64,000 nucleotides of DNA, from NCBI GenBank assembly GCA_963765895.1, contig CAVXZB010000024.1:32001-96000 (forward strand), written 5' to 3'. Origin of the DNA: an uncultured Nitrososphaeraceae archaeon. Its GTDB lineage: Archaea; Thermoproteota; Nitrososphaeria; Nitrososphaerales; Nitrososphaeraceae. Positions 1 to 64,000 of this stretch are shown in pieces. Under the pieces are notes generated by a model that was not told where the DNA came from, did no database searches, and worked only from the letters and a program-made list of their open reading frames with translations. Numbering within the stretch: the first letter of the stretch is position 1; each line of letters begins with the position of its first letter. Made by a program: the position numbers and the translations under genes.

Positions 1-395
1 TCTATAATATAAATAAAGTAGTCTGCCAAAGCAGGGCTAAACGTAGTCGTGATATTGTCTCCTCCGCTTTCAATTATAATCAGATCAAGGTAATCATGTT
101 TGGATTCCATTTCTTCTACTACTGAAATATTCATAGACGGATCCTCACGCACAGCCGTATGCGGACATCCTCCAGTCGCTAGACCTATAACAAGATCTTC
201 TGCCATCAGTCCCTTCTCAGTTGCCAGATTTCTTCTCATACGATCAGCATCTTCACGTGATACTACATCATTTGAAATTATCCCAACCTTATAGCCTTTT
301 AAATACAAAAGAGGGACTACCTGCTCGATTAACATAGTTTTTCCTGAACCAACTGGCCCACCAATTCCTACTCGAGGTATTCTCTTTGAACTCAT
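1..395 (-). CDS. ureG: Urease accessory GTPase UreG (truncated by window edge; not in ORF track)
   Basis: Manual translation from ATG at 395: MSSKRIPRVGIGGPVGSGKT (P-loop)...TGGCPHTAVREDP (Ni-binding CPH). Confidence 0.95.
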   Translation of the reverse strand, partial: MSSKRIPRVGIGGPVGSGKTMLIEQVVPLLYLKGYKVGIISNDVVSREDADRMRRNLATEKGLMAEDLVIGLATGGCPHTAVREDPSMNISVVEEMESKHDYLDLIIIESGGDNITTTFSPALADYFIYII

Positions 396-414
396 TGGTA
401 TTCGTACGATTTAT

Positions 415-1125
415 TCATGTAATAAACATTTTTGAAGGCATGAGCTCGTGAGCTATTTGGAAAATATCGATGCCCGGAGTAAATTGCCACATGCTGGACA
501 ATGGTCTATTTATATTCTTTGCCACTGTAGCCAAGATCGAAGGTTTTAGTTGGTGGATCAATTTCTGACCATCAAGGTGCTGTATCATTCCTAACCTAAG
601 AGCCGCTCCGATAATGCTGACAATAAAAGTGTAAAGCATCATGATACCACTGTTATATTTTGATATGCCTAACGATTGGCTTGCAACTGCCAGTGCGACT
701 GGATAAACACCGGAGGCCTTGTTCTGTTTGATGGCTTCTTGAAATTTGGTGATGAATTCGTTACCAGGTAGGAAATAGTTTACGCATCTTAGAAGCTGAG
801 TGCCAGACCTTGCAGATGCGTTCCTGACCTCTTCGATAAGCTTCATTGAGTAGATGGTTCGATCCACTTTTATCAATTCATTAATATTAGCCATTTCAAT
901 ACAGCCGTATGATACGCCTAGAGCAGTGCAATCAGCCGGTCCTATCTGGTGCTCCAGATAGACTGTTATCATGGTCCTAAGCTCGTCGGGGGTTTTTATC
1001 TTATTTTCACTGTAAAATAGTGCCTCAAGTCCGCTAGATGTTGTATACATTCCGGTTGGAAAGAAGGAATCAGAAAGTTGTAAAATACTAATCTCCTCAG
1101 CCTGTGGATCATAGTTAGTGTTCAT
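415..1125 (-). CDS. ureF: Urease accessory protein UreF
   Basis: LQLSDSFFPTGMYTTSSGLE N-terminal motif, C-terminal HE..SKMFIT; lies between ureE and ureG. Start at 1125 preferred over the track's 1152. Confidence 0.92.
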   Translation of the reverse strand: MNTNYDPQAEEISILQLSDSFFPTGMYTTSSGLEALFYSENKIKTPDELRTMITVYLEHQIGPADCTALGVSYGCIEMANINELIKVDRTIYSMKLIEEVRNASARSGTQLLRCVNYFLPGNEFITKFQEAIKQNKASGVYPVALAVASQSLGISKYNSGIMMLYTFIVSIIGAALRLGMIQHLDGQKLIHQLKPSILATVAKNINRPLSSMWQFTPGIDIFQIAHELMPSKMFIT

Positions 1126-1627
1126 GAATATGTGATCCTTCTTCTGGTTCAAACACCATATGCGCCTTGTTTATCTTGATATGGTCAATTATAGGATCTA
1201 GGAGCTTTCTAAACATCTCGAGCTCTGTATCAGCCTGGATTGGAAAGTAGATTTTTCGACCCTCTATTCTAAGAGGCCTATGCAAATTTCCGATTGTATG
1301 CCCTAGCCGTACAGGAATTTCTATGGAATTCAGATTCCCAATATCTTCATTAATGGATATCGTGGCAACGTTTTCAGGTTCAATTTCGATTATGATCATC
1401 TTATTTGGACTAGACAAGACCACATCTTTGTGTCTTAGTAGAATCCCCTGCGGCAAAGTGAAGGCGATATCTGTTCCCTTATCGGAGGTCTTGCGCATCC
1501 TTACGCGTTGCGACTCGGACCTTTGAATCCGAATAACCTCACATAAGTTGATTTTTGACAATTGTTCGTATTTGTCTGCAAATTCTGCATCCTTAACATT
1601 CCCAAGTATAGAATTAATGGTAATCAT
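1115..1627 (-). CDS. ureE: Urease accessory Ni-chaperone UreE
   Basis: RMRKTSDKG, GHTIGNLH motif, short His tail HIHEH. Confidence 0.92.
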   Translation of the reverse strand: MITINSILGNVKDAEFADKYEQLSKINLCEVIRIQRSESQRVRMRKTSDKGTDIAFTLPQGILLRHKDVVLSSPNKMIIIEIEPENVATISINEDIGNLNSIEIPVRLGHTIGNLHRPLRIEGRKIYFPIQADTELEMFRKLLDPIIDHIKINKAHMVFEPEEGSHIHEH

Positions 1628-2023
1628 TTAGCCTATGACACTTCGCTTACCTGAGATTGTCTCATTCATATGTCTATCTTTGCTGCCCTTCTTTACTGCA
1701 TCAATCATGTTGAAAAGCCTCTGAGTGTAATCAACATAGCCGTAATGTTCGTATTTTGACGAGTCAACTAAGACAAATACTAGGCCATTTTCTTGCATCT
1801 TCACCTTAGCACCAATTTCAAACTTTTCAGCTACGATACAGGAGGTGACCTTATGATCTGGATAGTCCAAATTGAGATGAGAAGCTGGATCAATCATTCC
1901 AGACATGGACTTGATCATTCCCGCAACGACCACAACATGCCTTATACGAGTTGGGTCCAATACCAACATATTCTCATCAATATTCGACTCCTCCACGCAA
2001 TGACGTATAAGCAAACCTGGCAT
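1628..2023 (-). CDS. Hypothetical 131-aa protein inside the urease operon
   Basis: ORF abuts the chaperonin stop (2024) and the ureE start (1627) with 0-nt gaps. Confidence 0.7.
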   Translation of the reverse strand: MPGLLIRHCVEESNIDENMLVLDPTRIRHVVVVAGMIKSMSGMIDPASHLNLDYPDHKVTSCIVAEKFEIGAKVKMQENGLVFVLVDSSKYEHYGYVDYTQRLFNMIDAVKKGSKDRHMNETISGKRSVIG

Positions 2024-3583
2024 TCACCTCTTTGTATCAGAAACTGTCTGGGGATCTAGATTTTCTGCGGCTAGGTTTCTATCGATACGCAAAACAGATT
2101 TTGCTATTTCACCAGCAGCTTTCAAGGCCATCGTCTTAACCAATAATGGGTCCAAAATTCCCTTATTCCACATATCAACAGGTTCCCCGCCATCAATATC
2201 TATGCCGAAACCACTAGGCGATGCTTTAGCAGCCATAACCTTCTCTAAACCATTGTATCCAGCATTCGAGAGAATTTGTCTCATTATACTTTCAAGGGCC
2301 GATGCTACAACTTCAAGTCCCACCTGCTCAAGACCCTTTAGCCGCATATCTTTTACCTGCTCTATAACATGCAATTCTGCGGCCCCCCCTCCTGCCACGA
2401 CTCCCTTATTCAATGCCGCCTCAGCAGCATTTACACCATCAATAGCGGCCCTCCATCGTTCCAGGGAAGTTTCTTTAGTTGATCCCGAGACTACCAAAGT
2501 TACCATATTCTTACCCGATCCACCTTCGATGCATACAACCCCATTTTCTTCCTCTTCGAATACACGATCTGCTCTGCCAACTATGTCAGGTTTAGACAAA
2601 TCATCGATCATTCTAACTATTTTTGCACCAGTATATCTAGACATGTACTCCATCTCTTCTATAGAGATCCGCACTGCAAATACGTTATGACTGACTAACA
2701 AGTCCTCAACTACTTGATCTATCTCTGTCGAAGCAAGCAGGAAAGTATTCGCACCAGTTGCAATCATCGCATCGACTAGTCGTTTCGATTTCTCTATTCT
2801 ATCATTCTCCATGCTCAATATTTCTTGATATTTGCTATTATCCTTGAGCCAAGACTCTTTTACGGGTTTGAGATCAAGTCTAGCAATCATAATCCTCGCT
2901 TCATTAATCTTAGTCGGCATCGCTGGGTCTACCCTCTTTCGTTCCAGGACTAATCCGGTCACAATGCGATCTTCCATATTTGTTTTCCGTATTACCATGA
3001 TTGATTTATCAAAATCAAATGAACCATCAAACTTTGCATTTTCTCCAACTGTTCTAAGAGCAGTAATGACGAGTGAGGAAAGTTGTCTACCGTCTAGCTT
3101 TGAAGAAAGTGATGTATTTACTACTTGTTCTAATGTTACTTCCTTAATTGAAATTGTTTTGGATTCGGCTTCTAACAATTCACAGGCGTGCCTTACTCCA
3201 CTGTCTATTCCTTCAACAACTTTGGTTGGATGTACGCCAAGCTCCTTTACAAGTTTCTTTCCTTCCTTGATCATTTCCGCAGCCATGACAACTGCTGTTG
3301 TAGTACCGTCTCCTACTAGCTGTTCTTGTCTTTCAGCAATTTCCACGATCATTCGTGCTACTGGATGAATAGCTCTTAGGGAGAGAAGAATGGTTACCCC
3401 GTCATTTGAGATATGCCTATTCATAGCTTGGTCTATTAATAATTTATCCAGTCCTTTAGGTCCTAAAGTCGTCCTCACTGTATCGGCAACGGCCATAACT
3501 GCGTTGGAGTTTGATTCGAGAGCATTGAACTCAATACTCTCCGCCATCGGTCTCCACACACCAAAATTAGGATTTGACATCAT
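2024..3583 (-). CDS. Group II chaperonin (thermosome/TCP-1 family), divergent paralogue
   Basis: TLGPKGLDK, SNDGVT, GDGTTT and GGGAAE motifs; 519 aa. Confidence 0.92.
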   Translation of the reverse strand: MMSNPNFGVWRPMAESIEFNALESNSNAVMAVADTVRTTLGPKGLDKLLIDQAMNRHISNDGVTILLSLRAIHPVARMIVEIAERQEQLVGDGTTTAVVMAAEMIKEGKKLVKELGVHPTKVVEGIDSGVRHACELLEAESKTISIKEVTLEQVVNTSLSSKLDGRQLSSLVITALRTVGENAKFDGSFDFDKSIMVIRKTNMEDRIVTGLVLERKRVDPAMPTKINEARIMIARLDLKPVKESWLKDNSKYQEILSMENDRIEKSKRLVDAMIATGANTFLLASTEIDQVVEDLLVSHNVFAVRISIEEMEYMSRYTGAKIVRMIDDLSKPDIVGRADRVFEEEENGVVCIEGGSGKNMVTLVVSGSTKETSLERWRAAIDGVNAAEAALNKGVVAGGGAAELHVIEQVKDMRLKGLEQVGLEVVASALESIMRQILSNAGYNGLEKVMAAKASPSGFGIDIDGGEPVDMWNKGILDPLLVKTMALKAAGEIAKSVLRIDRNLAAENLDPQTVSDTKR

Positions 3584-3626
3584 AAGGACATGTCAAACAG
3601 ACAAAAATAAAGATATTGAAAACATC

Positions 3627-3640
3627 AAAAATAAAAAAAA
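3627..3640 (-). terminator. Oligo-T terminator-like tract after ureC
   Basis: A-rich run on the + strand reads as a T-run on the minus strand, about 20 nt downstream of the ureC stop. Confidence 0.4.
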
Positions 3641-3661
3641 TTGAGTTTTTCTTGGTCGAAG

Positions 3662-5389
3662 TTATGCCATAAAGTACCTTTGGGCAGAAGAAAGTTCTTT
3701 TGCCGGATCAACTGTTGCAATCTTGCCGTCCAATTTTACCTCATATGTCTCAGGATCAATCGTTATTTCTGGAGTCTTGTCATTCCACATCATATTTCTT
3801 TTGCTAATGCTTCTACAGTTCTTTACTGGCAAGACTACTTTCTCTAATCCTAATTTTTCTGGGACGCCTAGCTTTACTGCCGCCTTTGATGTGAATGTGA
3901 ACGATGTCTTCTGTACAGCCTTTCCGAGTGCTCCAAACATAGGTCTATAGAATACTGGTTCTGGCGTTGGAAGCGAAGCATTAGGATCTCCCATTATTGA
4001 CCACGCAATGAATCCTCCCTTGAATATCATTTTTGGCTTTGCCGGGAAGAAGGCTGTTGAATACATTGCGATATCAGCATATTTTCCTACTTCAAGTGAG
4101 CCCAAATAATCTGCAACTCCGTGCGTGGTTGCAGGATTTATTGTGGTTTTCGCAATGTACCTCTTTGCTCTGAAGTTGTCATTACCTTCTGAGTCTTCTT
4201 TCAGACTACCCTTCATTTTCTTCATTTTATCGGCTGTCTGCCATGCTCGTATCACAACTTCACCTATTCTACCCATTGCTTGGCTATCTGAGGAATACAT
4301 ACTTAGAACACCTTCGTCATGTAATACGTCCTCGGCTGCAATCGTTTCTGCTCTAATACGAGATTCTGCAAAGTGTACGTCCTCTGGGACACTTGGGTTC
4401 AGGTGATGACAAAACATCAGCATATCAAGATGCTCAGCTATAGTATTCATTGTATACGGTCTTGTGGGATTTGTCGATGATGGTAAGGCAAAGGGTTCGC
4501 CAGCAATCTTCATAATATCAGGGGCGTGTCCACCACCAGCTCCTTCTGTATGATAGGTATGTAATGTTCGCCCATCTATCGCGTTGATAGTGTCTTCTAC
4601 GTATGCGCATTCATTAATGGAATCTGTATGTATTGCTAACTGAGTATCCGTTAGATCACATGCTCTGAGCGATGCATCCAAGACTGCCGCAGTTGTTCCC
4701 CAGTCCTCGTGGTCCTTTAGCCCGCAGGCGCCTGCTTCAATCTGTTCCATCTGCGTAGCTAGAGATGGATGTGAATCATTCCCTTTACCAAGGAATCCGA
4801 AATTCATTGGTATATCCTCTATAGATTCTAACATTCGGCTCATATTGAATACGCCAGGGGTACAAGTTGTAGCATTAGTCCCATCAGCAGGTCCAGTACC
4901 TCCACCTATCATATTACATATTCCTCCACTTATGGCATCGATATATTGTTGGGGAGAGATGTTATGAACATGAGTATCAAAATGTCCAGGAGTGCATATT
5001 GTATGCTCCCCTGCGGTTGCCTCTGTACATGCTGATACTACCATATTCTTACTTACCTTATCCATGATGTTCGGGTTCCCTGCTTTGCCGATCCCGGCGA
5101 TCTTTCCGTCCTTTATACCGATGTCTCCTTTTACTATGCCAATTTCAGGATCCAATACGACTGCATTTGTGATTAGAAAATCAAGGGCACCATTAGCATT
5201 GGTTACACCTGGTGTTTGAGCCAAGCCATCTCTTATCGTTTTGCCCCCACCAAATACACACTCATCTCCAGGAGTTATGAAATCCTTTTCTATCTCAATT
5301 AATAAATCAGAATCTCCCAATCTTACCTTATCTCCAGTCGTTGGACCGAATAAATCTGTGTATTGTTTGCGAGTTAATTTAAGAACCAT
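3662..5389 (-). CDS. ureC: Urease alpha subunit
   Basis: [24 protein letters not shown] (carbamylated Lys), [25 protein letters not shown]; probable start [10 protein letters not shown] at 5389. Confidence 0.98.
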
Positions 5390-5405
5390 TATTAATCTTC
5401 TCCTT

Positions 5406-5795
5406 TTATGCGCCCCTAAAGCCCTGCTTCTTTGCCTTTTCCAGTGCCGCGTTTTTTGCAACCGATGAATTCAGTCCTCCCATTACAAGCCCGTTAAATC
5501 CATGCACAACGCGAGACCCTCCCAATTCGCACAATTCTACCTCCTTAGAATCACCTGGCTCAAATCTCACTGAAGTACCTGCAGGAATATTCAATCTAAA
5601 CCCAAACGCCTTTTCTCTTGGAAAGTCTAGTGCTCTATTTACTTCAAAGAAGTGAGTGTGTGAACCGACCTGGCAAGGTCTATCTCCGGCATTCTTGACA
5701 TTGATTTTGATTGTCTTTTTATTCTCATTGCAATTAACAGGGCTTTGTGCCAAAACATATTCTCCAGGGATCATATTTTTGGAACCTTCCTCCAT
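5406..5795 (-). CDS. ureB: Urease beta subunit
   Basis: [37 protein letters not shown]; alternative start at 5774. Confidence 0.96.
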
Positions 5796-5846
5796 AATTG
5801 GTTTTTTTTAATTTTCATCTTTTTGGTATCAACCAACTAAAATCAC

Positions 5847-6147
5847 CTAATAAACTGGGTCATGTACTGTTACCAGTTTAGTGCCGTCTGGGAATGTAGC
5901 TTCTACCTGAACTGTATGTATCATTTCCGGAACGCCTTTCATAACGTCGGCGCTCTTTAGAACTTCTCTTGCTGATTTCATCAAATCAGCGACAGTTTTG
6001 CCTTCTCTTGCGCCTTCTACAACAAAGTTTGCAATATACGCAATGGCTTCAGGATAGTTAAGTTTTACGCCTTTTTTCTTTCGTCCTTCTGCAATTTGTG
6101 GCGACAGTCCAAATGACCATCTTTTCCATTTCCCTCGGTGCTAACAT
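5847..6147 (-). CDS. ureA: Urease gamma subunit, one +1 frameshift near 6100 (not in ORF track)
   Basis: [16 protein letters not shown] / [18 protein letters not shown]...[21 protein letters not shown]; span 301 nt = 3n+1. Confidence 0.95.
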
Positions 6148-6267
6148 CAAATTTTTCTATTACCTCATTGTATAGAATAGATCTGAAATATTTAAGTATA
6201 GAAGTCCTACGTGCTATAATTCTGAAGAAAACCACCTTCTACTGACGCTTAGTTCAAAGAGGATTAT

Positions 6268-6285
6268 TTAGTAGACGTCGACTAA
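6268..6285. promoter_or_regulatory. 18-bp palindromic candidate operator upstream of ureA
   Basis: TTAGTAGACGTCGACTAA; its reverse complement matches 8481..8498 at 17/18. Confidence 0.6.
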
Positions 6286-6292
6286 AATTTCA

Positions 6293-6877
6293 TTAATGCG
6301 TAGAGATGCTAACTGGGACCACGACTCCAAGCCAGAAAACAATCTGTTCATATTTTCCATTTTTATTGACCGGCAGAGCGAAATCATAGACTTTTGTTTG
6401 AGAATGGATTTCAATGAAATTTGATTGTATCATCCTTCCAACCATGTTCGTAATAGTCGTCTCTATGCCCTTTCTCAAAATGAAGGCATCTATTTTTGAA
6501 TATTCAATATAAAAGTTTGAAGGGTTATCTAATAATGCTGCTGGATTTATGACACACGAGTTAGAACTGAAGTCAGATTCCCTCAGTTTGTTTTTTAAGA
6601 GTAGATAGGGATAAGGGGCCATTCCTGCAACGTAACCTAAATCTACAAATTTTTTTAGTACTCCCTTTTGACTAACAATTATTCTATTTGTAGTAAAATC
6701 TAGCCGTAGATTCTTCCCCCAACCACCTTTTGTTTCGGAACTTAATCTGAGGATCGTCTCCTCAATGTCACGGCTCTTGCACCAGTCAATAAAAAACAAG
6801 ACCTTTTCAGAGTCAGACTTTGTGATCAGAATATCTTTGGAATAATCCAAAAATTCGGCAAACTGCTCAGGAATCAC
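6293..6877 (-). CDS. Hypothetical protein between ureA and the urea transporter
   Basis: 194-aa ORF with TATA-like element upstream (~6912-6918); no family recognised. Confidence 0.7.
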   Translation of the reverse strand: MIPEQFAEFLDYSKDILITKSDSEKVLFFIDWCKSRDIEETILRLSSETKGGWGKNLRLDFTTNRIIVSQKGVLKKFVDLGYVAGMAPYPYLLLKNKLRESDFSSNSCVINPAALLDNPSNFYIEYSKIDAFILRKGIETTITNMVGRMIQSNFIEIHSQTKVYDFALPVNKNGKYEQIVFWLGVVVPVSISTH

Positions 6878-7152
6878 AAGAACACCTGACGTACAGAATT
6901 CCCGACATCTAAATATAACTTTGCATATGCTTATCGACTTATATTGGAATCTAGATTATTGCTATTAAACAACGAGGGTTAATCACCCAACCTAAGATAC
7001 TAAGGAGTCAAGTAAATGTTCAGATAGTAGAGATTAATAGTAGTTCATGTAACTGTTCGTTGGCAAATTTTTATACCTTGTCTGGAAATATGGTCTAAAA
7101 AGCGACCGTAGAGTCCCCTGTAAAGTCCTGAGTTATGATTTACCGATCGTGT

Positions 7153-8325
7153 CTAAGGTCTTGACCAGCCTATTCCTGCTGGAATATGCATTAATCCTGC
7201 TGTTGCTATCATCCAAACCCAAGCAGTAAACACAAAGGGACCAGTTAGCGCAGGAAGTCCCCATGTTCCAAAGAATTTTTGCAACGCAGGCATTACAACT
7301 ACTGAACAGGTCACGGTGGCCAATATAGCCATGAAAAATGTTTGAGGTGTCAACGGAAGAAATGAGGTAAGTGCGATCATTACCAGGACTTGATTAAATC
7401 CGTGAAGACCTATCCTTACCTCAGCAGTAGGCAGCTTTGTTAGAATTGCCAAGGCGGCTCCAATAGCCGAACCAATCAGCGCCATTAACCCCCCAAGGTA
7501 AAGCGGAGACAAGGGGTTCCATCCGGCAGTATAAGCGTTAGTCCACCAAGGACGAACTTGCACACCAGTCGCGGTTGTTATTATTGGGGCAAGCTCAAAT
7601 GCTAATGTAAGCCCGACCACCCAAAAGACGCCTGTCTTCCAGTTTTCGACAAATGTGACCTGTGAAACACCCTTCAGCGTTGCAATCATAAATTCCTTAG
7701 CAGTCCATTTAAAAGGAGCTGAGGGCTCCGGATTGCCACTTCCAGGAATCAATACTTCCTTCTCGGGCGGAGGAAGCTCTGGCCATATATCATGACCATA
7801 TCTTCTACTAGCATACATCATTGCCCAGGTAGTAAATATGAATGATGACGTAAATCCAGGTATCGCCCAGCCGTGGCCGCCATTAACAAATATATCGCCC
7901 ATCCAGTGACCAAAAGCTTGCCATACTACTGCAGTTATAGCAGCTCCGAATACAGATATCCAGAATGTGGCTTTGTTTGCCTTCACAAATGGACCTGACC
8001 AAAATGCCATACCCGTCAAAATCGAGTTATAACCAAACAAACCAAAGGCAACATTTGTATAAGAAGCACCGAATATAATGGCCATTCCTGCTCCGATAAG
8101 TCCAGCCAGGACCATCATTGCACCAGCTTTTCTTGAAGCCAAAAACACTCCTGAAACAATTAAAATCCCAGTTACTGGTGAACTAAATAACGGTACCTCA
8201 GAAATACCATTAAACAAAATATAGAAGAAGTCCAATACTGGATTTCCGGTTGAGTAAGTAGCCGACCCAGCTATTGGTGCAACGGCCGCAATTATCGGGA
8301 GGAATGAATGAAATACTTCTATCAA
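7153..8325 (-). CDS. Urea transporter (UT/Yut family)
   Basis: Two homologous halves with GISEV/GVSQV, GLFGYNS/GLHGFNQ and PGFT/PALTGPF motifs; very hydrophobic; next to urease. Confidence 0.9.
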   Translation of the reverse strand: MIEVFHSFLPIIAAVAPIAGSATYSTGNPVLDFFYILFNGISEVPLFSSPVTGILIVSGVFLASRKAGAMMVLAGLIGAGMAIIFGASYTNVAFGLFGYNSILTGMAFWSGPFVKANKATFWISVFGAAITAVVWQAFGHWMGDIFVNGGHGWAIPGFTSSFIFTTWAMMYASRRYGHDIWPELPPPEKEVLIPGSGNPEPSAPFKWTAKEFMIATLKGVSQVTFVENWKTGVFWVVGLTLAFELAPIITTATGVQVRPWWTNAYTAGWNPLSPLYLGGLMALIGSAIGAALAILTKLPTAEVRIGLHGFNQVLVMIALTSFLPLTPQTFFMAILATVTCSVVVMPALQKFFGTWGLPALTGPFVFTAWVWMIATAGLMHIPAGIGWSRP

Positions 8326-8480
8326 ACCAAGCTACATCTGTGGAGGTATATTTTAACGATTTGTAAATTATTCATGTTTATTAATCACGTTACTATCGCA
8401 TGGCAACTCATAGTAAATCATTGCGAAACTAATAGACTACTATTGGCTAGATACTACGTACTTTAAGAAAAACATGATAG

Positions 8481-8498
8481 TTAGCCGACGTCTACTAA
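8481..8498. promoter_or_regulatory. Second copy of the palindromic candidate operator, between the urea transporter and the Lrp gene
   Basis: TTAGCCGACGTCTACTAA. Confidence 0.6.
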
Positions 8499-8805
8499 TG
8501 CAGGAAAGATCAAGTTGTTTGTGGCGTTCCAGAGATTAATGAACTCAGTATTACTATCATGTTTTGACCTTGATATTTAATTAATGTCAATATTGTAAAT
8601 TAGTAACCTGTACAGAATTTGAATTGAGGCTCCTTTTTCATATATTTAAAGAGTTAAATTCATCAAAGGAAGTTTAAGTAGAAGGCAATCAAGCTTCTGG
8701 CTGATTCGTCCTTTGAACAGCAAATTAAGCAAATTTGGCTCTTTTCCTTATTACACATTGGAATCATAAACTTCTATATCCTTCGTTAGTAATACAGGGT
8801 CATTC

Positions 8806-9345
8806 ATGATAGACGCGATCGATGAGTTGATTCTATCCACGCTAAGTAAGAATTCTAAACAAGACACCGTAGAGATATGCGATTATCTAAGGGACTATGG
8901 ACATAACGTGACTGAGGATGAAATAGATTCTCGAATTATCAGTTTAGAGAAGGAAAAAGTGATTTCGCGATATACTATTTCCATTGATTCAACAAAGATT
9001 AAACGTAGGATTATAAGGGTCGCACTCGTTCGCTTTAAGGTATCGCAACACCTTCTCAAGCGACTAGAGGGTCTAAAGAAATACCTAACTGAAGCCCCGT
9101 TTGTGCTCTATTGCGGACGAACCAGAGGTGGATATGACTGGATTACTATTCAATGCTTTCTGAATGAAGATGTTGCTGATGAGGAAAGTGACATCTATCG
9201 AAATCTGTTTGGAGATATTATTCAGTCATATGAAGTATATGACTTTATACCGATGAAAGAACTATCGACTCACGCACTTGCTCATACATTTGACGAGCAC
9301 AGAAAATTCTTAGGTGAGTGGATTTCACCCTTTCTTGGCAGATGA
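8806..9345 (+). CDS. Lrp/AsnC family transcriptional regulator
   Basis: IDAIDELILSTL...RIISLEKEKVISRYTISID HTH region; RAM-like RTRGGYDW. Confidence 0.8.
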   Translation: MIDAIDELILSTLSKNSKQDTVEICDYLRDYGHNVTEDEIDSRIISLEKEKVISRYTISIDSTKIKRRIIRVALVRFKVSQHLLKRLEGLKKYLTEAPFVLYCGRTRGGYDWITIQCFLNEDVADEESDIYRNLFGDIIQSYEVYDFIPMKELSTHALAHTFDEHRKFLGEWISPFLGR

Positions 9346-9386
9346 TCTGGTGCCTGTCATGTTTGTTGTATATTTCATAGGGCACA

Positions 9387-10260
9387 TTACTCATTGAGCT
9401 TCGAATTAGAATTTTTGAATATAATAGCGTCGTCAATCATACTATGAGCTCTTAATCTTGTTTCCATCAAAAAATTAATTATTTCACCCCTTTGAGCCGG
9501 CTCTACGGTTTCATGAATTTCATCAATTAGGCTGTCTAATCTAGCCAGTAAAATTCTTAATGCCAGCGTAGTCTTTTTTGTAACTTTCAAAATTTGAATT
9601 GATTTCTTATATTCATTAGAAGCTTTGAGGTTGGATTCACCAACATATCTTAGACTGGATTTTATTTCCCTTATCTGTCTCACAGTCAAGCTGTTATTGG
9701 TCACTTGCTCAATAATTTCGGACTGTCTGTCGAAAGGAAGATTTGAAAGTTCTATCGCACAGCTAACGTTTAGCCTATTTGCAGCAATTCGTTCTTTAAG
9801 ACTATCGGGCAATCTTAGTAGCTGAATTCTATGCGAAACATATTCCTCACTCATTCCGATCTTCTTAGCAAGTTCGCTCACGCCACCCCAGCCAAAGTCA
9901 ATTACATATCTTCTGAATGCCTCTGCTTCCTCAATCGCATCCATTGCTTTACGTTGCATGTTTTCCGTAAGTTGAATTTCATATGCATCCTTATCTGACA
10001 TCTCCCGTATTTTGCAAGCTATGAAACGGCAGCGAAGAGATCTGCATGCTTGAAATCTTCTGTGCCCAGCCACAATCTCAAAACCTTGCGCAAGCGGGCC
10101 TTATCAGGATAGGTTGCAGCAATCCATGTTCTCGTATGCTGGCGACCAGGCTGTCATCTTCAGGTGAAATTTTTTGAAATTTATTTCTAACTGCGAATTG
10201 AGATGGCTTTATCATTTTCATCTCGATATGTTCTACTATGCTTGTATCAAAAAATTCCAT
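9387..10260 (-). CDS. ParB/Spo0J-like CTPase with HTH, one +1 frameshift near 10095 (two ORFs in track)
   Basis: SIREHGLLQPILIRP / FEIVAGHRRFQA, ENMQRK, HTH SELAKKIGMSEEYVSHRIQLLRLP. Confidence 0.88.
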
Positions 10261-10639
10261 GGAAAGAATTGCAAATCTAACTACTTATTGTTTGCTGAGA
10301 TCAGGTAATTATCACAACATGTGTCTATTATCTAATAAATTTAGTAAGAATCTTTAAATAAATAATAAAATGGTGATACAATCTTGTTCATAAAGTCCAA
10401 AGCAAATATGTTTACTTTTAGCGGCAAATCTGGCCAGTTCTTAAATAACGATTCGGATCCAGGCATTATTTTAGGCAAGTAATCTAATCTACTAATTATT
10501 AGTAGAATAACACCATGCTGATTTGCCCCTGTAAATAGCAAGACCCTTTCCTGCCCCTAATTGGATAATAATAATCCCTAAATGTAAGAAAAATTCATAA
10601 ATGATTACCTTACCCCCATCTGACTGAGAACGTATTCCA

Positions 10640-11368
10640 ATGACTAAAAAAATACTGTCAATTCAAAATATCGAATGCGAGACACTTGGAATACTCGAGC
10701 CACTTCTACTGGCTGATGGATATGAAATACAAAATGTCCTAGCAAAAGAACTTCCTGGTCACATAAACCCAGAATCGTATAAGGCTATAATAGTACTTGG
10801 TGGGCCCATGTCGGCATACGACAACTTGAAATATCTTAACTTCGAAAAGCTATTGATCAAAAATGCTGTACTTGAACAGATTCCAGTCCTGGGGATATGT
10901 TTGGGTTCGCAACTCATCGCCTCTGCGCTTGGTGGTAAGGTCTATAAGGGAAATCAAAAAGAGATAGGCTGGCATTACATCGATCTTTCTGAAGATGGCA
11001 AGGAAGGAGTGTTTAAGGGGATAAGCAATTCTAGACTAGAAGTATTTCAGTGGCACGGGGACACTTTTGAGCTTCCGGTCAATAGCAAAATTCTAGCTTC
11101 CAGCGAACTCTATATTCAGGCCTTCAAGATCGGGACAGCTATTGGCATCCAATTCCATATCGAAGTTACCGAAGATATGATTAATGACTGGCTAACACAG
11201 TATGGTATGGAAATCCGCACTGAACTCATAAGTTCCACGAAAATATCTCTGGACATTCATACAAAAACTCAGAATCTCAGGAAATACTGTCTTGCTTTTT
11301 ATTCCAACTTTTGCAGTTTCATAGAACAATGCGATTCTGCCAAAAAATCAGCGTCTACTCTTTCATGA
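10640..11368 (+). CDS. Stand-alone class I glutamine amidotransferase (GuaA-like)
   Basis: GGPMS, GICLGSQ nucleophile elbow, QWHGD, QFHIE triad. Confidence 0.88.
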   Translation: MTKKILSIQNIECETLGILEPLLLADGYEIQNVLAKELPGHINPESYKAIIVLGGPMSAYDNLKYLNFEKLLIKNAVLEQIPVLGICLGSQLIASALGGKVYKGNQKEIGWHYIDLSEDGKEGVFKGISNSRLEVFQWHGDTFELPVNSKILASSELYIQAFKIGTAIGIQFHIEVTEDMINDWLTQYGMEIRTELISSTKISLDIHTKTQNLRKYCLAFYSNFCSFIEQCDSAKKSASTLS

Positions 11369-11827
11369 TTGATAGCCTACGTTATCTGCAACACATCATT
11401 TACAAAAATTTAGGCAGCAGAAAATGTGAGGTATACAAACCTTGTATTGGAATAAGCGCACTGACTCCATGAACTCATGTATCATGATAGATAAGATGAT
11501 AAAGGAAAAATAGTACCGATATGATTGCCTACAATACCCTGGTTTTCCCAAATTGATGCTGCCCATATATCATTACCATTCTCAAGTATAATTCTAATTC
11601 AAGAGAATGACTATCTATTTCCAGAATATTTTCATAGTGAAGTACTTCATGCACTTCAAGATGTCGTGTACTTCAAGGTGATCCCTAGAGTGATAAGTTA
11701 TCACTTGCGGATTGCTAAAGAATGAAGGGAACAATTTAAGTGGATGGCCTATTGCAATACACTACGGTATCGGTGCACACAGTTAATAGGTTTGAGATAT
11801 CAAATTAGATGGATTCGAATAATTTTC

Positions 11828-12820
11828 CTAACTTATCATACCAGCATACATGAAAGGCAACAAGGTAGTTACCTCCCCATGAATGGTGATCTGCTTTGCC
11901 ATTGTTCTAACTTTTCCCCAAGAAATGGCTTCAGCGACTTTTGCACCGCTGAGACTACCGTCCCACTCCGCTCCCGTAGTCACATATACGGCATAATCTA
12001 AACCACCTCTAAATTGGTTCCACCAAAGGGTATGATGCTTAGAAATTCCTCCGCCTAACATAAAAGCCCCCGTTTTCTTAGCCTCGTATATTACATCAGA
12101 TAACTTCGATTGATCACTCAGAAGATTAAGCTTAAAATCTTTATGATTTTGATAAAATAACCATATTTGGCTTCCGACTGCGCCGTCGAGGATGCCAGGA
12201 ACTATTACTGGAATATTATTTTTGTTTGCCCAATACAAAAATGAAGTTTCGTCCAATCTGCTGCCGATATATTTAGTAATATCAAAACTAGAAAATTCTT
12301 TAGTGTCGCTTTCTCTATACATTTCCATTAACCATTTTTGCATTTTTTTCTCTATTAATGGCCCATAGTTTTCATTAGGAATTAGTACATTGCCCAGACG
12401 GTGTATTTTTTTATCGTGTAGGAGGCTGTCGTCTATCTCGAACTCACCAGCGAAATATTTTTCATACGTCCTTGCGATATCGTGGTCAAGGGCACCGCAT
12501 GTGGTTATCACACATTGAAACATATTGTCCTTTAACATGTCACGTATTATTCCCCGGGTGCCCGTCGAGATAATTGCTGCTACAAAAGAAAGAAATCTAG
12601 TACATTTGCTGTCATTGCGCATAGTTCTGAGTATATTGATGCCGGTTGCGAGATTTCTAGACTCAAATCCTCCGGAGCTTGACATTGATCGAATTATAGA
12701 ACCAACATCATCTGATCTAATTGAGAAATCAGCTATGTTCTCTGTCAATAAGGATTTCTTTCTGATCTTATTTCTATACTCGGTTCTGTTTCTGTTTCTG
12801 TGTGGTACGGCCATAGTCAT
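11828..12820 (-). CDS. dys: Deoxyhypusine synthase (archaeal type)
   Basis: RLGNVLIP, DGAVG, GGGISKHH, DGSLSGA..EAISWGK (catalytic Lys). Confidence 0.9.
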   Translation of the reverse strand: MTMAVPHRNRNRTEYRNKIRKKSLLTENIADFSIRSDDVGSIIRSMSSSGGFESRNLATGINILRTMRNDSKCTRFLSFVAAIISTGTRGIIRDMLKDNMFQCVITTCGALDHDIARTYEKYFAGEFEIDDSLLHDKKIHRLGNVLIPNENYGPLIEKKMQKWLMEMYRESDTKEFSSFDITKYIGSRLDETSFLYWANKNNIPVIVPGILDGAVGSQIWLFYQNHKDFKLNLLSDQSKLSDVIYEAKKTGAFMLGGGISKHHTLWWNQFRGGLDYAVYVTTGAEWDGSLSGAKVAEAISWGKVRTMAKQITIHGEVTTLLPFMYAGMIS

Positions 12821-13309
12821 CTTACTATTACAGTGGAATAAAATTTCTTGCTAGTAGTCTAGAGACTATCTTTATTTTGGATGATCTTTAAGTTGTTACA
12901 CAAGTGGTATGACTGTATCGCCCTAAACAATTTCAACTCGGATAAGTCAGGAACTCTTTATTTTATTGGTTGTCAATATCAAATCATCAAAGCTTGGATA
13001 ATTTATAAACGGTTAGTCGATATTCAAAGTATAGGCAAGTCATATTCAGCTCATCCAAGTCATTAGTTTCGAGGTAAAGCAGTCTAGACAGTCTCAGCTG
13101 TCTTATTTGATTACACCTAATTTTCAGCATAGGAAATATTCACGGATACTCGCTGAATGTCACTTCGATATAATTTAGATTCCTGTTGTTGTAATTCCAC
13201 TGATATTTATAATTGATAATTGGACTATCAAGCCATTAGAAACTTCTGAATCGATGTTGACAATCACAGACTGGACTATGCAATTTTTAAAAGTAACTGG
13301 CATTAATGA

Positions 13310-14389
13310 TTGCAAATGGATAATTATCATGCGTTCACGGGTAGGAAAATAGATCCCCCTAGTATTAGTGAAAATATGACTGTGTCTAAACTTATAGAGT
13401 ATTTTGGTTCAACTGGATATAATGCGCGTCGTCTGGCAGAGGCAGCCAGTATATTTAAACACATGATCGATAGTAATGCGACAATCTGTCTAACTATAGC
13501 AGGAGCCATGACTCCAGCAGGAATAGGTGGAGCCATCAAAATAATGATTGAAAAAGGTTTCGTTGACTGGATAGTTTCTACCGGGGCAAATATTTATCAC
13601 GATCTACATTTTGCGTATGGCCTACCAGTACGTCAAGGCCATTTCAATGTAGACGATGACATCCTCTATTCCAAACAAATAGTTAGGATATACGACGTCT
13701 ATATTAAGGAAACAGGAACGCTCCAAGCGCAAGATATCATAGTTCAAAACGACGTCAGAAATGGTATGAAATATACGTCTGATCTCAATTCAACTGCTGA
13801 TGTATCGCATATTCTTGGGAGAGCTGCGAAAGCAAATTCACATTTTCCTGAAAAATCATTTACAGTGGCGGCCTTCGAAAATGACATTCCAATCTACATC
13901 CCTGCGATTAGTGACTCCTCTATAGGGTTGAATATGTTGCCTTTATTATTTGATGACCAGCACATGCCCTTTAATGTCATAAACGATGTAGCCGAATCAG
14001 CCGCCATCCTCTGGAAGTCTCGAAAATCCGGCGCACTGGAACTAGGCGGAGGAGTTCCAAAAAATTTTTTTCAACAAACCGGTCCGACACTATACCAAAT
14101 ACTGAAACTAAAGGAAGGCGGCCACGATTACATTATTCAGTTAACTGATGCAAGACCAGACACCGGCGGATTATCTGGGGCGACGATACAGGAAGGAAAA
14201 AGCTGGGGTAAAATCAAGACCTCCCATTCAGGCAACGTAATTGTATATGGTGATGCTTCCGTGTATTTTCCAATATTGTGTGCTTATGCCATTTCTGAGT
14301 GTAAACCCCGTAAGCAGAAGAGGATTTTTGCATGTAAGACTAAGTGGACGAAGGAGATGAAAGAAATTTATCTTAACAAGAAAAGGTAA
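13310..14389 (+). CDS. Second DHS-family protein (possible homospermidine synthase-type paralogue)
   Basis: AGAMTPAG, STGANIYHD, SDSSIG, GGGVPKNF, DTGGLSGAT..EGKSWGK. Confidence 0.85.
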   Translation: MQMDNYHAFTGRKIDPPSISENMTVSKLIEYFGSTGYNARRLAEAASIFKHMIDSNATICLTIAGAMTPAGIGGAIKIMIEKGFVDWIVSTGANIYHDLHFAYGLPVRQGHFNVDDDILYSKQIVRIYDVYIKETGTLQAQDIIVQNDVRNGMKYTSDLNSTADVSHILGRAAKANSHFPEKSFTVAAFENDIPIYIPAISDSSIGLNMLPLLFDDQHMPFNVINDVAESAAILWKSRKSGALELGGGVPKNFFQQTGPTLYQILKLKEGGHDYIIQLTDARPDTGGLSGATIQEGKSWGKIKTSHSGNVIVYGDASVYFPILCAYAISECKPRKQKRIFACKTKWTKEMKEIYLNKKR

Positions 14390-14418
14390 TTAATACTCGT
14401 AGAATTAGGCTTTAGAGT

Positions 14419-14880
14419 ATGTCCAATATTAGAAGTGGTAACTTTTTGATACGTGAATTAGACAATGCTGATCTGGATAACGGTTTTTACGAAAGTTTGT
14501 CCAACTTATCAAATGTATCTGGGATGGACCGCTTACGAGCTCTGCAGTTGTTTGATTTTATTAAATCTGATCCACAACACAAAATTTTCGTAGCAGTCCT
14601 TAATGATGGAACTGTAATAGGTTCAATAACAGTATTAATAGAGAAGAAGTTTATTCATAATTGTGGAAAAGCTGCCCATATAGAAGATGTTGTAACGCGC
14701 AAGGGACATGAAGGTATGGGGATCGGGTCAGCTCTAGTGAAAAGGGCGCTTGATTTTTCGGCCAGCGTTGGCTGCTATAAAGTTATTTTGGATTGTTCGG
14801 AAAGAAATGTAGCATTTTATGAAAATAATGGATTCAAAAGGTATGGGGTAGCGATGAGATACGATCTGTCTAGCACATAA
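14419..14880 (+). CDS. GNAT acetyltransferase, glucosamine-6-phosphate N-acetyltransferase (GNA1)-like
   Basis: EKKFIH, HIEDVV, GMGIG, GCYKVILDCSE..VAFYE..GF. Confidence 0.85.
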   Translation: MSNIRSGNFLIRELDNADLDNGFYESLSNLSNVSGMDRLRALQLFDFIKSDPQHKIFVAVLNDGTVIGSITVLIEKKFIHNCGKAAHIEDVVTRKGHEGMGIGSALVKRALDFSASVGCYKVILDCSERNVAFYENNGFKRYGVAMRYDLSST

Positions 14881-15264
14881 TGGGACGGAGGATATGCATT
14901 TGTTCGAAATGAACATTTATTACTCCTGACACATTAAATAGTCAGTCAATTTCCTAGTAAGTATTCAGCCGGTTGATATGTTAGGAGAGCCAACTAATCT
15001 ATATCGTAGAACAGTATCATATCCTAAAGACACTATTGCTAATATCGTACTAAGTAAAATCAAATTATGGTGACACTATAAGACATACATACAATCTTCA
15101 AGTCCTACTTTTGAGTAAAAACCTAATTGAAAATAATTGGTGATTAAGGACAATAAAAAAATTAGGTTCACATTCATTACGCCAACCCGCAAATAAAAAG
15201 TTTTGACGATAAAATATCAATTGAAAGCAAACAATGCTACCAGGCAGATCGATGAAAGAGGCTA

Positions 15265-16179
15265 AGAACTTATCCCAAAATAGATAGACATATAGCTTGT
15301 GAGGGTTTTGTTCATAAGTGTGGCTTATGAAGGTCAAGTATCTTCCAACTGTCAAAAGAATCCCTGATGCGTTAAGGAATGAGGCCAGGTTGTTGATACT
15401 TCCAATAGAAAAACCAAATAGCACCACAGGACATTCAGCAGTACCATTTAGAAAGGTACTGGATAGCATTCTACATGTATTAAGAAATTGATGTCAGTGG
15501 AAGTTGAATCCAAATGAAGATGATTAGGGGTCGACATCATACAAGATTCCGGCAATGATCAATATCAAAGATATTTGAAAGATTATGGACTAGACTTGCA
15601 AAAAGTGTAGGATGACGGCCGGCTATGCATTCAATAGGGGGCAATAGCAATAGTGTATGTAAAGGCACATTTAGTCGATAATGACTCGTTGAACCCAAAT
15701 CTTACAATTAGAGATAAGTCAGTTATGGACAAAACATCATCGTTTATTGACTGATGAGTAAGGTGTTCCATTATATGTTGTTGTAACTGCAGAGAATACC
15801 CATGATATGAACGGCACTATGAATATGCGATAATATTGTAGTCAAAAAGACCATCATCTATGATATATAAAGGAACAGAATCTTTATCTTGATAAAGGAT
15901 ATGACTTTCAAGCGATCGAAGTGTACGAACCAATAAAGGATATCTACCACATATTTGACATAGAGGAGAACAATCAGTTACAAAGATTAATGGTGGTAAT
16001 AATCATTGTCATCATGCTAGAAGAAGATTGGTTGTAGGAACAACTAACTCTTGGCACAACAGGTTCAGAAGACTTTTAGTTGGATATGAGAAGAAGTTAG
16101 GAAGGTATTTTGCGTTAGTAGTAGTATGTTTAGGCTGTTGTATAGTTATCTATAGGAGAATAATTTTGGGATAGGCTCT
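15265..16179 (+). mobile_element. Decayed IS5-family insertion sequence (~0.9 kb)
   Basis: Terminal inverted repeats AGAACTTATCCCAAAAT (15265..15281) and ATTTTGGGATAGGCTCT (16163..16179), 15/17 match; contains a transposase remnant. Confidence 0.85.
15327..16174 (+). pseudogene. IS5-family transposase pseudogene
   Basis: PFRKVLDSILHVLRN*CQWK, LYLDKGYD, VVGTTNSWHNRFRRLLVGYEKK, ..YRRIILG*; several stops and frameshifts. Confidence 0.88.
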
Positions 16180-16330
16180 ACGTATCAACTTGTAACGAAG
16201 ATACCATATCGTATTTGCCAATGGATTCGTGTCCTGTTTCAGCGACATGGGATTCCACGTCTGATTTGAATATAAAATCGAACTTGCAAATATGACAAAT
16301 CCAAACGCTCTTAAGATCATCATAATTCAT
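16178..16330 (-). CDS. Small C2H2 zinc-finger protein (50 aa)
   Basis: WICHICKFDFIFKSDVESHVAETGH; start at 16330 preferred over the track's 16492. Confidence 0.7.
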   Translation of the reverse strand: MNYDDLKSVWICHICKFDFIFKSDVESHVAETGHESIGKYDMVSSLQVDT

Positions 16331-16492
16331 GGAAAATGTATTGAAAAAACTTTGGTTATAAAGAGTCGGTATATATTTAGTAGAGGTTTTCACGATGATA
16401 ACTTCTAGAAGAAAAGAACAAAGTAATCTTCTAGCGCATGTGACTCGGGATATAAAATTTGAGCCAGTCTGAAATAACTCTTCTTGGTCCAT

Positions 16493-16930
16493 TTAAGCTG
16501 ATTTTTGGATCATTGATTTTAGTTTTGCTTTTAGGTTCGACATCCCAATAGGCTTTATTATAAAATCTTTGACATCTATGGATGGCAATACCTTGCTGAA
16601 TTCTTCTTGGTTAATCTCGAATGCAGTGATAAATGCTATTTTCAGAGATGAATTTTTCTCTTTAATACGTCTATATAGTTCAAAACCGTTCATTTTAGGC
16701 ATCCTAATGTCAGTAAGTACCAGATCATAATAGTTTTCAGGATGACTTTCTACTGCTTTTAGGGCCTCTTCAGCATTTGAATATGTCTCAACATTAAATC
16801 TGTCCTGCGAGGAACTATCATTGTCAAAGAAAGATGATTCCAGGTCCCGTTTAATTATACGTAATATATCCTTCTCATCATCAACAACCAAGATTCTAGG
16901 TCGTTCGTCTTCTATTCGATTGTTGATCAT
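16493..16930 (-). CDS. Single-domain response regulator (receiver)
   Basis: ILVVDDE, LTDIRMP.MNG, FITA, IIKP. Confidence 0.93.
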   Translation of the reverse strand: MINNRIEDERPRILVVDDEKDILRIIKRDLESSFFDNDSSSQDRFNVETYSNAEEALKAVESHPENYYDLVLTDIRMPKMNGFELYRRIKEKNSSLKIAFITAFEINQEEFSKVLPSIDVKDFIIKPIGMSNLKAKLKSMIQKSA

Positions 16931-17433
16931 TGACTATTGAAAAAAATGACTAATATTTAATGTTATCAAACAATTTACTGTAATACTTGACCTTGAAAGT
17001 ATTGACGGTTAGCAATAATTTTTCATCTATCAGTAATAGATAGGAGATAGGACTGCATCACAAAAAGGAGTTGATAATATTTCAAATTGAATTTATAACT
17101 AATGAATTAGTTAAACAAAAAATATTCCCAAAGAAAATTAGTATGAGATATGTTACCTATCGCTTAAAAGACATGCTATCGCTCATAATTCGTTATGCAT
17201 CCCGATGACCTAAAGATAATATGGATTTGCCAAGATTGTGACTCACATTTCATATTCTATTCCGACGTAATTGATCATAAAGAGCAGACTGGTCATTCAA
17301 AATTAATAAAGAATAGTATAATGTCCAACGAATCCATTGAAAAATAGTCTCAGAATTTTAGCCTAGTGTTGATTTGTTCATCTATTTAGTACTGAGCTAC
17401 ACGGGTTCTATGATATACAGATACGCATTTTCT

Positions 17434-19354
17434 TTATCTCACACCCAATGGAATGCAAAAGGTAAATGTCGCACCTCGTTCGGGTACCGTTATTATCTGC
17501 CCAAATTTTTCCGCCGTGTGCCTCGATTATGCTTCGTGAAATGAACAGCCCCAACCCTGTCCCATTTTCGGACTTTGACGCAAATTTAGAAAAGAGTCTT
17601 GGGAGAATTTCGGAATCTATTCCAAGACCGGTGTCCCGAACCGAGACAGTAACTTGATTTGGCGATTTTTGGACTTCTACTGAAATCGAACCTCTTTCAG
17701 AAAATTTTACGGCATTACTAAGTAAATTGGAAGCTACCTGATACAGTCTCCCCTTATCTGCAAAGACATCAACGTTAACCGGTTTGTAAAGTACTTGAAT
17801 ATATTGAAGCTCTGGGTTATTTGCAATCTGCAGTTTTACATCTTGTCCTGCTGCTGCTAGGACATCGTTCAAGTTGAACAGCTCTTTGCGAAGTTTAAGG
17901 CTCTTGCTCTCAATTTTGGTGACGTCCAAAATATCGGACGCAAGACGATCAAGTCTCTTTGCATTACGAATTATAGACTTAATTTGTTCATTGTCAAGGA
18001 ACGTTGGCTCTATTCCCGTGTTAACCTGTCTTTCCATGTATTCGGCATCCCCTAAAATGGGCATTATTGGCGTACGGAGTTCGTGCGCTGCGATATTAAT
18101 GAATTCTTTTTGCATCTTGTCGTGGACTTTAAGTTGTTCATTTGCGCTTGCAAGTAACCTGTTGGATTCGATCAAGGATTGGTTGGCATTCTTTAGCTCA
18201 CTAGTTCTAGTATTAACTGCCGTTACCAATCTTCTATTCCAAGAGAGGATCAGAAAGGCCATACCCATGGAGATAGCGGCAATGGTAGCAACAACTATTG
18301 TACTAAAATTCTTTTGTTGGTCAATCAAGTATCCCACATCGCTCGTCAAATTGTGCGGGGATCCTATAAATATAGTCCAGAGATGCTTTCCGTTAATTAG
18401 GACAGGTTGGTAAGAAATGGTACTTGTATTACCACGAAAAGTGATATCTTCTGCGCCAGGACTATCTCCCAAAGATCGCTTTAATATGCTATTGTATGAT
18501 CTTTTTGCGTCTGCAGGAATAGTGGATTGGAACTCATCCGATAGATAGTTTTTGCCTACAAGAGTGTGATTTCTTGCATAGATAAAAACGCCATTCTCAT
18601 CCATCAGGCCTAAACTACTTATAAAGTAAGGCGAGAGTCCTTTCTGTAAGAATTTCCCAATAGTTTGTACGCTAATTGCAGCGATTATAATTCCTCCAAA
18701 CTTTCTTGTTTCAGTGGAGTTTCGTGAACTGGTCGAATTTAAATCTGACTTATTCGGTTCGAATATCGGATATGAAATATACAATCTAGGGATTTTATCA
18801 GGCGATTCGAATATGCTGCTGTAGTATGGAACTCGCAAATCTCTTGGAACTTTGAAAAATTCACGGTCACTCAGATTGAATCCCTTATATTTTTTCAGAG
18901 TCTGGGCATCTATATTACTCCAGGTAACAATTCTGCCTTGTTTATCAAGCCAATAGTAACCATCGGTCAATTGTTTGGTAGAATCCTGTGCCGCGTTAAG
19001 CAATACTTGTCCTGTCTTGGCTTGACTAGCGTTTTGGAGCGGAGGTGCGTTTGTGAGGGCTTGTAAGTTGTTAGTAACTGAATCTATACTGTGGACTAGA
19101 ATTTGGGATAGATCATGTGCTTCTATCTTTGCGTTGGATCGCACATCCATTGAGGCAATTTGCGATATTTCGTTTGCCGTAATCGTGGAATACTGATATG
19201 AAATTGCAGACAAAAATATCCCGATGGCTGCAATAGAAAGTAAGATCGCAAGATTACTCTTTGTTAGCGTTGTTTTTATCAAGAGATGATATCTATTTCT
19301 ACCATATTCTGATACATAAAGTATGAATATCGATCTTCTATCATATTTTATCAC
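17434..19354 (-). CDS. Membrane sensor histidine kinase with extracellular Cache-like domain; +1 frameshift near 17483
   Basis: TM-Cache-TM layout, AAHELRTP H-box, NLLSNAVKF, DTGLG, GTGLGL; frame correction gives ..NNGTERGATFTFCIPLGVR* ending at 17434; start uncertain. Confidence 0.92.
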
Positions 19355-19758
19355 AAATATTTTAGCATGTTAAGAGGTCAAGTAGGGTGAACTATGCTTG
19401 TTGGTCTTCGATTTGATGAGTTTAGGTATCGTTGCAAATCTCTTGTTTGATGGCTATGTAATATTTTCTTGAAATTGACAAGAATTGTTTTTATCCTAAC
19501 TATGGGGGCAGCTATCGAATTCTGCTAACAGTCATCAGTCAAGAGGGGTTTTAGGCAAAAGATAACTGTAATAGTACGATATTTCAGACCATTTTTGAAA
19601 CAGCTTTGCAAAGATCTGTTGCGGACAAGAGATACATATCCAGATATACAAACGGATTTAGTATTTTCTTTATTCTAAATAACGAATTCTGTTTATGGAA
19701 AATATATATCTGCTCTGGGCATAATTAGTTTTATATCAGTTTAGTCAATTACAAATAC

Positions 19759-20028
19759 GTGACTCTACCAAGATCCTGCTCTTTTAGGTCCCAGCAAACT
19801 AATTGTAATTTGCCCCCTAATTATATACTTTCACTTGAAGATAATGATAATAACGAATACATGATTGGGGCGGTTTGCGACATACATAAGGAGGCTGTAA
19901 AGGCTAGAATTCAAGCCTTGCAAGCTCGTTCAAAAATACCTAGTGGCAAAATAAAATTCAATCCGGTAGTGTTTCTTGGAACGAATTGTTTGAAGATACC
20001 ATACGAGGAGTATGAAAATTCTCGATAA
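19759..20028 (+). CDS. Small hypothetical protein with a possible C/C/C/H Zn site
   Basis: CS..C..P.Y...EYMIGAVCDIH; TATA-like element about 25 nt upstream. Confidence 0.6.
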   Translation: MTLPRSCSFRSQQTNCNLPPNYILSLEDNDNNEYMIGAVCDIHKEAVKARIQALQARSKIPSGKIKFNPVVFLGTNCLKIPYEEYENSR

Positions 20029-20833
20029 AGCTGATGGATCTGGCGTCCCCGATAACCTAAAATTTTATCATAATTGTCTACTAGCTGACAAGCTAATTTA
20101 GTATGAAAATCACTTGATAGACAATAGAAGATAATGTTAAACTCGTGCCGTTGAAAGAGATCAAAATATATACCACGGATTATAGCAAGGAAAATTATCT
20201 ATCCTTATAGCCTTGCGTAAAGACCAAGTAGCCTTATAAGAGGCGCTAGGAGACATCAACATCATGTTCTTATTCTTCGAAACAGAATTAATCCACCAAT
20301 AGCATTACTGCAGGTATAATAAAGGATGATATACAGTAGCTAATTGATTGTGAAGATCTCTTTGGAATTTGTCCGTGAACAAAGCTGGATCAAGGCCAGT
20401 CTGCCCGAAATCAGGTTGTCAGCTACTAGTGAGTCTTGCTAGATCAGCAACTAGGGAAAACTAACAAACGCCTTCTGTAGAAATGATTACGTCAGGGCGC
20501 AAAGTTCATAATTCTTCCGTATGATTGAATAAATGTTGCACTTTAATGTGTAATAATGTTAGCCCGCTGGCTCAGGTTCTACTGCACTAAAAACTTTTGA
20601 TAATAGTAATTGCAACACGAGATGAGACTTGATATTGGTACATCCTCAAATGCTTAAAGACGAGGGTGGTTCGATTGTTCTATGCAGTACACTTGTAGTT
20701 CAGTATGGTAGACGATCTTTTCATCCTATTTAATTGTCAATCTATCTAAAACTGAAATTGATAGTTAATACGATCCGATTTATTAATAAACAAATGAAAT
20801 GTTTAAAGCATCTATCATTTCAGCCTTGATAAG

Positions 20834-21457
20834 ATGGATCCGACAGATAAGGCCATTCTAGTGTCGCTATATATAAGCTCATTAGATCCAACACAAGCTC
20901 CGCTAGAAAGGATTAGAACTCGCTTTCCATTGCCTAACGACATTTATAATAACAGAATTAAAGATCTAGTCTCCAAAGGATTAGTTGAAAAAAATGCTGA
21001 TAGGCTTACCTTTATAGGCAGAGACGCTATTAAGGTGGTTTTGGTAGGTGGAGTGTTTGATCTGATCCATCCTGGCCACATTCGGACCTTGCTCGGAGCA
21101 AGATCACATGGAGATGTTTTGATAGTGGTTATTGCACGAACCTCTACTGCACTTAAGTTAAAGAAATACAGACAAATTTATCATGATGAAGATTTGCGTA
21201 GGGAATTGGTATCATCCCTGAGTTTTGTTAATCTAGCTGTAATTGGCAGAGAAAGCTCACTTTATGATACTGTCGAATTTATCAAACCTGATATTATTGC
21301 GCTGGGATACGATCAGACCCACAGCGAGAAAGAAATTGCAGAGAACTGTCGAAAGAGGAATCTAAACGTTAGGGTAATCAGGTTAAATACGCCAGTACCG
21401 AAGATCAAAAGCTCTAAGATAAAAGAAGAACTTGGAGAATCAATTTATGGGATATAA
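20834..21457 (+). CDS. ribL: Archaeal FAD synthase (RibL-like nucleotidyltransferase) with N-terminal extension
   Basis: GGVFDLIHPGH, IKPDIIALGYDQ, SSKIK; adjacent to ribK. Confidence 0.75.
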   Translation: MDPTDKAILVSLYISSLDPTQAPLERIRTRFPLPNDIYNNRIKDLVSKGLVEKNADRLTFIGRDAIKVVLVGGVFDLIHPGHIRTLLGARSHGDVLIVVIARTSTALKLKKYRQIYHDEDLRRELVSSLSFVNLAVIGRESSLYDTVEFIKPDIIALGYDQTHSEKEIAENCRKRNLNVRVIRLNTPVPKIKSSKIKEELGESIYGI

Positions 21458-21472
21458 TCGATTGACCGAATT

Positions 21473-22180
21473 TTATCGTCGCCTAACGTTACTAGAGTGA
21501 ACTCTTATCTTGACATTGTCTCCATTTCGAATTCCCAAATAATCTTTGATACAGACCGGGGCGATAACTTCTAATAGACTATTGTCATAATGTGTTCTCT
21601 CCAAAATCAGGATCGCTGAGTCTGTGATAGCTCCATCATTTATGTCTGCAGGGTAACATTTAACCCAACCATACGTCCGTGATCCATCGCTAAATCCATC
21701 AATATAGATATGAGAGGATCGATCTATGTCGTGTCTCGGATTGGTATACAATTGTTCAGACAATTTGACATTTAAAGTTCCAGGATATGGTTGATAACCA
21801 AGCTTTTCGATAAATTGTGTCCGATACCCCTCCAGCGACATATAGTAGGCTCCTTCACCCATACCCGACACGACTTTTCCTTCAAATGAAATAAGTGTCG
21901 ACTTAGAGGGGGCTTCTAACGCCGTTTTAAGCAAAGACGACATGTTTTCGATTTCCTTATAGCCTCGATCTGTTACTCGCACCTTGAACTTTTGCCCTGT
22001 TCGCGCCCGTGCAATAAATCCCAAAGATTCCAATTCCAAAAGGTGCTTTGAAGCGGCTTGCTGCGATTTATTTATGCGCTTTCCTAATTTGCTAGTATTA
22101 ATTTCTATAAAGCCTTGACCTGCACCCATTACCAGCAGCTCTGCTAATGTAGGTATGTGAATAAAGTTGACATCTGACAT
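21473..22180 (-). CDS. ribK: CTP-dependent riboflavin kinase with N-terminal wHTH (RbkR-type)
   Basis: SQQAASKHL HTH; GKVVSGMGEGAYY, PYPGTLN, ERTHY, LEVIAP. Confidence 0.92.
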   Translation of the reverse strand: MSDVNFIHIPTLAELLVMGAGQGFIEINTSKLGKRINKSQQAASKHLLELESLGFIARARTGQKFKVRVTDRGYKEIENMSSLLKTALEAPSKSTLISFEGKVVSGMGEGAYYMSLEGYRTQFIEKLGYQPYPGTLNVKLSEQLYTNPRHDIDRSSHIYIDGFSDGSRTYGWVKCYPADINDGAITDSAILILERTHYDNSLLEVIAPVCIKDYLGIRNGDNVKIRVHSSNVRRR

Positions 22181-22191
22181 TTGGCCTACTA

Positions 22192-23448
22192 CTAATTGCC
22201 TGTACCTATATCTCCAAATGTTCTTATTTTTATATCTAAAGGCTTCTTAAAATCAGTTGTTCTATGTCCTACAATATATTCAATACCCGCCTTGTTTGCA
22301 GCTTCCACCAGTCTTTGGGTGACTATTCCGTCTAGAACCAATACCTTTGCACCTTCTGTACTATTCAGGCGTTTTAGTAGATCTGATACCGGGACTTTCA
22401 GAAGAATTTTCATTGAGCCATCCAAAATTATGGCCTCTAATGTTTCATTAATCTGGGGGTAAACGTCTCTAACAACCGAAACAATTTGCTGATTATCTTG
22501 ATTGTCAACATCATTTCCAGCAGGAACCGTTTGGGCCTGGTTTGCCTCACGCTCTACAGCCATTGGATACTCTTGTCTCTCTCTTCTGTGAGTATGTTTT
22601 CTATCCGATAATTGCTCTGTGCTAACTACGTCTGGGATGCTGATCGGAGCCACCTCGCGTAGTATTTCTGCGAGCTCCAGTGGAGTACAATCCTCAACCT
22701 CTCTACCTGGAGGAGCCCTAACTACTCGATCCATCTTAACCATACCCTGCAACTCCTTTAGTATTAGATCACCTGCTCGATCACCATCCAAAAACGCTAC
22801 CACTCTTTTTCCGTCCGTAAGCTTTGTTATGGATTCGTCTATTTTTGCGCCCTCTATAGCAATAGCATTATCAAAACCTGCACGAAGAAGGTTTATCACA
22901 TCTGCTCGTCCCTCTACAAGGATAATCCAATCAGAATCAAAAACTCCGCTTCCACAGGCAAGTTGTGCCTTGCCAAACGCTGTCAACTTTCCTGGCTTGC
23001 TAGCATCATAGACATCCTTTAGCATTTCTTCTCCTTCGCTAATAGTTTTTGTTGCCCAATCCTGAACTATTTTCTTTGCTCGGTCCACGATAACTTTTTT
23101 CTTTATTGCTCTGATATCATCAATGCCGACGAGCCCGAATTTAGCTTGAAAGGGGCCTACCTTGTCGATACTTTCGATCGCAGCCGCTATAAGGGCTGCT
23201 GTAGAGATATCAGTACTCATTGGAATTAAGGCGTCTCCTCTTGCCATATTAGACCGAGTGTCAACATTTACCTCGATCCTTCCGACTTTTGAAACCTTTT
23301 GCAGTTCATTCAGATTCATTTCCGGGCCGAGGAGACCTTCTGTTTGTCCAAAAATCGCACCTATTATATCGGCCTTCTCAACTAAACCATCAACCTCGAA
23401 CTTTAATTTAACATGATACTTTACAATACCGGTACTGGGCAATTTCAT
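22192..23448 (-). CDS. dnaG: Archaeal DnaG (Toprim)
   Basis: VEKADIIGAIFGQTEGLLG, LVEGRADVINLL, DGDRAG. Confidence 0.95.
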   Translation of the reverse strand: MKLPSTGIVKYHVKLKFEVDGLVEKADIIGAIFGQTEGLLGPEMNLNELQKVSKVGRIEVNVDTRSNMARGDALIPMSTDISTAALIAAAIESIDKVGPFQAKFGLVGIDDIRAIKKKVIVDRAKKIVQDWATKTISEGEEMLKDVYDASKPGKLTAFGKAQLACGSGVFDSDWIILVEGRADVINLLRAGFDNAIAIEGAKIDESITKLTDGKRVVAFLDGDRAGDLILKELQGMVKMDRVVRAPPGREVEDCTPLELAEILREVAPISIPDVVSTEQLSDRKHTHRRERQEYPMAVEREANQAQTVPAGNDVDNQDNQQIVSVVRDVYPQINETLEAIILDGSMKILLKVPVSDLLKRLNSTEGAKVLVLDGIVTQRLVEAANKAGIEYIVGHRTTDFKKPLDIKIRTFGDIGTGN

Positions 23449-23531
23449 AACCTCATTATTATTAAGTGAATTTACGGAGTCATCGCTTGAATATAAGTGC
23501 TTTGACAGTACTTACTTCTGAAGCATTCCAA

Positions 23532-23969
23532 TCACGTATAGAAATAAAGGTCAGGTCGGGAACCTGTGATCCCCCAAAGGTAAGGCGCATAAGATGAAAG
23601 ATCCTCGACATGTCTTATCTTTCCGTTGTCAATGCCGGCCATTTTCTTTTTATATAATAAACTCACATTTCCTCCTCTATATTGTAGCTGGTTTAGCAGT
23701 TTTCTTGTCAAATGCTTTCCAGTTCTATCCATGTCGAACAACAAAATTATCTTCTTCTTAGCCAAAGAATGGCTGTCGACAAAATCCGTAACTCCCTTAA
23801 AATGGTTGAATACGCTTAGATTGCCATTGAATCCGGCGCTCGTTAGCGCTTTGACATCCCTCTTGCCCTCAACCACAATAACTGAACCATTTTCCGATTC
23901 CTTATTTAACATGAAGATGAAATCGTGCAATCTATTAAGCTTCTCATGATCAATAGGTCTAAAGATCAA
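23532..23969 (-). CDS. Small Toprim-domain protein
   Basis: VVEGKRDVKAL, LLFDMDRTG. Confidence 0.85.
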   Translation of the reverse strand: MIFRPIDHEKLNRLHDFIFMLNKESENGSVIVVEGKRDVKALTSAGFNGNLSVFNHFKGVTDFVDSHSLAKKKIILLFDMDRTGKHLTRKLLNQLQYRGGNVSLLYKKKMAGIDNGKIRHVEDLSSYAPYLWGITGSRPDLYFYT

Positions 23970-24158
23970 TTGAACTTATGTTACTCCGGTAGTGCCGACA
24001 TTTATTTTTTGTTATAATCCTTATATAGCTGTGAACTGAAAGATCCCAATTTTAATTAGCTCAAGGCGAGTAAACTTCGCATTCGTTACTATTACTATTA
24101 ATTTTCTCCCATTATATCTAGCTGAGAAGCAAAGTTATAATTATCGGCAAGTCATTAA

Positions 24159-24521
24159 ATGTATTCACCAGTGCTATTCGGTTCGTTCGTGTTAGAGATT
24201 GGTGGATCAGAATGGCTAATCATAATCCTGCTTGCGTTGATCTTGCTGTTTGGTTCGAAAAAAATTCCCGAGTTATCAAGAACCCTAGGAAGGGCAGCTG
24301 GGGAATACCAAAAAGCTCATCAAATGTTCAAAAGCCAAATGCAGAACGCCAACTTGGGCTATTCTAACGATGTGAATTTTGTGTCGCCAAACATAATTGG
24401 ACCAGTATCTAGCGAGAAGGAAAAATTGGCAACAATTGCAGATTCGCTTGGCATTATGTATTCGGATACCACAACTGAAGAGCAACTAAGGATTATGATA
24501 TCCGAGAGAATGAATGGGTGA
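24159..24521 (+). CDS. tatA: TatA/E family twin-arginine translocase subunit
   Basis: IGGSEWLIIILLALILLFGSKKIPELSRTLGRA. Confidence 0.85.
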   Translation: MYSPVLFGSFVLEIGGSEWLIIILLALILLFGSKKIPELSRTLGRAAGEYQKAHQMFKSQMQNANLGYSNDVNFVSPNIIGPVSSEKEKLATIADSLGIMYSDTTTEEQLRIMISERMNG

Positions 24522-24646
24522 TACTTTTAAAATAGGTCCGCAGTCCAGATAAGAAATTGGAAAATAGATAAGATAATAAGTTCTGATATTGTACGAGATG
24601 TCAATAGATTCAACACTTAAATATATCGATTTTTTGAATCACTACA

Positions 24647-25916
24647 ATGTCAAAATCAGACAACGATGTCACTCTAAACCCTTTCGAAATAGCGCTCAAA
24701 CAATTAGATGAAGCGGCTAATTTAATAAACCTTGAATCAGGCATGCGAGATGTGTTGGCTAATCCTAAACGTGTACTCACTGTCTCACTTCCTATTAAGA
24801 TGGATAATGGAAAGATACGAGTTTTTACCGGATTTAGATCTCAACATAACGATGCGAGAGGACCATTTAAGGGTGGTATACGCTATCATCCTCAAGTGAC
24901 TGTAGAAGAAGTCAAGGCATTATCTATGTGGATGACATGGAAGTGTGCAATAGCTGATATTCCTTACGGGGGTGGCAAAGGCGGAATAATTTGCAATCCT
25001 AAGGAAATGTCGGAGATAGAATTAGAACGGCTGACGAGACGATACGCTTATTCTATAGCTGATATAATTGGTCCTAGGACTGATATTCCTGCCCCTGATG
25101 TGTATACGGGAGGAAAAGAGATGGCATGGATTATGGATACTTATTCTGCTCTTAAAGGAAATTTCGGTCAACCTGAAATAATCACTGGCAAGCCTCTTTC
25201 AATTGGAGGCTCATTGGGTCGAACTGAAGCCACCGGCAGAGGATTGACGTTTACAGTACGAGAAGGCAGCAAAGAAATTAGCAGTTGACTTGAAACAAGC
25301 TACTGTAGCAATCCAGGGCTTCGGAAACGCCGGACAGTATGCTGGGCAGTTACTAGAGGATCAAGGAGCTAAAATAGTGGCAGTTTCAGATTCCAGGGCT
25401 GCTGTCTTCAATAAAAATGGACTAAATGTGGAAGGTCTGAGAAATCATAAGGAAAAGAATGGTTCTGTGGTAGGCTTTCCTGAAGCCAAAGCTATATCTG
25501 GTGAGGAAATCATTGAGACTGAATGCACGATCTTGATACCAGCAGCACTTGAAAATCAAATTACGCAGAAAAATGCCTCAAGAATAAGCGCAAAAATTGT
25601 AGCAGAGGCAGCAAATGGTCCCACTACTCCCCAGGCTGACGAAACATTGTTTAAAAATAAAATCCTGTTAATCCCCGATATTTTAGCAAACGGGGGTGGT
25701 GTAACTGTATCTTATTTTGAATGGCTACAAAATCTACGTAGAGAGTACTGGACTGAATCTGACGTTAACGAGAGATTGGATAAAAATATCTCGAAGGCCT
25801 TTGCTGACGTTTACAATACTCATGAAAAACATGGAGTAAACATGAGAAAAGCCAGCACTCTGTTGGCTATAGAAAAAGTCGCAGAGGCGACACGGATCAG
25901 GGGTCTTTGGCCTTAG
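24647..25916 (+). CDS. gdhA: Glutamate dehydrogenase, +1 frameshift near 25263 (two ORFs in track)
   Basis: GPFKGGIRYHP, GGGKGG, DIPAPDV, GFGNAG, EAANGP, SYFEW; removing one base gives VREAAKKLAVDLKQ. Confidence 0.95.
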
Positions 25917-25943
25917 ATTACGGCCTATTATTTTCCTCCTTGC

Positions 25944-26294
25944 TTATTCGGTATTAAATGAATGTCCGCATGAACAGCTCTTCGTAACATTGGGATTATT
26001 GATTTTAAATCCAGAACCCATAAGGCTGTCTACGTAATCCACGTTTGCTCCTTTAAGATACCTCTGACTATATCCATCAATTAACACCTTTACTCCGTTC
26101 TGCTCTATTACGCTGTCATCTTCCTCTGGCTTCTCTTCAAATCCCATACCATATGACAGACCCGAGCATCCACCACCAGAAACGTAAACTCTAAGATACA
26201 AACTATTATTTCCTTCCTGTTTCATAAATTCAGCCACCTTCTCTGCTGCCTTGGTGGTAATCGTTATTACTTGGCTTTGTTGTGTGCTCTCCAT
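25944..26294 (-). CDS. A-type Fe-S carrier (IscA/HesB/ErpA)
   Basis: GGGCSGLSY, NPN...CSCG.SF; start MESTQQ at 26294. Confidence 0.93.
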   Translation of the reverse strand: MESTQQSQVITITTKAAEKVAEFMKQEGNNSLYLRVYVSGGGCSGLSYGMGFEEKPEEDDSVIEQNGVKVLIDGYSQRYLKGANVDYVDSLMGSGFKINNPNVTKSCSCGHSFNTE

Positions 26295-26403
26295 TTTGCT
26301 ATATTTAGGCTTAATAAATATAATAACTTTTGCTTTCAATACTATTGAATTTTTTACCTCACAACAAATTATCAAAAAATTTGATGATTACCCACGCCTG
26401 CAG

Positions 26404-28521
26404 TCATTGCTTGGTCAGATTAGACCACTTTGCGAGAGTGCTTGCAGCACTGACCCATGTAGTAACAGAATCGTAGACTGGAACATTCCTATCTTCTATT
26501 TCTCTAGAAATTTTTTTCGTAAAAGGTCCTCCCATCGCTCCGACTAGTATAGGCTTTTTCATTAGCTTTTGAAAACCTCCCAGAACATCCACTATGTTCT
26601 CTTCCAAGGGATCATCCTGGAATACAAACCAAGGCATAACGATATCGACATTTGGATCATCCAAAAAGGCTTGGATCGCAAAGCTATAATCACTAGTATT
26701 CGCTGAACCAGTAACATCACAAGGGTTACCAATCACATAAGTTGGCGGATAGTGATCTTTTAGCTTTTGCTTTGTCTCCTCTGTTATCTCTGCTAGCTGT
26801 AGGCCGAGCCTATCAAATTGATCTATGGCTGCAATGATTGGTCCTGCTCCGTTTGTCACCATTGCTACTCTATTACCAGATGGAACAGGTTGCCATGTTA
26901 ATGCCTTAAGTGATCCAGTAAGTTCCTCATAACTATCGACTGAGATAATTCCGGCTTGGTCAAATGCGCCCTTTACTACCTTGTAGGTTCCTCCAAGTGA
27001 ACCAGTATGCGAAGCAGCCTGTTTTGCACCTCTGGAACTACGGCCGTTCTTAAATACTACAATTGGCTTTTTCCTATTTTTAATTACATCTTTGGCTGCA
27101 TTTATAAACTTGCGCCCATCTCCTAGTCCTTCTACATAAAGACCTAAAACTTTTGTTTCAGGGTCTTCTGACAGATACCAAATCATGTCTGCCTCATCAA
27201 CATCTGATCGATTTCCGTATGAAATCATCTTGCTCATCCCAAATGAATCAGCGGTCTCCATGAACGCTATACCCACGGTGCCGCTCTGGGATAGAAAAGC
27301 AACATCTCCCTTCTTAGGTCGTAACATCCTCTGATGTCCCTGGAACGCACAATCTAGCCGATTATCGCCATTGAATACGCCTATGCAATTCGGCCCAATG
27401 ATTCTGATACCCAGGCTACTCGATAACTCCTTTACCTGTTGTTCAATAGCTGCGCGCTCTCCACCTAACTCTTTTCCGCCACCTGAAATAATCACCATAT
27501 TGTGAATGCCCTTAGCTCCACTTGTTCTGAGCAAGTCAGGAACAAATCTGAGATCGACTGTTACAACAACAAGCTCGATTAGATCTGATATATCCTCAAG
27601 GTTTTTGTAGGATTTAATTCCCAGTATTTCCGGATAGCCCTTGGCATTGACAGGATAAACTTTCCCCTTATACTCATGTTTGACAAGGCTTTCTAGAACT
27701 GAGTTGCCTATTTTCCCAACTTCTGGAGAGGCCCCTATCAATGCAATTGCTTTGGCGTTAAAAAAGAGATCCATATATGTAGAATTAGGTTTTGCCATTG
27801 AAATAATGTCTGAATTGATACTGTCTCTTAAGATTATCTTTGCATCTACCACGCAATAATCTCGGGGGTATAATATTACCGGATTAAAGTCAACACTTTC
27901 GAAATAGGGCGCTAAATCAATCCCTAGTCTCCCAATATTCAATAGAGCGTCCTTTAATACACCAATGTCAATAGCTTCTGAACCCCGGAAGCCCTTCAAA
28001 AGCTTCGAGCCTTTTAGATCTTTTAACATTTCCTCAGCATCATTTTCATTAATAGGAAGAACTCTGAAGGACACATCTTGAAAGACTTCTGTAAGTATCC
28101 CGCCCAATCCAACCATTAGAACCGGTCCGAATTGGGCGTCGTTTTGTAGACCAATTATTATCTCAATTCCTGGAGGAACCATTTTTTCTAACAGGATACC
28201 CTTTATTGGATATTGCTTTGACAATCTATCATACATTTCCGAAAAGACCGCCTCGGCTTCTGAACCTGACTTTATCCCAACCTTGACTCCCTTTACATCA
28301 GTCTTGTGCAGAATCTCTGGTGAAACCACTTTGGCTACCAATGGAAAACCGATCTCAGTAGCCTTCTTCTCTGCCTCACCAGGAGTAGTAACGAGAGCAT
28401 AAGGGGGCACCTTGATTCCATAATCAGCAAGAAGCTTCTTTGAGGACTCTTCGGTAATTACTTTTTGATCGAGTGCTAATGTACTATCAAACATCTCTTT
28501 TAGGTTAGTTTTAACGCTCAT
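26404..28521 (-). CDS. ADP-forming acyl-CoA ligase, probably 3-hydroxypropionyl-CoA synthetase of the thaumarchaeal 3HP/4HB cycle
   Basis: N-terminal ATP-grasp (HKTDVKGV), CoA-binding GPNCIG, AASHTG phospho-His; 705 aa; domain order and sequence match my recollection of N. maritimus Nmar_1309. Confidence 0.85.
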
Positions 28522-28731
28522 TGACTATGCCTCCAAAAGAAGGACTGCTTCTAATTAACTTTTACTTCAAAGACAAAATCTCGACCCATCTACCACTGGT
28601 CCAAATATCAGTCTCAGTTTTGTTCGCTGCGGTAATAGTGTATTTCAGTCAGACTCTTGTATTGCTAATAAATTGATAGGGAGAGATCGGCCGATTATAT
28701 CGTATCTCACCTAAAAATGTGAGTACGTTCA

Positions 28732-29430
28732 TTATTTATATGCAGCCACAATAATAGCGCCGCCCATAAGTCTAGAATTAAATTCAACTTTGGAGAACCT
28801 TCTCAGTAAATTTTTGAGCTCTGAGTTTCTGGGCCACTTCAAGTACGTGCCATATAGTGTCCTGAACTTTAATCCTTTTTTACCCGCGGCTGCGTAGGCA
28901 AGTATCCTGAGTAAGTATTTCAGATAAAACGAAACCCCCATTCTTTTCAAGAACGAATCTGGTTTACCCAAATCTACGATAACAAGCAAGCCTCCGTCGC
29001 GTAATATTCGATGCATTTCAGAAATAGCTTGTTCAAGATGGATTGCGTCACGCAAGGAGTAGCCGCAGAGTATAACATCGAAAGCCCCATTTTGAAATGG
29101 CATATACTCAAAAATGCCTGAAGATAGTGCTGTTGAAAAATTATTATCAAACATTTCCTTTGCTCTTCTGAGCATATCAATAATTGGATCATACATTATC
29201 AAAGTTAGTTCACCATTAGCCTCCTCGTGTGCCATCCTGGACATATTACCATAGCCAGATCCTGCATCTAATACGATGCTTTTAGGTAATATCCTGCCTT
29301 CCATTCCTAGACGGCGATACTTGACATCTTTGCCTAAAGATATAGCTGAATTGACTTTGTCGTAGACGGGAATTACATAACGCAGGACTTGTATTACCTC
29401 GTTCCAATATTTCTCGCCAAGTCCTGACAA
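28732..29430 (-). CDS. UbiE/MenG-like SAM methyltransferase
   Basis: YDKVNSAISLG.D..YR, VLDAGSGYG, MPF...FD. Confidence 0.8.
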   Translation of the reverse strand: MSGLGEKYWNEVIQVLRYVIPVYDKVNSAISLGKDVKYRRLGMEGRILPKSIVLDAGSGYGNMSRMAHEEANGELTLIMYDPIIDMLRRAKEMFDNNFSTALSSGIFEYMPFQNGAFDVILCGYSLRDAIHLEQAISEMHRILRDGGLLVIVDLGKPDSFLKRMGVSFYLKYLLRILAYAAAGKKGLKFRTLYGTYLKWPRNSELKNLLRRFSKVEFNSRLMGGAIIVAAYK

Positions 29431-29528
29431 AGGCGGTAACTCTTATCGAAGCACTCTATTATGGCTTTGTATTGATAGGTCTATCTAACCTGCCGACGTT
29501 GGCTAGTCGAGATTCCAAAAACTGATAA

Positions 29529-30200
<672 letters not shown>

Positions 30201-30305
30201 ACCTAGGTAGCGTTTCTGCGACTATCATTTCATGGATGGTTATTTAGTGCATATTCACAAAATCTTCCGGCAAAGTGTCAATCATGCAGAATAGTATTTG
30301 AAGTA

Positions 30306-30779
30306 TTGAGGAGATTTAGTCTCGCAGCAACTGGAGGAACTTTTGACATACTGCACGCAGGCCATTTTGCCTTGTTGTCAAAAGCCTTTGAAATCTCCAA
30401 TAAAGTAATAATAGGAGTCACAAGCGACGAGTTTGCTGCAAGGATGAAAGGGAAAGCCGAAATATACCATACCTACGAACTTAGGATAGCTGCCCTTAGG
30501 CAAGCAATTGGCAACAGATTTGGCAACGTGAATTATTCGATTAGCAAACTGCATACCAATTTCGGACCTGCTGTGGTTTTTGGAGAAGTTGAGGTTTTAG
30601 TGGCTAGTAGTGAAACTGCAGTCAGAGGTAAAGAATTGAATGAAATTAGACGTGCAAAGGGTTTGAAGCCTATTGAAATAGTGAGTGTTAAGTTGTTGAA
30701 AGCAGACGACGGTCAACCTATCTCATCCACACGGATAAGACTAGGTCAGATCGATAGTTCGGGCAGATTACTAAAATGA
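30306..30779 (+). CDS. coaD: Phosphopantetheine adenylyltransferase (archaeal type)
   Basis: GGTFDILHAGH, IGVTSD, ASSET, ISSTRIRLG. Confidence 0.9.
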   Translation: MRRFSLAATGGTFDILHAGHFALLSKAFEISNKVIIGVTSDEFAARMKGKAEIYHTYELRIAALRQAIGNRFGNVNYSISKLHTNFGPAVVFGEVEVLVASSETAVRGKELNEIRRAKGLKPIEIVSVKLLKADDGQPISSTRIRLGQIDSSGRLLK

Positions 30780-30852
30780 ACCGGAGGCTAGCTCAAAATC
30801 TTTTGATGCTTTATATTTTATCGTGATTCCGCTATCTGGGAAAGAGTAGAAC

Positions 30853-31185
30853 ATGGGAATTCTCAGTTACGATTCAAACGAAAAACTTGAACTAGCAATT
30901 TCAAATCTAAAAGATGGATTAGATCCAGAAAATCTTGCGTACTGGTACAAAAGGATCGAGGAAAAATCTAGAGAAATAGCCCCAACCCACCTGAGAGAAA
31001 AATTACATTTTAGGCAAGACCGGATATTGTGGATGAAATTCGAACTAAATATTTCAAAGAGGGCAGTTCCATATTTAATGCAAGCTATCGAAGAGTACAT
31101 TGAGATGATGCCTTATTCTACCGGCTTGTATTTCAGAAATGTCCAACAAATCGTCACTAATGAAGTCGTCAAACAACTTCGCTAA
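30853..31185 (+). CDS. Hypothetical protein
   Basis: 110-aa ORF, ATG start, TATA-like element upstream. Confidence 0.7.
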   Translation: MGILSYDSNEKLELAISNLKDGLDPENLAYWYKRIEEKSREIAPTHLREKLHFRQDRILWMKFELNISKRAVPYLMQAIEEYIEMMPYSTGLYFRNVQQIVTNEVVKQLR

Positions 31186-31306
31186 TTTAGAATGAAGCAT
31201 ATATTTACTTCTAAAAGATTCAAAATTATATAATTTATTTAACTGAATAATCATGAATAGAACAATTCTAAATTCTGAAGATTAACAAAACGCGGCCAAA
31301 TTCTAG

Positions 31307-31627
31307 TTACTCCAGGCGGTACTCGATGTGTAAGCGGGTACCTTCAAATCCGCTCGAGTACAATTCGCCTTTTCCATTAATGATTTCATTCATAATCTTT
31401 GTTAGATTCGAAACTGAAACTTCGTCTCTTAGTACAATACAATGAGATGATTTATCTGCGAGAGTGATGACTAGTTCATTATCTCTGGCCTTAATAGCTC
31501 TTATTAAACTTGAGTCATCCTTCTGTTTTGTTAAAAATGCTGCTAATTTTTCTGCTTCATAGCCGTCTTCACATTCTATTATATCTTTATATTCCATAAG
31601 GCTAGATTGAAGACGGATCGTTATCAT
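31307..31627 (-). CDS. Hypothetical protein downstream of trpS
   Basis: ORF following trpS; true start probably the internal Met (MEYKDI). Confidence 0.6.
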   Translation of the reverse strand: MITIRLQSSLMEYKDIIECEDGYEAEKLAAFLTKQKDDSSLIRAIKARDNELVITLADKSSHCIVLRDEVSVSNLTKIMNEIINGKGELYSSGFEGTRLHIEYRLE

Positions 31628-32789
31628 ACATAAATTCTTTTATAGAATCCTCAGCTTTTTCCCTACGCTTTTGGAAATTGGCAATAAATGGCTTGGCATC
31701 ATTCGTTAAATCAGCTTTGCACTCACCGCACAGGAGATTACCGATTTTGCATTTCAAGAATCTCTCATCTGATTCTCTTTCTGTATCAAAAAAATAGCGC
31801 AAGTACCAGAAAACCGGGCAAACGTTAGGATTTCCCCCAAGTTTTCGTTGCAATTCTACAGTTGCTTGGCCTCCAGTAAAGGCAGAAAGTATTTTCTTAT
31901 CAATAATTTCCGGGCTATCTGTGGTAAACAAAGCTGTATCAGGTTTTGAAGATGACATCTTTCCGGATATGCCTAGTCCAGGTACAAATTTACTATGTAT
32001 TTGTGCTGGTTTATAGTACCCCAGTTTCGTAGCAACGTCTCTAGTTACTCTCCAATAAGGATCTTGATCTATTGCCGCAGGAATCAGAACTGGAGTTGGT
32101 TCCTTTTCGATAACTGAAGGAAGAAAGCAGGTCGAAGCTTGAATAGGAGGAAAACCAATCATGCCTATATTACTAGAATTTGAAAAGCCGAAAACGGCTT
32201 TCGCTGTAGAAAAAGTGATATGCCTTGCTATTTCCGTAGCGATGGGGTACAAATACTGTATATGTTTAGAATCAACCAGAATTTTCGTCTTCTTGGGATC
32301 AAAGCCAGTTGCTATTATATCTAAAATATTTTCGTGGGTAAAATAGTCTATTCTCTCTTTACTGAGGTCTTGGTTAAAAAGAAATTTTTCATCGTCAGTA
32401 AGCTGGAAAATAAGTTTTGAATTAAATTTCTCCTGTAGATATTTTGAGAAAAGCCATGGCATGATATGGCCCATATGTACCATCCCGGATGGCCCTCTTC
32501 CTGTGTATAGATAAAATCTCTCGCCGTTTCGGTATTTCTCTAAAATCCAGTCCAAGTCACGGTGGGAATAGAAATATTCTAGACTTAACAATGGATGGAT
32601 CTCGCCAGTGATACTTCTAAAAGAATCAAGAATACTAGGACCTATGGCCTCTGTACCGAATTTGTCTATTAGTTTGTCATAGTCGACATGCCCCTCGACT
32701 TCCCACGGCGTAACTGAGAATATATCTTCGTTGCCTTCAGGTTCTTCTTCTTGAGATCTATCCGTTTGAGGGTCGGCATGCTTCACCAT
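31602..32789 (-). CDS. trpS: Tryptophanyl-tRNA synthetase
   Basis: VTPWEV, YTGRGPS..HMGH, DQDPY, KMSSS. Confidence 0.96.
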   Translation of the reverse strand: MVKHADPQTDRSQEEEPEGNEDIFSVTPWEVEGHVDYDKLIDKFGTEAIGPSILDSFRSITGEIHPLLSLEYFYSHRDLDWILEKYRNGERFYLYTGRGPSGMVHMGHIMPWLFSKYLQEKFNSKLIFQLTDDEKFLFNQDLSKERIDYFTHENILDIIATGFDPKKTKILVDSKHIQYLYPIATEIARHITFSTAKAVFGFSNSSNIGMIGFPPIQASTCFLPSVIEKEPTPVLIPAAIDQDPYWRVTRDVATKLGYYKPAQIHSKFVPGLGISGKMSSSKPDTALFTTDSPEIIDKKILSAFTGGQATVELQRKLGGNPNVCPVFWYLRYFFDTERESDERFLKCKIGNLLCGECKADLTNDAKPFIANFQKRREKAEDSIKEFMYDNDPSSI

Positions 32790-32861
32790 ATTTGTCTATA
32801 CAACTGGCCATCTTGGCTTAAAGGTTTAAAAGTGTTCTTCCATTGACAAGTTTAAGATTTA

Positions 32862-34329
32862 ATGAACGATACTGATATACTACATCCAATAGAAAAAGTT
32901 ATTTTGGGGGAACTTAGATCCGGGCGGCCCTTGAGTCTCGATGTTTTGGCTTCTACAACTGGCTTGAATATTGATCAGCTCAGAAGAGGTATAGAGCGAC
33001 TTAAATTCAAAGGCTGCATTCATGTTAGAGAATTCTCTAAAACAATAATCTCGCTGGGCTCCAATGGACTCGAGGCTATAGTCAAAGGAATGCCTGAACG
33101 CAGATTGATTAATGCTCTAAAAGCTGGATACAAAGATCTAAAATCCATCAAAAAAAGCGGTCTATTAGACGGAAGAGATCTTGAAGCAGCGGTGAACAAA
33201 GCAAAAATACAAAATAGATGGATTGAACAAAGCACTGCAGAAGCTGGCGATAGGATATTCATTCTAAATGAATCAGCAGATCAAACTTCACAAGAGGAAA
33301 AGCTGATCGAGCGTATAAGCAAACAAAGTATTCAAATTTCTGATCTCTCACAAGAGGAGCTTAATGCTCTAAACCTGCTCAGGAAACGTCCCAATTTTGT
33401 TAATGAGATAAACCACAAAGATATACAGTTAGAGGTGACTCCTTTAGGGTTGCAAGTTTACGATAGAACGGATCTGTTACCTAAATTGTCGAGTAAATTG
33501 AACGAAATTCCGATTGACGTTATTTCTCCTGTTAGTTCTGTATATCCTGGACGCACCCATCCTTTAACTGACTTAATTGAAGAAATAAAGGAGATATTTG
33601 TTAGCCTTGGCTTTACAGAAATTGAAGGGGAGACAATTCAACCAGCATTCTGGAATTTCGATGCCTTATTTATCCCACAAGATCATCCCGCAAGAGAGAT
33701 GCAGGACACTTTTTACTTGAAAGACATGAAGAGGATTGACACGGCTAGAAGCCAGCAGATCCAAGGGGTGTCTCAAACACACAACAAGTGGTGGAACTAT
33801 ACTTGGGATTTAGCCAAGTCCGAGAGATTGGTTCTACGCACTCACACGACTCCAGTTACATTAAGATACCTCGCAGATAACGGGACTGAAAATGCTCGAA
33901 TTTTTTCAATTGGTAAAGTATTTAGAAATGAAAAAATGTCTTACAAACACCTTGTCGAGTTTAGCCAGGTAGAAGGGGTTGTAACGGGCAGTAACGTGAG
34001 CCTAACTGATCTAATGGGCTTGCAAACAGAATTTTACAAAAAATTAGGCATTAAGAGAGTAAAATTTTGGCCGACGTACTTTTCCTTACACCGAACCTTC
34101 TTTACAATCTATGATATTTAATGATAATTTGGATAGATGGGTAGAGCTTTTTGGAATGGGAATATTCCGGCCACAGGTGACAGAACCACTTGGTATTATA
34201 AACCCAGTACTTGCTTGGGGAGGAGGAATCGAAAGAATTGCTATGCTTCGATTTGGCCTAAGCGACGTAAGAGAAATCTATAACAACAAATTGGATTGGC
34301 TTAGGAAAATTGCTAAATGCCGGTTGTAA
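32862..34329 (+). CDS. pheS: Phenylalanyl-tRNA synthetase alpha, +1 frameshift in a T-run near 34080
   Basis: WNFDALFIPQDHPAREMQDTF, LRTHTT, FRNE; correction restores PTYFPYTEPS; WGGGIER. Confidence 0.95.
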
Positions 34330-35975
34330 GCCTAGACCTTAAGAGGTTAGAGAAATGGTTCCCTGGAATATCGGTAAACCAACTAATTGATGCACTACCA
34401 TTTATTGCCCTAGATATCGAAAGCGTTACAGATAGTGAGATTAGAATAGAATATAATCCAAATAGACCAGATTTTAGTTCTGATCATGGGATAGCCAGAG
34501 CACTAAGGGGTTATCTAGGTATCGAAATTGGAGTTCCCAAATTCAATCTGACTCGAACCAATAAATATAAAATATTGTCCGATAGCTCTAAAAATCTTTC
34601 TCGACCTTTTATAACTGGACTGGTGGCTAAAAATAGAAGGCTAGGTGATCCAGATATCAGACAGTTATCTGGCCTCCAAGAGGATCTCCATGATGGTATC
34701 GGAAGGAAGAAGATAAAGGCTTCAATAGGTATTTATTCATTAAGTGATATAAAATTTCCACTAAGATATACTTCAGTTTCAAATGATTTTTCCTTTACTT
34801 TTATGAACGGATCATCGGCAACCACGGTCGCCGAATTACTAAATAACCGCGCTTCGGGGACTAAATACCAAAAATTGCAAAAAAAGTCAGGTGGAAACTA
34901 CTCGGCGTTACTAGACAAGAGTAATCAACTAATCTCCATACCACCGCTAGCAAACGGTGTTTCTAGAACTACAGAACCAGGCGTAAGCAATTTATTCATA
35001 GAAGCAACTTCAGTAGATCGCAAGCTTGCCGAAGACATCATCGCTATACTGGCAGCAACGGTATATGATATAGGATTTACACTCCATAGCGTAGTCGTGG
35101 AAACACCTGAAGCCATCAACTACTCACCTAATTTGAAATCCTCACAGATGGTAATAACAACCGACCAAGTTAACGCGACGCTTGGAACAAAGTTATCTAC
35201 CGAAGAAATTATGATGTCTTTAAGGAGGTGTCGTTTAGATGCTAGAGCGGTTAAGAAGGATAACCGAAATATTATTTGCACCATTCCCAGATATAGAGTA
35301 GATATTATCGATAAAATCGATATTGTGGATGAGGTCGCTATAGGCTATGGAATAAACAATCTCATTCCATCTATACCATTTTCCAACATATCTGGAAATC
35401 TGAACTTACTTTCACGCTATCTCGGCATCATAAGAGTAACTATGGTTGGTCTAGGATTTTTGGAAGTAAATAACTTTAGTCTTATCGATAAGAATATACA
35501 ATTTGATTATATGGGCATTGAATGGCAACCTGACAAAGTACTAACTGTCGAAGGTGCTCAAAATGTCGGACTCGATAATCTACGCGACTCATTACTGCCC
35601 TCTTTGATGCAGAATCTCTCTCGCAATATCCATGAAACCTACCCGCAGAAGATATTTGAAATAGCAAAAGTCTTTAGTAACGAGACGAATCTAGAGCAGT
35701 GGCATCTAGCAGTGTTGCTAGCAGCTACCAAATCTAACTTTACCGAAGCGAAATCAGTGTTGCAAGGACTCCTTGAATCCTCATTTGCCAAGGAAATAAA
35801 AACCGAACCCGAGAAACGCTCATACTTCACTGATGGAAGATGTGCGAAGGTTATCATAGACTCTGAGTGGATTGGAGAACTAGGCGAAATCTCAGCCTCA
35901 ACTAGAGATAGTTTCAAATTGAGAGTCCCGGTAGCCGGTTTCGAGATTAATCTTTCTAGAGTACTGCACATATAG
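34317..35975 (+). CDS. pheT: Phenylalanyl-tRNA synthetase beta
   Basis: EYNPNRPD, IPRYRVDI...DIVDEVAIGYG; overlaps the pheS end. Confidence 0.93.
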   Translation: MPVVSLDLKRLEKWFPGISVNQLIDALPFIALDIESVTDSEIRIEYNPNRPDFSSDHGIARALRGYLGIEIGVPKFNLTRTNKYKILSDSSKNLSRPFITGLVAKNRRLGDPDIRQLSGLQEDLHDGIGRKKIKASIGIYSLSDIKFPLRYTSVSNDFSFTFMNGSSATTVAELLNNRASGTKYQKLQKKSGGNYSALLDKSNQLISIPPLANGVSRTTEPGVSNLFIEATSVDRKLAEDIIAILAATVYDIGFTLHSVVVETPEAINYSPNLKSSQMVITTDQVNATLGTKLSTEEIMMSLRRCRLDARAVKKDNRNIICTIPRYRVDIIDKIDIVDEVAIGYGINNLIPSIPFSNISGNLNLLSRYLGIIRVTMVGLGFLEVNNFSLIDKNIQFDYMGIEWQPDKVLTVEGAQNVGLDNLRDSLLPSLMQNLSRNIHETYPQKIFEIAKVFSNETNLEQWHLAVLLAATKSNFTEAKSVLQGLLESSFAKEIKTEPEKRSYFTDGRCAKVIIDSEWIGELGEISASTRDSFKLRVPVAGFEINLSRVLHI

Positions 35976-36302
35976 GATCCTGATGTTTATATTTTGGAAA
36001 TGTTATCAGATACATGCCTGGCCTAATTTGAGTGTCTGTTTACGAGGTCACCACGTGAATCACTTGGTATGCGTTGTATCAGAACTCAATTTGAGCCATA
36101 GGCAACCCCGTAAAAGAGAGTGCACTAGGAGGAATACACAAAGTTGTATGGCTACCTGTGATTAGGTGTGAGTCAGAGACGGGGCACATTTACTACTTCT
36201 TGAAATTGTCAGATTAGATCAAAAAATCTTTGCTCTCCATAACCTGGATCACTTTGAAGGTAATATGTTACTATGAACAGTTTAAGAATATACCGTTAAC
36301 TT

Positions 36303-36479
36303 TCATTGAGTAAGATCAGTGATGCTATTCTTGATGACAGTTTTGGCCTCAGCTGATATGTTATATTGATTTAAAATCTCTGCTGGTGCTCGTATGAGCT
36401 GATTTCTAAAGTCAGGTTCACTCGCAGCCTTAAGTAGAATATCGCTAATAATCTCAGCTTCCTTCTGTCTAGAGTCCAA
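36303..36479 (-). CDS. 58-aa NHLP-clan leader-like peptide, candidate RiPP precursor or partner (not in ORF track)
   Basis: TTG start; MDSRQKEAEIISDILLKAASEPDFRNQLIRAPAEILNQYNISAEAKTVIKNSITDLTQ*; minus-strand TTATATA about 26 nt upstream fits a leaderless mRNA. Confidence 0.75.
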   Translation of the reverse strand: MDSRQKEAEIISDILLKAASEPDFRNQLIRAPAEILNQYNISAEAKTVIKNSITDLTQ

Positions 36480-36812
36480 TCAGCAAATCGGTTGCATGAT
36501 TCCAGTATATAATCTTAATGAATAGTATATAAGCCAATCTAACCATTAAATAATTTTTCTGTATTTAGCTCCTTTATACGTTCGACTGCTTTATCCTTTT
36601 AAAACTAATTTCTTGTAACCATTTTTGAGTGCTCATTCTTCCTCGCATTTTCTAAAATATTAAATATTTTGTCTTTTTATCGCATTAGAATAAAACCACC
36701 ATCCAACGCAGGATTACCATTCATAAGATCTCATTCCACTAGGCTGAATGTTCAAGGCTTAGCTTTGATAAGAATTAAATGCTGGCCTTTAATGGGAATA
36801 GTCAACTAAATA

Positions 36813-38120
36813 TTGCAATTACAAAGCCGAAGGAAATGGACTGCTGAAGGAACATCGAGAGTTCAGCCTCCTAACTTGACTCTCATAAACATCAGGCCAT
36901 TATCAAAAATTATTGGGCTTACAAGGTTGGCAGACATTACTGGGTTGGATGTACTCGCTATCCCCAATTACTCGGCAGTTGTCCCTGGAACTCTCGATTA
37001 CATATGGGTCTATAGTGGGAAAGGTCCAACAAGGAGACATGCGATGGCTAGTGCAATTATGGAATCGATCGAAAGATACTCTTCATTACCAAACACCGAC
37101 AATAGGAACCTGATTCGATCGAGCTATGAAGAGCTTTCGAAGAGATATACTGTTGTGCATCCTGATCAAATCTGCGAACCTACCCGATTTCAATTTAGAG
37201 ACGATATGCAGATGGACTATCTGTCGGGCTTTGACTTGCTAAACGATAGAGAAGTAATGGTACCTGCCTCCCTTGCATTGTTCAGATACGAGCCTATACC
37301 CCCTTCTGTTAATCCCTTTTCATTCTATCACACAAACGGATTGGCTTCTGGAAATGTTATGGAAGAGGCCATATGCCACTCTTTATGTGAATTGATTGAA
37401 CGCGATGCCCTTAGTCTTGCCGAACTGCGCGCCAGTGCAATTCCATTTCATTACGTGAGACATATCGCAGAGGCATTGAGAGCCCATGGGTTTTCCAGTC
37501 CTACAATTACTATTGATAAATTTAAGGATGAGTTTGGAATATTTTCTGATGTCGATTTTTCAGATATGGAATTTGAACCGGTACAGAACCTTATCAAAAT
37601 CTTTGAAAGAAATCACATATCTCTAATCGTTAAGGATATAACGACTGAAATCGGTATCCCAACATTCAATGCGGCAAGCGTTGAATGGGTTACGCATGAT
37701 TATGGCTACTTAGCTGAAGGGCATGGGACCCATCCAGATCCCAGAGTTGCATTGTTGCGCGCAATAACAGAAGTCTCACAAACAAGGGCGGCCAATATCC
37801 AAGGGGCCAGGGACGACCTTAGAAAAGTAAAATACAGCCAAGAGAATACAGATGAAAAGCGTTCATGGCGATTTGTTCCGTCCGAGAAGAGTATTAAGTA
37901 TTCCGAGATAGCTGGTTACTACAATCCCGATATACTTGACGATATAAAATTAATACTAGATCGACTGAGGAAGGCAGGTCTAACCCAGGTGATAATCGTC
38001 AATTTGACAAATAGTAAACTGCAGATTCCTGTAGTTAGGGCAGTAGTACCAGGTCTTGAGACATTTAAGATAACTAAGTCAGTCGTAGGTTGGAGAGCGA
38101 GGAAATTTTTTAAGAAATGA
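36813..38120 (+). CDS. ycaO: YcaO-family ATP-dependent backbone-modifying enzyme (TfuA-associated, thioamide type)
   Basis: SGKG, MESIER, TNGLASGN, ELIERDA, EVSQTRA.NIQGARDD, PVVRAVVPGLE; no C-terminal PxP. Confidence 0.93.
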   Translation: MQLQSRRKWTAEGTSRVQPPNLTLINIRPLSKIIGLTRLADITGLDVLAIPNYSAVVPGTLDYIWVYSGKGPTRRHAMASAIMESIERYSSLPNTDNRNLIRSSYEELSKRYTVVHPDQICEPTRFQFRDDMQMDYLSGFDLLNDREVMVPASLALFRYEPIPPSVNPFSFYHTNGLASGNVMEEAICHSLCELIERDALSLAELRASAIPFHYVRHIAEALRAHGFSSPTITIDKFKDEFGIFSDVDFSDMEFEPVQNLIKIFERNHISLIVKDITTEIGIPTFNAASVEWVTHDYGYLAEGHGTHPDPRVALLRAITEVSQTRAANIQGARDDLRKVKYSQENTDEKRSWRFVPSEKSIKYSEIAGYYNPDILDDIKLILDRLRKAGLTQVIIVNLTNSKLQIPVVRAVVPGLETFKITKSVVGWRARKFFKK

Positions 38121-38800
38121 AAAGACCTATTGTTTTTCTTGGTCCAAGCATGAATAGTGAAAAGGCAAAGGAGGTATTCGATGCTGAGTACAGACCCCCA
38201 GCGAAAAAGGGAGATCTATTGCGACTTGGATTATCCTCAGACGGTTCTATAGTCGGTTTGGTGGATGGAATGTTTCTCCAGGATTATCCGCCGACTCCTA
38301 TAGAGGTATATCAGCTCGTAACTAAGAAAAACGTTATCGTCGTAGGTGCAGCAAGTCTCGGCGCTTTGAGAGCTGTAGAACTCGAGCGTTTTGGGATGAT
38401 AGGGATTGGTACGATTTTTAATTTATACAGAAAGGGCATAGTCTCAGCCGATGACGAGGTTGCTGTCACATTTGAGGAAAACAGTTATAGGTTACAATCT
38501 GAAGCAATGATTGATATAAGATTTAATCTGTTTCTAGCAGAAAAGCGAGGCATTATTAACAATCAGACAAGAAAAATACTTATCAAAATAGCAAAGAAGT
38601 TTTACTTTCCATTACGTAGCTACAACGATATACTTGATTATTCAGTCAGAGAGATCCCTGAATACGCAGATCAATTTGAACTATTTAGATCATATATTGC
38701 TTCTAATAGAATCAGCCTGAAAGAATTGGACACAATCAAGTTAATCAAGTATATAAAGGCCAAGTATGAACAACTCAACAAAAATGGACAAATAAACTAA
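38117..38800 (+). CDS. tfuA: TfuA-like protein
   Basis: VFLGPS, PPAKKGDL, GLVDG, GAASLGALRAVEL, DDEVAV; ATGA overlap with the ycaO stop. Confidence 0.93.
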   Translation: MKRPIVFLGPSMNSEKAKEVFDAEYRPPAKKGDLLRLGLSSDGSIVGLVDGMFLQDYPPTPIEVYQLVTKKNVIVVGAASLGALRAVELERFGMIGIGTIFNLYRKGIVSADDEVAVTFEENSYRLQSEAMIDIRFNLFLAEKRGIINNQTRKILIKIAKKFYFPLRSYNDILDYSVREIPEYADQFELFRSYIASNRISLKELDTIKLIKYIKAKYEQLNKNGQIN

Positions 38801-38850
38801 TTACGCTAGATTAACAAATTTCATCTCTAATTGTATATACTATTTATGAA

Positions 38851-39444
38851 TTAACTCTTCCGAATAGATTGTTCCTTAAACCAATTCAAGAAATAGCCAA
38901 TAGAACCTCCTAGTGGTAACGCATCTTCTCTTTTTACATTATATCCCAACAAGACCATTCTATGTAGCAGACGTGTTTGTAATTCTGCAGGTAATTTGTC
39001 TTCACTCAATGGAGGAAAGAGCTCAAAAAAGTATTGTTGTTTATAATATGCTACATGCTGCACAAAACATGCAGACAGAATTGTAGGATCCCCAGAAATT
39101 CTTTTGTGCATTTCAAAATCCTGTCCGTGTCTTTCTGCATGTAACTGTAACACACGTCGATTAAAATTTTCGCGAATTGATTCAGAATTCAATCTATTGG
39201 AGGTTTCTGTAAGGGCTTTGATCTCGTTAACAAGCTGATTCACAGTTCTCCTTGCCAAATCAACTGCGGTTGGCAATTCAGCAGAAGTAACTCCAAAATC
39301 CTTACCAAATAGGTAAAAAGACGCCATTAGCTCATGCTTTGCCATAATTGGAAATTCTAATTTTCCATCAGTAAAGTTCAATATTCTAGAAGAAATATCT
39401 GTAGGTTCAAAAATTCCCATATATGAATCTGCCAGAACTCCCAA
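38851..39444 (-). CDS. Hypothetical protein
   Basis: 197-aa ORF convergent with tfuA; TATA-like element upstream. Confidence 0.7.
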   Translation of the reverse strand: MGVLADSYMGIFEPTDISSRILNFTDGKLEFPIMAKHELMASFYLFGKDFGVTSAELPTAVDLARRTVNQLVNEIKALTETSNRLNSESIRENFNRRVLQLHAERHGQDFEMHKRISGDPTILSACFVQHVAYYKQQYFFELFPPLSEDKLPAELQTRLLHRMVLLGYNVKREDALPLGGSIGYFLNWFKEQSIRKS

Positions 39445-39727
39445 CTTGCTTCAGGTTAGATCATTACTCAAATATATAACTGTAATATCACATAATTCAT
39501 TAATTTGAAAATATATCAATTTAGAGTAGTTTCATGAGGCAAATTGCGAGTGGTTACTTCTACTTCGTGCTCTAAAGGGTACATTAATTTGTGATTGGTT
39601 GTAGGTCATACCGCTTCATCGGATTCGACGTTAACTAAATCAATGAGTATTGCATGAAACTCAATCAGGATCAAAATGACATTAATTTATCACACGTATT
39701 GGTGCGAGAATTCGTGCAAAATGACAA

Positions 39728-40789
39728 TTGTGGGCACACGTAAAATTCAGAAATAACACAATGACGAACATCCTTTTTCACTGCGATAATATCGAGGCAA
39801 TGGAATATCTAATAAAAAACGGCTTTGAGAATAAAATTGACCTTATATATATAGACCCGCCATTTTTAACGAGAGATAAGTATTTTTTGAGAATCCAGGG
39901 CAGTCAAAGGCTCGCTTTCGATGATACGTTTAGAGGTGGAAATCCATTAAAAATTTATTTGGATAGCATGTATCCCCGGCTGAAAAATATAAGACGTTTA
40001 CTGTCACCTTCGGGATCTCTTTTCATTCACATGGATTGGCATATGGTGCACTACATAAAAGTAGTTATGGATGAATTGTTCGGTTATCGCAACTTTCGAA
40101 ACGAGATAGTGATTAAAAGGGGTAGGAGAAAGAATTTGCTTTATCAGTTCAAATCCATGGGCAGAATGCATATTGCAAACGATTCGATTTTATGGTATTC
40201 GAAGGATACCTCAGCAAAGTTCCCATTACCAATGAAAGTGAATACAGTAGACTCAAAATGGATGGGATTTTGGAGTAATGTAAATAGACCTACTATGCGT
40301 TACAATCTTCTAGGTTATATACCGGAAAGGGGTCAATGGAAATGGACCAGATCCAGGGCCATGAAGGCCGTACACAACTATAAGCGCTATCAGTGTTATT
40401 TTTCACAAGTTCCGCTTGAAAAATATTGGCTCCAAACGGGCAGAAGGTTAGAGTTTGTCCGGAAAAGAGAAGAAGTTAAGTATGCTGAATATTGGATACC
40501 ACCAAAGAGTAGGACAGTCTTGGATAACATCTGGCTAGATGTAGAAAGCTATGGATATTCAACTGGATATGAGACAGAAAAGCATGAACAATTATTAGAA
40601 AGAATTATTGGCCAGTTTTCCTATCCTAAGGCATTAGTTGCCGATTTCTTTTGCGGATCTGGGACATCTTTAGTCGCTGCCGCAAGATTGGCAAGAAATT
40701 GGATTGGATGCGACTCCTCCACTCAGGCTATTAACGTAGCACGAAAGAGACTGTTTAATACTAGCTATAAGCTAATAAGGCTGGCTTGA
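39728..40789 (+). CDS. Beta-class N6-adenine/N4-cytosine DNA methyltransferase (Mod-like), orphan
   Basis: DLIYIDPPF catalytic motif N-terminal; DFFCGSGT SAM motif C-terminal; NFRNEI. Confidence 0.9.
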   Translation: MWAHVKFRNNTMTNILFHCDNIEAMEYLIKNGFENKIDLIYIDPPFLTRDKYFLRIQGSQRLAFDDTFRGGNPLKIYLDSMYPRLKNIRRLLSPSGSLFIHMDWHMVHYIKVVMDELFGYRNFRNEIVIKRGRRKNLLYQFKSMGRMHIANDSILWYSKDTSAKFPLPMKVNTVDSKWMGFWSNVNRPTMRYNLLGYIPERGQWKWTRSRAMKAVHNYKRYQCYFSQVPLEKYWLQTGRRLEFVRKREEVKYAEYWIPPKSRTVLDNIWLDVESYGYSTGYETEKHEQLLERIIGQFSYPKALVADFFCGSGTSLVAAARLARNWIGCDSSTQAINVARKRLFNTSYKLIRLA

Positions 40790-41076
40790 TATTCTATTCC
40801 TATTTAGTTTGCTATGGATTACACTCGATTAACAATATATCAAGTCAAACTTACATCTATTCATGTATCGAAGTACGAGACCCGCTACTATAAAATGACA
40901 GAAAGAACACTGCTAAGTCAGATTCCTTCCTAATCACTGGACTTATAGACCGTATAAAGCAATACGATATCAGAGAATCAGATATTAGCGAAAGGAGGAA
41001 AATTAGGAACAATTGGTATCTAACTAGTAGGTGATAACAAAACGCACATTAGGCCGATAGGTGTAAAATTTTCAAG

Positions 41077-41508
41077 ATGCCTGCACAATCGAAAATTGAC
41101 TATGAAAAGCTACTTGGTCGTCTACAACAAAATGTTAGCAGTACCAATCGAAGAGAGGTATCTCGTTTGGAAATTCCCGATCCTCAGGTAATATGGGTAG
41201 GACAACGTACCATATTCAGAAACTTTATGGATTTCCCAAAAGCCCTAAGAAGAGAACCAGAAAAGCTTTTGTTATACCTCAACAAGGAATTAGCCTCTGC
41301 CGGTTATATTGCGGGTGATAGAGTCATTTTTCTAGGACGAAAGGAGCCTTCCTCATTTGGTGCACTTATTGATAGATATGTCAAGGACTATGTCATATGC
41401 CCGGTATGTGGGAGTCCTGATACGAGAACTGAAAAAAGCAAGAAATTAGGCTTTCTATTATGCGAAGCATGTGGAGCAAGATCATCCATAAAGGGAAATT
41501 ATGCATAA
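41077..41508 (+). CDS. eif2b: Translation initiation factor aIF-2 beta
   Basis: TIFRNF, YVICPVCGSPDT...CEACGA. Confidence 0.93.
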   Translation: MPAQSKIDYEKLLGRLQQNVSSTNRREVSRLEIPDPQVIWVGQRTIFRNFMDFPKALRREPEKLLLYLNKELASAGYIAGDRVIFLGRKEPSSFGALIDRYVKDYVICPVCGSPDTRTEKSKKLGFLLCEACGARSSIKGNYA

Positions 41509-41689
41509 GCAAGGTAAAATGAAAGAATCCTTATGGACTTGAAAGATTTCTCGAAGAAGGACAGTAATTCCGTTCATATTATAAAAAATAGGATCATATT
41601 CGGAATTAATATATATAAGTTTTAACCCGGAAATTGGAAAATATTGACTAACAGTTCTAAGTAGAGAGATTACAATTTGCTTTCATACA

Positions 41690-41917
41690 ATGACTGCAAT
41701 AATGTCACTTAACCAAGATACGCCGGTTCCAGCCTCTGATAGCATCTTTTCAAAGGGGCAAAGCTGGGGTGCGCTAAGAAAAGCGTGGAAAGGCTACCGG
41801 ATCGCCAAGGTCCAAGCTGATAATCCCAAAATGACAGAATACGCAACAAAGATTAGAAAGATACAAGGAGAATTGGGTATCGAAGTTGCCACTTTTCCAA
41901 ACTTAGGGATCTCCTAA
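41690..41917 (+). CDS. Small hypothetical protein
   Basis: KGQSWGALRKAWKGYRIAK..YATKIRKIQGELGI; T-rich tract downstream. Confidence 0.7.
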   Translation: MTAIMSLNQDTPVPASDSIFSKGQSWGALRKAWKGYRIAKVQADNPKMTEYATKIRKIQGELGIEVATFPNLGIS

Positions 41918-42154
41918 TCTGGTTTATTTTTTCACTTAACCAAATAAGTGTAGTCGATTTCCAAAATCTCAATCTTTTTATCAAATTATAATAATATGTG
42001 TGGCATTTATAAGAAAAATCCTATTTTATGTTAATAGCAGATTATTAAAAATCTGCTGCAACTTTCAGTATAAAGAATCTTGCAGAAACCGATATGTAAT
42101 TATCAGGCTTCTGAATAGCTTCCATCAGCTGAGCGCTATTGGAGGAGAAGGCAA

Positions 42155-42760
42155 ATGGTAATTAATGAGGATGAGCAGGAAGATGAATTTAATAACAAGA
42201 TAGACTCGACTGATCTTGACAAGACCAAAGCATTAGAACAGGAACTGGCCGAGGTAAAAGAAATGTTGTCTACTACAAAAGAGCTAGCTGACAGCAATCT
42301 CAATAAACTAAAGTATATGGCCGCAGATTTCGACAACTATCGAAAACAGATTGAAAGACAGATGAATTCCAAGATAGAATCGAGCAGAGGCGAGCTTCTA
42401 TCTAAATTTTTGAATGTTTACGATGATTTCACAAGGGCCCTAGAGATGGCAGAGCAAAGCAAGTCCGATTCCTTGGTGATAGAAGGCCTACAAGGTATCA
42501 AAAAGAACCTAGAACATTTGCTAGAATCAGAACAAGTCAGAGAGATCGAAGCCATCGGCACCCCATTTGATCCAAATATTCATGATGCTATAAGCTTCTC
42601 TTATCGCGACGATTTGCCAGAGAGTACAGTCACCAAAGAAATAAGGAAGGGATACATGCTAAATGACAAAATTCTGAGACCAAGTCTGGTCGAAGTCTCC
42701 AAAAAGATAATTAAAAATATCGATAATGATAGAGAGAACATGGAAAAGGAATCTGAATAA
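42155..42760 (+). CDS. grpE: Nucleotide exchange factor GrpE
   Basis: ADFDNYRK, FDPNIHDA, KGYML..KILRPS.V. Confidence 0.95.
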   Translation: MVINEDEQEDEFNNKIDSTDLDKTKALEQELAEVKEMLSTTKELADSNLNKLKYMAADFDNYRKQIERQMNSKIESSRGELLSKFLNVYDDFTRALEMAEQSKSDSLVIEGLQGIKKNLEHLLESEQVREIEAIGTPFDPNIHDAISFSYRDDLPESTVTKEIRKGYMLNDKILRPSLVEVSKKIIKNIDNDRENMEKESE

Positions 42761-42765
42761 TAAAT

Positions 42766-44642
42766 ATGGCAAAAATAATAGGAATTGATCTAGGAACAAG
42801 TAATTCAGCAGCTGGCAGCAATGATTGGTGGCAAACCCTCAATTATACAAGCGGCTGAAGGTACTTCCATCGGTGGAAAGGCATTTCCATCAGTTGTTGC
42901 GTTCACCCGAGATGGCCAATTGATAGTAGGCGAACCCGCAAGAAGACAAATGGTTTCAAATGCAGAAGGGACAATTGTTGGCGCAAAACGCAAAATGGGT
43001 ACTGAATTCAAATTCAGCGTATTTGGAAAGCAATATACTCCTCAGCAGATCTCTGCATTTATATTACAAAAAATTAAAAAGGACGCCGAAGCTTTTCTGG
43101 GCGAGACTGTAGATAAAGCTGTTATTACTGTCCCAGCATACTTTAATGACAACCAGAGACAAGCAACTAAGGATGCAGGAGAAATCGCCGGATTGCAGGT
43201 TGTTAGAATCATTAATGAACCAACAGCTGCCTCTCTAGCCTTTGGTCTTGATAAAGTTCAGAAGGATTTGAAAATTGTCGTCTTCGATCTGGGCGGAGGC
43301 ACACTAGATGTCACAGTAATGGAAATGGGAGGTGGTGTGTTTCAGGTCAAGAGTACATCGGGCGATACTCAGTTGGGTGGTACCGATATGGATAACTCAC
43401 TGGTAGAATTTGTACTTGATGAGTTTAAAAAACAGTCTGGGTTAGATATTAGAAACGATAAGGCAGCGATGATGAGAGTTCGTGAGGCAGCCGAGAAGGC
43501 TAAGATAGAACTTTCGAATGTTGTTACAACTGAAATTAATTTACCATTTCTCGCATACGATCCTGCCACAGGTCCCAAGAATCTAGTGCTTCCGATAACG
43601 AGGGCTAAGCTAGAAGAACTTATGCGTCCTATAATTGAACGATGTAGGGGTCCAATGCTTCAGGCTCTACAGGACGCAAAGTTAACTCCACCAGATATTG
43701 ATAAGATTATACTAGTGGGGGGTCCAACCAGAATGCCCATAGTTAGACAATTTATTTCAACAGTTATGAGCAAAGAGCCCGAAGGGGGAATTGATCCTAT
43801 GGAAGCGGTCGCAATGGGCGCAGCAATTCAGGCAGCAATCATAGCGGGAGATGTCTCTACAGATATTCTTCTGGTTGATGTCACTCCTTTGACACTCGGT
43901 GTTGAAGTTCTGAATGGATTAAAGGAGCCATTAATTGACCGTAATACCACTATTCCAACAAAGAAAAGCAAAGTCTTTACGACTGCTGCCGACTATCAGA
44001 CCGCAGTTACTATCCATGTTGTACAGGGAGAACGTGCTATGGCGTCAGATTGTGTTTCTTTGGGCATGTTTAACCTTTCTGGCCTTCCGCCAGCTCCTAG
44101 AGGAGTACCTCAGATTGAGGTTGCCTTTGACATAGACGCAAATGGAATTCTCAATGTTACGGCAAAAGACCTCGCAACTGCCAAAGAGGCAAAAATTACA
44201 ATTACAGCTAACAGTAAACTTGGAAAGGATGAAATAGAAAAGCTGAAGAATGAAGCGGATCAGTTTGCAGAGGCAGATAAAAAGAAGAAAGAAGAGGCCG
44301 AAGTGAAAAATGAGGCTGATAACTTGGTATACGCAGCCGAAAAGTTAGTAAAGCAAGATCTAAAAGATAAGATAAAACCAGAGCAGAGTGAAAAAATCAA
44401 TAAAGCGGCATCAGAGCTCAAGGATGCTATAACGTCGAATAACTTGGACAATATTAAGACAAAGATCCAAGACATTAAAAATATTCTTGCTGAAGTGAGC
44501 ACAGAAGTATATAAGTCAGCCGGAGCTTGCTGCGGCTGCGGCTCCTGGCCAGACAGGACCTACAGAAGATCAACAGGCAACTGCAGGATATACTGATGCA
44601 GGTGGTGGCGGCAATCCCACGGGAACGCCGCCCCCATCATAA
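42766..44642 (+). CDS. dnaK: DnaK/Hsp70, +1 frameshifts near 42814 and 44528
   Basis: [14 protein letters not shown] upstream of the track ORF; [20 protein letters not shown]; corrected C-terminus ..[10 protein letters not shown]. Confidence 0.96.
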
Positions 44643-44684
44643 TTTGTTTATGATTGGATCGAGAAAAATAAAGGGTTTTAGAAG

Positions 44685-45812
44685 ATGAGTAACAAAAGGG
44701 ACTACTACGAGGTCCTTGGTGTCCCAAAAAATGCAAGTAAAGATGATATCAAGAATCTGTATAGAAAGCTTGCGCTTCAGTATCATCCAGACAGAAATAA
44801 GTCGAAGGGCGCCGAAGAGAAATTTAAAGAAATCTCAGAAGCCTATGCTGTATTATCCGACGACGAAAAACGGAAAAGGTACGATACATACGGTCATTTA
44901 GGAAGCGAGGAAGTATTTAGAGGGTCTGAAGCGAATTTCGATGAAATATTTAAAGATATAGGCTTTGGGGGCGTTAGAGATATATTCGAACAGTTTTTTG
45001 GGGGCAGAGAAGGGGGCTTTACGGATCCATTTAACTTTGGATTCCGTTTCGGCGGCGGTGGAAGGAGAAGAGGTCAGGATCTTGTATATGACGCCGAACT
45101 GTCATTAGAAGATGTACTTAGAGGGAAAAGAGAGGAAATCGAACTACCAAAGCTTGAAAAGTGCAGAAATTGTGCCGGAACTGGAGTCGCACCTGGAAGT
45201 AAGCCAAGAAAATGTAATGTTTGCGATGGTCAGGGACAGATGAGGCGAGTTTATAGTCAAAATCGATATTCTACATTTGTATCTCTGGAGCCATGTCAGA
45301 CATGTCGTGGACAAGGAGAAATAATTGACCGTCCATGCGAAACCTGTAGTGGAGCAGGCAGCGTCAGAAATTACAAGAAAATCAATATAGAAATTCCTAA
45401 AGGTGTCGAAGACGGTATGGCATTACAACTGCGCGGAGAAGGAGAGCCTGCTGAAAATGGCCAGCCTGGAGATTTATTGATACGAATCCATGTCAAACCT
45501 CATTCGATATTCGAGAGATTATCCGACGGACATATCCTATATAATCTTGACACTAGCTTCACCGACTTGGCTCTCGGAACGGAAAGAAGAGTCCCTACCC
45601 TCGAAGGTGACGAAAAGGTAAAGATTATAGCGGGTAGTCAGCCGAATAGCATTCTTAAACTTAAGGGTAAAGGTCTACCACGCTATGGTGGTTTCGGAAA
45701 AGGAGATGAGGTGGTTAGATTGAACATCACGGTTCCTACGCAACTTAACGATACCCAAAAGGCTCTACTCAGACAATTAGATAAGGAATTTAAAAGTGCT
45801 GTCGGCAAATAG
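44685..45812 (+). CDS. dnaJ: DnaJ
   Basis: HPD J-domain, G/F region, 4x CxxCxGxG. Confidence 0.97.
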
Positions 45813-45865
45813 ATCTAATACGCCGAGATAGAATTGTCTAAATCAACCATACTATAGAGAAAATA

Positions 45866-46816
45866 ATGCTTTCAATTATTACGGAAGAACTATCGAAAAT
45901 ATATAAGGGCTCAAAAGTCGCAGCATTAGATAGCATTTCGCTTACTGTTAGGTCCAGGCAAGTCTTTACGCTTCTTGGAAGAAATGGAGCTGGAAAGACA
46001 ACGTTTGTTCGTATATGCGCTACACAAATGATGCCCACCTCAGGAAAAGTGAATGTCCTTGGATATGATGTTATAACTGAACCTAGAAAAGTCAGGGATC
46101 TCATCTCCATTGTTCCGCAAGAAGGACGACCATTGAGAGCACTTACGCCGTGGGATCATGTCTTTAATTGGTTACAAATCCGAGGACAGAATAGAACCGA
46201 TGCGAAGATCAATACAAAAATTATTTTAGAAAACCTGGAGCTCTATGACGTCAAGGATAGACCTGCAATGAATTTGTCTGGCGGAATGAAGCAAAAGATC
46301 CTTGTGGCCATGGCTATGGCCACGGATGCACAATTGCTATTCTTAGATGAACCAACTATTGGATTAGATCCGATATCGCGACGTCAGGTATGGGCTGCAA
46401 TAAAAAAATGGAAGGCACAAGGCAAGTCAATTTTGCTAACGACACACTATATGGATGAAGCAGAGATGCTTTCAGACAGGATTGCCATTATAGATCGTGG
46501 CCGTTTGCTAGCAGGAGGAAGCATGAATGATCTCCGGAAAATCATACCTCAGAAAATCAGAATAGACATCATGAAGGATATGGTCGACCCTGATATGTTA
46601 CGACCTTTTGGATCGGTAATAGATACTGGGGCTAACACAATACGAGTATTTGCCTTTGAGTCAGCTGCCAAAGAGCTGTCTGAATTCGCGTTGAGAAAAA
46701 ACATCGCATTCACAGTATCTCCTGTAACTTTGGATGACGTCTTTGTATCATTAGTGGCAGACGGCAATATGCAAAATGGACTTGTAAGAGACGATGGAAT
46801 CGAACATTTTGAATAG
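45866..46816 (+). CDS. ABC exporter ATP-binding subunit (DrrA/NodI-like)
   Basis: GRNGAGKTT, LSGGMKQK, LFLDEPT, TTHYMDEAE. Confidence 0.92.
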   Translation: MLSIITEELSKIYKGSKVAALDSISLTVRSRQVFTLLGRNGAGKTTFVRICATQMMPTSGKVNVLGYDVITEPRKVRDLISIVPQEGRPLRALTPWDHVFNWLQIRGQNRTDAKINTKIILENLELYDVKDRPAMNLSGGMKQKILVAMAMATDAQLLFLDEPTIGLDPISRRQVWAAIKKWKAQGKSILLTTHYMDEAEMLSDRIAIIDRGRLLAGGSMNDLRKIIPQKIRIDIMKDMVDPDMLRPFGSVIDTGANTIRVFAFESAAKELSEFALRKNIAFTVSPVTLDDVFVSLVADGNMQNGLVRDDGIEHFE

Positions 46817-46994
46817 GTCAATTGTCCTATAGCAAAGATGTGTCCGGCGAAGGCACAGCGCAGCAAGTGGTCGAAATGATGAAATCTATCTACTGGCATA
46901 GTGGTCTATTTTGATCGAGCAAATCAAAGTTTCTAGATTACCACAAACAAATTTATTTATACTCACGTGCCACTACGTATGAGTATGTATTGAT

Positions 46995-47309
46995 ATGGTA
47001 GGTAAAACGAAACTTACTTTGAGTATTAATAAAAAAGTTCGCGATGATGCGCAGGCAGTTGTTGACGAACGAAATCTTACACTCTCGCGACTGGTGGAAA
47101 ACTTTTTGAAGTTCATAATTAAACCCAATATCTGGTGTTTTAAATGCGGTGAAAAATTCTGCATTCAAGACGTTGCTAAATGTCCCAAATGCAGTTATTT
47201 AATATGCAGCCTCTGTTCATGTAGATGTGTGCTATCAGATGAAACCGCAGTGGCTGTTTTTCATACTAATAAAATATATCAACAGCTACTAGGTGGTTAT
47301 TGGCAATAG
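46995..47309 (+). CDS. Ribbon-helix-helix (DUF6364-like) plus Cys-rich Zn-finger protein
   Basis: KTKLTLSI...LSRLVENFL followed by CFKC, CPKC, CSLCSCRC. Confidence 0.7.
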   Translation: MVGKTKLTLSINKKVRDDAQAVVDERNLTLSRLVENFLKFIIKPNIWCFKCGEKFCIQDVAKCPKCSYLICSLCSCRCVLSDETAVAVFHTNKIYQQLLGGYWQ

Positions 47310-48046
47310 TAGCCATAAAGAATGTTTTCAAAAAGCAAGAAAAAATGACTGATTTTCCAATTCTTAAGATAAGCGAGATCTTTTACTCTCTGCAAGGAGA
47401 AGGTATCAATACTGGAAAACCAGCGGTTTTTCTGCGCACGTCACATTGTAATTTGGCATGTTCTTGGTGCGATACAAAATATACTTGGGATTGGGCCAAC
47501 TATGACTACACTGTCGAGGTCAAAGAGATGAATGTAAAGGCCTTGATAAATTCTATATCAAAATACCAATCGAAACATCTGGTTATAACAGGGGGTGAAC
47601 CAATGATCCAACAGAGGCAATTATTGCCCTTCATTAGGGAGATTAAAGAATTGGGCTACTTCATCGAAATTGAGACAAATTGCACCATTTTACCAGAAGA
47701 AAATTTCGATCAACTGATTGACCAATGGAATGTCTCACCTAAACTAGCTAGTTCCATGAATGATAAGAGATCAAGGGAGATCGAAAGTTGCTATTTCTTT
47801 TTTAGTAATCATTCGAAATGTTATTTCAAGTATATCATAAACGATTCCGATGATCTTCGTGAGCTTCAAGATCTTGTAGAAAGATACCGAATACCTGCAG
47901 ATAAGATAATTCTAGTTCCACAGGGAAATAATAGGAATGATATTATAGCCCGAGGCATATGGCTATCAGAAATATGCAAAAAAAAGGGATATATTCTATC
48001 TCTGCGTTTGCAAATTTTACTTTGGTCCAATCAAAGGGGATTTTAA
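47300..48046 (+). CDS. queE: 7-carboxy-7-deazaguanine synthase (radical SAM)
   Basis: EIFYSLQGEG, CNLACSWCDT, ITGGEP, IETN, SPK; probable ATG at 47345. Confidence 0.9.
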   Translation: MAIVAIKNVFKKQEKMTDFPILKISEIFYSLQGEGINTGKPAVFLRTSHCNLACSWCDTKYTWDWANYDYTVEVKEMNVKALINSISKYQSKHLVITGGEPMIQQRQLLPFIREIKELGYFIEIETNCTILPEENFDQLIDQWNVSPKLASSMNDKRSREIESCYFFFSNHSKCYFKYIINDSDDLRELQDLVERYRIPADKIILVPQGNNRNDIIARGIWLSEICKKKGYILSLRLQILLWSNQRGF

Positions 48047-48726
48047 TCAAAGATCTATATTGATGTCGATGTTGCTATTGTATGTTGATTTGGCAGGAGA
48101 CATCTACAAATAATCGCTATTCTAATCATTACTGGTCCATGGGTCGACCTATCAACATGGTTTCATTTTTTATACCAGGCCTCTATTGCTAACGCGAATA
48201 CTATTCTATTAACAATCCGTTACCATAAAAAGCGTTTGCTAATCAGGCATAAAGCTGATTTGCTGCGAATTGTGGAATTTAGCTCAACTTGAAAATTGAT
48301 ATAATCTAGGTGAATTAACGAATGTATATTAAAAGCTAGAAACACGGAGCCATATATATGATCGTTATTCCAGTGTCGACAACATCGGTGAAGTTAATGA
48401 GAATTTTACAGAATAATATTTTTACATTATGCCGTCAGGTAACGTATATTGGCCGCAGCATGGCATATTGTTATTGATGCAAATTTCAAGCTTGCTATAA
48501 CTTCAACTAGCATATTGTCTCATCATTTCGTTCTCTTTCTATTTCAGTTGGGTATTTACACAATACCATCTAGATTATCCAGAGTCTAAGAAAGTTCAGT
48601 ATTATTTCGCCATTTAGCCTATACTTCTAAAGGTAAACTGTTTCGTTGTTACAATCAGTTACATGCGAGAAAATAGGTAATTGTTTATAACTGATCTCAG
48701 TTCTATAAAAAAATGAATAGTGCTGC

Positions 48727-49187
48727 CTACTTTGTACTACTAGTGTTGGTGTTTGAAAGGCCTGGAAGAGTTGAGCCTGCAGTCGACGTCGGGAGTCCAA
48801 CTGTCTGATCATAGCACTCTCTGACCTTCTTGCTGCTTAGACCGCCGGGCCCTTTATTTGCATCACTGATGCAACTAGAAATCTCCTTTATCTGCTTCTT
48901 ACTTAGTTGGTTATCATTAGATGATGTGCTGCCGCTGCCACTGCCGCTGCCGCTGCCGCTGCTGCTGCCACTGCCACTGCTGCTGCCGCTGCCGCTGCCA
49001 CTGCCGCTGCCGCTGCCGCTGCCACTGCCGCTGCCGCTGCCTCGCTGCCCTTATCACTTTTGCTCTTTCCATCGTCATTATTATCCGTCTTCGCTGCAAT
49101 TGCTAAATTGGTCAAACTAGCCGCGGCGATTAGAGCCACACTCATTGCCACAATACCAAAGATCAACAAACTTGTTTTCGTAGACAT
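48727..49187 (-). CDS. Secreted protein with (Gly-Ser)n linker and a small 2-Cys domain; frameshift at ~49042
   Basis: Signal peptide MSTKTSLLIFGIVAMSVALIAAASL..AIA; after a frame change reads GSGS...STSSNDNQLSKKQIKEISSCISDANKGPGGLSSKKVRECYDQTVGLPT...STK*. Confidence 0.7.
48928..49049. repeat. GC-rich hexanucleotide tandem repeat (GCTGCC/ACTGCC)n
   Basis: About 19 imperfect units over 48928..49041, then TC, then one more unit; encodes Gly-Ser on the minus strand. Confidence 0.97.
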
Positions 49188-49320
49188 TTGAGCTCATGCA
49201 GCAACAAGTAATTATAATTATTAAATTGTCAAACCATGTTTAGTATCTTGTCTTAATTTATTGATTTCGAATTAGTCTGCCAAGGAACTTGAACTGCGCG
49301 CAGTTTAATCCATCCGAGGA

Positions 49321-49977
49321 CTAACTACACCAATCATGTAACTGAATAGAAGCCGACTGAGTATCTTTAAGAATTCTACTCTTGTCAATCTTTCCTTCAA
49401 AGTCTCTTGGCACTAACGGACTATTATTCAATACAACTAATGATTGTACACCCGCGGCATTTGCTGCGTCTACACCCAACGGAGCATTTTCAATCACTAT
49501 TGCCTGTCCCTTGTCCACATTCATATTTCGTAGCGCTGTTATGAAAGCCAATGGGTCAGGTTTACCTACACTAATATCGTCTGCAGTGATAATAACATCA
49601 AATTCAATATTTTTGAACTGCTTTACAAGAGCGTCAACGTCTTCCTTATTAGATCCGCTAACAACAGATTTAAGACATTTTGATTCCTCTAGCAGTTCGT
49701 GAACTCCGATAAAGGGCTTCGGAAGATTTCTTGATTGGACTCTAAAAATTTCAGTCTTTCTATTATTTACTTGTTGAGCTAAACTGGTATCGTCAATATT
49801 GTTCAATTCTAATACCCTTTTTGCAAGATCTATTCCGCGCATGCCCTCTAATAGATATACCGTTCTTTCGTTCACATTAATACTAGCGATCTCTTTGAAG
49901 GCACTTTTCCAAGCTACGAAGTGTACAGGCATAGAATTGATTAATACACCGTCCAAATCAAAAATAATACCCCTCAT
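49321..49977 (-). CDS. HAD-superfamily phosphatase (beta-phosphoglucomutase-like)
   Basis: FDLDGVL, GKPDP, IENAPLGV.AA..AG. Confidence 0.9.
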   Translation of the reverse strand: MRGIIFDLDGVLINSMPVHFVAWKSAFKEIASINVNERTVYLLEGMRGIDLAKRVLELNNIDDTSLAQQVNNRKTEIFRVQSRNLPKPFIGVHELLEESKCLKSVVSGSNKEDVDALVKQFKNIEFDVIITADDISVGKPDPLAFITALRNMNVDKGQAIVIENAPLGVDAANAAGVQSLVVLNNSPLVPRDFEGKIDKSRILKDTQSASIQLHDWCS

Positions 49978-50467
49978 ATTATATCTCTTCCTTAATTCAC
50001 CTATGTATCTTATTAATTGTGAGATACAAACTCGACTTACAGTAATTTACTTATTCAGCTTAAGATCACATAAATAGGTAATTTACTCTGTCTCTTAATA
50101 GTTAGAATTATAACAACTTTAGTCATTCTAAGCAATATAGCCTTTGCAATCTTTTTTGCATTGTCTCACAGACTCACGTGCACCTATATTTGATATCTGG
50201 TATCGAATATATTATTAGAACACCAGGCGAGACTAGGATTTCAAGTCTATTCAATCAGTAAGGCAGCTAATTTAAATTATTTCTATACTGACAACTATTT
50301 TCCTAATATTAGAAAAATCTCCTCGAACGCCACTACCCTGTACCGCCGAGGTTAGGTTCGGACAAACGTTATCAATGTACAGAAGTGCCTATTCAACCAA
50401 TTATTCTTAATATCTATGAAATACAAGAAAATAGGTTTAAAACCATAATCTGATATTGATATATTTT

Positions 50468-51850
50468 TTATTTAAATCGCGATTGGATGGGACTAATGCT
50501 TATATTCCTACGAAATTGCCTGGCCATTTTCGAGACATTAGAGATTATTTTGGATGAAGCGGCAAGGTGATCGTGAGGATTAAATATTGTCGCTAGTTCC
50601 TTCTCGCTGAGTACTTTAGATAGCTTTGGATCGTGTCTAATGGCATCAAAAAAATTCAAACCGGTTGAGGAGAAGGCTATTCTCTGTATGTCTCTATATG
50701 CTTCGAATCTAGGCACACCTTTCTTTATTAATTCATCGAGTACAAATTCTGCATATATATTCCCATTAGTTATTTTTAAATTGGCCGCAATTTTTTCCCT
50801 ATATATTCTTAGTTCAGAAATTACCTTAGTCATCAAATTAAGCATCTCATCTAATAATATAGGTGCCATCGGAATAGTAAACCTCTCGTTTGCAGAGTTT
50901 GTCAGATCTCTTTCATGCCATAAAGGAATATTTTCCATAGAGACTATTACGAGTGGTCTGAGTAGGCGAGCAAGCGATGAAACCCTCTCGCTCTTAATGG
51001 GGTTTCGCTTGACAGGAACTGCGCTACTTCCCATCTGCCCACTTCTAAATGGCTCTGCTAACTCGCCTATTTCAGTTCTCTGCAAGTTCCTAATCTCAGT
51101 TGCAATCTTGTCTAGCGTGCAGCCAATAAGTGCAATGATGAATTGCATCTCGGCAAATCTTTCTCGTGAAATAACTTGGGTGCTAGCATCAATCGGATAG
51201 AGGTGCAGATTGAGTGATACTAATCTTTGTACTTCAAGTGCGCGATTTCCCATTAATGATCCTGTCCCTACTACCCCTAAGGTTTTACATACCAAGAATC
51301 GCTTTTTTCCCTCCTCTATTCGTTCTAAGTGTTTTGTCATTTCAGAGGCCCACACTGCAAATTTAAGTCCGAAGGAAATAATACTAGCATGTTGGCCGTG
51401 GGTTCTACCTACGGCTGGCTGGGTATCAAATTCGTGAGCCTTATGTAACAACCTGTCAGTTAGAGTCAGGATTTTGGATTCTATGATCTTGAATGCATCA
51501 TGGAGTTGCATGGAGATAGTCGTGTCAACAACGTCACTACTAGTCAAACCGTAGTGCACCCACGGCCGCGTTTTTACGGAGCATTGCTCGCTTAAGGCTT
51601 CTATCAATGCGGCTGTATCATGTTCACTGATGGATTCTAATTCTCTTATCCTCTTTAAATTGACGAGATTAGACATCACTATCCTGTCAATTTCTTCGGC
51701 AGCCCTTTTAGGGATCATTCTAATCCGTGCCTGTGCTGCCGCAACTGAGGTCTCAAACTGGAGTTGATATTTTAACCTGGTATTTTCCTCAAAAATTTCT
51801 CTCATTTCAGTACTTCCATATCGTCCAGAATCAATGGGAAGAATTGGCAT
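50468..51850 (-). CDS. purB: Adenylosuccinate lyase
   Basis: HYGLTSSD, GRTHGQHA, GSSAVPVKRNP, WHERDLTNS. Confidence 0.95.
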   Translation of the reverse strand: MPILPIDSGRYGSTEMREIFEENTRLKYQLQFETSVAAAQARIRMIPKRAAEEIDRIVMSNLVNLKRIRELESISEHDTAALIEALSEQCSVKTRPWVHYGLTSSDVVDTTISMQLHDAFKIIESKILTLTDRLLHKAHEFDTQPAVGRTHGQHASIISFGLKFAVWASEMTKHLERIEEGKKRFLVCKTLGVVGTGSLMGNRALEVQRLVSLNLHLYPIDASTQVISRERFAEMQFIIALIGCTLDKIATEIRNLQRTEIGELAEPFRSGQMGSSAVPVKRNPIKSERVSSLARLLRPLVIVSMENIPLWHERDLTNSANERFTIPMAPILLDEMLNLMTKVISELRIYREKIAANLKITNGNIYAEFVLDELIKKGVPRFEAYRDIQRIAFSSTGLNFFDAIRHDPKLSKVLSEKELATIFNPHDHLAASSKIISNVSKMARQFRRNISISPIQSRFK

Positions 51851-52424
51851 ATCCGCTTAGTTGATCTATAAAAGGAGATAAATACCCCACTATCGAAACT
51901 CTAGATGTTAAAGATAGATATAATCTAGCATTACCATTTTGGAGCTACTTGAACTAGCGGATGGATGCTTATGAGCGAGTTACTACAACTTTTTGTTGAA
52001 TGCACTCCATGATTGATCCTTCTCTACACACTTGAATCAAAGCAAATGGCGTTTATGACATCTAGATACAGGTAAAGGACCGAATTTAACTAAAAGTAAT
52101 AACAGTCAGACAGTCGGCTAAAATTTTCTTAATTGTAGGCCATTCCTAGATAACTAACTATTAACTAATCAAGCCACGCGACAGACTGCAGCTTTGCTCT
52201 GAAAATAGTTGAGATGTAGTTATACCAGTGTGACACAATATTAATTATACATACGTTGCTGACCATGAATATTGACTCTTCAAATAATAACAACTAGGAA
52301 AAGCTGAGTTGTCGATGTTTGCGCTATTAAACGAGTAGAGAATAAATGAATCATTTCTCTTTACCTTATCAAAAAACACGTTCGATAAAAACATTTTATT
52401 ATATGTGAATATTTACAAAATTCC

Positions 52425-52703
52425 GTGAATAACGTCAGAACTAGGGCAATTAAATTCCATGGGTTGGAGGTAAGAAATGCAATTGTTCACTACTTATCTA
52501 AGGGGATTAAGAAGCCTTTAAGGGAGAGGGTAGTAGAATTCAACGCAGCTAGGTCTGAGGTGTATTGCGAAGTGATAAATATTCAGATAGTGGCTGACTT
52601 CGTCACGATTACCTTTTATAAAGATGAAAAATCCAATCAAATGATTAGTAGGGAATTAATTCCATCTCGACTTATTCAATATATTTGGATCGAAGATTTA
52701 TAG
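52425..52703 (+). CDS. Hypothetical protein
   Basis: 92-aa ORF with a TATA-like element upstream; no family recognised. Confidence 0.55.
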   Translation: MNNVRTRAIKFHGLEVRNAIVHYLSKGIKKPLRERVVEFNAARSEVYCEVINIQIVADFVTITFYKDEKSNQMISRELIPSRLIQYIWIEDL

Positions 52704-54290
52704 TGGTACTGCGCAATCAATTTGAACCGTAGTCAATACCATAGTCAGTATTACATCCAATATGGGATCTATATGGGATGTATCGCACCTTGGTAATAAC
52801 ACGATGTTCTACAACATTGCAAGGTAGACGTATATATCGTCATAAAACAGCTTAAACCATAAGAACTTATTTTGTCATAACCTCTACCTCTTGCAAAGCT
52901 ATTATCCAATATATACCGCGTCTAGATTGGTGAATAGTTAAAAAAGCCTGTCTATTGCAGGCGACGCATTATCCAGTCATTTATGCAGCAGGTCACAAGG
53001 TGGAACAATTAGTATGTAAGCTAAGTCACTAACCTAAATTATGTCACTCTTTGGATAGCCGCTAATAGTCCATATTTCGTTACTAAGCCAGTGGTGTATT
53101 TCCTTATAGGGATTTAGTTATCTGTCCTTTCTAGGTATCAAAGAAGGACATTATTAAATCAATAAATTACATTCTAGTGGATGAGTCCAGTAACTAACTA
53201 GTGTGTCTGCGCCATCTACAGGTACACACAGGCTGCTTCACCTTCTAAAGCCACTGAAAGGACAATAAATTAATCGCAGTCACTACTTCATAAAATTAGA
53301 TCACTCTTCACATGTTTACTTATTGTCATGATAATACGGTACTAACAGGCCCCTAAAGAGTAAAGATAAGAATGAATGCTATTGAGTGTAATTTGACTGA
53401 AATGCTACCCACTGTCATAATTGGCCAATGTATATTCGAAGTAGATTCGATGTGCCATTTATTCTGATTGCAGTCTTCAATCCGAAAATTCTGCTTCATA
53501 ACTTGTGAATGCTTCTGATTCTACTAGACTAAATAGTTCTATAACCAATTTTTTAGATGTCCATAATAACATAGAAGCATACATGACAACACATATTTCG
53601 ACTACTGCGACACTAAACAATTATCAGAATCGGATCTAGAATTAGACCAACTGTGCTAAACATGAAAAGAAGCTGGCAAAAAGGACAAACAAAGCCGAAT
53701 GTGTATCGCTTAGACACAAGGTTCCATCTTTATCTGTGATTCGTTTTATAATATCAAAATTCCTATTTTGTACATAGATTCTTAATTTAGTTTCCAGATT
53801 TCGAATATATTCCATTTACGCATTCAAATCGATTAATATCATTCTGTAAGGATAAAACATCATGCTCAAACAAACATATCAGGAACACAGATTCATATTG
53901 CTTAAATAAAAAGTACGTTGCGCCGCGCAATTGCAGTCTTATTGGATGTTTATTTGCAAAGTCTGAGGAATTACTCAAAGAATTCAGATGTATTATGAAC
54001 AGCAATAATCTTTCATCCATTAGCTATTGCTTCTGTCTGTCAAATGGAATAAGCATGCAAATAGTGAATCAACACAATGTGCACAAAAATAAGCAGAGAA
54101 GACAACCTAAGCGAAATTGTTTTTATTTTCAGTGTGAAATTTAGTACAAGGTTAGCGTGAATCCTAATATAAAATCCATCTATGCTGCTTAGTCCATAAG
54201 ATAAGCTAATTGAACGTATTTGTACTCACAAGAAACCAAATATAGAATAACTGATATATGGGCTAACCAGATCCTTATAGGAAAATATCA

Positions 54291-55106
54291 ATGGAAAGAG
54301 TAGCGCTCGAAAAAGATTTGAAGTACATTGATGATAATGGTAATTTGTTAAGGAGTAGAACCGAATTATCCATTTCTAAATTGCTTTCTATTCTGGGTCA
54401 CGAATACCTATACAATTTCGAGCTAGCATTGGATGGTGATACCAAAGTCAATATCGACTTCAAGGCTGGCGAAAAATATCTAGAAATAGTTGAATCTGAT
54501 ATTGATTTGGAAAAATTCAACCTAGTTAGGAGTCTTAGACCAGATTTGAATATTGTAGCTGTGGGTCAATCGAAATACGCAGCGAAAGTAAGTGAACTAG
54601 ATTCCTTCTTCTTTTACGATTCGAACAATAATCAAACAAGCTCTATTTTCGTTGAGGATCCTTCATTGGCCTTCGATTACGCTCACATATTACCCATGGT
54701 GGAAAAGTGCTCAATCTTACACGGTCATACATCAACAGTTATGGTAGAAATAATCGGCAGGATGGTCAGTAACCTTGTAATTGATTTTGCTGAAGCAAAA
54801 AAAATTATAAAAGAGACGCTCGAAGCTCTAGACCACAAGTTCTTTATTAGTAGGAAATATCTTGAGAAGACAGATGGTACTCACTACTTGGTCTCATTTG
54901 CTGGACCCAAGGGTGAATTTAGATTGCAGGTTCCGAAAGAGACAACTTTTCTCCTTGATGGAGAAGCCACTGTAGAAACACTGTCGACAGAGATTATTCG
55001 ACTCATGGCACCTAAGATGCCACGAAATATTGAAGCACTGGGAGTATATGTGTACGAGGGAGTGAACAAGGGGGCTCACATAATCTCGGAAATAAAGAAG
55101 CAATAA
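54291..55106 (+). CDS. queD: QueD/PTPS fused to an N-terminal PD-(D/E)XK-like domain
   Basis: FDYAH, CSILHGH, LVIDF, LDH, TVE, YEG in the C-terminal half; directly upstream of queC. Confidence 0.82.
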   Translation: MERVALEKDLKYIDDNGNLLRSRTELSISKLLSILGHEYLYNFELALDGDTKVNIDFKAGEKYLEIVESDIDLEKFNLVRSLRPDLNIVAVGQSKYAAKVSELDSFFFYDSNNNQTSSIFVEDPSLAFDYAHILPMVEKCSILHGHTSTVMVEIIGRMVSNLVIDFAEAKKIIKETLEALDHKFFISRKYLEKTDGTHYLVSFAGPKGEFRLQVPKETTFLLDGEATVETLSTEIIRLMAPKMPRNIEALGVYVYEGVNKGAHIISEIKKQ

Positions 55107-55109
55107 ATT

Positions 55110-55763
55110 ATGATCAAGCAAAGAGCTCTAGTTCTGCTTTCTGGAGGACTAGACTCTGCAACATGTCTGTATTGGGCAAAAAAAAGGTTCTCTATTGTTT
55201 ACGCAATAACTTTTAATTACAAAGATAGAGGAAAGCGTGAAAAAAATGCAGCCCTAAGAATAGCTAACGAGGCTAATATCAGAAATTTAATAGAATTGGA
55301 CGTCCCATTCATGAGAGAAAATTTTCATACGCATTCTGATACTCTGGCGAACAATTCTGATTCACGATGGTCGGCATACATTCCCGCTAGAAATCTGATG
55401 TTTTACTCAATTGCGCTCTATTATGCTGAAAACCTAAGTATAAGCTCGATAGTTGGTGGGCATAACCGCCATGATGGACATTTCTTCAGAGATGCAACGC
55501 AGAGCTACTTGCAAAAATTGACGAGGCTTTTCAGAGAAGGTTCTAAGATGCAGGGAAGACGATCAACTAATATAGTTCTTCCGTTGGGTAGTATGTACAG
55601 AAAGAGAATAATCATTCTTGCTGTAAAATTAGGAGTTCCCATAAAATTAACATGGAGTTGTCATAAAAATGGTAACACGCATTGTGGGAGCTGCTATGCG
55701 TGTATCGAAAGACTACAATCCTTTAAATCGTTAGGAATAGAGGACCCGGTTTTCTCTTCTTAG
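55110..55763 (+). CDS. queC: 7-cyano-7-deazaguanine (preQ0) synthase
   Basis: LLSGGLDS, YIPARN, TWSCH..HCGSCYAC.ER. Confidence 0.92.
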   Translation: MIKQRALVLLSGGLDSATCLYWAKKRFSIVYAITFNYKDRGKREKNAALRIANEANIRNLIELDVPFMRENFHTHSDTLANNSDSRWSAYIPARNLMFYSIALYYAENLSISSIVGGHNRHDGHFFRDATQSYLQKLTRLFREGSKMQGRRSTNIVLPLGSMYRKRIIILAVKLGVPIKLTWSCHKNGNTHCGSCYACIERLQSFKSLGIEDPVFSS

Positions 55764-55799
55764 TCATGCGATATACCAATAAACGGCTATCCAAATCAA

Positions 55800-56780
55800 T
55801 TACTTCAAAATGAACTGATTTGAATCTGTTACATAGTCAGAGATAACTTTAGTTATACGAGCAACGGCATTATTGATTTCGCTACTATTTATAGTGCCTG
55901 TAAAAAATTCCGGCCTTCCTCCTCCTCTGGCCGTAGGTACCACCTCACGAAATAATTTTACACAATCAAATGGTAGAGACGAAGATCTGGCGAAGACAAT
56001 TCTCGCAAGATCCTGTTCATAAGTCTTCGACTTGTTAGCGATCATAACTATAGTATTCTTACATTTAATTTTTTGTGACGCGTACGAATTGATTTCTTTA
56101 TCTAGCAATCCTGAGAAAATTCCATTAATAATATAAATATGACTATTATTAGTTATCTCAGTATTCGGAATAAGGGTGTGAAGCTTTTCTTTTGTTAGAA
56201 ATTTCAGGTTTTCGAGATACATTTTATTCTCTTTCTTTAATTTTTTTATAGTGCTTTCGATTGTATTTTCATTTGCTCCTAGTTCACTGCTAATTTTAGC
56301 AAGTTTTAAGGACAATTTTAGTGCTGTATCTCTCGCCTCCATATCTACGACAAAATTTATTTCATATTCCTTGCCTATCTTTGAAACATTTGTTACCAAG
56401 AACAAACCACACTGATTCATATCTTTTGCATGTTCTCTTCTGCAAGCCGCAACGTCATGCCCTTCGACTTCAACAACTCTTATTAATTCATCTTCCCTTA
56501 ATCGTGATTCGTTTGCTCTAATCAATGGAAATTGCTTCTTTGCATCTGTCAATGACGAAAATGTGTATGTTAGGACTCTCCTTCCGTTTACAATTAGGAG
56601 GTTAACCTCAGATTGAGCCCTTGCAATTAACTGACTGTCTAGATAGTTAGCATCAATAAATACAATGCTATCTTTCTCCCTATGTTCTACTTTTCTTACA
56701 CTTAGCGTCACGCCAATTAGTTTCTGAAGAGACCCTACGAAAGCATGTTCGGCGGTATGAGCTAATTCAGTGTGCACCAT
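55800..56780 (-). CDS. AlaX-like tRNA trans-editing protein with DHHA1/C-Ala-like C-terminus
   Basis: HTAEH (HxxxH), ACRREH (CxxxH), C-terminal RGGGRP. Confidence 0.75.
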   Translation of the reverse strand: MVHTELAHTAEHAFVGSLQKLIGVTLSVRKVEHREKDSIVFIDANYLDSQLIARAQSEVNLLIVNGRRVLTYTFSSLTDAKKQFPLIRANESRLREDELIRVVEVEGHDVAACRREHAKDMNQCGLFLVTNVSKIGKEYEINFVVDMEARDTALKLSLKLAKISSELGANENTIESTIKKLKKENKMYLENLKFLTKEKLHTLIPNTEITNNSHIYIINGIFSGLLDKEINSYASQKIKCKNTIVMIANKSKTYEQDLARIVFARSSSLPFDCVKLFREVVPTARGGGRPEFFTGTINSSEINNAVARITKVISDYVTDSNQFILK

Positions 56781-58239
56781 TGTTCAAATAAGTCAAGTGA
56801 TATATATAGTAGACAGCACGGCACGTCATAATAAGCCCAAGGTTTCAATCTCTCTATTATCTGAAATTTGACTTTCCTTTCCAGCTTCGCTGACAGTTGG
56901 ATTATTCATAGAGGCTAGCTCATATTTCTATGAATTAATTGCTTGGGATTCTGAGTGGCTTGCTAACCATACAGATTTTGTGGTTGCAGCTAAAATTAAA
57001 AACTAATCCTTTAACTATTGTGTGTTAACTAATATTGTAATCTGACTACCTATAGACATACTCGTTTGAATCCTCTATGAGGCTCATATTGTTACTGTAA
57101 GAGTGAATGTTATATCATCCTGTGATAAGCTATCGATTCAGTTTGGTTGCAGATATTCCGATTATACACCTAAGCTCCGATTGATTTTAGACTTCAATTC
57201 GAGAATAAAACATTTTAGAACTAATATTACCATTTAAGCATCTTAAGCATTAGCAAGGCGGTTACCCAATAGTTTGAATCTCTGTCCTCGGGACCATATT
57301 AACATTAACGATGCTGTTGTGGTTTGAAAAATTATAATAAGTAGATATGTTCACGTTTCAGTCCGTGTTATATTGTACTTGTAGTTATGACATCTCCTTA
57401 AACATCATATTTGTAATATTTAGAGCTTCAATGTATGTCTTGATGGACTTACCTCTCTAATTGTGGTCGAGGTAATGAAATAAATGATATATTCTCTGCT
57501 CAGGAAGGTGGCGAATCGTATTCTAAGGACCTACCAGACTCTGAGATACAAAGGTATAATTCAGACCACTTTCCTGTGGAAGGTTGTTTCGATGAGATCG
57601 CTACTAAAATCCACAGATTCTATCTTGAGAGAGAGAAAAAGCCCACTTGATAGGAATCAAGCAGAAATAACATTAAACACCAACTTATGAGGACAATTTT
57701 TATCCAGCATAGGAATTTCTTTGCTGAACTAGATTTATGTAATTGTATAGATCGAGCTTTTTACTTAATTCTCGGCCCGGTCGCATAACTGTTGATAGAC
57801 TTTTTCAAATTATAACTAATTTATCTCAGCCGTAAGTCTTTCGTATTCAAGTTTGATCCTGTGAAGATAGTTCATCTTATGTTTTCAATAGATTGTGATG
57901 TATGAATCAGTATGCCTAGCGGGGTTCGTTAGGATTCTGTTCGTGCATGTAAAGGCGTTCAGTGGTTTTGCCTCTTTAGCTTTTCCAATATATCGTCGAA
58001 AAAACATATTTCTTAATTTTGTTTGGCCTTTCTATAATGATATTGCACTGCATAGATGCTGAATTCCGAACTGAAGTGAAAATAACTTTATTTCTCTCAG
58101 TATTGTTCTCAGCCGATAGTTACCATCATGAGAATAACTAAAAAGAGTAACCCTTTAATGCTTCTAGAAGAAATACATTATAACAATGGCTGAATCATCT
58201 GGTATTATAGTAGCGTACTGAATAAGAAAAACAGCAAAA

Positions 58240-59202
58240 ATAGTTTATGTAGTTACCTATTTGTAAGACGTATATCCCGGTATAAGACAATCATTATAAT
58301 TACAGGATTTTCTCTCTTGTTTAGTATTTTAGGTTTGAAAGGGATAGATGTGCATAGAGAAGTGTTAGCTCGCTACGTCTGATATCAATAGCGTGACTAA
58401 TGAGTCAAAGAGTATACAAAAAATAATTTCTTACTTATTACAAAAAAATCCTGGCAGAGAACCTTGAGAATCATATTCAAAAATCAGGAGCCATTTTAGA
58501 AGTAACAAGCAAACTGCCTCAGGTAAGAAATGTGCCTTATGTCCATTTTCTTAATCGAAGACCAAATACATCATATAGAATACCTCAATATGTAGATATA
58601 GAGAAGAGACAGGTAGATAAGAATATATTATCAGGCAACAGTGATTTTCAATTAGTTACTCTTACTATGCCTAATGGAGACCTATACTTCGAGGAGACAT
58701 ATTCGAGACAACAGATATCTACAATAACCAATCTTGGATTTCGAGACTACTTCAAGAGAGTAACTAGAGCAATTGATATTTATCAAGGAGTATTCTCCTT
58801 CTGCATACTCAGGCCAGATTCACTCTTTAATAGCGGTTCCTGTATATTCTGTAAAGGATAATTCCGCTATTGCTGGGTATGGGCTGGCGGTATTGATTTT
58901 GGTATTTTAGATAAAGAATTTCAATCGCTCAATATCACATCTTCATTGGATGGTATTAATACACGTGTTGTTTATCTAGGACACGATGGACAGAAAATAG
59001 CAGATTTTAATATAAATAAAAGACTCCAGGATCTTTTGTTACTCTAAATAGTTTTAAGAATGCTATAAATGGACGGTCTGGGTCAGCAATAGATACAGTA
59101 AATAATACAAATATGCTGGTAACGTATGAGTCAATTAAGGCATTTCATAATATTTGGGTTATTCTATCGGTGCGATCAATAGTACCACCATCGCTACATT
59201 GA
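58240..59202 (+). pseudogene. Degenerate exported Cache-domain protein (start approximate)
   Basis: Fragments in several frames: hydrophobic N-terminus, LAENLENHIQKSGAILEVTSKLPQV, MPNGDLYFEE..FRDYFK, WAGGIDF, RVVYLGHDGQKIAD, WVILS; internal stops. Confidence 0.65.
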
Positions 59203-59429
59203 TCAATCAACATTTTTCATTCCTTAATCATACTTTTCGAAATGCTAGTTGTTGTATATTTTGTGTAAAAATGAAATTTGTATATTTTGCAGCACAGACG
59301 CTCAGATTAACTTAATCTAGCCTAAATATCTACTTAACTCATACTTTCCTAACCAGGTGTAGTCACTATCAGAATTCTCTAAGAAACCTCAAAATTCATT
59401 ACACTTTTTACTTACAACATGTATGACTT

Positions 59430-59867
59430 ATGTTAATGACATCTGATTTGACTTGTGTGTTCTGTAAAATTATCAAAGGCCAAATTCCCGCAAGAATCCT
59501 AAATCAAGATGACCTTGCAGTTGCTATGCTAGATGCATTTCCGTTAGCCGGCGGACATACTTTAGTTGTTCCCAAAATTCATTATTCTAAGATTCAAGAC
59601 ATGGATCGTGATTCTTCAGTCTCAGTTTTTTCATTGGTTAGAAAAATATCTGCAGCCCTCGAGAAGGCTGTCAATGTAAATTCAGCCACTATTGCTATTC
59701 ATAATGGTAAAGATGCTGGGCAAGAGATACCACATCTCCATGTTCACATCATACCAAGGACTAAGGAAGACGGGGCCGGACCTGTCCATTCAATGTTTGA
59801 AAACAGACCAAAATTAAATACTGAACAATTTGATTTAATATATAGGAATATTAAAAATGAACTATAA
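59430..59867 (+). CDS. HIT family nucleotide hydrolase
   Basis: CVFCKI, GHTLVVPK, HLHVHIIPR. Confidence 0.93.
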   Translation: MLMTSDLTCVFCKIIKGQIPARILNQDDLAVAMLDAFPLAGGHTLVVPKIHYSKIQDMDRDSSVSVFSLVRKISAALEKAVNVNSATIAIHNGKDAGQEIPHLHVHIIPRTKEDGAGPVHSMFENRPKLNTEQFDLIYRNIKNEL

Positions 59868-60011
59868 CAGATTTTGATCGTGTTTGTAATATAAATAAAT
59901 GAAATTTAACAAACAATCTGGTCTGACAATCGCTATCAACTCGCGAGTCATTTCCAGACCAATGATAACTTAGGGCCTTCAAACAGCAGGAGCCTTATGA
60001 GCCAAGTTAGC

Positions 60012-60317
60012 TCACTTGCCAGACACCTTCTCGCTCTCGAATCCAAAATAACAGGAATGGCACATGTCCTTACCATAAATTATACCTCTATTTCCGCATT
60101 TGCTGCAAAGTTTGTCCTGATCTATGGTTGAGTCTAATGACTTGGCCTTCTGAAGACATTTACCACAGATTGGTGCTTCCAAGTTAAAGCTAGACAGAAA
60201 ACCTGACCCGCATTGGAAACACTTCAAACTATACATCTGACCCTTAGGTTTCCAACGCCTAAATATATTTATCATCCTATCTATCAGAATCCCACTTTTT
60301 TCATTTTTGAACCACAT
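60012..60317 (-). CDS. Small multi-CxxC Zn-finger protein
   Basis: CFQC, CGKC, CSKC, CHSC; true start probably downstream of 60317. Confidence 0.65.
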   Translation of the reverse strand: MWFKNEKSGILIDRMINIFRRWKPKGQMYSLKCFQCGSGFLSSFNLEAPICGKCLQKAKSLDSTIDQDKLCSKCGNRGIIYGKDMCHSCYFGFESEKVSGK

Positions 60318-60619
60318 TTAGGACATTCTATGTCTTTGTGTTGAGTCCCACAACTCATACAATAATACTTTAAAGAGTCATTCTGCGTTATCTCTGAATC
60401 TAGGATTCCTAGTTTCCCGTAGCCTTCCATATTCATTTTTTGCATAACTCTCCTCCTCATGTAAAGGTTTAGAACTATGAATACGCCTATAATGGTCACT
60501 AATGAAACGGGAAAAGGAAGAAGAATCGAAATTGTAATGCTAATTCCTAAGGATATTCCTAGCCAGAGCAACTGATTAGCCAGAAACTGTTTATTATTGT
60601 ATCCGTCGCCCATTTTCAA
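60284..60619 (-). CDS. Two-TM membrane protein with C-terminal Zn ribbon
   Basis: Hydrophobic hairpin; YYCMSCG...CPKCG. Confidence 0.75.
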   Translation of the reverse strand: MKMGDGYNNKQFLANQLLWLGISLGISITISILLPFPVSLVTIIGVFIVLNLYMRRRVMQKMNMEGYGKLGILDSEITQNDSLKYYCMSCGTQHKDIECPKCGSKMKKVGF

Positions 60620-60703
60620 TATTTCCTACACCTGTTGTTATGCTTCTGAAAGTGCAATAAACCTCTCATAAGTATATAGGATAAGGCAATTAATAAATTT
60701 AAC

Positions 60704-60717
60704 TGACCAATCGGTCA
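60704..60717. promoter_or_regulatory. Inverted repeat TGACC-N4-GGTCA, candidate operator
   Basis: Perfect 5-4-5 IR next to an AT-rich promoter-like element upstream of the 60619 gene. Confidence 0.35.
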
Positions 60718-61031
60718 TTTTGAGTTCATCTCATTTTTTGTTAATAATGATCCCACTAATGATCCTCGGAAGTTTGAATCTTGATCCAATTCGAACAGGC
60801 TGCTAAAATATTTGGCTAGAGAATATTCAAACCGTGTTCATATCCAAAAAATATAATAGGCCTGCTCAATTGCAGAATGCAGCTCTCTGCAGATTATATG
60901 CTATAAGAATTCCTATTTCTCCTACCTATCTATATAAAATATTCTAAATTCCAAAATTTATTTGCAATAGCTAGCCTAAGTACCATCATTAATAATATAT
61001 ATACTGACTTGTCTATTTGTAATAGAGCAAA

Positions 61032-61394
61032 TTGGCAACAAATTGTACTATATGCGGCTCGAGATTTGGTAATATTACTTGTGGCTACTGTACTAATTCA
61101 GTATGTTCTTCTTGCCTAGTTCAAGATAAAACCAAATGTATAAAATGCAGTAGAGTAAGAAAACCGCCGTATAAGTTCCTTAAACGTAACCTGCCGTTCA
61201 TTTTGCTTTTTGCTGCTCTCTGGTTTTTTACTTCGGGATTCTACCCGTTCCCATTTTACCTCGCAGTCGGAAAACATATAGACATGACAATCATGCAGCC
61301 AATCTTGATTGCAACAACATTAATGGCAATTCCCTTTGTATTTCTGATGGTAGCATGGAAGAAAAAACCTCCTACCTCGACGTCTGGAAGATGA
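61032..61394 (+). CDS. N-terminal Cys-rich Zn finger plus 2 TM helices
   Basis: CTIC, CGYC, CSSC, CIKC followed by two hydrophobic segments. Confidence 0.75.
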   Translation: MATNCTICGSRFGNITCGYCTNSVCSSCLVQDKTKCIKCSRVRKPPYKFLKRNLPFILLFAALWFFTSGFYPFPFYLAVGKHIDMTIMQPILIATTLMAIPFVFLMVAWKKKPPTSTSGR

Positions 61395-61751
61395 TGAATG
61401 ATAAAAACATACTCTGAATCTTTATCAATTCAAAGCATCTAATAATCGGTGCAAGTACAAATCTGAATAAATCTCAGCCAACTCAATTTTGGGCTTCCTA
61501 AAAAAGATCTATCAGAATGGCCATGATTTATTGGTATAAATCACGGAGGCAACGATTTGTTATTATTAGTTTCGACGTGTGAGAGATCGATTATAATAAT
61601 TGTAGTAATTGATGTGAACCTCGACCTAAACGGAATTTTCGATACCTATTATACAGCAAACGTAAACTTCTCGATCATAATTAATACATATTGATAGTAA
61701 CGGAGCATTGAATCGACGTAATCAATAGCAAGAATTGTTTACTCTAAGATT

Positions 61752-61979
61752 TCATAGCCATTGTTCTCTGTCTACTTTTCTTTTTTTTGGACCATTTACT
61801 AACTTTAGTGCTTCGTGAACAATGATCTTTGCGACATGAACTTCTATACCTAACAGTTTAGAAATTTCGCCTGGAGAATACTTAATAATTGATCTTGCAG
61901 TAGTAAAGCCAGAATTAGTGAGAAGATCTTTCAAACCCTCGGCTATCCCTAATTGCTGGACGCCGGCCTCATCAGCCAT
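61752..61979 (-). CDS. Small helix-hairpin-helix protein (RadA N-terminal-like)
   Basis: LGIAEGLKDLLTNSGFTT...ISKLLGIEVHVAKII. Confidence 0.65.
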   Translation of the reverse strand: MADEAGVQQLGIAEGLKDLLTNSGFTTARSIIKYSPGEISKLLGIEVHVAKIIVHEALKLVNGPKKRKVDREQWL

Positions 61980-62023
61980 TGCTAGACAACGTTAGAACTA
62001 CGTACTATATATTAATTTTATGA

Positions 62024-62048
62024 TCATAAGAACGTGATAATCTTATGA
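62024..62048. promoter_or_regulatory. 8-9-8 perfect inverted repeat upstream of the HhH gene
   Basis: TCATAAGA-ACGTGATAA-TCTTATGA. Confidence 0.4.
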
Positions 62049-62286
62049 CGTATTAGATTTTCGGCAATAAGCAGTAGGTCAACCTAACCTTGTTCGGAGT
62101 CGTGTTACTCTAAAAGGAATTGGTAACAGATGTTGTAAGCTAGAAAATATCCAAAAATACATCTGACTCTGTGGGCCGAGAGTTTTAACAGTCATATCTT
62201 ATGATTTCACTTTAGGATTAAATCAAATAAACTGACACTAACTTTCGTTATCGTGAAAATCTGATGACTTTAAACTGTCTTCTGTT

Positions 62287-63733
62287 CTACGACATTCCTA
62301 GAAATGAAAGAAATTTTTTTCCTAAATGCGGTCGCATAATCGAAGGTATTACTGAAATAAGCATTAGAATAGCAGAAATGAAAAATATGAGATGTAATGA
62401 GTCCATGAATTTGGGAACAAACATAAATCCTGTGGCGTCTATTGGCGTAGAAGATCCAGTAAAGATATTTTGAACTGTGTGTAATGGCATAACTTGAGTA
62501 AATATTAAGAATACCATACCAATACTGAATGCACTGCCAATCATAACCAATGTAGTGCTAATCGCAACGGCAACTCCCCTTCTATGAGAAGGAACCGAAC
62601 TCATAATTGTAGCACGATTTGGTGAGGCGAAGATTCCCATACCTGCTCCTACCAAGATTAGCGGAACTATAGAAGAAGAGTAAGATGTAGTTGGTCCGAT
62701 TCTAGTCAGCATAAGGAAACCTATTGCTGAGGCAAGAAGACCCAGAGGTATGAAGATTCTAGATTTTGATCTATCATATAACCATCCCGTTATAGGTGCA
62801 AAAATTGCTAGCGATACTGATACTGGTATCAAATAAATGCCTGCCTCGAGTGGACTAAGGTTCATTGATGATCCTTGGAGATAGAATGCCATAACCAAGG
62901 TGAATGCTCCTCTGGCCAGGGCGTTAAGAAATATGGCAAGGTTTCCGCCAGTAAAAAGCTTGATTCTAAATAATGAAAAATCAAACATAGGTCTTAATTC
63001 ATGTTTCTCAACAAAATAAAATATTATGAGTAAAATAAAACCCAATATGATTATAAAATAGTTTTCGATAGAATTGAATATTTGAAAAGAGGCAAACGTT
63101 ATTCCAATCAATAAAAAAAGTAGTCCTGATGCCAATGTGACGTTACCTTGCCAATCTACTTTCTCTCTTCTTATGGTTCCAGATTCGCGTAGTTTCAAAT
63201 AAGCCCATATAGTCGCAAACGCACCTATGGGTATATTTATCCAAAAAATTGATCGCCATCCTAAATATGAAGTCAAGAATCCTCCAAGAGTAAGTCCTAT
63301 CACAGAACCGATAACAATTGATACCTGATTGAGTCCCAAAGCTCTACCTCTTTCATTTTCTGGGAACGTATCTGTGAGTATTGCGGCACTATTGGAAAAT
63401 AGAAATGCTGCCCCTAAAGCCTGAACAATTCTAAATACGATCAATTGCTCACCGGTGTATGATATACTACATAATGCGGAGCCTACCGTAAAAAGTACGA
63501 AACCAACGTTATATAGCCTAACCCTTCCAAACATGTCTGCCAATCTACCGAAATTTAACAGTACCTGAAGCAGTCACAACCCAATATCCGAGAGCTATCC
63601 ACACCAATGTTATCAGCGAAGCATGTAGCATGGATGCTATGGTCGGTAGAGCTATGACAACAATATTTCTGTCTAGTGATGCCATGAGTGTGCCAATAGT
63701 TGTATTGCTAAGTGCAATCCACTTGTACTGCAA
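62287..63733 (-). CDS. MFS drug:H+ antiporter (DHA2/EmrB-like), +1 frameshift near 63565
   Basis: LDRNIVVIALP, G.LADMFGR, RIVQALG, GWRSIFWINIP; removing one G joins the two track ORFs. Confidence 0.9.
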
Positions 63734-64000
63734 GGTTTTAACTCTATTCTTTCGCTCGACAGATATCCCGCTTTGTCATTGTTGCTTTAACATTAATCCC
63801 CAAAATAATTGCCTGGCTTCCAATTATCAGATCTTTATGAAAGCTGCCGAAATAAACCATACAACACGGATTTACCTGTTTCCAGGCACATATATATTTT
63901 CTAGTCTCGCAGTCCTTTGTAACAAGTACCTTATGTCTGATTTAAACTATGCAATTAAGTCAAGAGATATGAATTAGACCCTGTTTGCTGTACCGAAGGA

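Follow-up and report, generated by a model that had tools for sequence, protein, structure and literature searches.

The window analysed here is a stretch of 64,000 nucleotides of contig CAVXZB010000024.1, from the genome of a Nitrososphaeraceae ammonia oxidiser (4.9 Mb, 88% complete; amoA present). It contains a ycaO-tfuA operon and, transcribed head-to-head with it, a small open reading frame (ORF) (Table 1). All three ORFs, as well as the ATGA overlap between ycaO and tfuA (38117-38120), were found at the coordinates given in the initial annotation, and the divergent gap of about 330 nt that it had described between ycaO and the small ORF (58 aa, TTG start) measures 333 nt. Through the overlap, tfuA is translationally coupled to ycaO. 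The neighbours are pheS and pheT on the upstream side, a gene for a 197-aa protein lacking a family match, and a DNA methylase gene downstream. The domain search of the neighbouring ORFs in the window agreed with the annotated housekeeping context and with the lack of a protease, transporter or ThiS gene beside the operon, and it detected neither an E1-like or Ocin-ThiF cyclodehydratase partner nor a dehydrogenase at the locus. An Rfam scan of positions 35900-39600 returned nothing relevant. By eye, a TTGATA(T/A)GAA-like element can be recognized upstream of ycaO in approximately 19/22 loci, including two from which the small gene has moved away.

Table 1. Features of the ycaO-tfuA locus (positions in the window)
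Feature	Position	Strand	Basis or remark
58-aa NHLP-clan small protein gene, TTG start, candidate thioamidation substrate	36303..36479	-	ORF; orthologues align full length
Divergent intergenic region, 333 nt, both promoters	36480..36812	.	Sequence
TATA-like element TTATATA (minus strand)	36506..36512	-	26 nt upstream of the small gene's TTG
TTGATAAGAA element	36765-36774	.	In the intergenic region, ~38 nt before the ycaO start
ycaO, ATP-dependent backbone amide-activating enzyme, TfuA-associated type	36813..38120	+	Pfam YcaO E 5e-75
tfuA, partner of thioamide-forming YcaOs	38117..38800	+	Pfam TfuA E 4.8e-36

The YcaO protein (435 aa) covers the complete Pfam YcaO profile (positions 1-325 of 325), and TfuA (227 aa) is present in a single copy according to a search of the whole source genome, which holds also a TfuA-less paralogue of YcaO. 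The best curated matches of both proteins are the equivalogs of McrA-glycine thioamidation, TIGR03266 (methan_mark_1) for YcaO (274.1 bits, below the cut-off of 365) and NF033432 for TfuA (207.2 bits, below the cut-off of 235.2). Together with the presence of amoA, these matches support the proposal that an ammonia-oxidizing archaeon here carries a YcaO-TfuA pair of the type that makes thioamides. The alignment revealed that S80, E84, E87, R88, E193, E196, R197 and D198, which we take to be the ATP/Mg ligands, are invariant in YcaOs of ammonia-oxidizing archaea (AOA) and of the methanogen type; the claim that the ATP/Mg motifs are kept thus holds for the acidic and arginine positions themselves, their role as ligands being our assumption. 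A C-terminal PxPxP motif is the criterion that separates azoline-type from TfuA-associated YcaOs, and the reported lack of a C-terminal PxP is correct, as there is only one proline among the last 25 residues. The QGARDD segment (residues 330-335) resembles the methanogen type as suggested, but only approximately: the methanogen-type representatives read HGARED or HGTRED. With the conserved positions of its YcaO domain, the adjacent tfuA, no cyclodehydratase partner and no PxPxP, the locus would qualify as a TfuA-associated YcaO system.

The closest relative of this pair is the system that modifies the McrA glycine in methanogens and ANME archaea (M. acetivorans, PMC5589413), in which the same two enzyme families occur in the same order. 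The AOA YcaO exhibits 41-42% identity to P0125, a representative scoring above the cut-off of the methanogen model, and shares with the McrA system the conserved acidic and arginine positions; the nearest solved structure is MJ1094 of M. jannaschii (6pe3/6peu, E 3.9e-35), while the AF2 model of YcaO itself has a pLDDT of 85.9. Membership in the McrA-glycine equivalogs is contradicted by the sub-threshold scores of both proteins and by the failure to find MCR_alpha. The initial annotation had expected MCR to be lacking, and indeed no mcrA/MCR_alpha match was obtained in the source genome (88% complete) or in any of 5 near-complete relatives with the ycaO-tfuA operon, whereas the control genomes did match. 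A quickly built tree with 75 rows places the AOA YcaOs in a clade of their own (SH-aLRT 99), separate from that of the methanogens (95), and they differ from the methanogen type by a clade-specific insertion of ~35 residues (about residues 209-243) and by the loss of a ~7-residue segment after the QGARDD region. Unlike the McrA system, the AOA system possesses a dedicated small-protein partner.

The class of thioamitides is defined by added tailoring enzymes beside YcaO-TfuA. None of the other enzymes of that class is encoded among the neighbouring ORFs, hence the suggested assignment to the thioamitides has to be abandoned. The RiPP clusters of bacteria that contain TfuA-YcaO (thioviridamide-type thioamitides and 'TfuA-related' ones, PMC8120280) are similar in that the pair lies beside a short possible precursor gene, but the AOA locus is free of further tailoring enzymes, a protease or an exporter, and compared with these sporadic clusters its candidate precursor is NHLP-like, is conserved from end to end and belongs to the family's core genome (24/24). 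The presence of YcaO-TfuA in ammonia oxidizers is already published: PMC5589413 documents that since 2017 these archaea have been known to possess methanogen-type thioamidation enzymes despite having no MCR, and PMC8120280 counts 8 TfuA-YcaO clusters in Thaumarchaeota. No target of the pair in ammonia oxidizers is named in the papers searched, and no description of the 58-aa protein was found in them; the supplementary tables of PMC8120280, with the predicted precursors of its 8 Thaumarchaeota clusters, may list it.

Several lines of comparison indicate that the small ORF is a genuine protein-coding gene under purifying selection. Differences between orthologues are distributed over the three codon positions as 0.219/0.142/0.522, and the orthologues align over the whole length and share the TTG start; this codon-position pattern and the full-length conservation of the protein led us to reject a conserved non-coding element as an explanation. 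In all 19/19 orthologous loci inspected by eye, a TATA-like element ends ~25-27 nt before the TTG, a spacing (26 nt at this locus) which suggests that the mRNA is leaderless or nearly so. Contigs from four soil and rhizosphere RNA libraries (four studies), 95-99% alike in sequence, cover both the small ORF and ycaO-tfuA; they constitute weak evidence of expression, as RNA libraries can hold DNA too. The intergenic interval ~36475-36790 is left uncovered by every contig in the four RNA-library sets, and the contigs that run across the small ORF stop between 36465 and 36474, one of them showing a loose adapter end at 36474. We did not accept the uncovered spacer, seen in RNA contigs only, as a sign of two transcripts or of a mapped 5' end. 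Eight longer or seemingly fused small proteins (113-198 aa) were also encountered; the four inspected comprise two upstream over-calls of the start and two reading past the stop, so no true fusion emerged, a result that we regard as weak evidence.

The NHLP-like signature ascribed to the small protein is real, yet it stays below the threshold: the match to TIGR03793 (leader_NHLP; E 2.8e-4, 20.7 bits, cut-off 50.9) extends only over model positions 3-36 of 77. NF038399 scores 17 bits (cut-off 40; best orthologue E 5.9e-6), and among the 23 orthologues 21 match NF038399 and 19 match TIGR03793, all below threshold. The profile of the small-protein family matches nitrile hydratase alpha chains with E 1.3e-7 and the NHLP peptide chain 9cjx with E 0.009. 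These profile matches support distant homology and place the small protein, albeit below threshold, in the NHLP/nitrile-hydratase-alpha clan; with the NHLP precursors of TIGR03793 and the N-terminal region of nitrile hydratase alpha it shares the helix motif (I/V)xxKAxx(D/E)PxF(K/R)xxLxxxP. In the leader_NHLP search of the whole source genome the 58-aa ORF was the sole match at E <= 0.1.

The hallmarks of NHLP precursors are a core peptide that comes after a leader cleavage site of the Gly-Gly type and, close to the precursor gene, a C39-peptidase ABC exporter. The small protein differs from them in its length of 58 aa, in having no Cys-rich or variable core and in missing the TIGR03793 cut-off; Gly-Gly is absent from all 23 orthologues, and within the window the operon has neither a peptidase nor a transporter gene next to it (in G032 only, a gene for an SBF-family transporter is located between the small gene and ycaO). 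A reading as 'divergent leader plus variable core' cannot be maintained either, as the C-terminal third is conserved like the NHLP-like part: the mean majority fraction among 64 distinct sequences is 0.80 for residues 42-58 and 0.78 for residues 11-41. The C-terminal segment (~42-58) reads ...KxxIKxSIxDLTQ, with a conserved Lys/Arg at position 50-51 and with Ser52 and Thr57 in its conserved tail. We considered whether this tail mimics the site modified in McrA (S-I-x-D-L-T-Q versus F-G-F-D-L-Q in PMC5589413), but the likeness amounts to two residues, D-L, and is missing in G009, G027 and G032, whose orthologues are divergent; it is kept as a lead only.

The AF2 model of the 6.5-kDa small protein (pLDDT 86.6) is compact and consists of four helices, the C-terminal segment being helical as well. 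Foldseek found no match to the model in the PDB at E <= 0.001, and a wide VIA-align search yielded only generic helical matches (best Z 6.2), which have no bearing on kinship either way. A possible analog is Os1348 (NF038399; Pseudomonas sp. Os17, PDB 6lk7, PMC7726476), likewise a small helical protein of the NHLP clan, which has been proposed as a precursor on which the products of neighbouring genes act. The small protein does not reach the cut-off of the Os1348 family (17 vs 40 bits), and the superposition of its model onto 6lk7 (VIA Z 5.5, rmsd 2.5 over 54 residues, 22% identity; Foldseek E 7) ranks 10th, tied with unrelated helical proteins. According to PMC7726476, Os1348 has 85 aa, and its neighbours include a GNAT protein, a SagB-type dehydrogenase and a protein resembling peptidases instead of YcaO-TfuA.

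Conservation of the small ORF together with ycaO-tfuA had been set beforehand as a check, and its outcome was positive. The YcaO orthologue was found in 27 of 41 related genomes and the small protein in exactly these 27, and the 14 others have neither (24/24 in the own family, 1/1 in each of two further ones, and 0/14 for either protein across 14 more families). In 24 of the 27 genomes the small gene lies divergently upstream of ycaO, within 1.5 kb (23 identified by tblastn and G032 by the profile). At the species level, ycaO is divergently adjacent in 50 of the 74 informative loci, and tfuA is seen in 48 of these 50, the other two stopping at a contig end. The flanks vary, with pheT present in 10/27 loci and the 197-aa ORF in 7/27. 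The remaining 24/74 loci are unlinked, and 23 of the 24 have one common alternative neighbourhood; in G019 and G008 the small gene is unlinked and yet both it and ycaO-tfuA are retained. One clade has relocated the small gene but kept it. In a sample of 301 genomes of the phylum, TfuA outside this lineage was detected only in families f24 (25/25) and f51 (3/3), and all 5 genomes tested from these two families contain MCR_alpha. The small-protein profile produced only 4 marginal matches across the 301 genomes (E 9e-4 to 4.5e-3), none of them in a family that has TfuA.

The interpretation that we favor, with a probability of roughly 55%, is that the 58-aa protein is the thioamidation substrate of YcaO-TfuA, the three genes forming a thioamidation module. 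We infer the binding, the chemistry, the modification site and the fate of the product as follows. YcaO would use ATP to activate one backbone carbonyl in the peptide substrate, and TfuA would supply or channel sulfide, with sulfur taking the place of oxygen. In the characterized systems the sulfide used by TfuA comes from a ThiS-type thiocarboxylate, and two matches to the ThiS family elsewhere in the source genome suggest that a sulfur carrier is available in trans. The dedicated substrate would be the 58-residue product of the divergent gene, recognized through its NHLP-like helices (roughly residues 11-41) and modified at a residue of the C-terminal segment (roughly 42-58), which is just as conserved. 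The product would be the full-length, thioamide-bearing small protein, which is probably intracellular and not a secreted antibiotic, since no leader protease, Gly-Gly site or exporter is found alongside. Against a role as substrate count the failure of all curated cut-offs, the absence of Gly-Gly, a putative core that does not vary, a compact four-helix AF2 fold that hardly resembles a floppy peptide, and the unlinked state of about a third of the informative species-level loci (24/74).

Could the small protein instead be a true partner of YcaO-TfuA without being its substrate, i.e. an adaptor, chaperone or specificity factor whose NHLP-like helices bring a larger protein to the enzyme, as may be imagined by analogy with McrA? 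We consider this unlikely, but serious enough to be kept in mind. Co-occurrence and linkage would suit any obligate partner; the full-length conservation, the lack of a variable core and the compact predicted fold would suit a structural one. Moreover, the nearest characterized enzymes act on a large protein, McrA (PMC5589413), so that a large target may be involved here as well. On the other hand, the neighbourhood offers no candidate for such a target, and domains of the NHLP clan are known as the N-terminal region of the very peptide that becomes modified. No NHLP-like protein is known to act in trans in nature as a separate polypeptide, which also argues against this role.

Somewhat less probable, in our opinion, is that the thioamide is installed by YcaO-TfuA on an unrelated housekeeping protein and that the small gene is only a lineage-specific neighbour. 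As the trio is limited to three family-level lineages and its bearers are akin, the co-occurrence could partly reflect shared ancestry, with few independent events behind the phyletic match; in addition, the genes are unlinked in one clade and the context of the locus is a housekeeping one. However, such a neighbour would not be expected to match the enzymes exactly in 41/41 genomes or to stay adjacent though both flanks change, nor would the sole NHLP-like gene of a 4.9-Mb genome be expected to adjoin its sole TfuA; furthermore, NHLP-type peptides are an established class of RiPP enzyme substrates (TIGR03793 description). Finally, a different chemistry on the same substrate (an oxazoline from Ser/Thr, or an amidine, in the C-terminal segment) is conceivable, given that one YcaO activation step serves azoline, amidine and thioamide formation (PMC8120280), that the conserved tail holds Ser52 and Thr57 and that the source genome has a TfuA-less YcaO paralogue, but it appears quite improbable in view of the coupling of tfuA to ycaO and its presence in 48/50 linked loci, the lack of an E1-like/Ocin-ThiF partner or dehydrogenase at the locus and the thioamidation equivalogs as best family matches.

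If the small protein is indeed the substrate, what could the modification be for? It is tempting, albeit speculative and rather doubtful at present, to regard it as the first archaeal thioamide-bearing protein outside MCR, a cofactor-like, intracellular molecule that would provide a soft sulfur ligand for a physiological role such as copper handling in ammonia oxidation. The cores of PqqA and of the mycofactocin precursor are conserved, and a core conserved across a family of soil ammonia oxidizers would be a parallel to them. Methanobactins of methanotrophs contain thioamides, and binding of copper by the small protein would make it their functional counterpart, reached via an unrelated enzyme route. 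A single, tiny and strictly co-occurring partner makes the question of the YcaO-TfuA target in ammonia oxidizers directly testable. Should the small protein turn out to be unmodified, a larger cellular target would become the quarry; should it be modified, thioamidation in Archaea would not be a speciality of MCR, and soil nitrifiers, which are relevant to fertilizer loss and N2O emission, would possess a conserved, sulfur-modified small protein.

The ycaO and tfuA genes, which overlap by ATGA, and the 58-aa ORF facing them (hereafter the small gene) were all found where the initial annotation had placed them (see the table below). The neighbours comprise pheS and pheT on the upstream side, a 197-aa protein with no family match, and a downstream N6/N4 DNA methylase that is not kept beside ycaO in other genera. 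The neighbouring ORFs bear out that no protease, transporter or ThiS gene adjoins the operon, and two ThiS-family genes are present elsewhere in the genome. In ~19/22 loci, among them those of the two genomes with a relocated small gene, a conserved TTGATA(T/A)GAA element is seen by eye ~35–45 nt ahead of ycaO, where it probably serves as the promoter.

Coordinates of the features discussed (window positions, unless a contig or locus is named)
Feature	Position	Strand	Details
pheS	32862-34121 and 34111-34329		two overlapping frames
small ORF	36479 (TTG start) to 36303	-	58 aa; 333 nt from ycaO
TTG start	36477-36479
TATA-like element TTATATA	36506-36512		upstream of the TTG of the small gene
TTGATA(T/A)GAA element	36765-36774
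ycaO	36813-38120	+	435 aa; Pfam YcaO E 5e-75 over whole model
tfuA	38117-38800	+	227 aa; Pfam TfuA E 4.8e-36
N6/N4 DNA methylase	39728-40789		Pfam N6_N4_Mtase, E 1e-34
amoA	G000:C24:168102-168652		own genome; outside the window, same contig
second YcaO	G000:C38:40918-42282 (locus L031, 1486-2892)	-	own genome; 468-aa ORF
small gene, copy 1 in G021	C169:7115-7285		related genome; E 7e-31
small gene, copy 2 in G021	C279:124-294		E 1.3e-29
SBF-family gene	G032:C1 (locus L065, 3496-4464)	as ycaO	related genome, family f9; 322 aa

The genome (4.9 Mb, 88% complete; the window lies on contig 24) carries a match to the archaeal amoA family on the window's own contig, and no MCR_alpha match was obtained anywhere in this incomplete genome, while control methanogens do match. 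Within that limit, the proposed identity of the host as an ammonia oxidiser devoid of MCR holds, and it is strengthened by the result for 98–99% complete relatives carrying the same operon (0/5 with MCR_alpha). The amoA gene matches in three separate frames, and a T run near 34081-34084 in pheS seems by eye to carry an extra base (dropping one T restores the expected FPYTEPS continuation); both split genes look like homopolymer indel errors of the assembly and not pseudogenes.

The best NCBIfam matches of YcaO and TfuA are the McrA-glycine thioamidation equivalogs, both under the curated cut-offs (274 vs 365 bits and 207 vs 235, respectively). Among the 150 nearest 50%-identity representatives of the YcaO, 118 are 380–520 aa long; in the first 60 of these, TIGR03266 was invariably the best family (60/60), with its cut-off passed by 6/60. 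A quick IQ-TREE analysis of 75 rows (12 of 26 orthologues from ammonia-oxidising archaea (AOA), 3 paralogues and the 60 representatives) united the AOA proteins and, nested among them, the paralogues in a single clade (SH-aLRT 99), and placed the six methanogen-type representatives in a separate clade (95), both inside a larger, weakly supported group (80). This agrees with the available text of PMC5589413, where AOA homologues belong with methanogen YcaOs. Compared to the methanogen-type proteins, the AOA clade exhibits a ~35-residue insertion at ~209–243 (predicted helix 210–224 and a loop) and, past the QGARDD segment, is missing ~7 residues. Among solved structures, M. jannaschii MJ1094 (6pe3/6peu, E 3.9e-35) is the closest. 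The second YcaO of the genome is ~55% identical and has neither tfuA nor an NHLP-like ORF within 1.5 kb; three related genomes (G003, G006 and G016) carry extra copies of this kind.

Orthologues of the small protein identified by tblastn align across all 58 residues with 31–98% identity, and A18, P22, F24, R25, L28, L36, S42 and K46 are invariant. In the 19 of 23 orthologues that align ungapped (L022, L026, L027 and L029 were dropped), mean pairwise differences at the three codon positions are 0.219, 0.142 and 0.522, a pattern that marks the small ORF as a genuine coding gene subject to purifying selection. TTG is the start codon in all 19, and each has a TATA-like element that ends, by eye, ~25–27 nt upstream of it; this spacing suggests an mRNA that is leaderless or nearly so, with the TTG at or near its 5' end. 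Conservation of a start codon other than AUG on a leaderless mRNA is unusual. Contigs from four soil/rhizosphere RNA libraries, 95–99% alike, cover the small gene and ycaO-tfuA, but they are weak evidence of expression, as such libraries can hold DNA. The AF2 model (23-row alignment) is confident (pLDDT 86.6, pTM 0.65) and predicts four helices (3–20, 22–30, 32–37, 43–57). The gene is single-copy in its own genome; the related genome G021 has two full-length copies, the second on another contig.

The window's small ORF matches leader_NHLP with E 2.8e-4 (20.7 bits against a cut-off of 50.9) and is the sole match of that profile in the whole genome at E <= 0.1. Scanned singly, 21/23 orthologues match NF038399 (Os1348 family NHLP-clan protein; best E 5.9e-6), 19/23 TIGR03793 (leader_NHLP; best E 5.1e-5) and 7/23 nitrile hydratase alpha, while in Pfam 17/23 match PF14407 (Frankia_peptide) and 9/23 NHase_alpha, all under the curated cut-offs. 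When the family profile was compared with PDB sequences, nitrile hydratase alpha chains ranked first (E 1.3e-7 to 1e-3), with the match spanning the ...KAxxDPEF(K/R)xxL... helix, and an NHLP leader peptide chain was also matched (E 0.009). Since the matches are real but all below the cut-offs, the NHLP-like signature of the initial annotation stands as distant kinship and not as membership: the small protein is related both to Os1348, as the available text of PMC7726476 presents it, and to NHLP leaders, and by curated score belongs to neither. Its orthologues contain no Gly-Gly. Conservation in the C-terminal third matches that in the NHLP-like part (mean majority fraction 0.80 vs 0.78, 64 distinct sequences); the most divergent orthologues (G009, G027, G032) depart at the extreme C-terminus but keep a hydrophobic-x-(S/T)-hydrophobic stretch.

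The suggested co-conservation with ycaO-tfuA was found. In 41 genomes from the same genus, family and order, a YcaO orthologue is present in 27, and the small-protein profile matches the same 27; by family, both genes occur in 24/24 genomes of the own family, 1/1 in each of two other families and 0/14 in 14 other families. The small gene lies divergently upstream of ycaO within 1.5 kb in 24/27 genomes (23 via tblastn, G032 via the profile); in G006 a different small contig carries it, and in G008 and G019 it lies elsewhere (~0.9 Mb away in the latter). The flanks are less stable (pheT at 10/27 loci, the 197-aa ORF at 7/27). In the distant lineage of G032, an SBF/bile-acid:sodium symporter family membrane protein is encoded between the two genes; no other transporter-like gene was seen across these loci. 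A species-representative collection, overlapping the 41 genomes, yielded 166 relatives; among the best 80 loci, 50 have ycaO divergently upstream of the small gene, at gaps mostly of 84–109 nt (~300–340 nt in the own genus), with tfuA also shown in 48/50 and the other two stopping at a contig end. Six of the 80 are uninformative, and in 24 ycaO is absent for at least 1.5 kb around the small gene; 23 of these 24 have the G019-type neighbourhood, including a Na/H exchanger and an OGG-like glycosylase, which points to one relocation in the ancestor of one clade. In 301 genomes sampled across the phylum, TfuA outside the own lineage is confined to two families (25/25 and 3/3), in which MCR_alpha was found in 5/5 tested genomes, within ~5 kb of tfuA in three; the small-protein profile gave only four marginal matches, in families without TfuA. 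Across the sampled genomes, TfuA thus accompanies either MCR or the small protein; because these genomes are related and the trio is held by three family-level lineages, independent events are few.

The best-supported reading, with a probability of roughly 0.55, is that the small protein is the YcaO-TfuA substrate. Its NHLP-like helices would be recognised, YcaO would phosphorylate a single backbone carbonyl of the C-terminal segment, which is conserved, and TfuA-delivered sulfide would take the place of the oxygen; the product would stay full-length and intracellular, because a protease, a Gly-Gly site and an exporter are absent. The pair would work like the methanogen McrA thioamidation system, and differs from it in its sub-cut-off equivalog scores and in having no McrA match; the locus is not a thioamitide, a possibility that had been considered. 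It is rather unlikely that the small protein is a partner and not a substrate. Somewhat less likely still, it is an unrelated neighbour and the true target a large, other protein. Another YcaO chemistry on the same small protein is improbable.

According to the available text of PMC5589413 and PMC8120280, YcaO-TfuA in ammonia oxidisers is already in print. A full-text literature search did not turn up any account of the small partner protein, which the supplements of PMC8120280 might list among predicted precursors. With the small protein as a candidate substrate, the target of the pair can be put to a direct test.
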